A stretch of DNA of 64,000 nt from a bacterium (GCA_043803945.1 JAZDJN010000018.1:1-64000); one strand, 5' to 3'; numbered from the stretch's first letter, positions 1 through 64,000 are shown. Made by a program: numbers and translations. The notes: generated by a model from the sequence alone, not told the origin.

Positions 1-272
1 CATTCAGACCTTCCGAAGGTTATACCGAGGTCTCATAGAGCCTTCGGAAGGTTGCGCAGGTTCATTCAGACCTTCCGAAGGTTATACCGAGAGCCCATAG
101 AGCCTTCGGAAGGTTGCGCAGGTTCATTCAGACCTTCCGAAGGTTATACCGAGGTCTCATAGAGCCTTCGGAAGGTTGCGCAGGTTCATTCAGACCTTCC
201 GAAGGTTATACCGAGATCTCATAGAGCCTTCGGAAGGTTGCGCAGGTTCATTCAGACCTTCCGGAAGGTTCA
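1..272. repeat. Tandem array of about 4.4 copies of a 62-bp unit (cattcagaccttccgaaggttataccgag..catagagccttcggaaggttgcgcaggtt). Each unit contains the 11-nt inverted pair ccttccgaagg/ccttcggaagg, predicting a hairpin with a ~21-nt loop. The array starts at the window edge, so it may be longer.
   Basis: Direct reading: units at 1-62, 63-124, 125-186 and 187-248 are near-identical, with the few substitutions confined to the loop. The whole unit is conserved (there are no variable spacers), so this is not a CRISPR array. Confidence 0.9.
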
Positions 273-369
273 AACTTTTATCCTTTCTGTCTTGCAACTC
301 GATATTGTTCGCAGTAGATTTTCTCACCTCTGTAATTGGCGACCTTCCATCATATAAGGAGTAATCAGT

Positions 370-3300
370 ATGAACCGTTTGATCAATGCTTTACTGGTTT
401 TTTGCGGGATATCATTATCTCTCATCGCAGAAGAATCCCGCCTTCTCCGTCAACCGACCGTCAGCGCAACACAGATTGCCTTCGTGTATGCCAACGATAT
501 CTGGATTGTTGAACGCACAGGCGGTGTTGCACGGCGATTAACAACGTCCGAAGGAGCAGAAACCGAACCTCGTTTCTCTCCCGACGGCAAATGGATTGCC
601 TTCACCGGCCAGTACGACGGCAACACCGATGTCTATCTTCTCTCTGCATCCGGCGGCGACCCGAAACGATTAACCTTTCACCCGAGCGCCGATGTCGTCC
701 GTGGCTGGACACCGGATGGAAAGTCTGTAGTCTTCAGCTCAGGCCGGATAAGTGCACCGGTCGGATTTCCGCGCCTCTGGTCGATTCCTGTCGAGGGCGG
801 ATTTCCTCAGCCACTCCCCATGGAGAATGCCCATAAGATTACATTCTCGCAAGATGGAAAGCGCATTGCCTATCTTCCTTTTGCAGAAGCATTTAATGTG
901 TGGCGTCATTACCGCGGAGGCAGAACTTCACGTGTATGGATCCTCGATTTGAAAACTCTTGAGCTTGAAAAAATTCCTCGCGACAATAGCAACGACACCG
1001 ATCCGACCTGGATTGACACGATTGTCTATTTCCTCTCCGATCGAAATAGTACGATGAATCTCTTTTCCTACGATACCAAAACAAACCAGATCGGGCAACT
1101 GACACAGCATAAAGACTTCGATATTCGTTCAGCATCTGGTTGTGCCGATGCGATAGTCTACGAACAGGCAGGATGGATTCACCTCTTCGATCCTAAAACA
1201 AAATCTTCAAAGAGGGTTTCTATCACGGTGAATGCCGATCTCCCGTGGGCTCGGCCTCACTTTGTTAAAGTGGCATCGATGATAAGAAATTTTGAACTCT
1301 CGCCAACCGGCTCACGTGCAGTGTTCGAAGCACGGGGTGACATCTTTACTGTGCCCGCCGAAAAGGGTGATGTCCGGAACCTGACAAACAGTACCGGTGT
1401 GCACGACCGCAATCCTGCATGGTCACCCGATGGCAAATCCGTTGCCTGGTTCTCCGATCAGGAGGATGAATACCAATTGATGATCGGTGAACAATCCGGA
1501 TTGACACCTCCGAAAGTCATCAAACTCGGCAAGGCGGGTTTCTATTATAATCCCCGCTGGTCTCCGGACTCGAAAAAAATCACGTTCACCGATAATCATC
1601 TGACACTCTGGTATCTCGATGTCGAAGATGGAAAACCTATTAAGATCGATGCCGACACCTACGACCACCCGCAGCGGACACTCGATGCAACCTGGTCGCA
1701 CGATTCGAAGTGGCTGACCTACAGCAAGCGCCTCGACAATCATATGCATGCTATCTTCGTCTATTCTCTTGCAGAGAAGAAGGTAACGCAGATTTCCGAC
1801 GGATTGTCCGATGCAATTTCTCCGGCATTCGACAAGAGCGGAAAATATCTCTACTTCCTCGCCAGTACGAACTTTGCACAAAACACCGGTTGGCTCGATA
1901 TGATGTCGTACGACCGGCCTGTCACACGAAGCGTCTATCTTACAGTGCTGGCAAAGGATACACTGTCGCCTTTTGCACCCGAGAGCGATGAGGAAAAGAT
2001 CGAATCCAAAGATACCACAGCCGTAAAGAAGGACGATGCAAAGGATAAGAAAGAGAAAAAGGATGCTGCTGCATCGAAAGATCTCAAGATCGATTTCGAT
2101 GGACTGGATCAGCGTATTCTTGCCGTCGAGAAAATTCAATCGCGCAACTATGTGGCGCTCGATGCAGCCGAAGGAATGATCTACTACCTCGAAAGTATAT
2201 CGAACCAAACCGGTCTGACGCTCCACTTCTTCGATCTGAAAAAACGGGAAGCAACTCAGATGTTGGCGGGAGTGAACGGCTTTGCAATTTCGTCGAACGG
2301 CAAGAAGCTTCTTTATGCCGCGTCCGGCAATACGTACGGCATTGTCGATGCAACGAAAGCGGCAAAGGTTGGAGACGGAAAGCTCAAGGTCGATATTATG
2401 GAGATGAAGATCGACCCGCGGGCAGAGTGGGCACAGATGTTCGCTGAAGCATGGCGCATCAACCGGGATTACTTTTACGATCCGAACATGCATGGTGCCG
2501 ACTGGAAATCGATCAAAGAGAAGTACGAACCGTGGGTGAAGTATGCCGGCCATCGTTCTGACCTTTCGTACATTCTTGCTCATATGATGGGCGAGCTCGT
2601 TGTCGGCCACAGCTACATTCAGGGCGGCGACGCACCCGCACCGCCTCAGGTGCAGGTTGGATTACTCGGGGCGGATTATGCCATTGAAGGGGACTACTAT
2701 AAAATAGCGACCATTTACACAGGTGAGAATTGGAATCCCGATCTTCGCGCACCGTTGACTGAACCCGGAAGCACGGTTACCGTCGGCGAATACATTCTTG
2801 CCGTGAACGGCAAACCGCTGAAAGTGCTTATGAACATTTATAGTTTGTTCGAAGGCACAGCCGGAAAACAAACGGTGCTCCTTGTCAATACTAAAGCGAG
2901 CGAGCAGGGTGCACGCAAGGTCACAGTAGTTCCCGTCTCAAGTGAAAACGGATTGCGCCAGCGTGCATGGATAGAGGGAAACCGACGAAAGGTTGATGAA
3001 CTTTCCAAGGGCCGGCTTGCCTATGTCTATCTGCCGAACACCGCGGGAGCCGGCTATACTAACTTCAATCGCTACTACTACACACAGATGCATAAAGAGG
3101 GCGCCGTCATCGATGAGCGTTACAACGGCGGCGGCTCGGCTGCAGATTACATGGTGGATATGATGAACCGGCCGTTGTTGAACTACTGGGCAACACGCGA
3201 CGGAAAGAATTTCCAGACACCCACCGCGGCAATCAATGGGCCAAAGGTTATGATTATTAATGAGCATGCTGGTTCGGGCGGCGATGCATTGCCGTACTAT

Positions 3301-3618
3301 TTCCGCGACCGGAAACTTGGGCCATTGGTTGGAACAAGAACGTGGGGCGGATTGGTTGGCATCTATGATTATCCCGTTCTCATCGATGGCGGAGCGGTGA
3401 CGGCACCACGCGTCGCCTTCTTCGAAAAGAACGGAAAGTGGGCGGTGGAGAATGAAGGCGTTCCTCCCGATGTCGAGGTAGAGCAATTACCCAAAGAAAC
3501 GGCTGGCGGGAAAGATCCACAACTCGAGCGGGCGGTCGCCGAAGCCTTAAAGCTTCTTGAAAAGAATCCGCTGAAGAAAATGGACCATGAGGCGTACCCG
3601 AAGCGGGTGAAGCAGTAA
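370..3618 (+). CDS. Tricorn protease homologue: N-terminal signal peptide, beta-propeller (TolB-like) domains, PDZ-like region and a C-terminal S41-type peptidase domain.
   Basis: 1082-aa ORF starting with ATG, preceded by aggag. The size, the N-terminal beta-propeller-like sequence (SPDGKWIAF) and the overall layout fit the tricorn protease family. Confidence 0.75.
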   Translation: MNRLINALLVFCGISLSLIAEESRLLRQPTVSATQIAFVYANDIWIVERTGGVARRLTTSEGAETEPRFSPDGKWIAFTGQYDGNTDVYLLSASGGDPKRLTFHPSADVVRGWTPDGKSVVFSSGRISAPVGFPRLWSIPVEGGFPQPLPMENAHKITFSQDGKRIAYLPFAEAFNVWRHYRGGRTSRVWILDLKTLELEKIPRDNSNDTDPTWIDTIVYFLSDRNSTMNLFSYDTKTNQIGQLTQHKDFDIRSASGCADAIVYEQAGWIHLFDPKTKSSKRVSITVNADLPWARPHFVKVASMIRNFELSPTGSRAVFEARGDIFTVPAEKGDVRNLTNSTGVHDRNPAWSPDGKSVAWFSDQEDEYQLMIGEQSGLTPPKVIKLGKAGFYYNPRWSPDSKKITFTDNHLTLWYLDVEDGKPIKIDADTYDHPQRTLDATWSHDSKWLTYSKRLDNHMHAIFVYSLAEKKVTQISDGLSDAISPAFDKSGKYLYFLASTNFAQNTGWLDMMSYDRPVTRSVYLTVLAKDTLSPFAPESDEEKIESKDTTAVKKDDAKDKKEKKDAAASKDLKIDFDGLDQRILAVEKIQSRNYVALDAAEGMIYYLESISNQTGLTLHFFDLKKREATQMLAGVNGFAISSNGKKLLYAASGNTYGIVDATKAAKVGDGKLKVDIMEMKIDPRAEWAQMFAEAWRINRDYFYDPNMHGADWKSIKEKYEPWVKYAGHRSDLSYILAHMMGELVVGHSYIQGGDAPAPPQVQVGLLGADYAIEGDYYKIATIYTGENWNPDLRAPLTEPGSTVTVGEYILAVNGKPLKVLMNIYSLFEGTAGKQTVLLVNTKASEQGARKVTVVPVSSENGLRQRAWIEGNRRKVDELSKGRLAYVYLPNTAGAGYTNFNRYYYTQMHKEGAVIDERYNGGGSAADYMVDMMNRPLLNYWATRDGKNFQTPTAAINGPKVMIINEHAGSGGDALPYYFRDRKLGPLVGTRTWGGLVGIYDYPVLIDGGAVTAPRVAFFEKNGKWAVENEGVPPDVEVEQLPKETAGGKDPQLERAVAEALKLLEKNPLKKMDHEAYPKRVKQ

Positions 3619-3626
3619 AGAAGGGG

Positions 3627-3680
3627 AGATCTTCCGAAGGTTATATAGAGACCTCATTGAGCCTTCGGAAGGTCTATCAG
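3627..3680. repeat. Single copy of the 62-bp hairpin repeat family (cttccgaaggttatatagagacctcattgagccttcggaaggt). It lies between the convergent 3' ends of the tricorn gene and the 527-aa membrane-protein gene, and overlaps the last 9 codons of the latter.
   Basis: Sequence identity to the unit of the array at 1-272. The inverted 11-mers are present. Confidence 0.85.
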
Positions 3681-5237
3681 TTCTTCTTCTTCTGATGTAA
3701 TCTTCATTCCGGGCAACACCAACATTGATAAGGCCAGGGAAAGGAATGGGTAGAAAATATCGATGAGAACATTCTGAGAGAAGAGATAGATGCTGGCCGC
3801 CAGAACAACAAGTCCCAGCACGAACATGAGGAACAGTGAGACCGCCTGTCTCAATCGCCAGACGATCAGTGCCGACAAACCGATGCACAGCAATGAAAGC
3901 CAGATGGAGCTGCTTTCGACAACCGTAAGAACATCGTTGTGCAGTAAAAAGGCCAGAGTTTTTGCATAAGCCCACGTTAGAAGATATCCTCGCTCTCTTG
4001 CCATGCCAAGATAATTCCAGTCGATCAGGATTATTTTGCCGCGATAAATCTCCGGTGTAATGTTTTCTATTGAAAACTCCTCCCAGCGCGAATCACGAAA
4101 ATGAAGTGTGTCCGAATTGAAATCCCTATATGCACTTATTGGTGAGAGGAGATACCACCAATCGACCCGGATTTCTCTCGGAAGATAGAGCCATCCATCG
4201 TGCGTTACCGGGAATTGATATGTTCCCAGAACAACATAATTGCCGCGCCGTCGTGCCTGCATGGTATCGGGATATCCATAATGCTTTTTAAGCAATTCCA
4301 CAGTTGCATCCGGGAGCTGATATTCCTCTTCATTGCCGGCACCCCATGCAACCCTATTGCCCGTTGGTTTTATCCGCATCAGCATCGATCTTGTTCCAAT
4401 ATCTTCAATCGACATTGAGTACATGCTCATTGGGATGTGCTTTGGGTCCACTGTATCCTCCTGAGCGATAAATGCATACGAGTAAGGATCCTGGAAAGTA
4501 AACACAGTGATTCCGAGTTGAGCCAGCCTGGCAAGTTTCGGACGCAATTTGTAGTGCATATCGCTGATATCGATTAGGATTGCTGTTGCACCGACCTCTT
4601 TCATTTTTTTTGCAATGCGGTAACAATCATCCAGATACTGCTTTTGATCATTGTTCACGGTATGGAGACCAAACCGCACTACCGGAATAGTATCTTTCCT
4701 GACCGTCGTTTTCTGTGCCTGCCCGCTTTTAAATCCCAGAGCAGTCTTTACTCCTTTTATCCCGCGTTCAACGGTTCGCTGGGTCTTTTCAATGAGGGCT
4801 GCTTCATTAAGCCTGCTGCTGATTTTCCAGCGATCCACCAGGTTTAAGCCCCCCATGAAAAGCATGAAGAGAGAGACGATGAATACGCCAATGACTATGC
4901 GAACACCGCTTCGCTGCATGCTCTGGAAATAAGCAGTCCGCACTGTGGCGGCTAATGATCCCTCATTGTTACTAAGCAAGTATTCAAGAACGCTCGGCAG
5001 TTTCTTTCGATGAACAAGAAGAGTTATGGCTATCGTAAGAAGCGGAAGAAAACAGATAAGCGAGAGAATCCAGAACGTCCATGGAATCCAGACATAATTG
5101 ATTTCATAGATACCATAGAAATCTCTGTGCGTCTCGATCATGGAATATTGATTTGTGAGAATAGCCATCAGAGCGAAGAATAACGCAAACAAAAAATATC
5201 TTCTTGCTCTCGTTCGAATATTCCTTTCCAGAGTCAT
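3654..5237 (-). CDS. Integral membrane protein with three N-terminal TM helices, a ~300-aa extracytoplasmic domain and three C-terminal TM helices. This is a CHASE2-like sensor topology with no output domain. It is the third gene of ECF sigma/anti-sigma module 1.
   Basis: 527-aa ORF lying 12 bp downstream of the anti-sigma gene. Hydrophobic segments are visible at both ends. It is a paralogue of the 518-aa ORF at 6942-8498. The CHASE2 assignment rests on topology and weak motif resemblance only. Confidence 0.5.
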   Translation of the reverse strand: MTLERNIRTRARRYFLFALFFALMAILTNQYSMIETHRDFYGIYEINYVWIPWTFWILSLICFLPLLTIAITLLVHRKKLPSVLEYLLSNNEGSLAATVRTAYFQSMQRSGVRIVIGVFIVSLFMLFMGGLNLVDRWKISSRLNEAALIEKTQRTVERGIKGVKTALGFKSGQAQKTTVRKDTIPVVRFGLHTVNNDQKQYLDDCYRIAKKMKEVGATAILIDISDMHYKLRPKLARLAQLGITVFTFQDPYSYAFIAQEDTVDPKHIPMSMYSMSIEDIGTRSMLMRIKPTGNRVAWGAGNEEEYQLPDATVELLKKHYGYPDTMQARRRGNYVVLGTYQFPVTHDGWLYLPREIRVDWWYLLSPISAYRDFNSDTLHFRDSRWEEFSIENITPEIYRGKIILIDWNYLGMARERGYLLTWAYAKTLAFLLHNDVLTVVESSSIWLSLLCIGLSALIVWRLRQAVSLFLMFVLGLVVLAASIYLFSQNVLIDIFYPFLSLALSMLVLPGMKITSEEEELIDLPKAQ

Positions 5238-5248
5238 CGCATATCCTC

Positions 5249-5698
5249 CTATTGAAGAAAGTGCTGCTGCCGATAAAGCATTTCATCATACTGCTGGCGG
5301 TCGACCTGTGACTGCTCTTGTTGATTTGTCGAAGCAAGCATTCCACCAACGAGAAACATCAGTAATAAGACAATGACCGAAGGCAGGGACACAGGGATCA
5401 TGCGGTCCCATGGTGGCCGTTGATACTGTGTAGGTCTTGATTCCTTCATCGCCCGAAGATGTCCCGGAATCTGTGTGTCGGTTGCCCAGAGCTGCCGGAA
5501 CACCTTCTCATCGACTTGCTCAGATAATGGAAGGGGTTTCCATGCCGCTGTTGCAACGCGGGTTTTGTTTGTTGAGCTATAGAATGTCCTGCACGCCTCG
5601 CATTGTGCAAGATGAGCAAACACCTCGGCATACCGTTGCTTACCAAGCCGGTTGTCAAATAGCGTGCTGATTTCCTGTTGATATGATTCACATGTCAT
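5249..5698 (-). CDS. Anti-sigma factor with an N-terminal zf-HC2 motif (HLAQCEAC) and a single C-terminal TM helix.
   Basis: 149 aa. The H-x3-C-x2-C motif and a hydrophobic helix (SLPSVIVLLLMFLVGGML) are present, and it sits directly downstream of an ECF sigma gene. Confidence 0.7.
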   Translation of the reverse strand: MTCESYQQEISTLFDNRLGKQRYAEVFAHLAQCEACRTFYSSTNKTRVATAAWKPLPLSEQVDEKVFRQLWATDTQIPGHLRAMKESRPTQYQRPPWDRMIPVSLPSVIVLLLMFLVGGMLASTNQQEQSQVDRQQYDEMLYRQQHFLQ

Positions 5699-5882
5699 AA
5701 ACTCACCTTTTGGTTTTGCGAACTAAGAAGAAGACAGATAAACCGCCCTGCCCGCCGCAAGCGGTGCGCAGGCAGGCAAGGGCGCCAAAACGCTAAATAT
5801 TCTTTTAAACTATCTGAGATTAAATATTTCATATACCTTCGTGTCTTGGCGTTCTTGGCGGCTCATTCTTTATCCTAGGCTC

Positions 5883-6422
5883 TCAATCTTTATAATACGT
5901 TAAAATCTTCTTCGCCAATTCTTTGCGTGCACGGAAGATGCGCGACTCCACAGCGCTGACGGAAACACCGGTGATCCCTGCAATCTCTTCGTACGACAAT
6001 CGCTCATATTCCAGCAGGTGTAATACTTCGCGATGTTCCGCTTTCAACCGGGTCAACATGACCTGCACCAATTCAATTTCCTCGGTGTGGACAAGTTGTT
6101 CATGAGGCGTCTCTTCATCGATAACCTCTACATCGTCAAGTGAACCGTTGCCTCTCTTTCGCCGTAACTGCGAGTAGACCTCGTTGCGGGCAATAGCATA
6201 GAGCCATCCCTTAACAGCCGCACAGTTGTGCAGTTGATCGAGTGAAGTAAGGAATTTCAAAAAAGTTGTCTGCACGGCATCCTCCGCACTCTCAACACAC
6301 TGGAGCAAACGGAGAGCGTAGTGATAGATTGCCTGTTTATGCCGGTTGTACAACTCGGCGGCAGCGCGGACATCGTGTTGCTGCGCTTTCAGTACAAGTT
6401 CACTATCGGTTGATTCTTGCAT
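5883..6422 (-). CDS. RNA polymerase ECF-type sigma-70 factor (module 1).
   Basis: 179 aa. Sigma-70 region 2 (YLYAIARNEVYSQLRR-like) and region 4 HTH (LSYEEIAGITGVSVSAVESRIFRARKEL) are recognisable. Confidence 0.85.
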   Translation of the reverse strand: MQESTDSELVLKAQQHDVRAAAELYNRHKQAIYHYALRLLQCVESAEDAVQTTFLKFLTSLDQLHNCAAVKGWLYAIARNEVYSQLRRKRGNGSLDDVEVIDEETPHEQLVHTEEIELVQVMLTRLKAEHREVLHLLEYERLSYEEIAGITGVSVSAVESRIFRARKELAKKILTYYKD

Positions 6423-6654
6423 ACGGAATGTTGCTCTTCTTGAAAAAGATCAATCCCGCACTGTCGGTAAACCGCTGAAGGTATCATAGGAACGCCGACT
6501 CTCCTTAAGCCCCTTTCTACTAAAGACGCCCGAAGGGAGAGAAACTTGCAGGAACGTAGGAAAAAATGTGAAGGAATGATAGGAAGAGCGTAGGAGAGTA
6601 AGAGAGTGAGAGGGTATGATGGGGAGGGTGGGTGGAGACAGCGAGACGGGGAGA

Positions 6655-6800
6655 AGGGGAGCTCGACCTTCGGAAGATTCTTCAGATTCATTCAGACCTT
6701 CCGAAGGTTATACCGAGACCTCTTAGAGCCTTCGGAAGGTTCAAGCATCTAGACCTTCCGAAGGTTATACCGAGACCTTTTAGAGCCTTCGGAAGGTTCA
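6655..6800. repeat. Two further tandem copies of the 62-bp hairpin repeat family, in the intergenic/5' leader region of the module-1 sigma gene.
   Basis: ccttccgaaggttataccgagacctcttagagccttcggaagg appears twice, with 10-20 bp variable linkers. Confidence 0.85.
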
Positions 6801-6846
6801 CTTTTGCTCGCACTCCTGTTCTCTGCAATCTGCCTTCTGCTGTCCG

Positions 6847-6950
6847 ATTAACAAGGGTGTCAGGAACCACTTCCTGACGCATCTATCGAAAATCCATTCC
6901 GGTCTACAAGCAGACTTTTCTTTCAATCTAAGTCAATCCGCTTAAGTATC
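6847..6950 (-). promoter_or_regulatory. Copy 1 of a ~105-bp direct repeat ('S' element) shared with 9598-9705. In gene orientation it contains GGAAG/GGAAC-N16-TTGTTAAT, a possible ECF-type promoter, plus the hairpin gtcaggaa-ccac-ttcctgac. It lies upstream of module 1, separated from the sigma gene by the 62-bp repeats.
   Basis: About 80% identity between the two copies over ~105 bp. Both copies sit 5' of an ECF sigma gene on the same strand. Confidence 0.35.
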
Positions 6951-8498
6951 GGCGCTGAAATAATTCCCTCCACTCCACAGATGTACATACTTCACAACAG
7001 AAAATAGCGGCAAAGAAATGATGACGGCAAGAAGGGGAAGCGTCATATCAATGAGGTAATTATTATTATAGAAAAGGTACGCCCCGCCGGAGAGAAGGAG
7101 AAGCGCAAGGGCAACAACCGAGAGTGAAGCAAGAAGGAAACGGAGATAGTATACCAACAATGCTGTGGCAAGAATACAAATTGCCATGACCCAATACGGT
7201 GTTTTTTCTGCAATAGTAATAAGCTTACCGCCAAGAATACTTTCAACCGCTTCCACATAACTGTATTTTCCCCCCCATCCTGAATACACATTTGAACGCG
7301 CTTCTTCTAAAAAAACGATCTTTCCCTGATACCGTTGCTCGTTATATCCCATTCGTAACCGCAATGGATCTTTTATGTACTCTTTCTGATTCTCTGCATC
7401 AATAACATTGTTTTTCTTTGTTGATGGCCTTATTTCCGCTTGAACAACAGAATGAAAGGCATCGTACTCGCTCAAGGGTGAAAAACTAGCCCGATAATAT
7501 ACTCGTTGATCTTTGGTAAGGGGCAAGACAACGTTGCCAAAGATGATCGCGTTATCTTTGCGGATGAGCGTTACCGTATCGGCATAGGATAAGTGTTTTC
7601 TGAGTAATTCAATTGCAATGTCTGGAACAGGTGCATCTCTCCTTCTTTCCCATTCCGTTGTCAATTCAAATGAAGACCGTATACTTTGCGGCACTCCAAA
7701 CGGTTGAATGCAGCTCAATGAATTACTCCAGCCGAGTTCACGAATCGGAATTGTCTTTGCCGCCATTGGAAGTGGTATCACTTTTCCAAGCGAATCAAGA
7801 AATAATAGTTTAGATCCATAATTCAATCCAAACACAACAATGCCCGTTTTAGCCAAATCCTTCATCAAGCGTATCCTCTCACCACGCATTTCTTCCGCTT
7901 GAATGAGTACTGCTTTCACTCCTATTTCTTTCAAAGCCAGAACTGCTGCAAGGTATGCTGCGTGATATTGCTCTTGGTCAAGACCGGCTGAAAAAATTGG
8001 TGCTACTTCGACTAAGCGTTGCTGGTTTTGATGTATTGCTTTCTTTTTCACGACTGACAGTAGTCTGTAGATATCGGCATTGGGAATTCGAAGATTGATG
8101 AAGCCAATTTGAACAATGGAACCCGCAATGAAGATCGCAGCTAAACCGGCAAAGGCAAGTTGAACACTTAGGCGGCTCAGATATGTAGAGATAGCATTTT
8201 GATAAGCGGTGACCTTTCTTTGGAAGCCTTCCTGGAAAAAACCCTCTAATGCCTCTGGTAATATTTTTCTCTCGTGCAGCACCGAGAGAAGCGTTCGAAT
8301 TACCGGCAGGAAACATACTATGGAGAACACAATAAAAACAACCGGCATCCACGAAATATTTGTCCTGACAGTTACTGGGAATGTACTTGTCCGGATGACA
8401 GAAACGTTAATTGTTAGAATTGCCAGTATCCAAAAGAAAAGAGTCAGCACAATGCAGAGAAGGAGAGCGCTTGTCGATAATTTGTTTTTTTGTTCCAT
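6942..8498 (-). CDS. Integral membrane protein, paralogue of 3654-5237 (3TM–loop domain–3TM, CHASE2-like topology). Third gene of ECF module 2.
   Basis: 518-aa ORF lying 14 bp downstream of the anti-sigma gene, with the same architecture as the 527-aa protein. Confidence 0.5.
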   Translation of the reverse strand: MEQKNKLSTSALLLCIVLTLFFWILAILTINVSVIRTSTFPVTVRTNISWMPVVFIVFSIVCFLPVIRTLLSVLHERKILPEALEGFFQEGFQRKVTAYQNAISTYLSRLSVQLAFAGLAAIFIAGSIVQIGFINLRIPNADIYRLLSVVKKKAIHQNQQRLVEVAPIFSAGLDQEQYHAAYLAAVLALKEIGVKAVLIQAEEMRGERIRLMKDLAKTGIVVFGLNYGSKLLFLDSLGKVIPLPMAAKTIPIRELGWSNSLSCIQPFGVPQSIRSSFELTTEWERRRDAPVPDIAIELLRKHLSYADTVTLIRKDNAIIFGNVVLPLTKDQRVYYRASFSPLSEYDAFHSVVQAEIRPSTKKNNVIDAENQKEYIKDPLRLRMGYNEQRYQGKIVFLEEARSNVYSGWGGKYSYVEAVESILGGKLITIAEKTPYWVMAICILATALLVYYLRFLLASLSVVALALLLLSGGAYLFYNNNYLIDMTLPLLAVIISLPLFSVVKYVHLWSGGNYFSADT

Positions 8499-8511
8499 AT
8501 CAATCTCCTGG

Positions 8512-8928
8512 TTACTGGGTCTGTTGGCTTAACCCAACAGCATCCGACGAAGATGATTCTACTGATGATACCGTGGAAGAGAACAACACACCAAAGAACA
8601 GCACAAGAATGAATGCTATCGCTCCGTCAATTATACGTTGCGGAAAGCTCTGCCTTGATCTTATGGGGACACGATCTCCCTGAATTCGTTTTCCCTCTGC
8701 AGAAAGACGTGCCTGACTCATAATTTTTTCATCCAGGTCGCTCGATAGAGAGGAAACGGAAAGTGTAAGCAAATCCTTCCGCAACTGGAGCATCGACCGC
8801 AGGAAGTACCGGCAGTCTTTACATTGTTCTCCATGAGCAAGGACTTGAACTACTTCCTCGTCTTGCAGTTCATTATCGAGAAACTGGCTGCTCAATTCTT
8901 TAACTATCTCACAATTCATTGCTCTCAC
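8512..8928 (-). CDS. Anti-sigma factor, zf-HC2 (HGEQCKDC), with a C-terminal TM helix.
   Basis: 138 aa. The motif and a hydrophobic helix are present. It overlaps the 3' end of sigma gene 2 by 20 bp. Confidence 0.7.
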   Translation of the reverse strand: MRAMNCEIVKELSSQFLDNELQDEEVVQVLAHGEQCKDCRYFLRSMLQLRKDLLTLSVSSLSSDLDEKIMSQARLSAEGKRIQGDRVPIRSRQSFPQRIIDGAIAFILVLFFGVLFSSTVSSVESSSSDAVGLSQQTQ

Positions 8929-9475
8929 CTCGTATGCAGTACTGTTGTGTATAATGTTTTATTAAAGCCCGTCGTGCTTTGAAAACCCGTGACTTTACGG
9001 AACTCTCCGTATCTCCTGTAACAACTGCAATCTCGGCGTAGGACATTCCCTCATACTCACAGAGAATCAACACTTCGCGATATTTTGGCAACAATGAGTC
9101 GAGAAGGAGTTGAAGAATCTCCTTTTTTTCTTTTTCCATCACATTTTCTAATGGTGTTTGTAGATTCAAAAACTCTCCTGAGTCTTCATCGAATTCTCGC
9201 TTTACATGTTCTTTCTGCATGTGTTTATACGCTTCATTCCTTGCTACAGAAAATATCCATGCTCGAAAAGATGTTGGTGAGAGAATATCCAATGCCGATT
9301 GATAGGTTTTCAGAAAGGTGTCCTGCACAATATCTTCTGCTATGGTTCGATCTTTGACCAGCCGATAAGCAAACGCATGAATCCGATCTTTATAGCGTCT
9401 ATAGAGGCTTTCAAAAGCGCTGGTACTTCTATTTTGGATTAATGCAAGAAGCTGCTCATCGGAAAGTGACGGCAC
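8909..9475 (-). CDS. RNA polymerase ECF-type sigma-70 factor (module 2).
   Basis: 188 aa. Region 2 (IFSVARNEAYKHMQK) and region 4 (MSYAEIAVVTGDTESSVKSRVFKARRAL) are recognisable. Confidence 0.85.
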   Translation of the reverse strand: MPSLSDEQLLALIQNRSTSAFESLYRRYKDRIHAFAYRLVKDRTIAEDIVQDTFLKTYQSALDILSPTSFRAWIFSVARNEAYKHMQKEHVKREFDEDSGEFLNLQTPLENVMEKEKKEILQLLLDSLLPKYREVLILCEYEGMSYAEIAVVTGDTESSVKSRVFKARRALIKHYTQQYCIRGESNEL

Positions 9476-9597
9476 AGAATCTCCTCAGTATCTTGTGATC
9501 CTTTGCACGGATAATGTCCATAACGATCCAGAAACATTCAACTGCTCCCGTAATCTCTGTTTACAAGATAGATCGATGAGACAAGAAAAAGTTGCTC

Positions 9598-9705
9598 ATT
9601 AACAAGGGCATCAGAAACCAGTTCCTGACGCATCTATCAGAAAGCCATTCCGTGCTGCAATCACCACATTCTTCTAACCTAAGTCAACGTGGATACGTAT
9701 CGACC
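9598..9705 (-). promoter_or_regulatory. Copy 2 of the ~105-bp 'S' element, ~120 bp upstream of sigma gene 2. The GGAAC -35-like box is present.
   Basis: Alignment with 6847-6950. The GGAACTGG…TTGTTAAT arrangement is visible. Confidence 0.35.
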
Positions 9706-9842
9706 TCGAAGATTCGCCGCTGGTACATCAATATACGCACCCGGTATCCTCATTTCTCCAATAAAACTCCTCCTCTTGCCAATCTGAAGAGCATTGCGTA
9801 GAATGCACCGCATAGTTGTTCATACCATAGAAAAGGACATGT

Positions 9843-12191
9843 ATGAATCGCCGCGACGCCATCAAACTTACCGGACTTGCATTAAGCTCGGTCGTCCTTC
9901 CTTCCATCAGCAGATCCGGGCAGTTCGAATATCTTGACCTTCCAATCGATCAGGATCATCTGAAGCAACTTGAACGGCTGCGCGGCGAACGACCAGCATA
10001 CTCTTCTGTAAAGATCGAACGGGGCGGGCCGCGGCTCTTCATTAACGGAAAAGAAGAATACCCCTTCTTCGCCGGAAGCTCCGGACTCATTCATACCATA
10101 AAAAGTTTTAAGGAGTCGGGCATAAAATTTTTCCATCCACTCATCAGTATTGAAGCCGGGTGGATTGGAGCGAAGAAGTACGAATGGTCGGGAGTTGACA
10201 ATTACCTCGCCCGCTTGCTTGCTCTTGTTCCCGATGCAGTTTTCCTCCCGCGCATCCATCTCTATGCTCCCGATTGGTGGAAGGAATCTCATCCCGATGA
10301 AGTGGTAAGCTATGGGCTTCCCATCGATGTTCTGTTCAATAAAATGGAGAAGCTTATCATCGACAGCGGATTGAATTGGAATTGTGTACTCGATGCGTAC
10401 GGAGCATCGCTCGCCTCCGAGATCTGGCAACGCGACATGGGTGAAACACTCCGGAGTTTTCTTCGGCACATGGAGCAATCGCCGCTCCAAAGCAGAATTA
10501 TCGGGTATCATTATGTCGGTGCGATGACCGCCGAGTGGCATTACACCGGCGCGCGGTACCTGCCGGATTACAGCAAGCCGATGCAGCGTGTTGCCGGCCC
10601 TGTCCCCACAAAAGAGCAGCGGATGACTACAACAAGCGGTTTATTGCGCGACCCGGAGAAAGAACAGCCTGTCATAGACTTTTATAGAAGGTTTCACGAG
10701 AACACCGCTGCCGTCGCTGCTCACTTTGCCGGGATTATAAAACAGGAAACGAAACGCCGCGTCGTTGTCGGTACGTTCTTCAGTTATGTCCTTGAAAATG
10801 TCAGTATCCAGGAGGCGGGACACCTTGTGCCGCATGCAGTGCTGAACTCGAAGGATATCGATTACCTCGCCTGTCCCTACACCTACGAGCATGGCAACGT
10901 CCCCGGTAAGCAGCGATGGGAAAGTGATATTATCGACGATACCGGACGCTTGCTTGGCCGTGCGCGCGGTGTCGGGGGAGACGGCGGTTTCAGAATTTTA
11001 TTGGAATCTCTGCGTCGGCACAAAAAACTGTTCATCTCCGAAATCGATCCGGCAACATATCTCGAGCCGGTAAAGACAACCGAAGGCGGAACTGGATTCG
11101 ATACACTGGAAGGCACGTTGCGTATCCTCCGCCGCGATATCACACAGGTCTTTGCACAAGGATGCGGCGGCTGGCTTTTTGAATTCGGACACATTCCCTC
11201 CTTCAAGGCCAATCGGGGCTGGTATGACAGTGAACCCATGATCAAAGAAGTCCGGGGATGGATGGAGCTCGGTCAGAAGCGGCCTGAGCTTGCCGTCGAT
11301 TCCGTTGCTGAAATTGCTGCGGTGTACGACGTCAAGAGCTTTTTTGCTACACAACATTGGAAAGCCGAGGAGCCCTGGGGAGGATTTGGTATTTCCATCT
11401 CTGATTTCTTCAACCACTGGCTGCTCAATACGCAGGCACGCACTATTCACCGCATCGGAGCGCCGGTCGATTTTCTCTATCGTTTCGATCTCAGAATATC
11501 CGATGCGCGGCGCTATAAGCTCTTTATCATGCCAAACCTCTTTTACCTGACAGCCAATGAAGTGCAACAACTGCGCATCATGTTCAAAGGGAGCGGTGCA
11601 ACGGTGATCTGGTATTACGCACCAGGATACATCACACCAAAACGATTTGACCTCCATCAAATGGAGATGCTGACCGGATTCAAATTCGAGCGCATCGATC
11701 AGCCGGGTTCTATGATGATCGATTGCGCAGAGGGGCGTGAGCTTCTCGGTTTCGGTGAAAAGTTCGGTGTGAAGAAAGACCATTTTCCACGATTCGTTGT
11801 CGATGCTTCCGCTTCGCCCGTACGTGTGCTCGGCCGATGGACAGACAACAACGAAGTTGCCTTTGCGAGAAGAGACTATGAGGGATGGAAATCCGTTTAC
11901 GCCGGCAGCGGCCCGCTTCCGGTAGAACTCCTCCGCCCACTTGCCGAAAAGGCCGGCGTGCGTTTGTGGTCTTCGGAGCCCGATGTGATTCGTGCAACCC
12001 GCGACGCCGTAATGATTACAGCCACAAGCAAAGGGGGGAGAACGTTGCAGCTTCACAAACGAATGCGACCGAGTGAAACCAGCAATCTTGCCATAGAGCA
12101 TACGCTCGAGATGGAGCATGGCGATGTGAAGGTGTTTGTGGGGGGAAAGGAAGTGCACCAAAGGCGCATGCGCCTTCGGCGCAAAGTATAA
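9843..12191 (+). CDS. Tat-exported glycoside-hydrolase-like protein. A TIM-barrel-like N-terminal part is followed by a GH42-type (beta-galactosidase middle/trimerisation, GATase1-like) domain.
   Basis: 782 aa. Twin-arginine signal MNRRDAIKLTGLAL. The segment YKLFIMPNLFYLTANEVQQLRIMFKGSGATVIWYY resembles the GH42 middle domain. Confidence 0.45.
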   Translation: MNRRDAIKLTGLALSSVVLPSISRSGQFEYLDLPIDQDHLKQLERLRGERPAYSSVKIERGGPRLFINGKEEYPFFAGSSGLIHTIKSFKESGIKFFHPLISIEAGWIGAKKYEWSGVDNYLARLLALVPDAVFLPRIHLYAPDWWKESHPDEVVSYGLPIDVLFNKMEKLIIDSGLNWNCVLDAYGASLASEIWQRDMGETLRSFLRHMEQSPLQSRIIGYHYVGAMTAEWHYTGARYLPDYSKPMQRVAGPVPTKEQRMTTTSGLLRDPEKEQPVIDFYRRFHENTAAVAAHFAGIIKQETKRRVVVGTFFSYVLENVSIQEAGHLVPHAVLNSKDIDYLACPYTYEHGNVPGKQRWESDIIDDTGRLLGRARGVGGDGGFRILLESLRRHKKLFISEIDPATYLEPVKTTEGGTGFDTLEGTLRILRRDITQVFAQGCGGWLFEFGHIPSFKANRGWYDSEPMIKEVRGWMELGQKRPELAVDSVAEIAAVYDVKSFFATQHWKAEEPWGGFGISISDFFNHWLLNTQARTIHRIGAPVDFLYRFDLRISDARRYKLFIMPNLFYLTANEVQQLRIMFKGSGATVIWYYAPGYITPKRFDLHQMEMLTGFKFERIDQPGSMMIDCAEGRELLGFGEKFGVKKDHFPRFVVDASASPVRVLGRWTDNNEVAFARRDYEGWKSVYAGSGPLPVELLRPLAEKAGVRLWSSEPDVIRATRDAVMITATSKGGRTLQLHKRMRPSETSNLAIEHTLEMEHGDVKVFVGGKEVHQRRMRLRRKV

Positions 12192-12281
12192 AGTAGTAAG
12201 TATAAAGATTACAGATAACAGACTACAGAGAGCAGAGGGCAGATAGAGAAAACAAGGCTTGAGTATCAAGTAAGAAGAAGA

Positions 12282-13307
12282 ATGATGTATAGTAGATCAT
12301 ACTGGTTCGGAACAACGGCGCTTAATTGGCGGTTCGTATCCCTGTGTCGATCCTTCGCAACGTTATTGTTCCTCTCCTATTCCACCTCGGCTGCTCAGCA
12401 AACCATAGATAGCTCGGTCATTTTTCTCTTTGGCGGCGATGTGACATTCTCAAACCGTGTTGCACAGCATGTCGGCAACAATCTGGAGTATGTCTTTCAA
12501 CACTGGAATGAGATTGGTCAATTCGATATGATGATGGTCAACCTGGAAAGTCCGGTTACCTTCTTAACGGACAGTGTCGAGAAAGAATATGTCTACCGGA
12601 TGCATCTCAAGTATCTCAGGAGTTTGAAGAACGCCGGTATAGGCGTGGTCACCTGCGGCAACAATCATATGGCGGACTTTGGCAGGAAGGGTATTCTTGA
12701 GACGCTTAACTTTCTCGATTCGGCAGGTATTTGCTACACGGGGGCAGGGAAAAATATTCAGGAAGCCCGCACACCTATAGTTTTTAATTTTCAGGGGATA
12801 AAGATTGGCTTGCTTGGGTACGGCGGGAGCGGTAAAGATCATGCAGCCTCAGCGCTTGCCGGCACAACACCGCGGAATGAATCGATGATTCTTGAAGATG
12901 TGCGCAAGGCAAAACTGACTATGGATTTTCTGGTCGTCAACCTCCACTGGGGAGAAGAACGATCGGAAGAGCCCTCACAGGCACAGCGAACTCTTGCCCA
13001 TCGGATTATCAATGCTGGCGCAAATCTCATCATCGGCCATCACTCCCACACACTCCAGGCCGTTGAGGAGTATAAAAACGGCGTTATTGCCTATTCGCTC
13101 GGCAATTTTGTGTTCGGCGGAAACATTGCCTGGTCAAACGGTTTAACAGCAGTAATGAAGGCAACATTCACCCGCGAAGGTATGAAGCACGAACTTGTTC
13201 CTGTTGAATTAATCAACTGGCAGCCGCGGCCGGCACAGGGAAAGAAAAAGGAACAGGTGTTGAAGCTTGTTGCGGAACGGACACAGGCGTTGAAGAAAAT
13301 GAAGTAA
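12282..13307 (+). CDS. CapA/PGA_cap family metallophosphatase-like protein (the poly-gamma-glutamate capsule synthesis CapA family).
   Basis: 341 aa. An N-terminal hydrophobic leader and the motifs GGDVTFS, GNNHMADFG and IGHHSHTLQ are typical of PGA_cap. Confidence 0.65.
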   Translation: MMYSRSYWFGTTALNWRFVSLCRSFATLLFLSYSTSAAQQTIDSSVIFLFGGDVTFSNRVAQHVGNNLEYVFQHWNEIGQFDMMMVNLESPVTFLTDSVEKEYVYRMHLKYLRSLKNAGIGVVTCGNNHMADFGRKGILETLNFLDSAGICYTGAGKNIQEARTPIVFNFQGIKIGLLGYGGSGKDHAASALAGTTPRNESMILEDVRKAKLTMDFLVVNLHWGEERSEEPSQAQRTLAHRIINAGANLIIGHHSHTLQAVEEYKNGVIAYSLGNFVFGGNIAWSNGLTAVMKATFTREGMKHELVPVELINWQPRPAQGKKKEQVLKLVAERTQALKKMK

Positions 13308-13460
13308 GAGGTAATAAGTAAAAAGTAGAAAGTAGAAAGAATACAGATTACAGATGGAAGTATTAAGCATTTTTCTTCTCTTTTTTCCCGTTCCCGGGCT
13401 CTGCTGGGGAGAGCCCACTTGGAAAGTCAGAATTAGGACGTATCTTATGGACAAAGACAT

Positions 13461-15281
13461 TTGTTAAATAACCGTTCAAACAAGCAATATTACCATTTAA
13501 TGAACACTGCCATGCTTCGATTTATTACATTGCTCTCCGGTATTCTCGTTTTTCAGGTCTCCGCGCAAACTGGTGTTCCGGCATTATCGGGATTTTCAAC
13601 CAGTCCGTACTTCAACGAACAGGTACGTTCTCTCCGCTTCAATCCGGAGGTGAGCATTCTCATCAATGCCCCTGCGGCCACACAGTTCGATCCATCGAAA
13701 CGCGTTATCCTTGCGCTCTATGCGCTGCCCAACGGGAACATCATCGAGCAGACAATTGGAAAAACACTCAAGCCCGGCGACGACTGGCACTTCAACATCC
13801 AACACATTGGTGCGCAGACACGGTTCCTGCGGGAGTATGTCTCAGACTATAACTTTGTTGTCGCGTACCTGATGACAGATCAAAAAAGCTGGCCCGCGTG
13901 GAAAGGGAAGCACCCGGATTATCCAATCATCATTCAATCAATTGTCGATTCATTGAAGGGAATGTTTCATGCGTTCACGACAAGTATTGTCTTAACCGGA
14001 CACAGCGGAGGCGGGAGTTTCACGTTTGGATATCTTGATGGGGTTGAGGAGATACCCGGAGATGTTGAACGGATCGTTTTTCTCGACAGCAACTATGGAT
14101 ACAAGGAGCAATATGCCGGTAAGTTTGTGAAATGGCTTAACGCTTCAGCGAGGCACATCCTGTGTGTGATTGCCTACAATGACAGCATTGCCTTGCTGAA
14201 TGGGAAACGGTTTGTGTCAGACAGCGGCGGCACCTGGTTTCGCAGCAAGCTTATGCAGCGCGACCTTGCACAATCGATATCATTCGATCTCAAGGAAGAC
14301 ACAAGTTTCATTCTTTATACCGGCTTCAATAAGCGTGTTCAGTTCATCCTTAAGCACAATCCTCAACGGTTGATCTATCATACCGTACAGGTAGATCTCA
14401 ACGGATTCATCCATGGCATGCTGATTGCCACAATGCTGGAAGGTCTCGGCTACGATTACTTTGGTTCAAGGGTCTATTCAAAATGGATTCACACAGAACT
14501 TCCCCAACTCCCGGCAATGCGTATTCCGCCCCGCCTAAAGGACGCACCGGGCGGATCGGTATTTATGGATTTAGTCAAGAACCTTTCCTTCGAAGAACGC
14601 GAGATGAGAATTTACAACGAGCTTGCCCGCGGCAACATACCCGATTTTCTCCGTAAGACTTTGAGCGTTACACTAGTCGGTTCTGACCGCCTCGGAAAAC
14701 AATCCACGGTTACTATCGAAGCAATGCCCGACTTTCTCGCCATTGGATCGGATGATGATTTCTGCCGCATACCCATGGGACCGATCACAGCACAGCGCCT
14801 CGCCGATCTCTTTACGGCAACATTGCCCACTCGAAAGCTTGTCGATGAAATTTATAGGAACGCCGCTGTGAAGCTCGATCCTGTTCCGTACCTGCCTGTT
14901 GGCAACACAAATGAAACGGTGGAAAAATTTATCGAGCACAACCGGGCAATTGAACGGCAACGCGCCCAGGCGGGAGCCGGACTGGGAGCATTAGTGGCGG
15001 GTATAAAAAAAGACGTGGTCCTCAGCAACAAGCTTATCGACTCCGCACGAACACATCATGTAACGATCTACGGCTGGCACCGATTAGACGGAGCTCCGAT
15101 TCAACCGCTGACAAACATTCACATCGACCGCTATGTCGATTACAGTCACGGCATCCGCTTGCTGAAAGCAACGGTTGTCATCGACAGTACTGTCTATCAA
15201 ATGAGCGAGGTGCTGAGAAATTCCATCCTCTATAAATTGATTAGTGACGAGCAGGGTCCGATGGTGCGGACACGATATTGA
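13461..15281 (+). CDS. Secreted hypothetical protein with a GXSXG-containing segment (TGHSGGGSF). It may be an alpha/beta-hydrolase-like protein.
   Basis: 606-aa ORF with a signal-peptide-like N-terminus (LLSGILVFQVSAQ). No family was recognised beyond the GXSXG motif. Confidence 0.4.
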   Translation: MLNNRSNKQYYHLMNTAMLRFITLLSGILVFQVSAQTGVPALSGFSTSPYFNEQVRSLRFNPEVSILINAPAATQFDPSKRVILALYALPNGNIIEQTIGKTLKPGDDWHFNIQHIGAQTRFLREYVSDYNFVVAYLMTDQKSWPAWKGKHPDYPIIIQSIVDSLKGMFHAFTTSIVLTGHSGGGSFTFGYLDGVEEIPGDVERIVFLDSNYGYKEQYAGKFVKWLNASARHILCVIAYNDSIALLNGKRFVSDSGGTWFRSKLMQRDLAQSISFDLKEDTSFILYTGFNKRVQFILKHNPQRLIYHTVQVDLNGFIHGMLIATMLEGLGYDYFGSRVYSKWIHTELPQLPAMRIPPRLKDAPGGSVFMDLVKNLSFEEREMRIYNELARGNIPDFLRKTLSVTLVGSDRLGKQSTVTIEAMPDFLAIGSDDDFCRIPMGPITAQRLADLFTATLPTRKLVDEIYRNAAVKLDPVPYLPVGNTNETVEKFIEHNRAIERQRAQAGAGLGALVAGIKKDVVLSNKLIDSARTHHVTIYGWHRLDGAPIQPLTNIHIDRYVDYSHGIRLLKATVVIDSTVYQMSEVLRNSILYKLISDEQGPMVRTRY

Positions 15282-15729
15282 TTTCCACGTGGTCGCAAAT
15301 AATTTCCCCGCTGTAACTTCTTCATATGCACTGCTTTGTAATATCTCCATTTTGCGAATTCCGTATTAACTTGACAATGAATCATCTTCCTTCTATTGTT
15401 GTGCCGCACATTGTGCACAAAGAATGGAGTTGTCGTTATGTTACACCAAAGTATCCTCACCGCAAGTATTTTCTCACTGGTTATCACGAAGAAAATCGCT
15501 TCCTTCTGCAAACACTTCTCTTACTCCGGGCGAGTCTGTCGTATTCTCGATTAGATCGTTAACATTTCTTTTCTGACGAACCAAATCAACTGGGAAGAAG
15601 TTTCTAAAGTCTCTTTGCATTCTTGGCGCACTTGGCGGTTCAGATTTTGAATCAAAGGATCACAATTTTTACTCCTGTATAACGTGAGTCATAAACTCAC
15701 ACATTCAATCACAACATAAGGATCGTTAT

Positions 15730-17700
15730 ATGGAACTCATACTGCTCTTCATCACCCTTTTTATATTCTTATCTCTTGTCATTATCCTGCCATCGATTCG
15801 GATGATTGGCCCGACGGAGGTTGGACTTGTAACAAAGCGATTTTCAATCTCAAAGCTTTCCGAAGACAACCCTATTGCCTTCAATGGCGAAGCCGGCTAT
15901 CAGGCCGATTTGCTGATGGCCGGATGGCGGTTCAAACTCTGGCTGCTCTACCGGGTAGAGAAGCATCCCTGGGTGCAGGTGCCGGCAGGTGAAATCGGAG
16001 TGGTCATTGCCCAGGTTGGCAAACCTCTTCCCATTGGAGCAAAGTCGGCAATTTTTAAAACGGAATTTGCAAATTTCTCCAACCTCCGTTCATTTGTCAA
16101 GTTAGGAGGACAGAAAGGCGTTCAGCGGCCGGTTCTTTCACCGGGAAGTTTGGTGCCGATTCACCCTATCGGTTTTCTGATCATTACCAAGAAAGCGGTG
16201 TATGGAATTCCCGTTACTCCGGAATTGAAGGCGATGAAGGACAGCGGAAGAATTCTTACCCCTGAGACCTTTGGTTTGCATGCCGGCCAGTTACAGGTTG
16301 TGCGGGTGGAACCCAGGGTCGATGAAGGCAGGGTGGTCGATATTGTCGGTATTGTAACGACCTATGAGGGCGATCCGCTGCATGCGGGCGATATTGCCAA
16401 CAGAATCGGCTGCTTCGACGACATTGCTCAACTCGAGAAAAATAATGCCGGCGATGCCGAGTTGATGGAAACGATTCTGGCAAGCAAAAACAATGTCCAC
16501 AATAACTATCAGGATTTTCAAGTATTCCTGGAGAGCGGCGGCAAGATCGGTTTGCAGCATGATCCTTTGCTGTACGGAGCTTACAATCTGAATCCATTTC
16601 TCGTGAGTGTCGAATTGGTACCGATGCTTGTCGTCGAGCAGGGACAGGTTGCTGTTATCAAATCCTATGTCGGTTTGGCATCGCAGGATATGTCGGGTGT
16701 CGAGTTCAAGTTCGGTTCGCTTGTCCGGCCGGGTCATCGCGGCATCTGGCGCGAGCCGCTGCGCACAGGCAAGTATCCGTTGAATCCTCATTGTTATAAG
16801 GCGGAGATTGTGCCGACAGCCATTTTAAACCTGAACTGGGCCCTGGCAACATCGGAAGCGCATAACTTGGACAAGAACCTTCAGCAGATTATTGCCAAGT
16901 CGAGGGAAGGATTTGTTTTCAAGATCGATTTACAGGTGCAGATCCACATTCCCGATACGCAGGCCTCGAAGGTGATCAGCATGGTTGGCACGGTGAAGAA
17001 TCTTGTCAACGAGGTGTTGCAGGCGGCGGTGGGTAACCATTTCCGCGATACGCTGCAATCGATGCCTTCCATCCGATTTATTGAAACGAGGCATGAAATT
17101 CAAAAGCAGGCAATGGACTACATCGAAAATAAGTTAAGGGAATACAATGTTGAGACGCGTGGCGTCTACATTCAGGACGTTATTTTGCCGGAAGATATGG
17201 TGAAAGTTTTGACAGAGCGTGAAATTGCCAACCAGGAGATCGAGACCTTCAAGAAACAGAAGCAGTCGCAGGATCAGCGCATTGAAACCGAAAAAGCACG
17301 CGGCACGGCGGATATGCAGAAGGAGCTTGCACAGTCGGAGGTAAATGTCACAATTGAAGGGAACAAAGCAGCGGCAATACGTATCAATGCCGATGCCTAT
17401 CAGTACAAGAAGGAAGCTGAAGGCCGCGGCGACTCCTTCTACGCTGGCGAGACCGGTCGTGCGAAGGGTGCCGAGATTGAAGCGGTAGGTATGGCACGCG
17501 CCAAAGCGGCAGAAGAGTTGAAGAAAGCGATTGGTGAGCAGTCTTCGACCATGGTCAACGTCGTCGATGCTGTAATGAAGGGAGAGAAAAAGATTATGCC
17601 GGAGATTCTAGTTCTCGGCGGCACGATGCCGGCTGTGGATGGATTAGCGGCTTCGTTGATGAAGTACCTTGGTGCCGCAGCGAGCGAGAAGAAAGCTTAA
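15730..17700 (+). CDS. SPFH/band-7 (flotillin-like, YqiK-type) membrane protein with a C-terminal coiled coil.
   Basis: 656 aa with an N-terminal TM helix and an SPFH-like core. The C-terminus is charged, alanine-rich and coiled-coil (EIETFKKQKQSQDQRIETEKARG…). Confidence 0.6.
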   Translation: MELILLFITLFIFLSLVIILPSIRMIGPTEVGLVTKRFSISKLSEDNPIAFNGEAGYQADLLMAGWRFKLWLLYRVEKHPWVQVPAGEIGVVIAQVGKPLPIGAKSAIFKTEFANFSNLRSFVKLGGQKGVQRPVLSPGSLVPIHPIGFLIITKKAVYGIPVTPELKAMKDSGRILTPETFGLHAGQLQVVRVEPRVDEGRVVDIVGIVTTYEGDPLHAGDIANRIGCFDDIAQLEKNNAGDAELMETILASKNNVHNNYQDFQVFLESGGKIGLQHDPLLYGAYNLNPFLVSVELVPMLVVEQGQVAVIKSYVGLASQDMSGVEFKFGSLVRPGHRGIWREPLRTGKYPLNPHCYKAEIVPTAILNLNWALATSEAHNLDKNLQQIIAKSREGFVFKIDLQVQIHIPDTQASKVISMVGTVKNLVNEVLQAAVGNHFRDTLQSMPSIRFIETRHEIQKQAMDYIENKLREYNVETRGVYIQDVILPEDMVKVLTEREIANQEIETFKKQKQSQDQRIETEKARGTADMQKELAQSEVNVTIEGNKAAAIRINADAYQYKKEAEGRGDSFYAGETGRAKGAEIEAVGMARAKAAEELKKAIGEQSSTMVNVVDAVMKGEKKIMPEILVLGGTMPAVDGLAASLMKYLGAAASEKKA

Positions 17701-17760
17701 CCGCCCTGCCCGCCGAAATGAAATTCATGCAGGCGGGCAAGGACGCCAAAATCGCCAAGA
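17701..17760. repeat. Short intergenic repeat: hairpin CCGCCCTGCCCGCC-loop-GGCGGGCAAGG followed by GACGCCAAAATCGCCAAGAA. On the reverse strand the tail reads TTCTTGGCGATTTTGGCGTC. Family members are at 5742-5793 and 20890-20960.
   Basis: Direct reading. It lies immediately after the stop codon of the SPFH gene. Confidence 0.6.
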
Positions 17761-17943
17761 ATTAATCTAGAGAAAGAGAGAATGCGGCCGTCGTCTAAGA
17801 AATGATATAGTGAGTGAGGCAGCGGCCGCTGTTATATAAATTCTCATTACCAAGCTCTGTTTTGTTTCTTCTCGTTCCAACGTTCTCGCCCCGAACAAGA
17901 ACGCTCTACGGTGATACGATGCAATGAACGAGAGAACTATTGA

Positions 17944-18178
17944 GTAATTCTACGCGGGGGCGTAGAATCAGGTGGGTGGACAATCGTCATTCCGGCCCGC
18001 CTGCCTTAATTAGGAAGTTGAATCGGCGAGGCAGGCGTGAGCCGGAATCCAGTTCTTTGGCTGTAATCTGGATCCCGTGTCAGGCACGGGATGACATTTT
18101 TTCCTTCTCCTCGTTTCGATGCTCCTGCGTCGAAACGAAAGTGCGCTACAGTGATTCTACGCAGGAGCGTAGAATCAA
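17944..18178. repeat. Cluster of five stable hairpins bounded by two copies of the same stem (ATTCTACGC-N4-GCGTAGAAT, at 17946-17967 and 18152-18177). This could be a MITE/PATE-like element or a structured ncRNA.
   Basis: Hairpins read directly: 17946-17967; 17986-18052 (a long stem gtcattccggcccgcctgcc…ggcaggcgtgagccggaatcc); 18070-18102 (ggatcccgtg-tcaggc-acgggat followed by gacatttttt); 18111-18138; and 18152-18177. Confidence 0.6.
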
Positions 18179-18276
18179 AAATGTACACAAAAAACAGAGA
18201 GCAGACGGTTTGTCTGCTCTCTGCAAACTCTATGCTTCATACTTTCTACTTAATACTTCTCACGTCTCACTGCTTT

Positions 18277-18699
18277 CTACTTGAGGCTAAGTTTAATTCC
18301 AATCAACGCCTTCGCAAACTCCACATCCTTTTTATACTTGAACGTTATTGTCAGCCCGCTGATCTTATTATAGTATTTTCCTTTTTTGAATTGCTCCTTT
18401 AACTCATCCGAAATCGCACTTTTCTCGATTATCTCTTTGGCTTTATCTGTAAAGTAGAAGGTGATTCTAAACGTGCCTTGAAGAACGGAAAGCCAGAAGA
18501 TAGTTTTTTTCTTCCTCGTTACTTTCATCAGCCAGCTTTTTCCGTCGTTGTAGTATCTCCATTCTTCGGAGATGTCCGGATGGTAGGTATGGATATATTC
18601 AAATAATGAAATCCACAGGCTTTTCGACTTGCCGAGATGGGAGAAGATGAGTTCTTCTGTTGGGTGTTGGGTCTTGTCTGTGAGGATGGGATTATCCAC
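18277..18699 (-). CDS. Hypothetical 140-aa protein of unrecognised family. A degraded partial copy lies at 25860-26075.
   Basis: ORF with a GTG start. Its promoter-proximal ~215 bp are ~75% identical to 25860-26075. Confidence 0.5.
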   Translation of the reverse strand: MDNPILTDKTQHPTEELIFSHLGKSKSLWISLFEYIHTYHPDISEEWRYYNDGKSWLMKVTRKKKTIFWLSVLQGTFRITFYFTDKAKEIIEKSAISDELKEQFKKGKYYNKISGLTITFKYKKDVEFAKALIGIKLSLK

Positions 18700-18864
18700 G
18701 TCTGTTCTCCTTGTCTACAATTGATGAGAGTGTTTTCTCGTTTATTCTTGTATGCAATCAGAAAAATATCACAAGCAGAGTTATGGAACGAAAGAAAAGC
18801 AATATAATTCCTGACAGCAGGCACACCTGGCACCGGAACGTTGCGCTGAATATATTTATACCGG

Positions 18865-19029
18865 TCAGGATTTCTCCTTGGACTCACGGCCGTTTTGCTC
18901 CTTGTAGCCGAACAAACCGAAGAGAGCAAACAAGCCATACAACCCGTACAAAACCGGATTGTCAAGTGTGGAGCCGAGAGAGCCAAGCAAACCAAGAAAT
19001 CCCAGGAACCCGAGCATGTTGAGTTTCAT
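18865..19029 (-). CDS. 54-aa Gly/Leu/Phe-rich small membrane peptide (MKLNMLGFLGFLGLLGSLGS…LYGLYGLFALFGLFGYKEQNGRESKEKS). It is a possible toxin, holin-like or bacteriocin-like peptide.
   Basis: ATG preceded by aaggag at -7. It has two hydrophobic GxxG-repeat segments and a charged tail, and sits 184 bp downstream of the OLD-family gene. Confidence 0.4.
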   Translation of the reverse strand: MKLNMLGFLGFLGLLGSLGSTLDNPVLYGLYGLFALFGLFGYKEQNGRESKEKS

Positions 19030-19275
19030 CGTTTTTCTCCTTTTGATTGTTAGTTGAGAAAATATTCTTTGGGTGCCCGCTGAGCATAACATTTAGGCAA
19101 AACGCCGTCCGCCGAAAGCGGATGGAGTAAGCACTTTGCATTTAGCCAACCTTTGTTTCACCATCGCCTTTCTAGCGTGCAAGCGTTTACCCGCCATGTT
19201 ATACCATTGGGCGGTCCGTTTTGCGTTTGTTATATGTCGCGCATCTGATTGGCGTCAGCCGCGAACTTCAAAGAC

Positions 19276-20808
19276 CTATAGAACGGACTTGATGCTCTGG
19301 CAAAACTGGAGAAGATCGCTTCCCGCGATATCTGGAAGAGACATGGAAGCCAGAATTCGAAAGATCCTTCTCGTACTCTTGAGTTCACCTTTCCACCAGT
19401 CTTCATTGTGAAGCTTGTCTGCAAGTTGACGCCAAGGTGGAACATCGGGATTAATTTTCTCGAGTTGACTTGGGACGATCGAACCGAAGGCCGCGCGAAC
19501 TGCAGCCAGTGTATAGTAGTTCTCTAAGCAGTACCTTGAAAGTTGTATCGGGATTAAACCAATCTTACGGCAATTCGCTATGAATGCATTCTGCGCGGCA
19601 GTGTTGCTGGTGTCAAGATCCAACAACGCGAAGGTGTTTCGAATCTGAACAAATGGAGTAGGGTCGAAATACATCATCATTGATCCAGCAAGAAAGACAT
19701 GAGAAACTGAGGCGCTACGGGATGCTCCTAACCAGTTCCTTACGATATAGTCTATGACAAGCAAATCTGTTTTACCCTCGGTAATGAGAACTGCGTCCGA
19801 GGTCAGGTTATCAATGGCGAGGACTCCAATGTTAGATAAAGCATCTGCACGGCTGGTGTTGTCGTCAATTGTTATCTCACCATTGTCGTATTTGCAGAAG
19901 TATATTCGATCGACCAGATCTGGATTTAGAAAGACGGGCGAGTGGGTCGAAAGAATAAACTGCCGATCTTCAACTGAGTTCAAGAATGAGAGTAGTTTCC
20001 GTTGGAGGTCCGGATGCAAGTGGTTTTCTGGCTCCTCGACAAGCAACAACTGGTTATCACCGTCGAGCGAATAAAGAAGAATTGACAATAGCTCAGGGAG
20101 TCCGAGCCCTTCATTTTGTGCAGGAATCCAGGGACCGCCAATTTTTCTGAACTGTAATTGAATGCCTGGCGGGTGGCGATCCCTGAGCATCTGAATGTCA
20201 AACTCGTTTCCGGTGATGTCGCAAAAACTCGAATGGATTCGGTCGAAGACGAGTCTCTCAGCAGTATCTGGCATTTGGTTCTTCAGATAGAACAGACGGG
20301 ACAATGCGTTTGCGGCCTCAGAGTCCAGGTTTTCCATTGGGTGTGCTTCAGTCTCAGGTGGCAGCCTCCTTTTTGGAGATAGAAGCAGAGGCTTACCGCC
20401 TTCGATCACATGGGAAATTAGTGCGTGTGCAATGCGTTTGGCGTCAATATCAAGACCATATGTCCTCACGAGGGATGTCTGTTTGCACTCGTCGACTAAG
20501 GCCAAGGCCTTGGACTCAGAACTACAGAAGAGTATCTCGCCATCTAGACGGTGCATTATTTTGGCTACCCAATCGTCAATTTCGTGCCGAGAGGGTTGAG
20601 CGTAGTTTGCGATTTGGCCACGTACAACGGATTCTGTCTTGGGCGACTGTTGGTACGTGACTCCAATATCGGTGTATTCAACTATCTTTCTGAGGATGGT
20701 CGATTTACCGCTAGAATTTCTTCCGGTGATAATGTTGACTTTGCCCAAGTCTAAGAGAGTCTGGGATTTTATCACCGGAGATGAGTCGACATGCAGGTGT
20801 TGAATCAT
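19276..20808 (-). CDS. OLD-family nuclease: N-terminal ABC-type ATPase (Walker A GRNSSGKST; Walker B/D-loop LLLVEEPENHLHP) and C-terminal Toprim domain (ITEGKTD … LLDLDTS).
   Basis: 510 aa. The P-loop, ABC signature-like region and Toprim glutamate/DxD motifs were all read directly. Confidence 0.65.
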   Translation of the reverse strand: MIQHLHVDSSPVIKSQTLLDLGKVNIITGRNSSGKSTILRKIVEYTDIGVTYQQSPKTESVVRGQIANYAQPSRHEIDDWVAKIMHRLDGEILFCSSESKALALVDECKQTSLVRTYGLDIDAKRIAHALISHVIEGGKPLLLSPKRRLPPETEAHPMENLDSEAANALSRLFYLKNQMPDTAERLVFDRIHSSFCDITGNEFDIQMLRDRHPPGIQLQFRKIGGPWIPAQNEGLGLPELLSILLYSLDGDNQLLLVEEPENHLHPDLQRKLLSFLNSVEDRQFILSTHSPVFLNPDLVDRIYFCKYDNGEITIDDNTSRADALSNIGVLAIDNLTSDAVLITEGKTDLLVIDYIVRNWLGASRSASVSHVFLAGSMMMYFDPTPFVQIRNTFALLDLDTSNTAAQNAFIANCRKIGLIPIQLSRYCLENYYTLAAVRAAFGSIVPSQLEKINPDVPPWRQLADKLHNEDWWKGELKSTRRIFRILASMSLPDIAGSDLLQFCQSIKSVL

Positions 20809-21011
20809 GATGTTGTGTTTCGTTCTTGATGGTAGATCCGATTTAGATTAACTATCCTTATTTAGATTTCATTTCGACATAACCAAATGAGCGCCTGCCC
20901 GCCATCTTACTGGGCGGGAGCCTGAACACCGAAACGAAGTGTAGGCGGGCGTCGCAAGCACGATTCCTGTTAGCTGGCGTTTGAAGTACACAGCTCGAGA
21001 CATAAAATGTA

Positions 21012-21476
21012 TTAGCGAGCACGAGTAAGCGCGAGTGATATTAGATTCATGGTTATCTGACTGTATTGCATCAGGAAACTCTGTGCTTCATCTAGTTTGT
21101 CGTATCCGAGGGTATTGAAAATGTAATGTACGTGTTCTGAAAATAGCTTTTGTATGCGGAGATCAGGGCTGTAATTCTGAAAAAGTGCTGTGGAAACATG
21201 GGCAGCACATTTTACCATTTCGAGCTCAGGGCTATCTTCGATGAACTCAACCTTGCATTGCAAATAAAGACGCGCATCGAATATAGCCTTAAGCTCATCA
21301 GCTGGCATAACCGAACCAAAGAGATAGCAATCGATCCGCCCTTCGTTTGCGCGATTCACTGGGATAAGTGAATTACAAAGATTCCTGGATAAGAGATCAG
21401 TAGCGATCTGACGCGATAACTGCATAATCTCTGAAGCAGATGCGCTGTCAAGAAATATTTTCACAATCGTATTCAT
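21012..21476 (-). CDS. Hypothetical 154-aa cytoplasmic protein. It lies between the 281-aa gene and the OLD gene.
   Basis: ORF lying 12 bp downstream of the 281-aa ORF. No motif was recognised. Confidence 0.4.
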   Translation of the reverse strand: MNTIVKIFLDSASASEIMQLSRQIATDLLSRNLCNSLIPVNRANEGRIDCYLFGSVMPADELKAIFDARLYLQCKVEFIEDSPELEMVKCAAHVSTALFQNYSPDLRIQKLFSEHVHYIFNTLGYDKLDEAQSFLMQYSQITMNLISLALTRAR

Positions 21477-21488
21477 TTTGATGTTAGC

Positions 21489-22334
21489 TCAATATTGAGG
21501 TTTGGGGGGCTTAATTTTGGAGTATATATGTCCGGTCGCGTAATCATAGAACCAGACTTCCAGAAGTCGTATGTGTAGATTGTAGGTTTGATTGAACCGC
21601 TCAGACGGATTTCGAAACGTCGCACGATGATAATATACATGTGTAGACACGTAGGGTTGGATTGGGACACCTATAAACATTGCGCTAATAGAAGCGCGTT
21701 TGGATCTTGCTTCTTGAGGTGACATGTGAAGACGAAGCAAAAAACACTGCTCGTAGTCTCCCTCTAATGAATCTATTGGTAACTTATCAAGATCAGACAA
21801 TACAAGATCATAGGACATGCTTTCAGTAGAATTGATAGTAACTTTTGCTCCAAATGCATTCGTGGCGGTATATGGTGATATGTTCTTCGATTCAAAAACC
21901 CAGGTGATTGACTTATGATCTGGTGTACTGTCACTGCTGGCTGATGAAAGGATGCACTTTACCGTAAGTATCTGTTGATCTGCATCGTAAGACGGATGAA
22001 CTCGAAAAGCACGAAAAGCCAGGGTACTATTGAAATTGTATGAGCCGAGAATAGGCTTTGCAAGTTCAGCGTGAATCCTTTCGTTAAAATGCACGGTGGT
22101 TTCGAATTCGTCCTTTATCGTTTTTTGAAATCGCTTATCGATAATAGTATAAAGTTGCTTCAAATTGTGTCCATTGAATTTGGGTGGTAGCTTCGAGAGC
22201 GACGTATCAAAAGTCATTGTGGAATATTTCGAAGCTATATTGGCGAAACGTGACTGAGAGTGTGCAAGCAGGTGATATGTACATACGAACACTATCAGGA
22301 TTCCAGATTGTAATGCAAGAACTGATCGTCGCAT
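21489..22334 (-). CDS. Hypothetical 281-aa exported or membrane-anchored protein.
   Basis: N-terminal hydrophobic segment (GILIVFVCTYHLLA). No family was recognised. Confidence 0.4.
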   Translation of the reverse strand: MRRSVLALQSGILIVFVCTYHLLAHSQSRFANIASKYSTMTFDTSLSKLPPKFNGHNLKQLYTIIDKRFQKTIKDEFETTVHFNERIHAELAKPILGSYNFNSTLAFRAFRVHPSYDADQQILTVKCILSSASSDSTPDHKSITWVFESKNISPYTATNAFGAKVTINSTESMSYDLVLSDLDKLPIDSLEGDYEQCFLLRLHMSPQEARSKRASISAMFIGVPIQPYVSTHVYYHRATFRNPSERFNQTYNLHIRLLEVWFYDYATGHIYSKIKPPKPQY

Positions 22335-22503
22335 TTATGGTCCTTGGTCGATTTTATTATCTATGTGAAAACCTTCCACTGCAAATGCCAGCTACGGCAA
22401 TTACGCACTGCGTCTTTGCACAATCCGTGGAGAGAAAAAACTCGGAGCATGTATTTCTTCTCCATGATGACATGGACGCCTCAATGTGCTTGGTGTATGT
22501 TAG

Positions 22504-22576
22504 TAGATCGAATCTCTTCGGTTACGAAGGCGGTGCCTTCTCTCGGTGTGCATCATCCAACCAGTTCCCCCATCTA
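22504..22576. repeat. Copy A (5' core only, ~70 bp) of a recurring non-coding element: tagatcgaatctcttcggttacgaaggcggtgccttctctcggtgtgcatcatccaaccagttcccccatc.
   Basis: About 90% identical to the first 70 bp of the copies at 23335 and 29022. It abuts the methyltransferase stop codon and lies 170 bp 5' of the 281-aa gene. Confidence 0.8.
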
Positions 22577-23257
22577 GCGGGAAACCATCTCACAAAAGAG
22601 GCTCGATTCATCTACTTCAACTATTGTCGTATTTACTCTAAGCCCTGTGGTGAGCGCAAGGAAACGATCTCGTCCTATTGTGGAAGCTGTAAATCCATCC
22701 TTGCAAACGATCAGCCCGTTCCCGGTCTTGTCAAAGTCGATTTCTCCCACGAGTCCGACCTCCGATTGTCGACGAAACCATTCGAGCCGGTATTCCCAGA
22801 ACTTGTCCGAGTAGCTTGAGAACAGGATGGTTCCGCCATGCCTGGCCACTCGAATGCTCTCCCGGAGAAGATGTTCCTGGTCGGCGTGGAAAGCCGATAC
22901 CCCGTTCTGGATGCAGATGACAACATCAAAAATTCCATCACGAAAAGAAAGCTGTGCCGCATCCATTTGGATCAAGAAACAGTTTGATGTACCGGGGAGT
23001 GATTCCTGACCATGCAGCAAACTGGAAATGGAGGTATCAATTCCCACAACCCATCGAGCTTTTTTGGCGAGTGAAGGAATTATCCGTCCGTAGCCACATC
23101 CTAATTCAAGCACCAGGTCGACTGCTCTGATCCTGTCGAGAACAAAGTTGAGCTCTGCCTCAAGATATTGTTTAACACGTTGCGGGGCAATGTCGTAGCA
23201 ACATTGCAGCCGTTCTGCGGAGAGTCTCTCAATGTAGTAATCATTCATACGACTCAT
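22574..23257 (-). CDS. Class I SAM-dependent methyltransferase (small-molecule type).
   Basis: 227 aa. Motif I is LELGCGYG and the post-I acidic residue is GIDTS. No DPPY/NPPW DNA-methyltransferase motif is present. Confidence 0.75.
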   Translation of the reverse strand: MSRMNDYYIERLSAERLQCCYDIAPQRVKQYLEAELNFVLDRIRAVDLVLELGCGYGRIIPSLAKKARWVVGIDTSISSLLHGQESLPGTSNCFLIQMDAAQLSFRDGIFDVVICIQNGVSAFHADQEHLLRESIRVARHGGTILFSSYSDKFWEYRLEWFRRQSEVGLVGEIDFDKTGNGLIVCKDGFTASTIGRDRFLALTTGLRVNTTIVEVDESSLFCEMVSR

Positions 23258-23334
23258 TTCTCACAACGTCTGTGTTCGCTGTTTTAAGACGGGGATGCCC
23301 GGTTGATCATAAATACGCTGTTGTCTTTTAATAG

Positions 23335-23568
23335 ATTACATCCATTCGGTTGCGAAGGGAGAACCTTCTCTCGGTGTGCATCATCCAACCCGTTCCCCCA
23401 TTAAACGATACATGATACTCTGCAACGTTAGCAGAATTGGGGGAGATTGTCAAGAAAATAGAAAAGGAGAAGCATGAAGTAGAAAGATTACAGAAGGCAG
23501 ATTGCAGCAAGCAGACCGTAGAAAGCAATGTCCGCCACACTTTTTGGCGGAGACATGAAGTGTGAAGC
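23335..23568. repeat. Copy B (full length, ~235 bp) of the recurring element. The 5' core is followed by a ccagttccccca/tgggggag long-range pairing, the motif agtagaaagattacagaaggcagattgcagcaagcagaccgtagaaagc, and the hairpin tccgcc-acacttttt-ggcgga.
   Basis: About 90% identical to 29022-29258 over its full length. It lies 78 bp 5' of the methyltransferase gene. Confidence 0.85.
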
Positions 23569-23702
23569 GGGTAGATGGATGCTCAACCTTGCCTGTCACA
23601 GACGCCAGGAATATACCTTGTCTCTTTCCCCTCTTGTCATGCCAGCGTAGGCTGGCATCCAGATAAAGGGCACTATAAAAGAAATCTTTTACAAAAACAT
23701 AT

Positions 23703-23746
23703 CCGGATTCCGGCTGCCTCGCGGGCGGGCCGGAATGACATTTTTT
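23703..23746. repeat. REP-like hairpin ggattccggc-tgcctcgcgggcgg-gccggaatgac followed by TTTTTT. It is the same family as 17986-18052 and 44646-44676, in inverted orientation. It could act as a terminator.
   Basis: Direct reading. The shared stems are GTCATTCCGGC and GCCGGAATCC. Confidence 0.55.
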
Positions 23747-23864
23747 CTCTTTCCCGTTCCCCAATTGAGAACGCCGTGTGAAAGGCTCCACTTTACATAT
23801 CTAAAGAATATTCCACGTCCGATATTTGTTCGGAAAAACAGTATAGAGAGAATTCGAAAAGCAC

Positions 23865-25493
23865 TTATTTCTGAATACTCTTTTCCTCTCCCTGAGCGAC
23901 CACTCTCATCGGCTGCTGCCTGTTACCAAGCTCCGTTGTTATTTCATAGACAAGCTGTGTGAGCTTTTGCATCTTCTCGAAATCGATATTCTCCGCATCG
24001 TCTGTAGGACGGTGAAGGTCATCGTGCCGGCCGGAAAAGAAAAATGCAACGGGTATGCCCTGCCGGTGGAAGCTCATATGATCGCTTCCAGCCATCGAAC
24101 GATCCTCCGAATCGAAATCAAGCGGCCAGTTCACCGTGACACTGTTGACGCTGTCAATCAACCTTCTCAACTCCGGATTCGTTTTGTCCGATCCGATCAC
24201 GTAATGCCTTCGCGATTGCTGGGACCCGGGGTCCGAGCGGCCAATCATATCGAGATTCACATTTACAGTAATGTTCTTTACGGGGAAAGGGCAGTTGGCA
24301 ACAAAATATCGTGAACCAAGAAGCCCCGACTCTTCCGCCGTGTACAAGCAGAAGAGCACCGGCCTCCGCGGCGGCTTCTGAGCAATAGCTTTTGCAACTT
24401 CGAGTACACCGATGCTTCCGCTTGCATTGTCGTCGGCACCGTTGCAGATCTGCCCATTGAGCGACTTCACATGGTCGAGGTGAGCGCCAAGCGTTATATA
24501 TTCATTCGCAACGGCACCGTCCCTTCCTGGAACCATGCCCACAACATTCATGCTCTCAAATTCTTCACCGGCGGTTTTCAATCCAAGACTGATTTTTACA
24601 TCAGCCAGATCGAAGGATTGATATCCCTTCAATCCTTCTTTTTCAATATCATGCGGATTATACCGCTGGTTGCTAAACAGTGTTTTTACGAGCGTTCCTT
24701 TTATTATTCCAATCATCGCGGGACCCGGCGGAAGCGTAAGCGGTTGATCCTTTGGTTTAGAGACAATCTGCAGTGTGTTGAATGCATCGTTCAACATGTT
24801 CCATTGTGCCGTATGTTCTGTATCGGCGATCACGAATACCGCAGCAGGCATGTTCTGCCGGAAGAAGGGGCTCGAGAGAATTTTTTTGCGGGTCCCCATG
24901 AGTGAGGCATAACTGTTCTGCACGCTGTCAGGAAAGATGTTTTTACCGTCGCGTCGCGGTGCTCCCATCAGAAGCAGAACAACCTTCCCTTTAACCTCCA
25001 CATTCTGAAGATCATTCCAGCCATAATCGGGCTCAGAAATACCGTATCCGACAAACACGGCAGGGATATTCGTCAGGGATGGCCCGCGTGCCTGAAGCCT
25101 GAGGTCTTCGAGCGTCTGGAACACTCTCTCACCGGCTGCCGTTGTAATCGTCAGCGGTTCATCAACGACTGTTCTTACCTTCACAAGCGGCACCATCTGG
25201 AAATAGGTCTCGTTGCCATTGGCATCTTTGATGACCGGTTTTACTCCGGCTGCTTTCAATTGATCTGCGGTGTACTGTGCAGCGATTGTAAATCCTCTGT
25301 CGTCGGGGCGGCGGCCGCCGAGCGAATCGGCGGCAAGAATGAACATATGCTTTTTCAGTTCCTGCAGTGTGATCGTGCTGGCTTTCGACTGAGCATTCAA
25401 CGCCTGGAAGGGGACAAGGATTATCACAAGCAGAATCGCCATCAGCGATATGCTTCCCAGGGTTGTTGTCAACCTAAATTTTCGATTGCACAT
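23865..25493 (-). CDS. M28-family peptidase with a PA (protease-associated) domain, secreted.
   Basis: ATG at 25493 preceded by aggagg. Signal peptide present. The zinc aminopeptidase motifs HLDH and NGADDNASG, plus ES and a distal H, are typical of M28. Confidence 0.75.
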   Translation of the reverse strand: MCNRKFRLTTTLGSISLMAILLVIILVPFQALNAQSKASTITLQELKKHMFILAADSLGGRRPDDRGFTIAAQYTADQLKAAGVKPVIKDANGNETYFQMVPLVKVRTVVDEPLTITTAAGERVFQTLEDLRLQARGPSLTNIPAVFVGYGISEPDYGWNDLQNVEVKGKVVLLLMGAPRRDGKNIFPDSVQNSYASLMGTRKKILSSPFFRQNMPAAVFVIADTEHTAQWNMLNDAFNTLQIVSKPKDQPLTLPPGPAMIGIIKGTLVKTLFSNQRYNPHDIEKEGLKGYQSFDLADVKISLGLKTAGEEFESMNVVGMVPGRDGAVANEYITLGAHLDHVKSLNGQICNGADDNASGSIGVLEVAKAIAQKPPRRPVLFCLYTAEESGLLGSRYFVANCPFPVKNITVNVNLDMIGRSDPGSQQSRRHYVIGSDKTNPELRRLIDSVNSVTVNWPLDFDSEDRSMAGSDHMSFHRQGIPVAFFFSGRHDDLHRPTDDAENIDFEKMQKLTQLVYEITTELGNRQQPMRVVAQGEEKSIQK

Positions 25494-25859
25494 GGTGAAT
25501 CCTCCTGACATGGTATGGATGATTGGGGCCGATACTATGAATAGGCGCGTCGTTCTATTAAATAGAATACGCTGTCTCCTAAGACGGGTTTTCAAATGGG
25601 TAAGTTTCAAGGACGCCGGGTGAGGAGGATAGATGGTACAGAACCACGGTTCAGCGGTACAAAGTGGCGGTGTTTTTCTCGTTCTTGACATTTCTCGTTC
25701 CCAAACTCCGTTTGGGAACGCAGACTGAAAAGCTCTGCTTTACCAATCAAACAGCTAATTGTTACTTATGTTCAGAATAATACAGGCGGAGCTTGATAGG
25801 CATCATTTAATAGCAGAGTGTTTGCGCGAGAGAAATAATGGAGGTCGTATTATTTGTTT

Positions 25860-26075
25860 TTCTACCTTGTTCCTTCCCTTGGCAAACTTTTTCCATTGTT
25901 GTAGCATCTCCATTGTTTAGAGATGTCTGGATAAATGATGTAGATATCGTCAAATAGTGCCTATCACAGGCTTTTCGTTTTGCCGATAGTTGATAAGTTT
26001 AGTTCTTCTGTTGGGTCTTGAGTCTTGTCATGAGAATGGGGTATCCACAAATGTTCTTCCTGACTACAATTGCAG
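25860..26075 (-). pseudogene. Degraded partial copy of the 5' region and first ~60 codons of the 18277-18699 gene. It carries a premature stop at codon 7.
   Basis: About 75% nucleotide identity to 18540-18735, including the upstream non-coding stretch. The frame is interrupted by TGA. Confidence 0.6.
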
Positions 26076-26111
26076 ATAATACAAAGCTTTACAACGTGGC
26101 TGTGCTATCAG

Positions 26112-26894
26112 TTAGGCAACATCAAGCCTAAGCGCTAACTGGGTTAGGGCAAGACCACCCAGGTACCATATGCCCATTTCTCTTGCATATGCTTTTGCTA
26201 ATGGATGAAAATCTGAGGTCGTCCAAAATGCAAAAACAATTGGTTGAAGAGAGCCGACCTTCGAAGCATATGTTCTCTTAAGCAAAAAGGCCCTTCTTGT
26301 CGCTGATCCAATAAATTCTCGAACGTCTTTCTCGGTGATGTTATTTCCTGTTGCATATCGCTTAGCCTGACCAATTACTACTGCAAAAGCACCAGACGGT
26401 GCAGGACCGAAACGTGATAATGGAAGTTCGAAGCCAGTGAAATCAACTCCCTGATCATATGGTCCGCCCTCAACAATCGCCTTCGCACCAAGGGAATCAA
26501 GAATTCGTTTACAGAAATGTTCAAACTCTATTGGGGATCCTTTTTGAAGTTGGTTAAGAAGAATAATCTCGGGCCTATCGAGAATTTTGAAGTGTGTTGT
26601 AGAACCTTCGAGCGTAACAATAAATCGTGCTGTAATTCCGTCTGTGAGATTTTGATTAGTGATTGCATCGAGTTCGTGCACAATAAATGGCTCGATATGC
26701 TCAGATAATTCCGAGATTTCTTCAATAGATTTGCTAATTAATTTTGTACTCAAGGTTTCAAAAATAACGTTTCTCAATGATTTAAATTCTGTGTTTGAAG
26801 CCTGATCTGAAATCCAGAGTGCAACATCTTGGGGTCTAGGATCAGCCATACTATTCTCCAATAAGTCGTATTCTGTCTTCGAATACTCTCTCAA
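26112..26894 (-). CDS. Mrr-like restriction endonuclease domain protein. The C-terminus has PD-(D/E)xK features (GGPYDQGVDFTGFE … VVIGQAKRY). The N-terminal ~130 aa are of unknown function.
   Basis: 260 aa. The motifs resemble the Mrr catalytic domain. It overlaps the upstream ParB-like gene by 44 bp. Confidence 0.55.
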   Translation of the reverse strand: MREYSKTEYDLLENSMADPRPQDVALWISDQASNTEFKSLRNVIFETLSTKLISKSIEEISELSEHIEPFIVHELDAITNQNLTDGITARFIVTLEGSTTHFKILDRPEIILLNQLQKGSPIEFEHFCKRILDSLGAKAIVEGGPYDQGVDFTGFELPLSRFGPAPSGAFAVVIGQAKRYATGNNITEKDVREFIGSATRRAFLLKRTYASKVGSLQPIVFAFWTTSDFHPLAKAYAREMGIWYLGGLALTQLALRLDVA

Positions 26895-27960
26895 TTCGAT
26901 TTTTCAGAGAAGTCAAAGCAGCAATATCTTCTTCGCTTAGAGATCGTAATGAATCGGGCGATAGGGTTGCTAATACCGCTTGAGCCTGAATAATGGTTGG
27001 TTGCCAATCTTCTTGATGTTCAGCTTCAAATCGACCAAGCGCTCTTTCAATAGTACCGCCTTGAGAGCGAAATAGTGCCATTGCAACTTCATCATCAATA
27101 AATATTCCAAGTGATCTAACGCTTTTTGCTTCAGGCAGTTTGGGATCTCCTAACTCACCGTCATCGTCAGGTTCTCCAACCATCCAACTATAAAACTCTC
27201 TGAGATGAGAAGCGTTAGTAAAACGTCGTTCGTTGTCGCTCCAACTGAGCCATTCGCGTACGTTCGCTCGTTTGAAAACTTCTTCGAAATAACTATACTT
27301 ACGTGGAATAGCATATTCACTAAACTCATCATCTGCTTGCATTTGCTCGAGTGCTAGGTACGATCTCCAAAGTTGATTCGCTGTACGAGTAGAGAGTCCT
27401 AAACTTTGGCCAGCTTCCTGTGGACCTACACCTGCTTCACGTAATACGTGAACTGTACGAGCCTTTTGATAAGCACCCCATTCTTTGATACCTGATACAT
27501 GTCGTAATCCAGGAAGAATCCACTTTGCTGAGTCTGGTGCTTGATTGTCGTCGAGGACAAGAACTTCTAGATCGGTAAAATTGATAATTTGTTCGTCATC
27601 AAATGTTTCTCTACCTGTCTCGTGAAGTTCGATTAGCCATTTAAGGGCCGAAATTCTCCTATTGCCTTCGATGACAACAAATTTTTGTGCGTCGGGATTG
27701 CCGTGCCATGGACGCACAACAATTCTATCCATTGGAAGAAATCCTAGAGTTTTTATTGTATCTCTAAGCTCCGTGACTTCAAAATTCCCGCTTTTCATCC
27801 TCTCAAATGTATCACGCTGTACTCTATCCTCTGAAAATCGAATCTCTGGAACCACATCAACTGGTTCACCAAGCTCAGCAAAACGTGGATTGTTAGGATC
27901 CAATAACAGAGTATTTAAATTAACGCGTCTTGGTATCATAAGGCTATAAAGATTTTGCAT
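26851..27960 (-). CDS. ParB/Srx-like nuclease-domain protein (N-terminus) with an HTH-like segment and a C-terminal extension.
   Basis: 369 aa. VIEGNRRISALKWL fits the ParB N-terminal GxxRxxA box. GQSLGLSTRTANQLWR is HTH-like. Confidence 0.5.
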   Translation of the reverse strand: MQNLYSLMIPRRVNLNTLLLDPNNPRFAELGEPVDVVPEIRFSEDRVQRDTFERMKSGNFEVTELRDTIKTLGFLPMDRIVVRPWHGNPDAQKFVVIEGNRRISALKWLIELHETGRETFDDEQIINFTDLEVLVLDDNQAPDSAKWILPGLRHVSGIKEWGAYQKARTVHVLREAGVGPQEAGQSLGLSTRTANQLWRSYLALEQMQADDEFSEYAIPRKYSYFEEVFKRANVREWLSWSDNERRFTNASHLREFYSWMVGEPDDDGELGDPKLPEAKSVRSLGIFIDDEVAMALFRSQGGTIERALGRFEAEHQEDWQPTIIQAQAVLATLSPDSLRSLSEEDIAALTSLKNRIERVFEDRIRLIGE

Positions 27961-28124
27961 AATGTTCCTCTAATAAATTGTGAGTATTAATAAATTCTTT
28001 TGAGCACACCGTCAAATAACGTCTGGCACAAATTCAATAATATTATTATTCACAAAGTGACCCTCGGTGATGCATTTGTTAGAAAGCGTTTGCGAGTCAA
28101 CGCTCTGATAATTATTTCCCCTTC

Positions 28125-28823
28125 TCACTTTACTTTCCCGTGGTGATATCGCTGCCACGGTGTCTCTTTTGTGAGTTTATGAAGATGAGCGGCAACCCGG
28201 TTGTTTGAAATAACTGCTAAACGTATAATAAAGCCAAGATGATATTTAATTACTGACTTGTGAACCCTCTTCGTGGTTGAAACACGATGTGCAATACTGC
28301 CTCTCAAAGTAATTAGATCTGAAAGTTTCTTCTGTGACTTTTGAAAAGTCATATTAAACCAGTGCCAGTTTTCAGACAAACGTGAATAGCCAATGAGGTT
28401 CTCAAATAGGTGGTCGATCATATCGGCGCGAGGTGTATTAAAATTGTTAATGTACCGTCCAAGAGTCTCTTCCTTATGATCATTTAAGATTTTGATCCAA
28501 CCTTTTCCAGCTAGCTTCCAAACCAAGCGCTCATCAGCAGCAGATTTCAATTCTTTCGAAGCTAAGACTAAAATCTTGCTTGGGAATACATCGGGTTTCT
28601 TGGCTTTTACTAAAAGAAATTCAAAAGCAGCCTTACCGAGATCCTCAATATAGGCTTCCCAACATGCAACCAGAAGTACTACACAACTTTTATTGATTAC
28701 TTCAACCTTAGATTTATAGCCAGGCTTTTTCCCAGATATCTGCTCATGGATATCAAGCAGCCTCCTTACTTCTTTTAGATTCTGGCGAAGGTTCTCTATG
28801 TGGGTGATGTGCTTGCTTATCAT
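28125..28823 (-). CDS. Candidate HEPN-domain protein (abortive-infection-like), with an R-x4-H-R motif (LRGSIAHRVS).
   Basis: 232 aa, all-alpha-like composition. The Rx4H motif lies in the C-terminal third. The call rests on the motif only. Confidence 0.35.
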   Translation of the reverse strand: MISKHITHIENLRQNLKEVRRLLDIHEQISGKKPGYKSKVEVINKSCVVLLVACWEAYIEDLGKAAFEFLLVKAKKPDVFPSKILVLASKELKSAADERLVWKLAGKGWIKILNDHKEETLGRYINNFNTPRADMIDHLFENLIGYSRLSENWHWFNMTFQKSQKKLSDLITLRGSIAHRVSTTKRVHKSVIKYHLGFIIRLAVISNNRVAAHLHKLTKETPWQRYHHGKVK

Positions 28824-29021
28824 ACGTTACACGAAAAAATATTTCTTACTCACCGTATCGAAACAAACAGCAAACGATACCATAAAAACGAATTGACCTC
28901 ATTCCATCTAAATCAGCATGAAATACAAAGAGCACCCATGGCTCCTCTTTGTAGTGAAAGACGGTCTACTATTATCCGTTCTACAGAACGGCATAATTGC
29001 CTATGCGTAATTTGCTTACTT

Positions 29022-29258
29022 TTTAGATCGAATCTCTTCGGTTGCGAAGGCGGCGCCTTCTCTCGGTGTGCATCATCCAACCAGTTCCCCCATCAAACGC
29101 TACATGATACTCTGCAACGTTAGCAGAATTGGGGGAGAATGTCAAGAGAATGGAAAAGGAGAAGCAGGAAGTAGAAAGATTACAGAAGGCAGATTGCAGC
29201 AAGCAGACCGTAGAAAGCAATGTCCGCCACACTTTTTGGCGGAAACATGAGGTGTGAA
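29022..29258. repeat. Copy C (full length) of the recurring ~235-bp element.
   Basis: About 90% identical to 23335-23568. It lies 46 bp 3' of the ORF6N gene end and ~200 bp 5' of the HEPN-like gene. Confidence 0.85.
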
Positions 29259-29303
29259 TCTGGCAGTGTTTGAGAGGGAAAATCTTTTCAATGCAGCTAT
29301 AGA

Positions 29304-29825
29304 TTAATTGCTTTCCAGCCCGAATCCAATTGGGCGTCTCTTCGGCTCAGGAGGTTTCATAAGTTCGCGAATCGCTTCGAATACTATTTTAAATTGCACG
29401 TCATATTTTCTTTCTAATTCATTCAGCTTGTGAGCTAAGTTTTCATGCGTGGCAAGTATTTGACGCAGATGCACAAACGTACGCATGATTTCAATATTCA
29501 CTCTGATTGCACGCTTACTCCTCAAGACGCTTGAAAGCATTGCGACTCCTTGCTCGGTAAACGCGTAGGGAATGGCTCTGCGAAGACCACCCCAACTTGA
29601 AGTCACAATCTGTGATTTCAACGTAAGGAACTCTTCCGAGGATAATTGGAACATAAAATCGATCGGAAAACGGTCAGCGTTTCGTTTCACTGCCTGAACC
29701 AACACGCGTGGCGCAACCTGGTATAATCGGGCCAGGTCTGTGCTGAGCATGACCTTCTCACCACGCAGGAAATAGATACGTTGTTCGATTCTTTCCTTCG
29801 ATAAAATAGACTGTTTTGTTTTCAT
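29304..29825 (-). CDS. ORF6N-domain protein (KilA-N-related DNA-binding domain, often phage or mobile-element associated).
   Basis: 173 aa. [43 protein letters not shown] … [20 protein letters not shown] matches the ORF6N domain. Confidence 0.7.
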
Positions 29826-30016
29826 CGACGTTCATTGACCTCTCATTATTATCCTATGGTGAGATCCGTTTCGCTGGATTCAACTGACCCTAATAAATCG
29901 CAGTTGCCTCTCCGTCCAATATGATATGGGCATATCGATTATGAACACTCTCCGGCTATATCTCCAGAGTGGTATAGAAATCTAAATGCTGTGTTTTTGT
30001 CTTTTGAGAATGATTT

Positions 30017-30090
30017 ATTCGGTTGCGCGGGTGTCAGTTTCTCTCGGTGTGCACCATCCAACCAGTTCCCCATCAAACGCTACACGATGC
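30017..30090. repeat. Copy D (5' core only, diverged) of the recurring element, ~190 bp 5' of the ORF6N gene.
   Basis: ttcggttgcg…tttctctcggtgtgcaccatccaaccagttccccatcaaacgctaca aligns with the cores of copies A–C. Confidence 0.7.
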
Positions 30091-30282
30091 TGAATAATGA
30101 TAGGAGAAAACAAAGCCAATGTTAAGATCACCGCAACAGAGATCGTTAAGAAAGTTTTCTATAGTTACCCGGTTTGAAGGCTCTGGCCACCCGCGTTCGC
30201 GGGTGAAACACGTTCCTCTTTGGTTTTCATCTATTTTTTCTCTAAACTTTCGCCAACAACATCAACTTGGAAAGGATGCCTC

Positions 30283-32415
30283 ATGCTTAAGCGCGTATTC
30301 ATCATTTCACTTGTTCTCGTTTCTCTTCTCCTCCAGCTTATGCTTGCCGATGAGGGGATGTACCCCATCAGTGCGTTATTGAAACTCAACCTGAAAGCAA
30401 AAGGACTGAAGATCGATGTGAAAGACTTGTATAACCCTAAGGGCGGCAGCCTGATTGAAGCGATTGTTCACCTTGGCGGCTGCACCGGATCGTTCGTGTC
30501 GAAAGACGGATTGATCATTACCAATCATCATTGTGTATTCGGAGCCGTCTCCGCAATCAGCACAGCGGAAAAAGACTACCTCACGAATGGTTTCCTCGCT
30601 AAAACCCGCACAGAGGAAATTGCCGCCCGGGGACTCACAGCCCGCATTACCGAACAGATTAAGGATGTCTCAAAAGAGGTGTTGACCGTAGTGAAGCCGG
30701 ATATGGATCCGCTGGAACGATCGAAAGCCATTGAAAACAAGATCCGCGAGCTGACAACACAGGGCGAGAAAGATCACCCCGGAAAAAGCATAAGCATCTC
30801 CGAGATGCTCGCAGGGAAGTCATATGTGATGTTCATTTCCACAATGCTTCGTGATGTGCGGTTGGTCTATGTTCCGCCCCGTGCCATCGGAGAGTTTGGC
30901 GGCGAGAATGATAACTGGGTCTGGCCGCGTCATACCGGTGACTTTTCTTTTGTTCGCGCTTACGTTGGACCGGATGGAAAACCTGCAGCTTACTCTGAAA
31001 AGAATGTCCCCTACAATCCCAAACGGCATTTGAAAGTCAATTCCAAAGGTGTTAATGAAGAAGATTTTGTCTTCATCCTCGGCTATCCCGGCAGAACGTT
31101 CCGCCACCAAACGTCGTACTATATGGCCTACGAAGAACTGTTGCGTATGCCTTTCATTGCCAACCTCTATGAGTGGCAGATCAACACAATGGAGGAACTG
31201 AGCAAGGTAAGCCGTGCCGTGGCATTGAAGCACGACTCCCGCATCAAGGGGCTCGCGAACACCATGAAGAATTACAAAGGAAAGATCGTCGGCATGAAGC
31301 GCATGCAGCTTGTTGCGAAGAAGGCCGAAGAAGAGAAGGCACTGCAGCTCTTTATTGAAGCCGATGCAAAACGGAAAGCGACGTACGGTACCGTGCTCGA
31401 GCAGGTCAAGAAGATTTACGACGAGATGTCCGCACATGCACAGTACGATCTGGTGCTTGACAACCTGGCAAGCTTGTTCCCATTCCGCACGGCAACGAGC
31501 GTCAACGAAGCTTCACAGCGTGCACAGGGACGCGATTCGTCCGGAGCACGCGGCGGCGGAAGGCGCGGGGGTGGAGGAGACACTTTTGCAGCCTATTATG
31601 AGAAAACTGAAAAACTTTTCCTGAAAAAATTGCTTTCGCTGGCGGCACAACTCCCACAGAACGAACGTATTGCTCCCATTGATGAAGCACTGGGCGGGAA
31701 TTTTTCAGAACAGGCCATTGACCAGTTCGTTGAGCAATCGTTTGCTGCAACAACGCTCTTTACCCCCGATGGCCTGTCCAATGCCATGGGAATGAAAGCA
31801 GAGGAACTTGAGAAGTTGAACGATCCATTCGTCAAGATTGCCAAAGGGCTTGCTCCTTTGTCACAAAAACTCCACGATGTTCGTTCGCGCCGAACCGCCG
31901 AGCTTTCAAAACTCTCCGCATTGCTCGTCGATGTGAAACAGCAATTTCTGAAGAAGGATTTTATCCCCGATGCCAATAGCACGCTCCGGTTTACCTTCGG
32001 GCACATTCGCGGTTATAGTCCCGCCGATGCAACATACTACGCACCGATCACCACTCTGAAGGGCGTTATCGAAAAGACCACTGGCGAGGAGCCCTTCGTC
32101 ACCCCGCAGAAATCGCTTGAGTTGTATAAAGTAAAAGATTTCGGGCAGTTCAAACATTCCAAACTCAATGATGTGCCGGTGGCAATCCTCTACGATATGG
32201 ATACCACGGGTGGTAATTCCGGCAGTCCGGTGATGAATGCCAGGGGTGAACTGGTTGGCGTTAACTTCGATCGTGCATTCGAAGCAACCATCAACGATTA
32301 TGCTTGGAGCGAATCGTACAGCCGTTCAATTGCCGTCGATATCCGGTACGTGCTTTGGGTAACCGAAAAGGTTGGTGGAGCAAAGTTTATACTAGAGGAG
32401 GTTGGCGTAAAGTAA
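30283..32415 (+). CDS. S46-family dipeptidyl-peptidase (DPP7/DPP11-like serine peptidase), secreted.
   Basis: ATG at 30283 followed by a signal peptide. DEGMYP and GGCTGSFVSKDGLIITNHHC match the S46 N-terminus. The C-terminal serine region GGNSGSPV is present. Confidence 0.8.
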   Translation: MLKRVFIISLVLVSLLLQLMLADEGMYPISALLKLNLKAKGLKIDVKDLYNPKGGSLIEAIVHLGGCTGSFVSKDGLIITNHHCVFGAVSAISTAEKDYLTNGFLAKTRTEEIAARGLTARITEQIKDVSKEVLTVVKPDMDPLERSKAIENKIRELTTQGEKDHPGKSISISEMLAGKSYVMFISTMLRDVRLVYVPPRAIGEFGGENDNWVWPRHTGDFSFVRAYVGPDGKPAAYSEKNVPYNPKRHLKVNSKGVNEEDFVFILGYPGRTFRHQTSYYMAYEELLRMPFIANLYEWQINTMEELSKVSRAVALKHDSRIKGLANTMKNYKGKIVGMKRMQLVAKKAEEEKALQLFIEADAKRKATYGTVLEQVKKIYDEMSAHAQYDLVLDNLASLFPFRTATSVNEASQRAQGRDSSGARGGGRRGGGGDTFAAYYEKTEKLFLKKLLSLAAQLPQNERIAPIDEALGGNFSEQAIDQFVEQSFAATTLFTPDGLSNAMGMKAEELEKLNDPFVKIAKGLAPLSQKLHDVRSRRTAELSKLSALLVDVKQQFLKKDFIPDANSTLRFTFGHIRGYSPADATYYAPITTLKGVIEKTTGEEPFVTPQKSLELYKVKDFGQFKHSKLNDVPVAILYDMDTTGGNSGSPVMNARGELVGVNFDRAFEATINDYAWSESYSRSIAVDIRYVLWVTEKVGGAKFILEEVGVK

Positions 32416-32610
32416 TTGATGTATGTTGATTTTCGATTGACTATGTCTGATTGACAGTTCAATGAAAGAACAAAACACCGATGACACTGATACAACGAGA
32501 TTTTCACGGATTTTCTATCTGTGACAATCTCGTGCTTATTCTTAGTTATCTGTGTTCTAATGTCAAGGATAACTGATTATAATAATGACCGTCCGTTAGG
32601 AGAACCTATC

Positions 32611-33690
32611 ATGAAAAATCAAACACTCGTTCTTTTCACGCTTCTACTGTTCACTGTCAGCACCGGAGTCTTTGCCCAGGAACAGCAACGCGCAGCAGAT
32701 CCCATTCAGGTTATTCAAAGTCAGTTCGAATCGCTCAACCACCGGCTCGACAGGCTTGAGAAGATGGTCGACGACGTTCTCTGGAATCATAACATCAGCG
32801 ATGTTGCCTGGATGGATAAGGTGATACTCGTCGGCCCGCCGCCTGCCAGGGTAAAAAATCAGACAGCAATGGGAGCAAAGAATCCGGTGAGGATCTATGC
32901 CTATATCTTCATTCCAAAACAAATTGACCGGTCAAAGAAATATCCGCTCCTGCTTCTTCCACACGGCGGTGTCCATGGAAACTTCGGTACATATCACACA
33001 CACATCATTCGCGAATGTATGGCGCAGGGGTACATTGTTGCGGCTCCGGAATATCGGGGCAGCAATGGATACGGACGCGATATGTACGAACAGATCGACT
33101 ATGGTGGATTGGAGAATGAAGATAATAATGTCGTGCGCGATTACGCTGTCGATACCTACAATTTCGTCGACAGCGATCGGGTGGGCATTTTCGGCTGGAG
33201 TCACGGCGGGATGATTACACTCTTTGAGCTCTTCAATCATCCGGAAGATTACAAGGTTGGCTTTGCCGGTGTGCCGGTCAGCGACCTGGTGCAGCGTATG
33301 GGGTATGCAACCGACGAGTACCGAAAATTGATGTCGGCTCCCTATCATATCGGAAAAACAGCCCGGGAAGATGTCAACGAGTACCGAAAACGCTCGCCGG
33401 TCAACCACGTCGAAAAACTTAAGACACCGCTGCTTATTCACTCCAACACCAACGATGACGATGTCTATGTGCTGGAAGTGGAGCATCTGGTTGAAGCCCT
33501 GAAGGCCGCAGGCAAGAAATTCGAGTACGAAATATTTAAAGAAATGCCGGGCGGACACAGCTTCGACCGAATTGATATTCAATCGTCACGAGAGATTCGC
33601 TTGAAAATCTATACGTTCCTGGCTGAATACCTGAAGCCGCCGTTCCCTCTAAAATCAGTCGATGCATTGATTAAAGCAGGATACCGTTAG
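32611..33690 (+). CDS. S9-family (prolyl oligopeptidase/dienelactone-hydrolase-like) alpha/beta-hydrolase peptidase, secreted.
   Basis: ATG at 32611 followed by a signal peptide. The nucleophile elbow is GWSHGG, with the HGG oxyanion region upstream. Confidence 0.6.
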   Translation: MKNQTLVLFTLLLFTVSTGVFAQEQQRAADPIQVIQSQFESLNHRLDRLEKMVDDVLWNHNISDVAWMDKVILVGPPPARVKNQTAMGAKNPVRIYAYIFIPKQIDRSKKYPLLLLPHGGVHGNFGTYHTHIIRECMAQGYIVAAPEYRGSNGYGRDMYEQIDYGGLENEDNNVVRDYAVDTYNFVDSDRVGIFGWSHGGMITLFELFNHPEDYKVGFAGVPVSDLVQRMGYATDEYRKLMSAPYHIGKTAREDVNEYRKRSPVNHVEKLKTPLLIHSNTNDDDVYVLEVEHLVEALKAAGKKFEYEIFKEMPGGHSFDRIDIQSSREIRLKIYTFLAEYLKPPFPLKSVDALIKAGYR

Positions 33691-33924
33691 AAAACAGGTA
33701 GACGGTAAAAGGGAGAAGGGAGATGGAAAAAGTAAATAGAAAACCGTTGAGGGAAAGAAGATAGAGGAAAGAAGAAATACTCTTTCCTGGGAGGGAGCTT
33801 TGTTCCTGAACTTAGTGAACTTTCGCGGACTAAAATAATATTTATTAAGTTTTTCTTGGCGTCTTGGCGGCATTTTTGTTACTACGAAAACCGCATACAA
33901 GCCAACAGAGGAAGGAGTCACATA

Positions 33925-34887
33925 ATGATCGAAGAAATTAAAGCCCGCCAGCTCAATACCAAACAATTCATTAAAGAACAAATTTCCCAGATCAAAGAGA
34001 TTGTTGGCGATGGCCTTGCTCTCAACGCCTTATCGGGCGGTGTGGACTCATCGACCGTAACGATGCTCGGCCATAAAGCACTCGGGAAACAGCTTAAAAC
34101 AGTCTTTATTAATAACGGCATCATGCGGGAAGGAGAGCCCGATCAGGTTGTCGGATTTTTCAAGAAGCTCGGTGTTACAGTTGAGGTCATCGATGCACAA
34201 CAGGAATTCTTCGCTGCACTTAAAGGCATCACAGATCCCGAGCAGAAACGTGAAGCTATTACCCAGACATTTTACAAGCATGTGTTCGGGCGTATTGTTA
34301 AAGAGAGCGGTGCAAAATTCCTTCTCCAGGGTACTATTCTCACCGACGTCGACGAAACAGTGGCCGGGATCAAGCGCCAGCATACTGTCTTTGAACAGCT
34401 TGGCATTGATCCGCAAGAGGCATTCGGGTACGGTATTCTTGAACCATTAATTCAACTGCGCAAAGACGGCGTACGGAAGCTTGGGAAATCTCTCGGCCTT
34501 CCGGCTGCACTCTTCAAACGGATTCCGTTTCCGGGTCCCGCTCTTGCTGCCCGCGTGATCGGCGAGGCCACACTCGAACGGATCGAAACGGTCCGCAATG
34601 CAACAGTCATTGTTGAACGATTACTGAAGCATACCAAGGCGTTCCAGTACATGGCTATCCTTCACGATGACCGCGTTACCGGTATGCGCGACGGCAAGCG
34701 TGATTTCGGTATGCAGATTGAGATCCGCTGCTGGAACAGCACCGATGCACGCGCCGCAACACCGACACGGCTTCCCTATCCTATTCTTGAAAAGCTTTCA
34801 GGGGAAATCCTCCGCAAGGTCTCTGGCGTTGTCAGCGTGACGTACAATATCGCAACGAAGCCGCCTTCAACCATTGAAGCAGTGTAA
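33925..34887 (+). CDS. guaA: GMP-synthase-type ATP pyrophosphatase subunit: PP-loop SGGVDSS plus a GuaA dimerisation domain ending in KPPSTIE. There is no glutamine amidotransferase domain.
   Basis: ATG at 33925 with ggaaggag upstream. The PP-loop and the conserved GuaA C-terminal KPPxTIE motif are present. Confidence 0.6.
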   Translation: MIEEIKARQLNTKQFIKEQISQIKEIVGDGLALNALSGGVDSSTVTMLGHKALGKQLKTVFINNGIMREGEPDQVVGFFKKLGVTVEVIDAQQEFFAALKGITDPEQKREAITQTFYKHVFGRIVKESGAKFLLQGTILTDVDETVAGIKRQHTVFEQLGIDPQEAFGYGILEPLIQLRKDGVRKLGKSLGLPAALFKRIPFPGPALAARVIGEATLERIETVRNATVIVERLLKHTKAFQYMAILHDDRVTGMRDGKRDFGMQIEIRCWNSTDARAATPTRLPYPILEKLSGEILRKVSGVVSVTYNIATKPPSTIEAV

Positions 34888-34912
34888 AAGGACGGAGAGG
34901 GAAGGAACCGAC

Positions 34913-36217
34913 ATGCAGAGTATCAATAATGTTCGCACAATGTACGAGCAACAGAGTCATAACAAACGAATGTCCATGGTATGCTTCGTTGGTATTGTGC
35001 TGCTGTTCGCTTCATTTGGCCTTACCTTCGACCTTCAGACACTGTCACTGAGTATTCACGGGGCAACGATTCCTTTCCCTGTCATTCCTCCTCTTGCAGC
35101 CCTTTTCCTCTATCTTCTCTGGAGTTCCATTCACACAATGCGGGGGAGAAGCTGGTATTCATTCAGGGATACCGACAACGTAGAAGAAATTCAAATGACG
35201 AACTCTGCCAAATTCATTGGATTTCTTATTCTCTTGACCGGTCTTGCTTTCTATGGAATCTACACGCTTGCTTTGTGGATACTTGCTCCCGGCAGTCACT
35301 TCATTCGTTACGAGGTTCCGATAGGAAACACCTTCCCGTTCGTTACGCTCTTCGGTGCTGCGTTCTCGGGATTTTATATCGCCAAAGCGTTAGCGATCGG
35401 GCCAGAGATGATTTTCCAATCTTACCGGGTCAGACGTATCAATGAGGAAAACGACCGTGAGCACCGGCTGCTTCATATTGCAGACGAGATGAGTATCGCC
35501 GCCGGTATTTCCCGGCCTGCACTCTTTATCATTGAAGATACAACGCCAAACGCCTTTGCTGTCGGGATCGATCCTTCTGAAAGCTCCATTGTCCTCACCA
35601 CCGGGCTCCTGACGATCCTTAACCGCAGCGAACTTCAGGGTGTGATCGCACACGAGGTGAGCCACATCAAAAACCATGATGTGCGGCTAATGACGATCAT
35701 CACGGTTCTTTACGGATCTCTTCTTCTCTTTGCAAACTGGTCACGCAGCGGTGCTCCCTTCGGCGGAAGTATGGTTCGGCAGCGCGCACCGCTGCTAAAA
35801 GGATTTGGAGGAATCATTCTTTCAGTTATTGGCATCGTCACCAGTATTTTTGCGCCGCTGATTGTCCGCTTACTTGCACTTGCTATTTCGCGGCAACGTG
35901 AATATCTCGCCGATGCCACAGCGGCCGAGTTAACACGAAATCCCGAACCGCTTTCCAACGCTCTTCTTAAATTGGAGCGGGGCAGCCGCGTAGCAAATTT
36001 GATGTACCGGGGTATTGCTCATTTATGTATCGTCGATCCTCTTCAAAGAAACTTTACTGCACGAGAGGGTTTCCTTGCCGATTGGTTCTCAACGCATCCT
36101 CCCACAAAAAACCGGATCATTTTCCTCGACGCGTTAACACAGCGGTACCGTGAAGCCGGAGAATTACAGGAGACCAAAGAGCAGCCTGTGGATGAGTTCA
36201 ACAACGAGGTGTTTTAA
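34913..36217 (+). CDS. htpX: M48-family zinc metalloprotease (HtpX-like), membrane-embedded.
   Basis: HEXXH motif in GVIAHEVSHIKNHD, with multiple TM helices. The ATG at 34913 has a GGAGAGGGAAGG RBS. An alternative upstream start lies at 34874. Confidence 0.7.
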   Translation: MQSINNVRTMYEQQSHNKRMSMVCFVGIVLLFASFGLTFDLQTLSLSIHGATIPFPVIPPLAALFLYLLWSSIHTMRGRSWYSFRDTDNVEEIQMTNSAKFIGFLILLTGLAFYGIYTLALWILAPGSHFIRYEVPIGNTFPFVTLFGAAFSGFYIAKALAIGPEMIFQSYRVRRINEENDREHRLLHIADEMSIAAGISRPALFIIEDTTPNAFAVGIDPSESSIVLTTGLLTILNRSELQGVIAHEVSHIKNHDVRLMTIITVLYGSLLLFANWSRSGAPFGGSMVRQRAPLLKGFGGIILSVIGIVTSIFAPLIVRLLALAISRQREYLADATAAELTRNPEPLSNALLKLERGSRVANLMYRGIAHLCIVDPLQRNFTAREGFLADWFSTHPPTKNRIIFLDALTQRYREAGELQETKEQPVDEFNNEVF

Positions 36218-36345
36218 CGCAGTATAGTGAATTGTGCGTAACCTCTCACCATCTTTATCCGTAATGACCTGATAGTAGCTCTGCCGAATATTGATGTTCT
36301 GACGATAGTACGTCTTCATTGTATACTACAACAAAAGGAATCCCT

Positions 36346-36636
36346 ATGACCAAACGAGTCCTTATACTTATGTTATTGGTAGTTTGTGTTTTGATACTCT
36401 CCGGATGTTTCCCCCGTGAGGGCGGAAAGACGGAGCGGGAACCCGCAGGATTCTTCACCGGCATCTGGCATGGCTGGATTGCTCCGATCTCCCTTATCGC
36501 TGGATTATTCAATCAGGACATTCGGATCTACGAAACAATCAATACCGGCTGGTGGTACGACTTCGGGTACTATATAGCGATCATTGCCGGGTTTGGTGGA
36601 ATTGCGCTTTCGCGAAAGAAGAAGAAAGAAAACTAG
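36346..36636 (+). CDS. Small lipoprotein/membrane protein (lipobox LSGC).
   Basis: 96 aa. A signal peptide with LILSGC is followed by a hydrophobic C-terminal segment. Confidence 0.45.
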   Translation: MTKRVLILMLLVVCVLILSGCFPREGGKTEREPAGFFTGIWHGWIAPISLIAGLFNQDIRIYETINTGWWYDFGYYIAIIAGFGGIALSRKKKKEN

Positions 36637-36770
36637 AGACGTTGACAAGAAACTTCAATCTATATGAAGTGAGGGCGCTGTATCTTCCTGCCCCATTAAA
36701 AGACAAAACCCACATCTGATGCGTCTATGTCTCTAGTTCGTCACCATGGTTAATTCGTCACTGCTATATT

Positions 36771-37445
36771 TTACTTGCTCTTCTTTTCTGGCAAAGAGGT
36801 GGATTTCTCCGTGTAATAAATCACCAGGCGCCCGGAAAGTTTCGATACGTCAACTTCCACTTTAGATTGATTAAGCACATCTCTTCCCTCTTTTTCCCCG
36901 ACTATGATGAATTCGACATTTTGTGACTTCTTCCTCGATTGATCTCTTACGAACTGAGTCACAGAGAAAATCACGGCTTCGTCCTTCCTTTTTCCTTTCG
37001 CTCTCTCCTGTTGCACAACATCAACCGGATGCAACATCGCCGTGTGAAGTATCGCATTCTTTGAGGAATGGATATCAAGCCACGAGCCGCTTTGAGGTAC
37101 GCTCTTCTCATCAAATCCAAGAACTGAAAGAAGAACAGGGGTATGGGATTTGTTCAAGAGACCCTTTGGGACTTCAAGAGTATCCCGAACAAGCATACGA
37201 CTGGTATCCTTTTTAACAGGCATCTCGAACTGCTGATCAAGAATGAGGAACACATTATCGATGTGTGCATTGTCAGGAATTTCCGGTATGCGGAATTTTA
37301 CTCTCAACTGGTACTCCCCATCTCCGGCCGGTTTTCCAATCCGGGTAACCGGACTGCTCTTTACCTCTTTCACCTCTGCAGATATAATGCCCACCTGGAG
37401 AGCCAGTCCAAGCAAGATTATGAGTGTATACTTTAAAATTTTCAT
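36771..37445 (-). CDS. Secreted hypothetical protein.
   Basis: 224 aa with a signal peptide (LIILLGLALQVGIISA). No family was recognised. Confidence 0.4.
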   Translation of the reverse strand: MKILKYTLIILLGLALQVGIISAEVKEVKSSPVTRIGKPAGDGEYQLRVKFRIPEIPDNAHIDNVFLILDQQFEMPVKKDTSRMLVRDTLEVPKGLLNKSHTPVLLSVLGFDEKSVPQSGSWLDIHSSKNAILHTAMLHPVDVVQQERAKGKRKDEAVIFSVTQFVRDQSRKKSQNVEFIIVGEKEGRDVLNQSKVEVDVSKLSGRLVIYYTEKSTSLPEKKSK

Positions 37446-37460
37446 ATGTGCCTCGCCTTC

Positions 37461-38147
37461 TTACTTAGCAACGATCATTTTTCTAATGTTGACATAGGGG
37501 TTTTTGTGCTCGTCGGATGTTGACGTCGCAATTAAACGATAGAGATAGACACCGCTCGCCACTTGCTGACCGTTCCTGTCTTTCCCGTCCCATCGTACGA
37601 AGTGAAACCCTGCCCTCTGCGCATCTTCCAGAAGCGTTCGGATTTCTTTGCCAAGCAGGTTATAGATCTTCATGCTAATATTGCTCTCCGTCGGTAAAGC
37701 ATATTGAACAATTGTTTCGGGATTGAACGGATTGGGGTGGTTCTGATTCAGAGCGAATTCAGTTGGTATATTATCTATACTGTTTTTATCAGCCATCATC
37801 AAGGTATCCAACATGCTCCGCTTAGCGAATACTCCACCGTAATGGTTCTGAATTTCGCTTGCCGACAGAGCGCGGTTGTAGATTCTTACTTCGTCGAGAA
37901 GTCCGCTGTAGTAATTCGGGTAACACCAGTCGAGTTTCTTTCCCATTCCAACATCGCCGGCCCAGGATCCATAATTCAGATTACCAGCATTGATCACATT
38001 CTGATTGTTCAACTGCCCATTGATATAAATCTTTTGTGTCGTCCCATCATAAGTGACAACTATGTGATACCAGGAATTTACCGAGATTGGGGATGTCGAT
38101 ACAAGGAGAGCGTACTGGCCAGTGACCGTGTAAACCGCCGACCGCAC
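37461..38147 (-). CDS. C-terminal fragment of a large T9SS-sorted surface protein: LamG/concanavalin-like domain plus the T9SS C-terminal sorting domain (NHPNPFNP…). It appears to be the distal part of one gene whose reading frame is broken twice. The other parts are at 38400-39056 and 39053-42202.
   Basis: The Por_Secre_tail-like motif and LamG-like segment were read directly. There is no own signal peptide or plausible start. Confidence 0.5.
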   Translation of the reverse strand: MRSAVYTVTGQYALLVSTSPISVNSWYHIVVTYDGTTQKIYINGQLNNQNVINAGNLNYGSWAGDVGMGKKLDWCYPNYYSGLLDEVRIYNRALSASEIQNHYGGVFAKRSMLDTLMMADKNSIDNIPTEFALNQNHPNPFNPETIVQYALPTESNISMKIYNLLGKEIRTLLEDAQRAGFHFVRWDGKDRNGQQVASGVYLYRLIATSTSDEHKNPYVNIRKMIVAK

Positions 38148-38399
38148 ATATCCATTTATCAGATCAAAACCGTAGGGCCACCCGCAGCCGCAACCGCCAT
38201 TAGCTTGTGCGATGACCTGATTGCAAGAGCCCAGCGAATATGGTTTTATCCAGGCCTCTATAGAAATGTTAGATGGTTGGAGACTTGTCGATTGCGGGAC
38301 GAATACATAACTGCTTGTCCCGTTGAATTCGATGGCTTGACTAATTCTTCCGGTTGTAAAGCTTACGCCGAAATTCTGTCCATTATTACCATAGGAAGA

Positions 38400-39056
38400 T
38401 CAATCACTCGTGTTTCCATTGAACGACCAGTAGGCAACTATATCGCTTGGTGGTGGACATCCGGATCCCCCTGTGCCAGCTCCATACGGTCCTGTTCTAA
38501 CCACAGGAATGTCTGAGAATGGTACATAGGAAACCGGACCGTACATTCTTATTGGAATATCGCTGGTCGGACAGATTCCCCACCAGTTGTTGGGGCAAGA
38601 AACAGTAATTGGATTATTTCCTGCATCCTTTGCGCAATTCCAGGTGTTCCAATTGTTCGAGGTAAAATTATTGTAACTGTATTGATTACCCGATGTGGGC
38701 GGTGTAGTGCTGTAACCGAGATATACCCCCTCTGTAAAGTTCTTTATCTCATTTTTTATGATGGTACCTGGCGCTTGGCTCAATGCAAATATTGCAATGC
38801 TTCCACCATCGATGAGGTTATACTCAATGGAAGGAGATCCATAGGTTAGGATTCCATAACACCCGGAGCGCGGCGTAAGAGTATTATGTTTGACCTGAAT
38901 GTTTGATGCAGATGAATATATTTCGACACAATAATTACAATCATTAATATTATTACCTCCGTTGTTGCCCGAGTTTTGACCTATTGTAGAGATTGCATCT
39001 TCATTTACCGAAACACCTGCGTTCATGCCCGATATGATGTTTGAGAAAACATTCAC
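38400..39056 (-). CDS. Middle fragment of the same large T9SS protein (Asn/Gly/Ser-rich beta-helix-like region).
   Basis: ORF in a different frame. It overlaps the upstream 1092-aa ORF by 4 bp and has no start context of its own. Confidence 0.4.
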   Translation of the reverse strand: MNVFSNIISGMNAGVSVNEDAISTIGQNSGNNGGNNINDCNYCVEIYSSASNIQVKHNTLTPRSGCYGILTYGSPSIEYNLIDGGSIAIFALSQAPGTIIKNEIKNFTEGVYLGYSTTPPTSGNQYSYNNFTSNNWNTWNCAKDAGNNPITVSCPNNWWGICPTSDIPIRMYGPVSYVPFSDIPVVRTGPYGAGTGGSGCPPPSDIVAYWSFNGNTSD

Positions 39057-42000
39057 ATTGGTACCCCCGCCGCGGAGATATATTCCCGATGGTACGTACG
39101 AGTCTTGAGTGACAGAGATTGTATTATTCTGTATAAGGGGGTAGAGATTTGATCACAATAAATTCCCTGCTCGGCAAACTGGGTTATCTGACAGGACTGG
39201 ATTGTTCCACCGGATGGTGTGCCATCATCACTTTTCGACAGGTATATTCCCTTCGTATTACTTTGGAATGAAACACCCGAAATCGATGGTGACGAACCGA
39301 TAACGGTCGCTCCATAAGAACAGCTATTTGAGCACCCACCCTGGATTATCGCATTTGCCCTTTGCACTCTGTACCCTTCATAAGAATTCTGAATGCTATT
39401 CTGCTGCAGAGTAACGTTGTTCGACGTTGTTCCATTGAGGTTTGCAATCGTGATTCCAAAACTTTTATTCGAAGCATCTGAGCCATAACCTGTAAATGTG
39501 TTGCCATTGATTGTTATCGTACTAGAGGCTGAATTATAGATTTGCACACCGTAGCTCCAGGGCGAAGTTGCGAGACTGGTAAATGTGCAATTTGAAACCG
39601 AGATATTACCTGCATTATTTCCGTAGATACCTCGTGCTGCATGAGAGATGTCTGTGTATTGAATGTTGCCCGTACCGCCATTGAGGAAGCAGATAACAGC
39701 TCCTTCGTAGTCGTTTATGCCGGCTCCGGAATTACCGCCGTCGATTGTGATGTGCTGATTTGAAGTCCCTTGGGCAGTGAGGTTACCATTAACACTGAGT
39801 GATGCATTGGAGGAGAAGGCGATATTAGTGCCTGGATTAACCATAAGCGTAATACCGCTATTGACGGTTGCGTCCATTATAATGGAGATCGATCCCGACC
39901 ATACCGTATTCTGATCGACATTGGACCCTGTCGTAAATGACCTGTATGGTGACCACTCGCCCGTTCCAATAGAGTTTGTGGCGTTGACCCTCCAATAGTA
40001 TGTTGTATTCGTAACAAGACCTGGTACAGCAAACGAGGTCGAAGTAAGGCCGCTCTGGTCAAATGGAGTTGATGAAAAAGTGGAGTTTGTTGAAAGTTGT
40101 ATGCGATACGATGTTGCTCCAGGTGAAGCATTCCAGCTTAACGTAGGAGCGGTAGAAACATTTGTTGCACCATTTACAGGGGAAATAAGTGTGGGGGCGG
40201 CGGGAAGAGCAAGTTCAATTTTGTAAAGCCTTCCTTCGCCAGGGTCAAGAGTTGCTACAAAACTTCCGTTGATCGGGATGATCGAATTATTCCCCGAGAG
40301 CAGATCCGTCACCTTCTTGGATTCGGTATTGCCGAGAGAGACAGTCACGATCCGACTCTCCGTGCTCAGTGTCCGGCGATTAACCACAAACAGATATGGA
40401 TCGCCGCCCGCAGTGAAATGCCCCGTCTCCACATATTTTGTTTCGCCAGATATGTTTGTGGTCACGTTATTTACATAGTAAGGCCAGTTTTCAGTTGTGG
40501 AGTTATTGTGCCAGCTCTTAGTGCCAAGCCAGGTAAGGTTTAACAATGTTGGTCCCTGGATGGCGAGCTTTTGATTAAGAGCCTTGACACCTTCCCATTT
40601 GTTATCGCCATACGGATTGGTTTCTCTTTTTGTCCCATCGAGATTTGTCATTCCGATACCACTTATCCGATCAGCCTGTGATTCATATGATCTGTAGAGG
40701 AAGTATTGTATTCCTTTCGCACCATATGCAATAGCCAGGTTTGCCTGAAGATTTATTTCCTGTACTGTAGGTTCCCGCTGATCACCATTCCATATACCGT
40801 TTTCAAAGTTCTTCCAGGAGTGAGCCTGAGCTTGATACCAGAAATTCCTGTTAAGAGCTTTTGAATGCTTGATATTGATTGCGAGTTTATCGATAAGATA
40901 GGTCTGAATCCAATTTTGAATAGTTGAGGTGTATCCCGGTTGATCGGGCAATGGGGACTTCGATGGGTCTGCCTTAAAAGGATAAATATCAGCGGTGTTC
41001 TGCAGGTTATTGGTAATAACGATGTTTCTCTTCACCATTCGATCAGGGATTCCAACGTTCTCATCATAACCAATATTGTAATGGAATCCCCGTTTTTCTG
41101 AGTTTTCAGCGGTGAGCCAAGATCGGATGATATTGTCAACATAACCAACGAGAGGCCAGTGCGGAGGTGTAGGTTCATCGTTGATCTTGAATCGGCTAAG
41201 TTTTGGGTTGCTTTGAAATAGATTGACTTCTTCGCGGATAGCAATATCGTTTGTGCCTATAAATAAACTATTGCTTGTACTATCATCGATTGCAAGATAA
41301 TCAACATAACAGGAGACCAGGCCTGGCCAGTAAAGCTGGTAATCATAAGCTGTATTACTTACTGCAGAGATCACTTCATCGGGCCGACCTGTTGCGTATC
41401 CGATGAGATCACGCGGAGGTATATGGCTGACCTCTATTTCGTTGATGCTTTCGTAAGGTCCTAAAGATTTACCGACAGGCATTTTTCGAAATGAGAGCGA
41501 GGGGATCTCTCTATAATTATAATCGTTGAACTCATCTGCAAAAACAGTGTCGACCATTGTGGTATCAGCCCGTACAGCCTGAATAACAAGTACGGGTGTG
41601 TGATTAAACGATGTACCTGGATTAAGACGCATCCTTACTTTGAGATAATACTTAATTGAATCTGGTTGTTCACTACTAAGTAATAAATTTTTTGCTATGA
41701 AGCCTGCGAGACCGCCTACCGTTTCCCATGCGTTGGGTGCTGAACCATCAAGTTCTACATCAGCATCTTTCTTTGCTGGAGGGGTTTGAATTTGATCAAT
41801 CACACTACTACCTATCCTGCCAGTAAAGTTTGGGTAATGTTGATCATATTCTGGATGATATACCCAGCGATGACCATCTGTGAAGCGTGAGAATCTGTAT
41901 CCGAATATGATCAAATCGACTGGCGAGTTTCCCAAAGCGGTTGTTACCGAGTTGTAATAATCCTGTATGTTCACTCTCTCGGGCAAAGCAATCATTCCAC

Positions 42001-42202
42001 AGTTAACTCCGAGCGAAGCAAGCATGTTCCACTCCGCCTGAGTTGGAATGATGTTAGTGTATGGCTCTCTGGGTGGTTTTGTTATCCAATCAACACCAAT
42101 AATAAATTTAGATTGGGTTTGGGTCTGCGCTTCTACACTTGTATTCGCAAGAGGAAGGAGGAGTAGAAGCAAGATCGAGTGTATGTATATGTTCCGTTTC
42201 AT
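39053..42202 (-). CDS. N-terminal ~1050-aa part of a large secreted protein. It has a signal peptide, a glycoside-hydrolase-like (GHL10-like) N-terminal region, an FN3-like domain and right-handed beta-helix repeats.
   Basis: ATG at 42202 followed by a signal peptide (ILLLLLLPLANTSVEA). The FN3-like segment is SPVNGATNVS…YYWRV and the pectate-lyase-like repeats include NCTFTS…NGNTFTG. The protein ends without a T9SS tail, which is found in the downstream fragments. Confidence 0.55.
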   Translation of the reverse strand: MKRNIYIHSILLLLLLPLANTSVEAQTQTQSKFIIGVDWITKPPREPYTNIIPTQAEWNMLASLGVNCGMIALPERVNIQDYYNSVTTALGNSPVDLIIFGYRFSRFTDGHRWVYHPEYDQHYPNFTGRIGSSVIDQIQTPPAKKDADVELDGSAPNAWETVGGLAGFIAKNLLLSSEQPDSIKYYLKVRMRLNPGTSFNHTPVLVIQAVRADTTMVDTVFADEFNDYNYREIPSLSFRKMPVGKSLGPYESINEIEVSHIPPRDLIGYATGRPDEVISAVSNTAYDYQLYWPGLVSCYVDYLAIDDSTSNSLFIGTNDIAIREEVNLFQSNPKLSRFKINDEPTPPHWPLVGYVDNIIRSWLTAENSEKRGFHYNIGYDENVGIPDRMVKRNIVITNNLQNTADIYPFKADPSKSPLPDQPGYTSTIQNWIQTYLIDKLAINIKHSKALNRNFWYQAQAHSWKNFENGIWNGDQREPTVQEINLQANLAIAYGAKGIQYFLYRSYESQADRISGIGMTNLDGTKRETNPYGDNKWEGVKALNQKLAIQGPTLLNLTWLGTKSWHNNSTTENWPYYVNNVTTNISGETKYVETGHFTAGGDPYLFVVNRRTLSTESRIVTVSLGNTESKKVTDLLSGNNSIIPINGSFVATLDPGEGRLYKIELALPAAPTLISPVNGATNVSTAPTLSWNASPGATSYRIQLSTNSTFSSTPFDQSGLTSTSFAVPGLVTNTTYYWRVNATNSIGTGEWSPYRSFTTGSNVDQNTVWSGSISIIMDATVNSGITLMVNPGTNIAFSSNASLSVNGNLTAQGTSNQHITIDGGNSGAGINDYEGAVICFLNGGTGNIQYTDISHAARGIYGNNAGNISVSNCTFTSLATSPWSYGVQIYNSASSTITINGNTFTGYGSDASNKSFGITIANLNGTTSNNVTLQQNSIQNSYEGYRVQRANAIIQGGCSNSCSYGATVIGSSPSISGVSFQSNTKGIYLSKSDDGTPSGGTIQSCQITQFAEQGIYCDQISTPLYRIIQSLSLKTRTYHREYISAAGVPM

Positions 42203-42422
42203 TGTATTTCTCCCTTGATAAATCGTACGTAAAAAGGTATTATAAAAACGGAAAGCCCTCGCGGATGTCTTAACATCCGGGAAGATGCATTTCTTCTCCA
42301 TTTGTCTGGCGGACAAGCAAGCAGGAATCATTTTTCACTCCGATCATCGATCGGAGTCGAGGGCTATGCTTTATTAAATGATATTCAGCTCATATGAATC
42401 ACCTCCTTGCCTTAACTCTCAT

Positions 42423-43337
42423 TCATTTCAACAACATTGTCTTTCTTGAAGCAATGGTTTTCGAATCAATAATCAACTTATAGAAATAGACACCTGATGA
42501 CAACATTACCCCTCTTTGATCTTTTCCATCCCAAGTTATTTTATAATGTCCTTCCCCCTGCACCTTATTGACAAGCTTTCGAACTTCCTTACCAAGAGAA
42601 TCATAGATGATTAGTACGACATAAGTTTGTTTGGAAAGAGAATATTCAATTGTTGTTGATGGATTGAATGGGTTTGGGTAATTTTGCTTAAGTGAATAGT
42701 ACGAGGGTTTTTCTGTTTCTTCTCTGATACCGGAAAATGACTTATCACCACTTAGAACAATAAAATATCCTCTCGATAATGCATAGGTTAATTCTCCTAA
42801 TGCAAGGTCATCGAGGCCATCCCCGTTAACATCACCTACTCCACTTACCTCTAAAAGGCTTTGTCCCATCAGTCGAACTGCGATGGGTCTTGTCGGCTGA
42901 TTTGATTTAGCAATATAAATAAGCACGCCAGGTGATCCATATGATCCCGTATAAATAAAATAATCTTCAATTCTATCGCCATTAAAATCACCAATATTAC
43001 TAGCTAATGAACCCAATCCTTGGAAAAACGTCGTATCGGGATTTGGATATATAATATCAGGGGTCCATCTTATAGAATCCCTTCTACCAAGGAATAGATA
43101 TCCAACTTGTCTACCTGGAGTACCACAATAGAGATCCTTAATTATATCACCATTAACATCAACAAAATTAAACGAATAAAGATATGTTAGACCGTTAATA
43201 AGACGTGAGTCAAGCTGCTGATTGAAGGCTGTTTTTTTGTAAGTCCATCCATTTTTACCATAAAAGATATCTAATAATGCAAATCCTCTACGATCATTAG
43301 TACTAATACCAAGGTCGACAATTCCATCGCCGTTCAC
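42423..43337 (-). pseudogene. FG-GAP/VCBS-repeat protein with a T9SS C-terminal sorting domain. It is N-terminally truncated (no signal peptide) by the IS insertion at 43418-44600.
   Basis: DxNGDGxxD repeats are present and the C-terminal T9SS sorting motif reads QNYPNPFNPSTTIEYSL. The ORF begins abruptly next to the IS inverted repeat. Confidence 0.55.
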
Positions 43338-43417
43338 ATCTGCAATTTGGACAGAAAAACCATAAAATGAACCGATTGTATCCCCGACAGCAGTGAAGTT
43401 AGGAATATTACTTAGTG

Positions 43418-44600
43418 TGTGATGTTACGCAAAATTGAAATAATCGTATATTTGAACACAGCCCAAAGAGTGAAACTATGTAACTGGTGAAATTAATCGA
43501 AGGATAGCCCATGGACAAGAAACTCCTTCAATTATATGTTGATGGTCTTCTGAGTACTTTTTCCCGTTCAACGGCGACATCGTTTTCAGCACTCGTTGAG
43601 CGAGAATACAGCCATGACGCTATCACTCGATTTTTATCGAGCGATGATTTCACCGCTCGCGATCTTTGGTATCAGGTAAAATCCATTGTACGGTCAATCG
43701 AAAGTCCGTACGGTGTTTTAATTGTTGATGATAGTATCTCCCACAAACCATACATGGACGAAAATGAAATTGTGGGATGGTATTATGATCATACAAGTGG
43801 TAAAAGTATCAAGGGTGTTAATATCGTTTCTGTTATGTATCACAGCCAAGGTCTTTCCATCCCGGTGTCGTTCACGATCGTGAAAAAATCAAAAATGATC
43901 GTTGATTCGAAAACCGGTAAAGAAAAACGTGTGAGCGTCGAAACCAAGAATGAACATTTTCGAACAATGCTTGCTCAGTGTAGGAAAAATATGCGATTTC
44001 GTTATGTATTAAGCGATGTTTGGTACGCATCAGTCGAAAATATGAAATACATTAAAAATATTTTGCACCGAGATTTTGTGATGCCGTTGAAAACAAATCG
44101 CAAAGTCGCATTATCTGCGGCAGAGAAACGCGCTGGTAACTATGTAACAGTCGAGACACTACTACCCAAAGAAAATGAACACATCACAGTATATCTTGAA
44201 GGGCTGACCTTTCCGGTCTCGCTTATTCGACACGTCTATAAAAACAAAGACGGCTCAGTGGGTGTGTTGTACCTTTGTTGTAGTGATAGAACACTTACAT
44301 ATCAGCATATCATCGACCTCTATCAAAAACGATGGAAGATCGAAGAGTACCATAAAGCACTAAAACAACAATGTGCGTTGTCTGTATCACCTGCTCATAC
44401 GGTGAGGACACAATCGTCACATATATTTTGTTCTCTCTGTGCATTTGTAAAACTTGAACTGATGCACAGAATAACCGCGGTCTCATATGAAGGGTTAAAA
44501 CTCAATCTGCATTTACATGCACTGAAAACCGCATTCAAGCATTTGAGATCTCTTCAACCGATCGATTGGACCGCAAAACCTATTTTTGCGTAACATCAGA
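43418..44600 (+). mobile_element. Insertion sequence (~1.18 kb) with 15-bp terminal inverted repeats TGATGTTACGCAAAA, encoding a DDE transposase of the IS4/IS5-like (DDE_Tnp_1) superfamily.
   Basis: The inverted repeats were read at 43420-43434 and 44584-44598 (reverse complement). The single ORF fills the element. Confidence 0.7.
43511..44593 (+). CDS. DDE transposase (IS4/IS5-like superfamily). The C-terminal YQKRWKIEEYHKALKQ motif is typical of this superfamily.
   Basis: 360 aa. The YxxRWxIE…K signature surrounding the catalytic E was read directly. Confidence 0.7.
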   Translation: MDKKLLQLYVDGLLSTFSRSTATSFSALVEREYSHDAITRFLSSDDFTARDLWYQVKSIVRSIESPYGVLIVDDSISHKPYMDENEIVGWYYDHTSGKSIKGVNIVSVMYHSQGLSIPVSFTIVKKSKMIVDSKTGKEKRVSVETKNEHFRTMLAQCRKNMRFRYVLSDVWYASVENMKYIKNILHRDFVMPLKTNRKVALSAAEKRAGNYVTVETLLPKENEHITVYLEGLTFPVSLIRHVYKNKDGSVGVLYLCCSDRTLTYQHIIDLYQKRWKIEEYHKALKQQCALSVSPAHTVRTQSSHIFCSLCAFVKLELMHRITAVSYEGLKLNLHLHALKTAFKHLRSLQPIDWTAKPIFA

Positions 44601-44734
44601 TCATAAAATAAAAAAGAGGCTGACTAAAAAGAATACTTACGGTCTGTCATTCCGGCAATCTTTTAGCCGGAATCCAGAAAAATGCTTAACTAAGGCACTG
44701 GACACCGGATTAAGGCCCGACTTCGTCGAGGTCT

Positions 44735-44757
44735 CGTCTCGATCATTGATCGAGACG
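44735..44757. repeat. Perfect 23-bp palindrome cgtctcgatca-t-tgatcgagacg, between the IS right end and the 3' end of the CoA-binding/gcvP operon.
   Basis: Direct reading. It could be a terminator stem or a protein-binding site. Confidence 0.6.
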
Positions 44758-44814
44758 GACATTCTGGTGTGACACATCATTTCTTTTTGGACAGCCCCTT
44801 CAGGGTTTATTACG

Positions 44815-45225
44815 TTACCGAATCAACCGTCGATGCTCAACGGCAATACAGAGATTCATAACGACATTCAGGCCGGCTTCTTCCGCTTTCTTCGCAGCTT
44901 CATGATTGACAACCTCCAACTGCATCCAGATCGTCTTCGCACCGATTTTGATCGCCTCTTCAACAATCGGCATCACCTCTTCCGAACGGCGGAAGATATC
45001 GACGAGATCAACCTGCTCAGGGATCGATCGGAGATCGGGATAGCAGCGCGCACCATTGACCTCATCGTAATTCGGATTAACGGGAAATATAGTATATCCC
45101 CGTGCCTGGAGGTGACTGGCAATTGCACCGCTGTCACGCCACGGCTTGGGCGAGACACCAACAATGGCTATTGTCTTTGTTTGCAGCAGTATCTCTTTCA
45201 GCGTTTCTTTATCATCAATCGGCAT
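44815..45225 (-). CDS. CoA-binding domain protein (YccU/YneT family).
   Basis: 136 aa. IAIVGVSPKPWRDSGAIASHLQARGYTIFPVNP matches the CoA_binding_2 family. Confidence 0.8.
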   Translation of the reverse strand: MPIDDKETLKEILLQTKTIAIVGVSPKPWRDSGAIASHLQARGYTIFPVNPNYDEVNGARCYPDLRSIPEQVDLVDIFRRSEEVMPIVEEAIKIGAKTIWMQLEVVNHEAAKKAEEAGLNVVMNLCIAVEHRRLIR

Positions 45226-45248
45226 TTGAATGCAGCCCTATTCGTCTG

Positions 45249-48143
45249 TTATCGATATTCTTCGATGGGCGGACATAAACACACCACATTCCGATCACCA
45301 TACGTATTATTGATCCGGCTGGAGGGCGGCCAGAATTTCCGCTTTTTCAATCCGGGTACAGGAAACACTGCTTTTATGCGTGTGTACTTATGTGTCCAAT
45401 CGTCGCGCATGGCCTCCAAGGCAGTGTGCGGAGCATTTTTCAACACGTTATCAGTCTTATCTGCTTTGCCATCGATGATCTCCTGAATCTCCGATCGAAT
45501 TTCAGCAAGAGCCTCAATGAATCGATCCAGCTCATATTTCGATTCGCTCTCTGTCGGTTCAATCATTAACGTACCCGGAACAGGGAACGAAACTGTCGGT
45601 GCATGGAAAGCATAATCCATCAACCGTTTCGCAATATCCTCCACCTCAATATTCGCATCGTTCTTAAATCCTTTGGTATTGAGAATGAATTCATGAGCCA
45701 CTCTGCCATTCTTTCCCTGATACAGTACCGGATAGTATTTTTCCAGTTTCGACTTCAGGTAGTTCGCATTGAGAATGGCATACTTCGTCGCATTCGTCAA
45801 TCCTTCAGCACCAAGCATACGGATGTACGCGTAGGAGATCAGAGTAATATTGGCACTTGACCAAGGTGCCGATGCAACGGCATCAATGGCTTTCTCGCCG
45901 CCGGTTTTTACCACCGGATGTCCTGGCAAGTACGGCGCAAGCTGTGATGTCACGCAGATGGGCCCCATTCCAGGACCGCCGCCGCCATGCGGAATGGCAA
46001 ACGTTTTATGCAGGTTGATATGACAGACATCCGCACCTATCTCTGCGGGGCTGGTGAGCCCGACCTGGGCATTCATATTCGCACCATCCATGTAGACGAG
46101 TCCGCCATTGTCATGGATAATCTTACAAAGCTCTTTAATCTGTTCCTCAAATACACCATGCGTAGAAGGATAGGTCACGATTAATGCAGCGAGTGTCTCC
46201 TTGTTCGCTTCTGCCTTTGCTTTCAGATCCGTGAGATCTATATTTCCCATTTCGTCACAATTCACCACGATGACTTTGAATCCCGCCATCACAGCACTGG
46301 CTGGATTTGTCCCATGCGCAGATGAGGGAATGAGTGCCACGGTTCGCTTGCTGTCCCCCCGATCATGATGAAAGGCGCGAATGACCATCAATCCGGTGAA
46401 TTCTCCCTGTGCTCCGGAATTTGGCTGCAGCGACGCGGCGGCAAATCCGGTAATTTCACACAAGGCCAATTCCATCTCCGAAAAGATCTGGAGATACCCT
46501 TCGGCCTGATCCAACGGAACAAAGGGATGGATCCGGGCAAATTCGGGCCAGCTGACCGGAAGAAGTTCTGTGGCCGCATTCATTTTCATGGTACAGGATC
46601 CAAGAGGAATCATCGATTGCGTCAGAGAAAGATCCCGCGCCTCCAGTGACTTGATGTACCTCATCATTTCCATTTCGGAGTGATACTGTGAAAAGACAGG
46701 ATGCTGCAAGTAGGCGCTTGTTCGTGTAAAGAATGGCGGCAGGGTAAGATTCCACTCCTTGTACTGAACGGCAAGGTCAACCGTTTTCGCGGTCATCCCC
46801 TTTGCCTGAGCGAAGATATTCAGCAGAGCAGCGACATCTTCGAGTTGGGTTGTTTCATCGAGAGAGATGCCGATAGAGTGGTCGTTGATCTTCCGCAAAT
46901 TATAACCAGCCGTAACAGCAAGCTGCAAAATTGTTGCGGTGGATTCTTTTCCGTCGGTGGTGAGTTTCAAAGTATCAAAATACACTTCATTTGTCTGAGT
47001 ATAACCGAGCGTTTTCAATTCGGCGTTCAGCACGGTTGTAAGAAAATGCACCCGTGTTGCAATGTTCTTAATACCCTCGGGGCCATGATACACAGCATAC
47101 ATTCCCGCCATGATGGCGAGCAGTGCCTGGGCTGTGCAAATATTCGACGTTGCTTTCTCTCTCCGTATATGCTGTTCACGGGTTTGCAATGTCATCCTGT
47201 AAGCCCTGTTGTTCTGTGCATCAATTGAGACACCGATAATTCTTCCGGGGAGGGAGCGAATGTATTCATTCCTGGTTGCAAAGAATCCGGCATGCGGTCC
47301 GCCAAATCCCATCGGCACTCCGAAGCGCTGCGAATTCCCAACAACGATATCGGCACCGAACTCTCCAGGGGGAGTCAATAGTGCCAGACTGAGCAGATCG
47401 GAAGCGACCACCACCAATCCGCCGGACTTGTGGACGTGTTCGATGAACGTTCGATAATCCAGAACAGAACCATCCTCCGCAGGGTACTGGATGTGCGCGC
47501 CAAAAAAAGTTGAATCGATCTTCACCGTGCGGTAATCTCCGACAACGATTTCAATTCCCACGGCAGAGGCGCGGGTTTTCATAACGGAAAGAGTTTGGAC
47601 GAAGACCGTGTTGGAAACAAAGAACTTGATTGAGGGGTGATCGGAACCGGCTTTATTAACGAGCCCGTAAACCATCGTCATTGCCTCAGCGGCGGCAGTA
47701 CCTTCATCCAGAAGCGAGGCATTAGCCACCGGCAAGCCGGTCATGTTTGCAACCATCGTCTGATAATTCAGCAACGCTTCCAGGCGCCCCTGTGAAATTT
47801 CTGCCTGATAGGGTGTGTACTGTGTATACCATCCTGGATTCTCAAATATATTTCGCTGAATGACCGTTGGGAGAATGCAATTGAAATATCCCTGACCAAG
47901 GTAAGAATTCATGACTTTATTCTTTTTTGCCATCTCCCGGAGCAGCGTGAGAACCCGATACTCGCTAATTGGTGCAGGAAGATTGTAGCGCCTGGTGGAT
48001 CGTATGGATTGCGGTACTGTCTCGTCGATCAGTTGATCGAGAGAACTGACACCGATGACTTCCAGCATTGCGCTCAGATCATCCGGACCGGGTCCGATGT
48101 GGCGCCGCTGAAAATTGTTTTCTTGGAAAATTGATGTATTCAT
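45249..48143 (-). CDS. gcvP: Glycine dehydrogenase (decarboxylating), the glycine cleavage system P protein.
   Basis: 964 aa with full-length similarity to single-chain GcvP. The N-terminal motif RHIGP is present, as is the PLP-lysine region. Confidence 0.95.
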
Positions 48144-48160
48144 GATGGTTGAGGTATTTG

Positions 48161-48967
48161 CTATGGGGTGGAGTGATTGTTGATTTTATCCAAAGCCTGG
48201 GCTGCGGCTGCCTGTTCAGCATCTTTTTTGCTGCGTCCGGTGCCGGTGCCAAGACTATCTGTTCCGATAAACACTTCGACGGTAAATCGCCGGTCATGGT
48301 CTGGTCCCTCTTCGCGCAGAACCGTGTACCGTGGAATCCCGAGCGTATGGGCCTGAGCATATTCCAGCAATGTGCTCTTATAGTTGTCGTCAAGAAGAGC
48401 CACTGCCATGGTACTCTGATTGGAGAGGATGGTCCGGTTCACAAAACTCTGTGCACGTTCCATACCTCCATCGACGCAGATGGCACCGATGGTCGCTTCA
48501 TAAGCATCTGCGAGAATTGATTCCGAGCCGCCTTCGATCGACTGCAGTGCACTCGAACTCAGCAGAAGAAATTCATGGAGCTGTAATTCCCGTGCACGCT
48601 GTGCGAGGACCCTTCGGTTCACGAGCCGGGATCGAATTTTTGTCATCTCGCCCTCTTCACGAACAGGGAGGAGAGAGTAGACATATTCAGCAACAAGAAA
48701 ATTGAGTACGGCATCACCGAGGTATTCCAATCGTTCATTGGAACGCCAGTCGCCGGTTATATACTGGAGGTACGATCGATGAATCAGCGATTCGATGAAG
48801 AGTTTCCAATCTTTCGGTTGATAGCCGATGGTACGTTGATAACGGTAAAAGTCGAAGGGCTTTGCCTGAGCAGCAATAACGGCCAGCACTTCCGCCGATG
48901 GTGGGTGGAAGTTTTTTCTCGGCGAGAAAAAACGCTCTATAATGTTATTGAGGATCTCGGCGAACAC
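48161..48967 (-). CDS. rnc: Ribonuclease III.
   Basis: The signature [20 protein letters not shown] is present, with a C-terminal dsRBD. Confidence 0.9.
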
Positions 48968-49002
48968 ACCAGCCTCGTTACCCTACAACCACAACGCGAC
49001 GT

Positions 49003-50262
49003 CTACGAAGGGTACCTTCGGAAGAGCAGGGAAGCGTTATGACCACCAAATCCAAACGTATTACTGATCGCAACGTTTATTTCCCAGTCCTTGGCCAGGT
49101 TGGGTACGTACTCAAGATCACATTCGGGATCGGGTGTTTCGTAGTTGATTGTTGGATGTACTTTGTTATGACGGATCGACAAGATCGTCGCTACCGACTC
49201 AACGGCACCAGCAGCACCGAGCAAATGCCCGATCATCGACTTCGTGGAATTAATTGCAAGTTTTTTTGCATGCTCGCCGAATGCTGTCTTAATCGCCGCC
49301 GTTTCACTTTTGTCGCCAACCGGCGTTGACGTTCCATGGGTATTGACATACTGCACATCGGTTGGCTCCAGCCCCGCATCTTTGATAGCGAGCCGCATCG
49401 ATCGCACAGCCCCTTCTCCGCCGGGTGCCGGTTCGGTAATGTGATGGGCATCTCCGGTCAGGCCGATTCCAGAAAGTTCACAATAGATGTTCGCTCCGCG
49501 ATTTAAGGCGTGGTTGAGTTCTTCAAGGATCAGGATGGCTCCTCCTTCTCCCATAACAAACCCATCACGATTTAAATCGAACGGCCGGCTTGCTTTCTCG
49601 GGTGCATCGTTTCGTGTCGATAATGCTCGTGCCGCATTGAATCCACCGACACCCATCGGGCAGATTGCTGCTTCGGCACCGCCGCTGACCATCATATCAG
49701 CGTCTCCCCGCTGCAGAATCATAAACGAATCGGCAATCGAGTGTGACGATGTGGCACACGCCGATGTTGTTGAATAGTTCGGCCCTTTCAGACCATAACG
49801 CATAGAAATTCTTCCGGGTGCGATATCCGCAATCATCATCGGGATAAAGAAGGGACTAATCTGCCGCGGCCCTCCTGTCTCCCAGACGGTCATCTGCTGC
49901 TTGTGGTATGTCCACAACCCGCCGATTCCGGAGCCCACAATAACTCCCACCCGTTCACGATTGACTTTTTCCCATTGCACGCCGGAATCGGCAATAGCCA
50001 TCTCCGCGGCGGCCAGGGCGTAATGGGTAAATGGATCGCTTCGTTGCGAAAGTTTTCGATCCATGAATTTCAGCGGATCGAATCCTTTTAACTCGCATGC
50101 AAATTTGGTATCGTACTTTGTTGTATCGAAGTAGGTTATCGGTCCCGCTCCACTCTTGCCGGCCAGAAGATTACTCCAATACTCATGCACCGTCAATCCG
50201 ATGGGTGTTACCACACCCATCCCCGTAACTACCACACGCCGCTTTTGCCCGTTCGATGCCAT
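49003..50262 (-). CDS. fabF: Beta-ketoacyl-ACP synthase II.
   Basis: 419 aa. RVVVTGMGVVTPIG and the active-site Cys region ATSSHSIADS are present, with C-terminal HGTSTPVGD and GHLLGAAG. Confidence 0.95.
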   Translation of the reverse strand: MASNGQKRRVVVTGMGVVTPIGLTVHEYWSNLLAGKSGAGPITYFDTTKYDTKFACELKGFDPLKFMDRKLSQRSDPFTHYALAAAEMAIADSGVQWEKVNRERVGVIVGSGIGGLWTYHKQQMTVWETGGPRQISPFFIPMMIADIAPGRISMRYGLKGPNYSTTSACATSSHSIADSFMILQRGDADMMVSGGAEAAICPMGVGGFNAARALSTRNDAPEKASRPFDLNRDGFVMGEGGAILILEELNHALNRGANIYCELSGIGLTGDAHHITEPAPGGEGAVRSMRLAIKDAGLEPTDVQYVNTHGTSTPVGDKSETAAIKTAFGEHAKKLAINSTKSMIGHLLGAAGAVESVATILSIRHNKVHPTINYETPDPECDLEYVPNLAKDWEINVAISNTFGFGGHNASLLFRRYPS

Positions 50263-50389
50263 ACACTATTCATCCTTTTGTGGATAGAGTTCTTCGAAAT
50301 TCAGCAGGACAATCTCACCAGGATGAGATCCCTCCGCTCCATCACGAAGCGGAGGGTCATGCTAAATACTTCTTCAAGGGTGCACTAAT

Positions 50390-50626
50390 TTAGGAGACCT
50401 TTGACTTCAGGTAGTTAATTGCATCTCCAACTGTCGAGATCTTCTCAGCATCCTCATCGGGGATCTGGAGGTTAAATGCTTTTTCAAACTCCATGACCAA
50501 CTCAACAGTATCAAGAGAATCTGCACCAAGGTCATTTGTGAAGGAAGCTTCGGGGGTGATTTGGGCTTCATCGACACCAAGTTTGGAGACAATGATTTCT
50601 ATCACTTTTTTATCGACATCTGCCAT
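50390..50626 (-). CDS. acpP: Acyl carrier protein.
   Basis: 78 aa with the [14 protein letters not shown] phosphopantetheine-attachment motif. Confidence 0.95.
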
Positions 50627-50673
50627 AAATGATCTCCTTTCGAGATTGATAATAATGAAGAATGAGATTGAAG

Positions 50674-51420
50674 TTACATTGCAATTCCACCGTCAACACA
50701 CAACACTTGCCCCGTGATGTAACTCGCCGCCGGCGAAGCAAGGAAGACGACAACACTGGCTATCTCTTCCGGCCTGGCAGTCCGTTTCATCGGAATAATA
50801 TTCATCAGCGCCTGCCGCTGTTGCTCAGTAAGTTTGTGGGTCATGGAGGTCTCCACATAACCCGGAGCGACCGCGTTCACATGAATATTGCGAGATGCAA
50901 GCTCTTTTGCAAGCGTTTTTGTAAGACCAATGACTCCCGCCTTGGAGGCTGAGTAATTGACCTGCCCCGCATTCCCAATAAGCCCAACAACTGAAGCAAT
51001 ATTGATGATTTTCCCCTCCCTCTGGCCGATCATTTGACGGGAGGCCGCCTTACAGAAATTAAAGGTCCCTTTTAAATTTGTGTCGATCACAGCATCCCAC
51101 TCTTCTTCGGACATTCGCATTAAAAGGTTGTCCCGGGTAATGCCTGCATTGTTGACAAGAATATCGACACGCCCGAATTCCTTGACGACCGTATCCACTG
51201 CGCCCTGACTGGAAGAAAAATCGCGCACGTCAGACTGAAGAGCGAGAGCTTTCAATCCTTTCGATCGAATTGTCGACATCAACTCATCTGCATCCGCATC
51301 CAGTTTGATGTCCGTGAATGCAACATGGGATCCTTCAGCGGCGAAAGCAAGACTGATGGCCCGCCCGATCCCCCGTGCTCCTCCCGTGACCAACGCTATT
51401 TTGTTCTCAAGAATTCCCAT
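50674..51420 (-). CDS. fabG: 3-oxoacyl-ACP reductase.
   Basis: SDR motifs [12 protein letters not shown] and YSASKAG are present. An alternative start lies at 51438. Confidence 0.9.
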
Positions 51421-51506
51421 CGTTCCGGTACCTTTCAATCATATTGACCTGGTAATACCTGTCCCGTCATATAATCGGAAGCAGGTGATTCAAAAAACCT
51501 CGTTCA

Positions 51507-52418
51507 TTATGCACGATGCACATCGCCCGCTTTTTCAATCCCGCGGGTTTCGGCAGCCGAATGAATTCGTTTCACCAATCCTTGTAACACTTTCCCCGGT
51601 CCGAGCTCAATGAACAATGAAGCACCATCCGCGGCCATGTTGACCACAGTCTCTTCCCAGCGTACGGGGCTCGTCAATTGCCGGAACAATAATTCGCGAA
51701 TGTCCGATGCATTCTGCACCGGCTTCGCAGTGACATTGGCATAGACAGGAATTCGTGCATTGTTCATTTCTGTTTTATCGAGAGCCGCTTTTAATCCGGT
51801 TCGGGCAGACTCCATCAAGGGTGAATGAAATGCACCGCTCACTGGCAGTTCCTTCACCAGCTTTGCACCGTTCGTTTTTGCCAGCTCCATCGCTCTTCGT
51901 ACACCGCTCACCGATCCCGAGATCACAATTTGGCCCGGAGAATTAAAATTGGCCGGTTGGACAATCCCCGCTTCACGTGCATCGGCACAGACTTTTTCAA
52001 TACGCGCAGGGTCAAGGCCAACCACGGCTGCCATCGTTCCAGGCTGATCGATTCCTGCCTGCTGCATTAATTCACCGCGGAGCCGCACGAGTTTTAATCC
52101 ATCCTCAAAAGTCAAAGTACCGGCATACACAAGTGCTGAATATTCTCCCAGCGAATGACCGGCTGCCATCACTGCTTGCTCAGCCCGATACAGTTCCGCA
52201 ACCACCATACTGTGCAGATAAATTGCAGGTTGGGTATTCTTCGTTTGTCTGAGTTCCTCTTCCGGCCCTTCGAAGCAGATCCTGCTCAGGGCAATCCCGA
52301 GAATGCCGTCGGCTGCATCGAACATCTCCTTTGCGCGGCTGTTCTGCTCGTAAAGATCCTTACCCATGCCGACATACTGTGAGCCCTGACCGGGAAAAAT
52401 GAATGCCTGCTTGCTCAT
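51507..52418 (-). CDS. fabD: Malonyl-CoA:ACP transacylase.
   Basis: FIFPGQGSQYVGMG and GHSLGEYSAL were read directly. Confidence 0.95.
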   Translation of the reverse strand: MSKQAFIFPGQGSQYVGMGKDLYEQNSRAKEMFDAADGILGIALSRICFEGPEEELRQTKNTQPAIYLHSMVVAELYRAEQAVMAAGHSLGEYSALVYAGTLTFEDGLKLVRLRGELMQQAGIDQPGTMAAVVGLDPARIEKVCADAREAGIVQPANFNSPGQIVISGSVSGVRRAMELAKTNGAKLVKELPVSGAFHSPLMESARTGLKAALDKTEMNNARIPVYANVTAKPVQNASDIRELLFRQLTSPVRWEETVVNMAADGASLFIELGPGKVLQGLVKRIHSAAETRGIEKAGDVHRA

Positions 52419-52424
52419 GCAAAA

Positions 52425-53432
52425 TTATTTCTCCGGCGACTCGATAGACCAGCGGAAGAGTGATGCGCCCCAGGTGTATCCGGCACCGAAGCTTGCCAAT
52501 ATGACATTCTGACCCTTCTTTAATTTTCCCGCCTGCCACCATTCAGAGAGACAGAGGGGAATTGTTGCCGCTGTTGTGTTGCCATACCTATTAATATTGA
52601 TCATCACTTTCGATGGATCGAGGCCCATGCGGCTGGCGGTTGCATCGATAATGCGCAGGTTGGCCTGATGCGGAACGAGCCAGGCGATATCCTCGGATTT
52701 CAAATTGTTTCGCTCCATAATTTCAACGGAGACATCGGCCATTCCCATCACGGCACCTTTGAAGACTGCCTTTCCATCCTGGAAAATGACATGCATCTTC
52801 TTGTCCACCGTCTCGTGCGTGGGTGGATTCAGGCTTCCGCCGCCTTTCATATGGAGGAAGGGCGCCCCGGAGCCGTCGGAATAGAGCCGGGTATCGAGCA
52901 ATCCGAAGGCGGGATCTTCTGAAGGCTCCAACAACACCGCACCGGCAGCGTCGCCGAACAAGACACAGGTGTTGCGATCGGTATAATCCATGATGCTGCT
53001 CATCTTGTCGGCACCGACAATGAGTACTTTTGAATGTGCACCAGACTCAATAAATTGAGATCCTGTAAAGAGTGCATAAAGAAAACCCGAGCATGCTGCT
53101 GAGAGATCGAACCCCCACGCGTTGCGGGCACCAACTTTATCCTGCACAACGCAGGCAGTGGAGGGAAAGAACATATCCGGCGTCACAGTTGCGACGATAA
53201 TTAATTCGATATCGGTGATTTCCACCGTGCTGTTCTTCAAACACGCCTGAATTGCTCCTGCACACAAATCGGAAGTGGCTCCCTGTGAGAGGATGCGGCG
53301 TTCGGAAATTCCTGTGCGCGTTCGGATCCACTCGTCACTGGTGTCAACCATCTTCTCCAGTTCTTTATTCGTTAACACTGTTTCGGGGACATAATGTCCA
53401 ATTGCTGTAATCGTTGCTCGCTTCTTATTCAT
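52425..53432 (-). CDS. fabH: Beta-ketoacyl-ACP synthase III.
   Basis: The active-site Cys is in AACSGFLYAL. C-terminal HQAN and NRYGNTTAATIP are present. Confidence 0.95.
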   Translation of the reverse strand: MNKKRATITAIGHYVPETVLTNKELEKMVDTSDEWIRTRTGISERRILSQGATSDLCAGAIQACLKNSTVEITDIELIIVATVTPDMFFPSTACVVQDKVGARNAWGFDLSAACSGFLYALFTGSQFIESGAHSKVLIVGADKMSSIMDYTDRNTCVLFGDAAGAVLLEPSEDPAFGLLDTRLYSDGSGAPFLHMKGGGSLNPPTHETVDKKMHVIFQDGKAVFKGAVMGMADVSVEIMERNNLKSEDIAWLVPHQANLRIIDATASRMGLDPSKVMININRYGNTTAATIPLCLSEWWQAGKLKKGQNVILASFGAGYTWGASLFRWSIESPEK

Positions 53433-53474
53433 CTCTCTCGTTTCATTGTGTAATAGAAATTTCGTGCCTTTACC

Positions 53475-54494
53475 TCATTCAACCGAAGGTAATGAGGCAA
53501 CAGCTTCTGCGATCGTCTGATGCAGGTCTGATGATGCAACGTCGTACGCTTTTAAGACCATATTTTTCAGTGCCTTGGGGGTTGACCCTCCATGGCCGAT
53601 GAGTGATACACCATTCACGCCGAGCACCGGTACGCCGCCGACCTCTTCATAATCCATGTCTTTTAATGCTTTGCGCATCGATCCCCGCGCCAAGCCAAGA
53701 ATAATCTTGTTGAACAGACTTGTTTCCGCATATTCCTTCAGGCGGTATTTCAAAAATCCAGGGACACTTTCTCCAAATTTTAATATGGCATTCCCGACAA
53801 ATCCATCGCAAACCACGACATGGGCTTTGCCTTTCAGGATGTCTCTGCCCTCAACATTGCCAATGAAGTTGAGATTGCTCTTCTCGAAGAGTTCATACGC
53901 CTGTTGAACAACCTCTCCGCCTTTTCCTTTTTCTTCACCGACATTTAACAGGCCGACAGTGGGATTTTCGTACTTAAAAATTTTCTTTGCATAGATACTG
54001 CCCATCACACCAAATTCAAAAAGCTGCCGCGGGCGGCAATCAACGTTGGTACCCGCATCCACCAGCAAACATTTCCCTTTGATCGAAGGAAGGAATGTTC
54101 CAATCGTTGGCCTGCTGATTCCTTTTATGCGCCCGAGAATCAGCGTTGATGCAGACAGGACTGCGCCGGTATTGCCGACGCTGGCGAAGGCTTCGGCGTT
54201 TCCCTCCTTGTGAAGATTAATCCCGATTGCAAGAGAAGAATTTTTTTTCTGTTTCACCGAAGCGGTGGGAGCATCATCCATCGTAATAACTTCGTCTGCA
54301 TGGACAACGGAGAGTGAAAGTCCTTCGGTATCGTGTGCGGTGAGTTCATTCCTGATGGCCTTTTCATGGCCGACGAGAATAACTTCGAAAGCATTTCCGG
54401 ATTGACGGAGCGCGGCGACCGCTCCCGCAACTTCATTTGCAGGTGCGTGGTCTCCCCCCATAGCATCCAAGACGATTCTTATGTTTTGAGCCAT
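53475..54494 (-). CDS. plsX: Phosphate acyltransferase PlsX.
   Basis: 339 aa. The N-terminal RIVLDAMGGDHAP is typical of PlsX. Confidence 0.95.
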   Translation of the reverse strand: MAQNIRIVLDAMGGDHAPANEVAGAVAALRQSGNAFEVILVGHEKAIRNELTAHDTEGLSLSVVHADEVITMDDAPTASVKQKKNSSLAIGINLHKEGNAEAFASVGNTGAVLSASTLILGRIKGISRPTIGTFLPSIKGKCLLVDAGTNVDCRPRQLFEFGVMGSIYAKKIFKYENPTVGLLNVGEEKGKGGEVVQQAYELFEKSNLNFIGNVEGRDILKGKAHVVVCDGFVGNAILKFGESVPGFLKYRLKEYAETSLFNKIILGLARGSMRKALKDMDYEEVGGVPVLGVNGVSLIGHGGSTPKALKNMVLKAYDVASSDLHQTIAEAVASLPSVE

Positions 54495-54623
54495 GGGCTC
54501 ACTGATGTAGTTCCCAATCTAGGTTCATATGAAGCCGAGATTGATCCGGTGAACTTTTCGCCAGAGAAAGAAAATCCCGCCGGAGAAAACAGCGGGGCAG
54601 GCAGAGCACACCGGAGAATACAA

Positions 54624-54806
54624 TTAGGCTTTCTTCGGGATGATAATGGAGCGCCCATTATAAAAACCGCAGTTGGGGCACGCTCTGTGTTGAAGCTTTT
54701 GTTCGTGGCAATTCGGACATTCGGCTGTCGCCGGAACTGTGGCCTTGTAATGCGTACGGCGTTTGCGTCCGCGAGCTTTCGAATGACGTCGTTTTGGATT
54801 TGGCAT
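54624..54806 (-). CDS. rpmF: 50S ribosomal protein L32.
   Basis: 60 aa, [21 protein letters not shown] with a CxxC…CxxC zinc ribbon. Confidence 0.95.
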
Positions 54807-54954
54807 AGCGTGAATCCTTATAAATGCTTGAGTAGTACTGTTTCAATCTTTTTCTATCTTGAACCGGCAAAACATTGCGCTCACAAACTTGTTCCGATGC
54901 CAGGAGTTGAGAGAAAAGTGACTTCCCGATGATGTCCGTCGCACCCTTCTACTC

Positions 54955-55473
54955 TTAATTTGCGCTGAATTTTTTCAGCCCTTCCCAGCGCGAATCGAGC
55001 TCATCCTCTTCGCAACTGCAGATGGTATGGTTCAGATTCGTACCGCACGTTGGGCAAAGCCCTTTACATTCTTCCGTACATAACAACTTTTGCGGAAGTG
55101 CGAGTATCGCAAACTGCCTCACATCTTCATCCAGATCGATATGATTCGTGTCTGGTGAGATGGTTACGACTTCCTGTTCTTCCCGCTTCGAAACACCTTG
55201 GGAGTCTGTTACATAAATCATTGAGAACTGAGTCTCGATCTTTTTCTCAAATTCATCCAGGCAGCGGTCACAAGAGAAAAGCCCACCCATGTCGAATTTA
55301 ACTTGTACATACAACTGTCGGCTCGTTTTTTCGAGGATGACGGTGAGCCGGACTATTTGAGTTAAGCGTTCATCGAGACCGATCTCCTGAGGATGTGCCT
55401 CAAGAAGGCGTTCATGAACTCCTTCCGGCAGCTTAGAGATATTGATTCGCAAGCTGTGCATAGTCTCTCCCAA
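54955..55473 (-). CDS. yceD: YceD/DUF177 family protein (large ribosomal subunit accumulation protein).
   Basis: 172 aa. The position upstream of rpmF-plsX and the C-terminal Cys-rich CxxC…CxxC motifs fit DUF177. An alternative start lies at 55461. Confidence 0.8.
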   Translation of the reverse strand: MGETMHSLRINISKLPEGVHERLLEAHPQEIGLDERLTQIVRLTVILEKTSRQLYVQVKFDMGGLFSCDRCLDEFEKKIETQFSMIYVTDSQGVSKREEQEVVTISPDTNHIDLDEDVRQFAILALPQKLLCTEECKGLCPTCGTNLNHTICSCEEDELDSRWEGLKKFSAN

Positions 55474-56006
55474 CGACGTCAGATTTCCTGCCGGAAAAAT
55501 CCGGATTTCTTCAATAAAAAGAGCGTTTTTCGAAAAAATGCACGGAAAATATACGGATTAGGGGCTATAGAGTCAAGCTTTTTTAGGAATGATGAAAGAG
55601 ACCTTACATTGCGGAGAGCAGGAAGCAGATAAAATCCGATTGTGGGGATTAATCAAAAAATAATTCGACAAAACACATTAAGGAGCATGATGAATATGAG
55701 GAATAGATGAAATACATGATCTGTTCTTTTATGAGTCAAACCACTAAATTTATACTCACAGCAATATTCATCGATGCAATTTTCAGAAAAACAGTTAGAT
55801 AAAGACAGTCGAAAGTGAGCGTAGAACGAAGAGAGAATCATCCTTTGATAGAGAGGTGTGATGGTGAGAAGGTGGGCTTTTCTGACCTTGCAACCAGCGT
55901 CTTTTTCGATTCCTTGATTTTCGTGCCATTTTTCGCTAACTAAGCTTCGAAATTTCTTAAGAGAACAGCAGTCCAAGCACCATTACATCAAATGCTCTTT
56001 TATTGA

Positions 56007-56879
56007 ATGCCAAACATTTACTTTTTTTCAGATGCACATTTAGGAATCGGCTCAAAAGAAGAGGAGACACAAAAAGAACGGGCCATTATTCGCTTCCTCG
56101 ACTTTGTTCGATTTCATGGAAGTGAACTCTATATAGTCGGCGACCTGTTCGATTACTGGTTTGAATATTCAACCGTCGTCCCGAAGGGATACTTCAGACT
56201 CTTCACAAAATTATCGGAATTAACAGAAGCCGGTATCCACATCACTTTTATCGTTGGCAATCACGATGCCTGGGCCGGTCAGTATTTTATAGAGGAGTTG
56301 GGAATTGAAGTATCTCGCTATCCCATCGAACGGACGATCATGGGAAAACGGTTCCTTATTCACCACGGCGATGGATTGTTAAAGAAAGACACAGGTTACC
56401 ACATCTTAAAACGGATCCTCCGAAACAGAATAAATATTTTTCTGTACTCACTTCTTCATCCTGATCTGACTGGAGGGATTGCTCGTTGGTCGTCTCGCAA
56501 AAGCCGTAAGTATACTTCCAACAAGCACTACGAAGAAGATGATATGGTCAAATTTGCAGAGCAAAAAATTCGTGAGGGATTTGACTATATCGTGATGGGT
56601 CATAACCATACCTCACAACTCAGGAACATTGGACAGGGAAGATACGTCAACCTTGGAGATTGGATCATCAATTCAACTTATGCCGAATTTGACGGCGAGC
56701 ACCTGCTCCTGAAGCAATGGAATACGATAGAAAACGAATCTCCCAGTGCGGTTGAAGAAGTTGCTGTCGTTCCTGAACGGACGTTCAAAGAAAACATCCG
56801 GAAACGCAAACGGACATTGGCCACCCAGAGGCCGGCTGCACGCAATTCCCAAAAAATACGGCACAAACGCAGACGATGA
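56007..56879 (+). CDS. Calcineurin-like metallophosphoesterase, a UDP-2,3-diacylglucosamine hydrolase (LpxH)-like protein.
   Basis: FFSDAHLG, GDLFDYW, GNHD and GHNH were read directly. Confidence 0.65.
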   Translation: MPNIYFFSDAHLGIGSKEEETQKERAIIRFLDFVRFHGSELYIVGDLFDYWFEYSTVVPKGYFRLFTKLSELTEAGIHITFIVGNHDAWAGQYFIEELGIEVSRYPIERTIMGKRFLIHHGDGLLKKDTGYHILKRILRNRINIFLYSLLHPDLTGGIARWSSRKSRKYTSNKHYEEDDMVKFAEQKIREGFDYIVMGHNHTSQLRNIGQGRYVNLGDWIINSTYAEFDGEHLLLKQWNTIENESPSAVEEVAVVPERTFKENIRKRKRTLATQRPAARNSQKIRHKRRR

Positions 56880-56917
56880 TTGACATAGTCAATTCGTGAG
56901 AGAGAACCGAATAAGCA

Positions 56918-59221
56918 ATGGCAAAGCGAAAAATTAGTTCGGAAGATATGGAGCGGTATTTTAACGACCCAGAATACCGGCGCTCATTTCTAAAGCGCAG
57001 CAAAGGATTTATCCGACGCTTTTGGAAATGGTTTCTCGCCGCCGGCACAATAATGCTCGGCCTGTCGGTCTGGTATGGATTTTATGTGGCGGGCGGATTA
57101 CCCTCGTTGGAGCGCCTTGAAAATCCTGCCTCCGAGCTTGACTTGGCTTCCAAGGTGTATTCAAGCGATAATGTTGTGATCCATTTATATCATCGCGGTC
57201 AAAACAGAACTCCCGTTCCTCTCGATTCAATTCCTCCCTATCTCATTCAGGCATTAATCTCCACTGAGGATAAGGATTTTTTCGACCACTGGGGTGTCAA
57301 CTCTTCCCGGTTTATTCGCCAGATGGTATTAAACGTCTTGACCCTCCGGAAAGCAGGCGCAAGCACTATTACACAACAGCTCGCCCGTAGTTTGTATAAC
57401 CTGAAAGAACGGAATGAAAACCTTTTCGCTCTTCTCACAAGGAAAATCCGGGAATTGATTACCTCAGTCCAGATTGAACGGAACTTTACCAAACGGGAGA
57501 TACTGGAGCTGTATCTCAATGTTGTTTGGTACGGTGGCAGTACGTATGGAATTGAAACTGCCGCATCGCGTTTCTTTGATAAACCGGTGAAAAATTTAAC
57601 GCTGGGGGAATCGACTTTCCTCGTTGGCATTCTGCCAAATCCCGGCCTCTACAATCCACTCAGGAACCCGGAAGGAGCTTTTAACAGACGGAGTATCGTG
57701 CTCTCTCAGCTCGTGAAGGATGGACACCTGACTTCAACTGAAGCAGAACAGGTTCGAAAAGACAGTCTGATTTTTAAAATGCACGAACAGGAAATGCTAG
57801 GCGGTATAGCCCCGCATTTTGTGGAGTCCATCCGGCAGCAGCTTGAACAGAAGCAAGAGCAGTACGGATTCGATCTGTACACCGGCGGTCTGAAGATCTA
57901 CACGACACTTGATAGCCGGTTGCAGCGCTATGCCAATCGAGCCGTGGAGGAACATCTGGCAGGACATCAGCAGCAATTTGATAAATCCTGGAAGTGGGAA
58001 CGCCATGTTGATATTCTTCAGGAAAATGTCGATAAAATGATTCGGGACCTCGACGCCTACAAGAAACTGAAGGGAGATTCACGCGATAGCCTCGTGCGTG
58101 CACTCCGAGCCAATCCCGCTTTCGTTGACTCGGTAAAGAAGGCTGCACAAATGATAGAGTGTGGATTCGTTTGTATTGATCCACATACAGGGTACATTAA
58201 AGCGATGGTTGGAGGCCAGAGTAAGTTTCGTTTCGGGCTCAATCATGTTACACAGATTCACCGTCAACCGGGATCAGCTTTTAAAGCCTTCCTCTATACG
58301 GCTGCATTGGATAATGGTACTCCACCCTGCTACGAAGTGGTCAACCAGCCTGTAACTGTAGCAATGGTTGATGGGACGGAATGGTCGCCAAGAAACTTTG
58401 AAGAAGAGTTCGGAGGCATGTTTACTCTCCGCGAAGCATTAAAGCGCTCGATCAACCTCGTGGCAGTGAGACTGATAGTGAATGATATCGTTCCTGCTAA
58501 GCAGGTGGTTGAATACGCTCATCGGATGGGAATCAAATCGCCAATACCTCCTTACGAATCAATCGCTCTTGGCAGTGCCGAGGTAACGCCATTGGAAATA
58601 ACCGCAGCGTATGGAGTGTTTCCAAATGAAGGCGTCTATGTCGAGCCAATCTCCATCCTGAAGATTGAAGACAAGGACGGCAACGTCCTTGAAGAGAATA
58701 TTCCTGAAAAGCGGGAAGCGCTCAGCAAGGAAACGGCTTATCTTATGACAGACCTCCTTGAAGGCGTGGTGAATGAACTGCATGGCACAGGATTAGGGAT
58801 CCGTTCCTACTTCTTCCTCCCCGCTGCCGGAAAAACCGGGACGACCGACGATTACGGCGATGCATGGTTTATCGGTTTCACTCCTCAGTTGGTTGCGGGA
58901 ATCTGGGTTGGCTTTGACGATCATCGGATAAAATTTTCCGGTTCCGACGGCCAGGGTGGACGCGCGGCCGCACCGATCTTCGGAAGATTCATGCGTGCGA
59001 CCTATGAGGATCCCTCCATCGGATTGCAATTGGAATATTTTAAGCAGCCGGATGGTATCGTCACCGATACGATTTGTGTGGAATCAAAAAAGAAGGCAAC
59101 AGAGTTCTGCCCAAAAGATACCACAGAGATTTTCAACATCAAGTATCTGCCCGGTCCATGCGACATTCACACAACACGAAACTGGAAAGACTCCAAGGAG
59201 CGTACGAAAATTAACTGGTAG
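56918..59221 (+). CDS. mrcA: Penicillin-binding protein 1A (bifunctional glycosyltransferase/transpeptidase).
   Basis: N-terminal TM helix. GT51 motifs ALISTEDKDFFDHWGV and ASTITQQLAR are present, and the transpeptidase motifs are SAFK, SxN and KTGT. Confidence 0.9.
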   Translation: MAKRKISSEDMERYFNDPEYRRSFLKRSKGFIRRFWKWFLAAGTIMLGLSVWYGFYVAGGLPSLERLENPASELDLASKVYSSDNVVIHLYHRGQNRTPVPLDSIPPYLIQALISTEDKDFFDHWGVNSSRFIRQMVLNVLTLRKAGASTITQQLARSLYNLKERNENLFALLTRKIRELITSVQIERNFTKREILELYLNVVWYGGSTYGIETAASRFFDKPVKNLTLGESTFLVGILPNPGLYNPLRNPEGAFNRRSIVLSQLVKDGHLTSTEAEQVRKDSLIFKMHEQEMLGGIAPHFVESIRQQLEQKQEQYGFDLYTGGLKIYTTLDSRLQRYANRAVEEHLAGHQQQFDKSWKWERHVDILQENVDKMIRDLDAYKKLKGDSRDSLVRALRANPAFVDSVKKAAQMIECGFVCIDPHTGYIKAMVGGQSKFRFGLNHVTQIHRQPGSAFKAFLYTAALDNGTPPCYEVVNQPVTVAMVDGTEWSPRNFEEEFGGMFTLREALKRSINLVAVRLIVNDIVPAKQVVEYAHRMGIKSPIPPYESIALGSAEVTPLEITAAYGVFPNEGVYVEPISILKIEDKDGNVLEENIPEKREALSKETAYLMTDLLEGVVNELHGTGLGIRSYFFLPAAGKTGTTDDYGDAWFIGFTPQLVAGIWVGFDDHRIKFSGSDGQGGRAAAPIFGRFMRATYEDPSIGLQLEYFKQPDGIVTDTICVESKKKATEFCPKDTTEIFNIKYLPGPCDIHTTRNWKDSKERTKINW

Positions 59222-59257
59222 CGTTTCAATGAGCAAGTGAGAATTGAATTCATGAAA

Positions 59258-59290
59258 ACAGTCAAGGGCAACCTCTTGACTGTTTTTTTT
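59258..59290 (+). terminator. Rho-independent terminator. The stem is acagtcaag/cttgactgt with loop ggcaacct, followed by TTTTTTTT. It lies 37 bp after the mrcA stop.
   Basis: Direct reading of a perfect 9-bp stem followed by a U8 tract. Confidence 0.8.
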
Positions 59291-59383
59291 ACACGATCAT
59301 CCGTACAAAAAGCGAGGGCGGATAAGATGACCGTATCCGCCCTCAGACTATTCTCCCACACACCCACATGTGTTAGAGAGTTG

Positions 59384-61741
59384 TTACCGAATCAAATTCA
59401 TTTTTCCGCTCTTGACAAATCCTCCCGCAAGCAACCGGTAGATATAGACTCCGCTGGGGAGATCGTTTGCACCGAAACTAACAAGATAATTTCCCGGAGT
59501 CAACTGCTGATTCACCAACGTAGCAATTTCACGTCCAAGGATATCGTACACCTTCAGGGTTGTCAGTGCAGTGCCGGCGATCGAGAATCTTATTTGTGTC
59601 GATGCGTTGAAAGGATTCGGGTAATTCTGCGCAAGCGAGAATTCGTACGGCATCACCTTATCGCCTTCTACCACGGTGATACCCTGACCAGTCATAAACC
59701 GAGCTTCTGACGACCAATCGCCTTCACCAAATTGATTTGCAGCTAAGACATTCCATCGATAGATAAGGTTGGGATTTAACGTTTTCGTACAAACCCACTG
59801 AGTATCCGCCACAATTGATTCGAGAAAAAGCAGTCCGGTCCCGTCAAGGATCCGGATTTTATAGGAGGTAGCATTATTGTTCAACCAACTGAAAGTCGGA
59901 ATCCGTGAAACATTTATTTTATTGACTGGATAGACAAGTGTTGGCGGTGCGGGCCATGCAGTTTGGAAGCTCTGTGGTGCAGAGTACCCTCCTGCTTCAG
60001 TTTGGTTTCCTGCCACAACACGCCAGTGGTATTTCTTCTGCACCGTGAGTCCGGTAAGCACATACGTCGAATCGGTGGTATTAAGATTGAGAACCAGCGA
60101 TGACGGAAAAAAATCCATCGAAGTGCTGACTTGTACATTGTACGAGGTTGCATTGGGTTGTTTATTCCACCTCAACAAATCGATACGAGCAAAGAAGCCA
60201 CCCTCAAGTGGAGAGACCAGCGTCGGTGTTTGGAGCGATCCAACAGACTGCAGCGAGACAATATTGCTGAGCACACTTTCATTGTTATTTTTATCGATCG
60301 CAGCAACTGCATAATAGTATTTCACATTCGAGGTATCGATGCGCGCACTCGGTGTGGCGGATCGTTGTCCAGCAAGTGAAATCAAGTTATTGGCATTTTC
60401 AAAATCCGCTGGCTGTGGAGATGACGAGATAAAACGATAGACAAGATATCGGGAAGCAATGTCGCCGTCGCTGGCTGCACTTGGTTGATCCCACTGGAAC
60501 GAACTGAGTTTGGTTACAGGATCATATACCGCTTTGAGATTACCCGGAACATTTGGCGCTACTGTTTCCTTCCATGTCATCACGGGAATGATCGAAGGTG
60601 AGCGGAAGGTCTGCGATTTCAGGATATCAGTAATGCCACCGGTATTCTTAATGATATATGTAGCGCTATATTGGATACAACCTTGTACGTTTTGATTTGT
60701 GCGGTTGTACAGCAATTGATTCATAAGCTCCGACGCTCCGCCAAATGCAGTACCAATACGATAGGTCGCATTACCGGTATAGAGGTGTCGACCATTGGTC
60801 TGAGTTGACCACCATTGCTGCAATGCCGCGTAATCCTGTCCACCGCCAAACGACCAATATAATTGCGGAGCAAGATAATCGATGTATTTTCCGGAAAGCC
60901 ACGCCACTGCATCACAGTAGATCACACTATAGTTATCCGCACCCGAGATACCGTTGGGGACACCATTCTTCCAGATTCCCCGTGGGCTCATCCCCCATTT
61001 TACATGCGGTTTGATAGCCTTGATGCTGTCATAAACCTGCTTGATAAGAAGATTGACATTATCTCTTCTCCAGTCCCCCAGATTGGTGAAACCGCGAGGA
61101 TAGGCCTGAAACGTCGCAGCATCTTCATTCGCAATGCCTTCCTGGTAAAAATAGTCATCCATATGTGCACCCTCAATATCGTAGCGGCGCACAACATCGG
61201 CAATCACCTTTGAGACATGATCACGCACAACCTGTAATCCTGGGTTGAGGAATTTATACGATCCCACTGTGAGAATCCAATCAGGGTTGCTCCTCACCAC
61301 ATGCGATGTATGTAACGGATAATTCCCTACCGTCCGTTCAGCGCGATACGGATTAAACCATGCATGAATTTCCATCCCTCGTTTATGGGCTTCCTCAATT
61401 GCAAACTGAAGCGGGTCAAAATTATCGGAGGGAGCCGTACCTTGAGCTCCCGTGAGCCAGTAGGACCACGGCTCATAAGGAGATTTATAGAGTGCATCGC
61501 ACTCAGTCCGGATCTGAAAAATAACCGCATTCACACCTGCATCGTAAAGGCCGTTGAGCATGTTGACCAATTGCAGCCGTTGATAGGCCGGATCCTCGCC
61601 ACGCGTGGGCCAGTCAATGTTGGTGACTGTGGCTATCCAAGCGCCACGGAATTCACGCTTCAACGCTTTCTGGGAAAAGAGGGATGAAACGCACAATACT
61701 GCAATAAGTATCAAGATGGCTAATCGGACACGATTTTTCAT
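59384..61741 (-). CDS. Secreted GHL10-type (YngK-like, family-10-like glycoside hydrolase) protein with FN3-like domains and a T9SS C-terminal sorting domain.
   Basis: Signal peptide present. RGAWIAT and …EIHAWFNPY… are typical of the GHL10 TIM barrel. The C-terminal T9SS sorting motif reads NYPNPFNASTQIRFS…VYIYRL. Confidence 0.7.
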   Translation of the reverse strand: MKNRVRLAILILIAVLCVSSLFSQKALKREFRGAWIATVTNIDWPTRGEDPAYQRLQLVNMLNGLYDAGVNAVIFQIRTECDALYKSPYEPWSYWLTGAQGTAPSDNFDPLQFAIEEAHKRGMEIHAWFNPYRAERTVGNYPLHTSHVVRSNPDWILTVGSYKFLNPGLQVVRDHVSKVIADVVRRYDIEGAHMDDYFYQEGIANEDAATFQAYPRGFTNLGDWRRDNVNLLIKQVYDSIKAIKPHVKWGMSPRGIWKNGVPNGISGADNYSVIYCDAVAWLSGKYIDYLAPQLYWSFGGGQDYAALQQWWSTQTNGRHLYTGNATYRIGTAFGGASELMNQLLYNRTNQNVQGCIQYSATYIIKNTGGITDILKSQTFRSPSIIPVMTWKETVAPNVPGNLKAVYDPVTKLSSFQWDQPSAASDGDIASRYLVYRFISSSPQPADFENANNLISLAGQRSATPSARIDTSNVKYYYAVAAIDKNNNESVLSNIVSLQSVGSLQTPTLVSPLEGGFFARIDLLRWNKQPNATSYNVQVSTSMDFFPSSLVLNLNTTDSTYVLTGLTVQKKYHWRVVAGNQTEAGGYSAPQSFQTAWPAPPTLVYPVNKINVSRIPTFSWLNNNATSYKIRILDGTGLLFLESIVADTQWVCTKTLNPNLIYRWNVLAANQFGEGDWSSEARFMTGQGITVVEGDKVMPYEFSLAQNYPNPFNASTQIRFSIAGTALTTLKVYDILGREIATLVNQQLTPGNYLVSFGANDLPSGVYIYRLLAGGFVKSGKMNLIR

Positions 61742-61799
61742 AGAGTTACCTCTGTTTCAATGCGTGGTTCGTTCTTATAATCAGACCAAAGTGTATTGT

Positions 61800-62921
61800 T
61801 CATGACTTATCGAAGCGCATCTGCGCTAGAAGCTGGAGCGACTCCCGTATTAACTGTTCCTCAACGTTTTCGACGACGTGAACTTCTCCAAACTGCTTCA
61901 ACAAAACAAAACGGTTCCTTCCCTGTGATACATTTTTCTTATCGACTCTGATTGCCTGAAGAACAGGTGCCTGTCGAATCGATGGTATCTTGAATTTCCA
62001 AAGGACACGTTGAATCAGTGCAACGAGTCGTTCCAAAGTTACGGAATCGAGAAGCCCCATTTTCTGTGCGATGTATCCTTCCGCGATGAGTCCTAGCATT
62101 ACCGCTTCTCCGTGCGTCAAGACCCGATAGTTGGTTGCCGTTTCCAGTGCATGACCGATTGTGTGTCCAAGATTCAGTATCACCCGCTCGCCGTCTTCAC
62201 GTTCATCACGGGAAACAAGCGCCGCTTTTTCAGTGATGCAGCGAGCGACGGCCTGAAGCAGAACATCTGATTCGAGTCGAAGAATTTGAGGAAGAACTGT
62301 TTCAAGATACTGAAAAAAAGATTTATCAAAAATAGCTGCGTACTTAATCACCTCACCCAGGCCGCAAATTATTTGCCGTTGGGGAAGTGTTAACAAATAG
62401 TGCACATCAGTCCACACAGCGACAGGCTGATGGAAAGCACCAATCATATTTTTCGCTCGCGGATGGTTTATACCCACTTTGCCGCCAACGGAACTATCCA
62501 CCTGTGCCAGCAACGATGTCGGGAGATGAAGAAGGGAAAGCCCCCGTTGATAGGTAGCAGCAACAAATCCTGCCAGATCACCGATGACTCCGCCGCCCAG
62601 GGCAATGACAAGAGATTTTCGCGTTACTCCCTCTCTGAGCAATCTCGTATAGAGAGCAAGTGCACGTGACGGACTTTTTTGATTCTCCCCCGCTGGGATC
62701 ACTATGCAAAAAGTTTGATAGTGCAATCCCTCTAAATACTTCTTAAGCGGTATCAGATGATGACGAGCAACATTACGGTCAGTGATAATAACAACACTTT
62801 TTAAACGAAAAAAATCTCCAAGCAATGCGGCGAGGCTGTCGAGCATCGTTCTTCCGAGGTGAATCTGATAGCTGCGCTCACCAAGATGAACTGGGATTTG
62901 TGTAATGGGTATCTGCTGCAT
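61800..62921 (-). CDS. aroB: 3-dehydroquinate synthase.
   Basis: 373 aa with the NAD-binding GGGVIGDLAGF and the metal-binding H…H region typical of AroB. Confidence 0.9.
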   Translation of the reverse strand: MQQIPITQIPVHLGERSYQIHLGRTMLDSLAALLGDFFRLKSVVIITDRNVARHHLIPLKKYLEGLHYQTFCIVIPAGENQKSPSRALALYTRLLREGVTRKSLVIALGGGVIGDLAGFVAATYQRGLSLLHLPTSLLAQVDSSVGGKVGINHPRAKNMIGAFHQPVAVWTDVHYLLTLPQRQIICGLGEVIKYAAIFDKSFFQYLETVLPQILRLESDVLLQAVARCITEKAALVSRDEREDGERVILNLGHTIGHALETATNYRVLTHGEAVMLGLIAEGYIAQKMGLLDSVTLERLVALIQRVLWKFKIPSIRQAPVLQAIRVDKKNVSQGRNRFVLLKQFGEVHVVENVEEQLIRESLQLLAQMRFDKS

Positions 62922-62922
62922 A

Positions 62923-63486
62923 TTAGAGTTTGATCATTCCCCTGAGGTTTTTTACAATTTCATCTACGGTAGGACCCACGCGTTTATTATCAGTCCTGAT
63001 CACGATATCCGCACGAGTATAAAATTCCTCACGGTGATCGAGAATTTCATGAACCCTCTCTCGCATTTCATCCGGAGGAAGGATCGTGCCGGTTGAGCTT
63101 TTAAGCATGGGGCGATCCGTTTTATGCTGGACACGGTGGAGAATGTGTTCAGGAGAAAGTTGAAGATAGACAATCACACCGGTTTGCCGTATGATCTGAT
63201 AATTTTGCTCGTTGGCAATTGTTCCTCCTCCAAGCGCGATGACATAGCGGTGATTTGAAGAGATTTTCGCGAGCACGCTTCGTTCAAGCTCTCTGAATTT
63301 CTGCTCTCCTTCTGAAGCGAAAATATCTACTACTCGTTTCTTCGTTTCGTGCTCAATAAATTTATCAATGTCAATATAGTCAAATCCCAGAGTGTTTGCG
63401 AGGATAGGGCCGATGGTACTTTTCCCGCTCCCCATAAAGCCGGTAAGATAGATAATGGATTTTTCTGTTTTGCCAGATGTTTTCAT
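62923..63486 (-). CDS. aroK: Shikimate kinase.
   Basis: P-loop GFMGSGKST. The size from the ATG at 63486 is ~187 aa. It is adjacent to aroB. Confidence 0.85.
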   Translation of the reverse strand: MKTSGKTEKSIIYLTGFMGSGKSTIGPILANTLGFDYIDIDKFIEHETKKRVVDIFASEGEQKFRELERSVLAKISSNHRYVIALGGGTIANEQNYQIIRQTGVIVYLQLSPEHILHRVQHKTDRPMLKSSTGTILPPDEMRERVHEILDHREEFYTRADIVIRTDNKRVGPTVDEIVKNLRGMIKL

Positions 63487-63661
63487 TGAGGGGATTCTCT
63501 TCTCTGTAGAAGGAGCAAAACAAGAGGGAAAAAAACAATCCCTCTGGAGGATAATATCACAATTGATCTCGATGGAGAGAACAATTCGTCCCATGCTGGA
63601 GAATAACAATGAAGAAGTCAGCGTCCAACAGGATTTACACCGAAGGAAAGATCATTTCTCA

Positions 63662-63979
63662 TCATAGGTCGATAACAATACCAAGGCCAAAGCAGAGGCC
63701 ATTGACATTAATCTTGCTCTTGATGATGTCTCTCGAAATGAGAACCGCTTGATCGTTGATGATAGCGGCGGGTGATTCAAACCTGCTTTCGGTGATAACC
63801 TCGGGGTCCCGGAATCGCATTTGCGCGCGAAAAGAGATTCTTGAATTCACGCGATAGTCGAAATTCGTACCAACATGAATACCAAAGGCAAGGGGATTAT
63901 TCTCCTGGAGAGCTTTGACACCTCCTATCTGAAGCGTCCGAACTCCGTAGTACACTCCGAGGCCTCCACCCATTGCCAA
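63662..63979 (-). CDS. Outer-membrane beta-barrel-like protein, probably N-terminally incomplete at the window edge.
   Basis: Alternating hydrophobic pattern with a C-terminal aromatic/hydrophobic end. No signal peptide is present in the visible part. Confidence 0.3.
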   Translation of the reverse strand: MAMGGGLGVYYGVRTLQIGGVKALQENNPLAFGIHVGTNFDYRVNSRISFRAQMRFRDPEVITESRFESPAAIINDQAVLISRDIIKSKINVNGLCFGLGIVIDL

Positions 63980-64000
63980 TCTGATCGACTCGCCACCGAC

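Follow-up and report, generated by a model that had tools for sequence, protein, structure and literature searches.

The window, a bacterial DNA stretch of 64,000 nucleotides, carries at 26112-27960 a self-contained, horizontally mobile cassette of about 1.85 kb, in which a gene for a ParB-like protein is followed directly by a gene for an Mrr-like nuclease. These two genes almost certainly form a strict two-gene unit, to which we assign, with a probability of roughly 55%, a role in defence, i.e., the restriction of foreign DNA. No named defence system was found that matches the cassette, and neither protein matches a validated defence family. The HEPN gene upstream on the same strand, which the original prediction had counted as a third component, is an independent neighbour outside the cassette.

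Gene model, pairing, and distribution

The three ORFs all lie on the minus strand, as originally predicted, at 28823..28125 (232 aa), 27960..26851 (369 aa), and, in the longest-ORF call, 26894..26112. The features of the locus are:

26112..26849, minus strand: gene for the Mrr-like nuclease, start at ATG 26849, 245 aa (TTG 26894 in the longest ORF)
26361..26456, minus strand: nuclease catalytic core, D132-x-G-x-D136 ... Q161-A-K163 (245-aa numbering)
26851..27960, minus strand: ParB-like gene, 369 aa
27655..27669, minus strand: EGNRR box of the ParB-like protein, residues 98-102, followed by A105
27880..27900, minus strand: DPNNPRF box of the ParB-like protein, residues 21-27 (coordinates by translation)
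27961..28124, minus strand: spacer 5' of the ParB-like gene, 164 bp, AT-rich (35% GC), with a GAGGA Shine-Dalgarno sequence
28125..28823, minus strand: solo RiboL-PSP-type HEPN gene, 232 aa, with RGSIAHR at 28304..28284
29024..29266, strand not given: right-hand copy of an intergenic repeat, 243 nt
29304..29825, minus strand: ORF6N-domain gene, 173 aa

The 44-bp overlap formerly described between the ParB-like and nuclease genes appears only because the longest ORF, with its TTG at 26894, was chosen. The most likely start is ATG 26849, one base past the TAG stop of the ParB-like gene. It is indicated by the alignment of the family, by NCBI's own gene model (P0241, 245 aa), and by a Shine-Dalgarno sequence, GGAG, and in the corrected gene model there is no real overlap. 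The two genes are apparently translationally coupled. The spacer preceding them is AT-rich, as had been noted, although its length is 164 and not 165 bp, and it probably serves the cassette as a promoter region of its own.

The Mrr-like gene lies directly 3' of the ParB-like gene and on the same strand in 75 of 80 genome loci, with a gap that is typically between -8 and +17 nt. Among the five exceptions, the majority are truncated by the end of a contig or disrupted. The same pairing occurs in eight further metagenome loci and in two of the four viral-contig matches. The paired loci span the bacterial groups Acidobacteriota, Bacteroidota, Ignavibacteria, Proteobacteria, Chloroflexota, Verrucomicrobiota, Cyanobacteria, Firmicutes, and Planctomycetota, as well as the archaeal Hadarchaeota and Aenigmatarchaeota. 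The pairwise identities of the ParB-like and nuclease proteins are correlated (Pearson r = 0.92), and the ParB-like protein is the slower-evolving of the two, with a mean identity of 38% vs. 23% for the nuclease across 71 pairs. All-vs-all BLAST clustering of three neighbours per side did not reveal a third conserved gene, as no family was present in more than 9 of the 80 loci. The pair's nearest relative (82% identity) has LptF/LptG upstream in place of the HEPN gene.

At E<=1e-30 the family comprises 363 clusters (50% identity). Its distribution is patchy, with 178 matches among 185,579 species genomes. We found two weak matches in 72,556 plasmid records, none in 50,697 phage records, and four among 2.9 million viral contigs. 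Some copies have decayed, with split or frameshifted genes (L013, L064, L021, and L043).

The pair is not confined to housekeeping or partition loci, a point on which the original prediction had hung. It lies in variable contexts, many of them defence islands or mobile elements, but never beside parA, which was absent among the upstream neighbours scanned with Pfam and the genes of eight annotated loci. Immediate neighbours match models for pAgo, PbeA/PbeC, DndH, MADS, type IIG and type III restriction-modification (RM), and mREase_IV. For example, one copy adjoins a type III RM system and an integrase (L166), and another adjoins a methyltransferase with Mrr, a STAND NTPase, and SRA-HNH (L167), while in the window the neighbours are the HEPN gene and a match to the PADLOC candidate PDC-S05. 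Overall, the defence-island enrichment is moderate, as judged within the sampled loci, several of which are plain housekeeping neighbourhoods.

Predicted features of the two proteins

The ParB-like protein consists of a ParB/Srx N-domain (residues ~1-145), an invariant flexible loop, LPGLRHVSGIKEW (residues ~148-161), a helix-turn-helix (HTH) region (residues 163-208, from DSSP helices), and an all-helical C-terminal domain (residues 219-366). The ParB/Srx-fold assignment, including the VIEGNRRISALKWL box and the HTH, was borne out: the protein has the superfamily's N-domain fold and a GxxRxxA-type arginine box, and its best structural matches in the fold search were ParB/Spo0J, KorB, PadC, and pNOB8 ParB. 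E98-G-N-R-R102 and A105 are kept at 93% or more in 71 family members, as are G151, R153, and G157 in the 71 pairs. The DPNNPRF box, conserved to at least 93% in both clades of the same set, presumably corresponds to the PNPxQPR motif that opens canonical ParB N-domains. EGNRR..A fits the GxRRxxA pattern, i.e., the nucleotide-binding arginine patch 'GERRxRA' of ParB, and this motif suggests that the ParB-like protein may bind a nucleotide. By reading of the sequence, the position of the ParB 'ENLQR' catalytic box appears to be held instead by LPGLRHVSG, a loop with a pLDDT below 50 in the predicted structure.

Profile searches were less telling. No Pfam match above threshold was obtained for the window's ParB-like protein, with ParB_N (PF02195) failing to reach its gathering score, and the absence of such a match had been named beforehand as grounds for doubt. 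Nevertheless, sub-threshold ParB_N matches are present in 14 of 22 relatives (best E 0.0098), and together with the fold and the motifs they form the basis of the predicted ParB nature of the protein. TIGR00180 (parB_part) aligns weakly with residues 60-112 (E 0.022), sub-threshold matches to HTH_23 and Sigma70_r4 occur in 10-12 of 22 family members, and a PDB sequence search with the ParB-like profile recovered only an HTH repeat.

The nuclease matches Pfam Mrr_cat (E 2.6e-10, 40.9 bits vs. a cutoff of 21), and a precomputed PF04471 match is attached to nearly all listed homologues. A variable, winged-helix-like N-terminal domain (residues ~1-95) precedes the Mrr_cat PD-(D/E)xK domain (residues ~96-245), and neither an Mrr_N nor an SRA-like domain was detected. 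G134, D136, Q161, and K163 are kept at 93% or more in the 71 partner nucleases, and D132 is invariant in the close clade. The protein has a restriction-endonuclease-like fold, with AF1548, MspJI, and AspBHI as its best structural matches in the fold search, whereas a PDB sequence search with the nuclease profile returned nothing; the Mrr-catalytic-domain assignment is confirmed by the profile, the residues, and the fold. Weak PADLOC mREase_IV matches were seen for some orthologues, and the PADLOC matches of the Mrr-like partners are limited to PDC-S02 or mREase models. Because the active sites of both proteins are conserved to at least 93% in 71 pairs despite mean identities of only 38% and 23%, they appear to be under selection.

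Proposed function, known systems, and alternatives

The cassette had been proposed to be a split GmrSD-like module in a combination not recognised as a named system. The pairing of a ParB-like protein with a nuclease holds, but neither the DUF262 (GmrSD_N) domain nor the DUF1524 HNH-type nuclease of GmrSD and BrxU is present, the partner here being a Mrr_cat PD-(D/E)xK protein. The combination is also not without precedent in kind, as fusions of ParB-superfamily (DUF262) domains with PD-(D/E)xK nucleases were described by comparative genomics in 2013 (PMC3632139). Our coverage of the literature, which is incomplete, yielded no named ParB + Mrr system. In common with the cassette, GmrSD, BrxU, and SspE combine a ParB-superfamily DNA-binding module, nucleotide-binding as predicted for the cassette, with a DNase, lack a cognate methyltransferase, occur in defence-island contexts, and have a split two-gene form; GmrS and GmrD may be separate genes (PMC4619093).

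Single-polypeptide enzymes such as Mrr, MspJI, and AspBHI resemble the nuclease in the Mrr_cat domain, the D...QxK motif, and an N-terminal domain of DNA-binding type before the catalytic one; by contrast, the cassette nuclease is strictly coupled to its ParB-like partner. McrBC offers a further parallel, with a DNA-binding GTPase and a PD-(D/E)xK nuclease encoded by adjacent genes: the NTPase/DNA-binding subunit is upstream, the nuclease downstream, and no methyltransferase is present. McrB, however, is an AAA+ GTPase and not of the ParB fold, McrC is not known to have a DNA-binding winged helix of its own, and no sequence relationship between McrBC and the cassette is known.

Among candidate systems, the cassette resembles only the N-terminal half of PDC-M38A. 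PDC-M38 is a PADLOC 'guilt-by-embedding' candidate, predicted only, whose members sit inside loci for BREX, DISARM, or type I RM (Payne et al., 2024, bioRxiv 10.1101/2024.01.29.577857). The ParB-like protein aligns over its full length to profile positions 10-361 of 715 (E about 1e-45, both clades), and all six family members tested matched only these positions, leaving ~350 further positions of the profile without a counterpart. The two families that make up PDC-M38 cassettes are different ones, and one of them is also a component of HEC-01, a cassette with an ABC ATPase; the PDC-M38 models gave no match among the Mrr-like partners, and the second PDC-M38 component is not beside the cassette. 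We also considered whether the C-terminal half of PDC-M38A corresponds to the Mrr-like nuclease or to the gene that accompanies remote relatives, and found no matches. The cassette and PDC-M38 look like sister families, and the cassette is therefore not a PDC-M38 member.

More partial likenesses are seen elsewhere. The ParB-like protein and PD-Lambda-5_A share a homologous N-terminus, which covers 100-170 residues of the former (E down to 6e-13), but the remaining protein and the partner gene differ, and the cassette has no methyltransferase domain or component B match. PD-lambda-5 is a validated Escherichia coli system, described as a compacted RM+Abi with a methyltransferase (PMC9519451); its component A joins a ParB-like N-terminus to the methyltransferase. 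Menshen, composed of the ParB-DUF262 sensor NsnA, the ABC ATPase NsnB, and the effector NsnC (PMC12065111), also has a ParB-superfamily DNA-binding protein as its sensor, the role proposed here, and a nuclease effector in trans, but it has three genes, a DUF262-type domain, a need for the ABC ATPase, and effectors that are mostly RNases (PMC12065111).

By analogy with split GmrSD or McrBC, the most likely activity of the cassette would be NTP-regulated DNA restriction. The ParB-like subunit would bind DNA, with a nucleotide (CTP or another NTP) serving as the switch by which it would license or position the Mrr-like nuclease, comparable to McrB with McrC and GmrS with GmrD. The choice of target may be set by the nuclease through its variable winged helix, and this preference could be for modified DNA, as it is for Mrr and MspJI. 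Since no cognate methyltransferase is conserved beside the pair, self-protection would depend on target specificity or on gating by the ParB-like protein; the missing methyltransferase is compatible with modification dependence, although it is no proof of it. The defence role, the nucleotide binding, a physical complex, and this division of labour between the two proteins are what we infer. In favour of defence, we count the strict pairing, the correlated divergence, the conserved active sites, the folds, the full-length homology of the ParB-like protein to the N-terminal half of PDC-M38A, the defence-related neighbours, the low-GC islet, the lack of a parA neighbour, and the near absence of the family from plasmids and phages. 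Against it, neither protein matches a validated defence family, the ENLQR-type box of ParB appears to be replaced, PDC-M38 is itself a predicted candidate with a different partner gene, several loci (L161, L169, and L170) are plain housekeeping neighbourhoods, and a ParB-like protein that evolves more slowly than the nuclease would be unusual for a sensor of invaders. Should the cassette prove to be a defence system, prokaryotic immunity would gain a two-gene module that is small, widespread, and without a name, and the nucleotide-switch fold of ParB, familiar chiefly from the segregation of chromosomes and the silencing of genes, would be seen to govern a restriction nuclease as well. The pair is small and offers clear mutational targets in its GNRR box and D/QxK active site, which makes the idea directly testable.

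A more specific version of the defence reading, which we put forward tentatively, is that immunity has co-opted a true CTPase-type DNA clamp, switched by nucleotide as in ParB, KorB, and PadC, in the form of the ParB-like protein. This clamp would be loaded onto foreign DNA, or slide along it, and control the dedicated Mrr-type nuclease, with the invariant LPGLRHVSG loop acting as the switch or the partner interface. The canonical clamps (ParB/Spo0J, KorB, PadC, and pNOB8 ParB) share with it the order of N-domain and HTH and the GxRRxxA box, but differ in their ENLQR-type box, their C-terminal domain, and their ParA partner or partition context, and ParB_N is sub-threshold in the ParB-like protein. 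If true, this would define a new NTP-dependent restriction class, distinct from McrBC (AAA+) and GmrSD (DUF262/HNH) and present in many bacterial phyla and archaea.

It is also conceivable, although unlikely, that the cassette is a toxin-antitoxin or addiction module, in which the HTH-bearing ParB-like protein neutralises an Mrr-like toxin and autoregulates the operon, and which stabilises the DNA segment carrying it or triggers abortive infection. A DNA-binding gene upstream of an overlapping or abutting nuclease gene is the typical type II order, and solitary insertions among housekeeping genes, copies on integrative and conjugative elements (ICEs) or integrase islands, and the decayed copies would all suit such a module. 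However, classical antitoxins are small and fast-evolving, whereas the putative antitoxin here is 370 aa long, more conserved than the nuclease, and equipped with an enzyme-like set of invariant motifs. In addition, the sequences upstream of the ParB-like gene in the 14 loci compared have no operator and no palindrome resembling parS in common, and plasmids, the typical home of addiction modules, almost never carry the cassette.

A function of mobile elements other than defence is more doubtful still, be it the segregation of an integrative element, DNA processing at specific sites, or fertility inhibition or entry exclusion of the kind known from Osa, a ParB/Srx protein. One copy (L165) does lie inside an ICE, beside genes for a relaxase, a T4SS coupling protein, and a resolvase, other copies are located next to integrases or an IS element, and ParB/Srx proteins are known to mediate inter-plasmid conflicts (Maindola et al., 2014, as cited in PMC10853773). 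Yet most copies are without mobile-element genes in the sampled flanks, no ParA partner accompanies the pair, and the family is nearly missing from the plasmid and phage collections.

A housekeeping role, in DNA repair or as a chromosome-partition accessory, is very improbable: the ParB fold with an HTH is common to partition proteins, and repair does involve PD-(D/E)xK nucleases, NucS among them, but the patchy occurrence, the variable neighbours, the low-GC islet, the lack of adjacent parA, parS, or a partition/plasmid context as in ParABS, and the spread across bacterial phyla and into archaea, which resembles horizontal transfer, all argue against it.

The HEPN neighbour and the islet

The 232-aa protein was rightly predicted to carry an Rx4HR motif of HEPN type: it matches Pfam HEPN_RiboL-PSP (PF18735; E 4e-17, 63.2 bits vs. 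a cutoff of 28.4), and R174-x4-H179-R180 (RGSIAHR) is invariant in 24 homologues, as is an ACWE motif. In both the PF18735 match and the invariant Rx4HR it is like the AbiD-AbiF-related solo HEPN RNases/RiboL-PSP HEPN proteins, and no PADLOC model matches it. The originally predicted three-gene module, in which the HEPN RNase would serve as a second effector or abortive-infection arm of the ParB-like and Mrr-like pair, was not upheld and is highly improbable. The three genes share a strand, a sequence scan detected no intrinsic minus-strand terminator between the HEPN and ParB-like genes, and an 'operon with ParB' is listed for the RiboL-PSP HEPN family (Anantharaman et al., 2013; PMC3710099), but this published association is absent for the present subfamily. 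In reciprocal scans, the HEPN HMM found no match among the ORFs of 80 pair-bearing genome loci, and the ParB-like and Mrr-like HMMs found none in 80 HEPN loci. The HEPN family is likewise absent from the other sampled pair loci, the viral contigs, and the pair's nearest relative. Across the 80 HEPN loci, no neighbouring gene is conserved, the sole recurring one being a DNA N6/N4 methyltransferase (5 of 80). Because none of the pair loci examined has the HEPN gene and none of the 80 HEPN loci has the pair, we regard the cassette as strictly two-gene and the HEPN gene as independent, and adjacency to it in one genome should not be taken as system membership.

The surrounding islet has a GC content of 41%, vs. 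47% for the whole window, and is flanked by housekeeping peptidase genes. The original prediction placed the three genes in an island bounded by repeated elements and an ORF6N gene. Both the repeats and the gene exist, but the long repeat copies do not bracket the three genes tightly, and no att-like direct or inverted repeats were found closely flanking them. All four repeat copies in the window fall within 22.5-30.1 kb: two long copies at 29024-29266 and 23332-23574 are 91% identical, the latter sitting past an M28 peptidase gene, and those at 22504-22579 and 30005-30108 comprise the core only. The 243-nt repeat was considered as an RNA element and rejected, as it matches no Rfam family and consensus folds of the four copies on either strand did not give convincing covariation. 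The ORF6N protein matches Pfam ORF6N (E 1e-30) and the PADLOC single-gene candidate PDC-S05 (E 3.6e-55). The cassette, the solo HEPN gene, and the ORF6N gene are thus each independent modules occupying a low-GC islet between peptidase genes.

Pairing of the ParB-like and Mrr-like genes

The ParB-like gene and the Mrr-like nuclease gene form a two-gene cassette that is inherited together, and the neighbouring HEPN gene is a solo gene independent of it. The three minus-strand ORFs of the original prediction all appear in the ORF listing.

Features of the window (coordinates, strand, description)
28823..28125, minus, HEPN ORF, 232 aa (ORF listing)
27960..26851, minus, ParB-like ORF, 369 aa (ORF listing)
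26894..26112, minus, nuclease ORF in its longest form, 260 aa from a TTG start (ORF listing)
27475-27525, minus, LPGLRHVSGIKEW motif, ParB-like residues 146-162, conserved family-wide
29304-29825, minus, ORF6N-domain gene, PADLOC single-gene defence candidate PDC-S05 (E 3.6e-55)
22504-22579, 23332-23574, 29024-29266 and 30005-30108, intergenic repeat copies

With each of 185,579 species represented by one genome, our scan recovered 178 ParB-like relatives, and the loci of the best 80 of these were searched for an adjacent nuclease with phmmer and then an iterated HMM. An Mrr-like homologue lies directly downstream on the same strand in 75/80 loci, mostly with a gap of -8 to +17 nt, and the 80 loci come from many bacterial phyla and, in two cases, from archaeal MAGs (L057, Hadarchaeota; L072, Aenigmatarchaeota). 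Among the five unpaired loci, two clearly meet a contig edge right after the ParB-like gene (L007, L039), one carries the nuclease ~1.3 kb downstream, apparently past an insertion (L049), and no nuclease ORF is detectable on the short contigs of the other two (L017, L047). The same pair occurs in eight further metagenome loci, one of which holds the closest relative of the pair (82% identity), flanked by LptF/LptG. The pairwise identities of one protein are correlated with those of the other (Pearson r = 0.92), with a mean of 38% for the ParB-like protein vs. 23% for the nuclease, which varies most in its winged-helix domain (17% vs. 27% in the catalytic domain). Some cassettes look decayed, with the Mrr-like gene split into two ORFs (L013, L064) or the ParB-like gene frameshifted or truncated (L021, L035, L043).

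The HEPN family has no match in the 80 ParB-like loci or the eight further metagenome loci, and the ParB-like and Mrr-like families are both missing from all 80 metagenome loci carrying close relatives of the HEPN gene. These 80 HEPN loci share no conserved neighbour, and only an RsrI/MboII-type DNA methyltransferase recurs (5/80). Given the consistent pairing and the mutual absence of HEPN gene and pair, the unit is a two-gene cassette. The proposed split GmrSD-like module of HEPN, ParB-like and Mrr genes is not supported as a three-gene system, whereas its two-gene part is well supported.

Gene models, domains and motifs

As predicted, the 232-aa protein matches Pfam HEPN_RiboL-PSP (E 4e-17, 63 bits, cutoff 28.4) and the third protein matches Mrr_cat (E 2.6e-10, 40.9 bits, cutoff 21); the 173-aa gene upstream of the HEPN gene is ORF6N by Pfam, and the 369-aa ParB-like protein has no above-threshold Pfam match. 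The motifs quoted in the original prediction are present and conserved, with coordinates confirmed by translating the window DNA: RGSIAHR (R174, H179, R180) and ACWE show no variation among 24 HEPN homologues, and ParB-like EGNRR..A and DPNNPRF and nuclease G134, D136, Q161 and K163 are each kept at at least 93% in 71 pairs. Sub-threshold matches to ParB_N occur in 14/22 ParB-like members and HTH matches in 10-12 of the 22, and TIGR00180 aligns to residues 60-112. In an AF2 model of the 369-aa protein built with 22 homologues (pLDDT 84.9), the N-domain is mixed alpha/beta and is followed by a loop of low confidence, an HTH region and a C-terminal domain made of helices. The loop (residues 150-156) bears the invariant LPGLRHVSGIKEW motif, with G151, R153, G157 and W161 at at least 93% in 71 sequences, and this segment is the only part of the model with pLDDT below 50. 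The invariant LPGLRHVSG loop, which we take to sit at the position of the ParB ENLQR box, could be a switch loop, a catalytic element or a partner interface.

In the family alignment, nuclease homologues begin at a Met corresponding to residue 16 of the TTG ORF, and the junction (...GGAGAA TAG T ATG GCT...) places the nuclease Shine-Dalgarno inside the ParB-like 3' end and its ATG at 26849, one base past the stop. The NCBI model of the nuclease is 245 aa. The 44-bp overlap reported earlier therefore stems from choosing the longest ORF, and the two genes lie end to end, like those of most relatives. The spacer between the HEPN and ParB-like genes is indeed AT-rich (35% GC), but measures 164 bp rather than 165. 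The earlier observation was largely right, apart from the overlap and this length. A GC-rich hairpin (CCGTGGTGATATCGCTGCCACGG, 28138-28164) overlaps the HEPN 3' end and scores as a terminator for the plus strand only, where no gene lies ahead of it. As it would not terminate on the minus strand, transcription from the HEPN gene may possibly run into the ParB-like gene in this genome.

Relation to known systems and proposed function

The closest PADLOC profile to the ParB-like protein is PDC-M38A (E 5e-46). The PDC systems are 145 candidates found inside BREX, DISARM and type I RM loci (bioRxiv 10.1101/2024.01.29.577857). Because the match is confined to profile positions 10-361 of 715 and scores alike in both ParB-like clades (about 1e-45), PDC-M38A is apparently a sister family that carries an additional domain of ~350 residues. 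PDC-M38 is defined by two-family cassettes, one with a family also in the ABC-ATPase-containing HEC-01 cassette, and the Mrr-like partners match no PDC-M38 model in PADLOC. PD-Lambda-5_A resembles the N-terminal 100-170 residues of the ParB-like protein; however, PD-Lambda-5, a validated E. coli system described as compacted RM+Abi, has a methyltransferase (PMC9519451), and the cassette has none. The suggested likeness to GmrSD does not amount to membership, as both defining domains fail, and literature searches returned no named ParB + Mrr system. Defence loci have been described in which a ParB-superfamily domain is joined to an HNH, PD-(D/E)xK or HEPN nuclease (PMC3632139), and GmrS and GmrD occur as separate genes (PMC4619093). 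Widespread and uncharacterised, the cassette is a variant of this known theme of a ParB-superfamily module plus nuclease.

The ParB-like subunit would contact DNA via its HTH and bind nucleotide via the GxRRxxA box, and then license or position the Mrr-type nuclease, whose variable winged helix may set target preference. Such gating and targeting would make the cassette analogous to McrBC or split GmrSD, and our best guess is a type IV-like, NTP-regulated restriction module that is their functional analogue. The main rival is a toxin-antitoxin pair. Both proteins keep enzyme-type invariant residues, and the putative sensor (ParB-like) is more conserved than the effector (nuclease). The cassette is a readily testable candidate.

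Genomic surroundings and the islet

Upstream neighbours of the cassette are variable by Pfam annotation, and no methyltransferase is conserved beside the pair. In a minority of loci, PADLOC detected pAgo, PbeA/PbeC, DndH, DndA/SspA, MADS components, type II/IIG/III RM proteins and mREase_IV among immediate neighbours on both sides; PbeA/PbeC, DndH and DndA/SspA, pooled over loci, hint that a subset of cassettes lies inside phosphorothioate-modification-related loci. A neighbour cluster of large proteins (cluster 2) lies within three genes of the pair in 8/80 loci, including L020, L044, L050, L052 and L058. The ParB-like family gave two weak matches in 72,556 plasmid records, none in 50,697 GenBank phage records, and four contigs of 2.9 million in IMG/VR.

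Surroundings of the pair in individual loci
L166: integrase, type III RM, pair, ImmA/IrrE-type gene, in that order
L167: MTase + Mrr, pair, STAND NTPase, SRA-HNH
L165: ICE with relaxase and T4SS coupling protein
L168: IS element and RadC
L161, L169, L170: plain housekeeping surroundings

Remote ParB-like relatives (~25-28% identity) in L163, L164 and L174 lack an Mrr partner. On Bradyrhizobium sp. 187 plasmid p187_1 (L163, 3584-6842), three tandem ParB-like paralogues precede a DEAD/DEAH helicase; on a Vibrio campbellii replicon (L164, 4890-7027), one ParB-like gene abuts a 338-aa ORF that lacks annotation and matches nothing in Pfam or PADLOC, with a phage-type integrase and a D12 adenine methyltransferase on the flanks. 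In other clades the ParB-like module may have alternative partners.

In the window, the HEPN, ParB-like and nuclease genes form a 41%-GC stretch (vs. 47% for the window) between M28 and S46/S9 peptidase genes, adjoining the ORF6N gene. With the ORF6N match to PDC-S05, the islet holds three small modules (PDC-S05, the solo HEPN gene and the ParB-like/Mrr pair) that are apparently independent of one another. The intergenic repeat has no Rfam family, and its four copies are too few to demonstrate covariation. It reaches 243 nt, its two long copies are 91% identical, and a 76-nt core (minus strand: …GGGGAACTGGTTGGATGATGCACACCGAGAGAAGG…CCTTCGCAACCGAA…) is conserved. Within the 64-kb window its four copies are confined to 8 kb, each between minus-strand genes, and the long copies open with a terminator-like hairpin just past the preceding gene.
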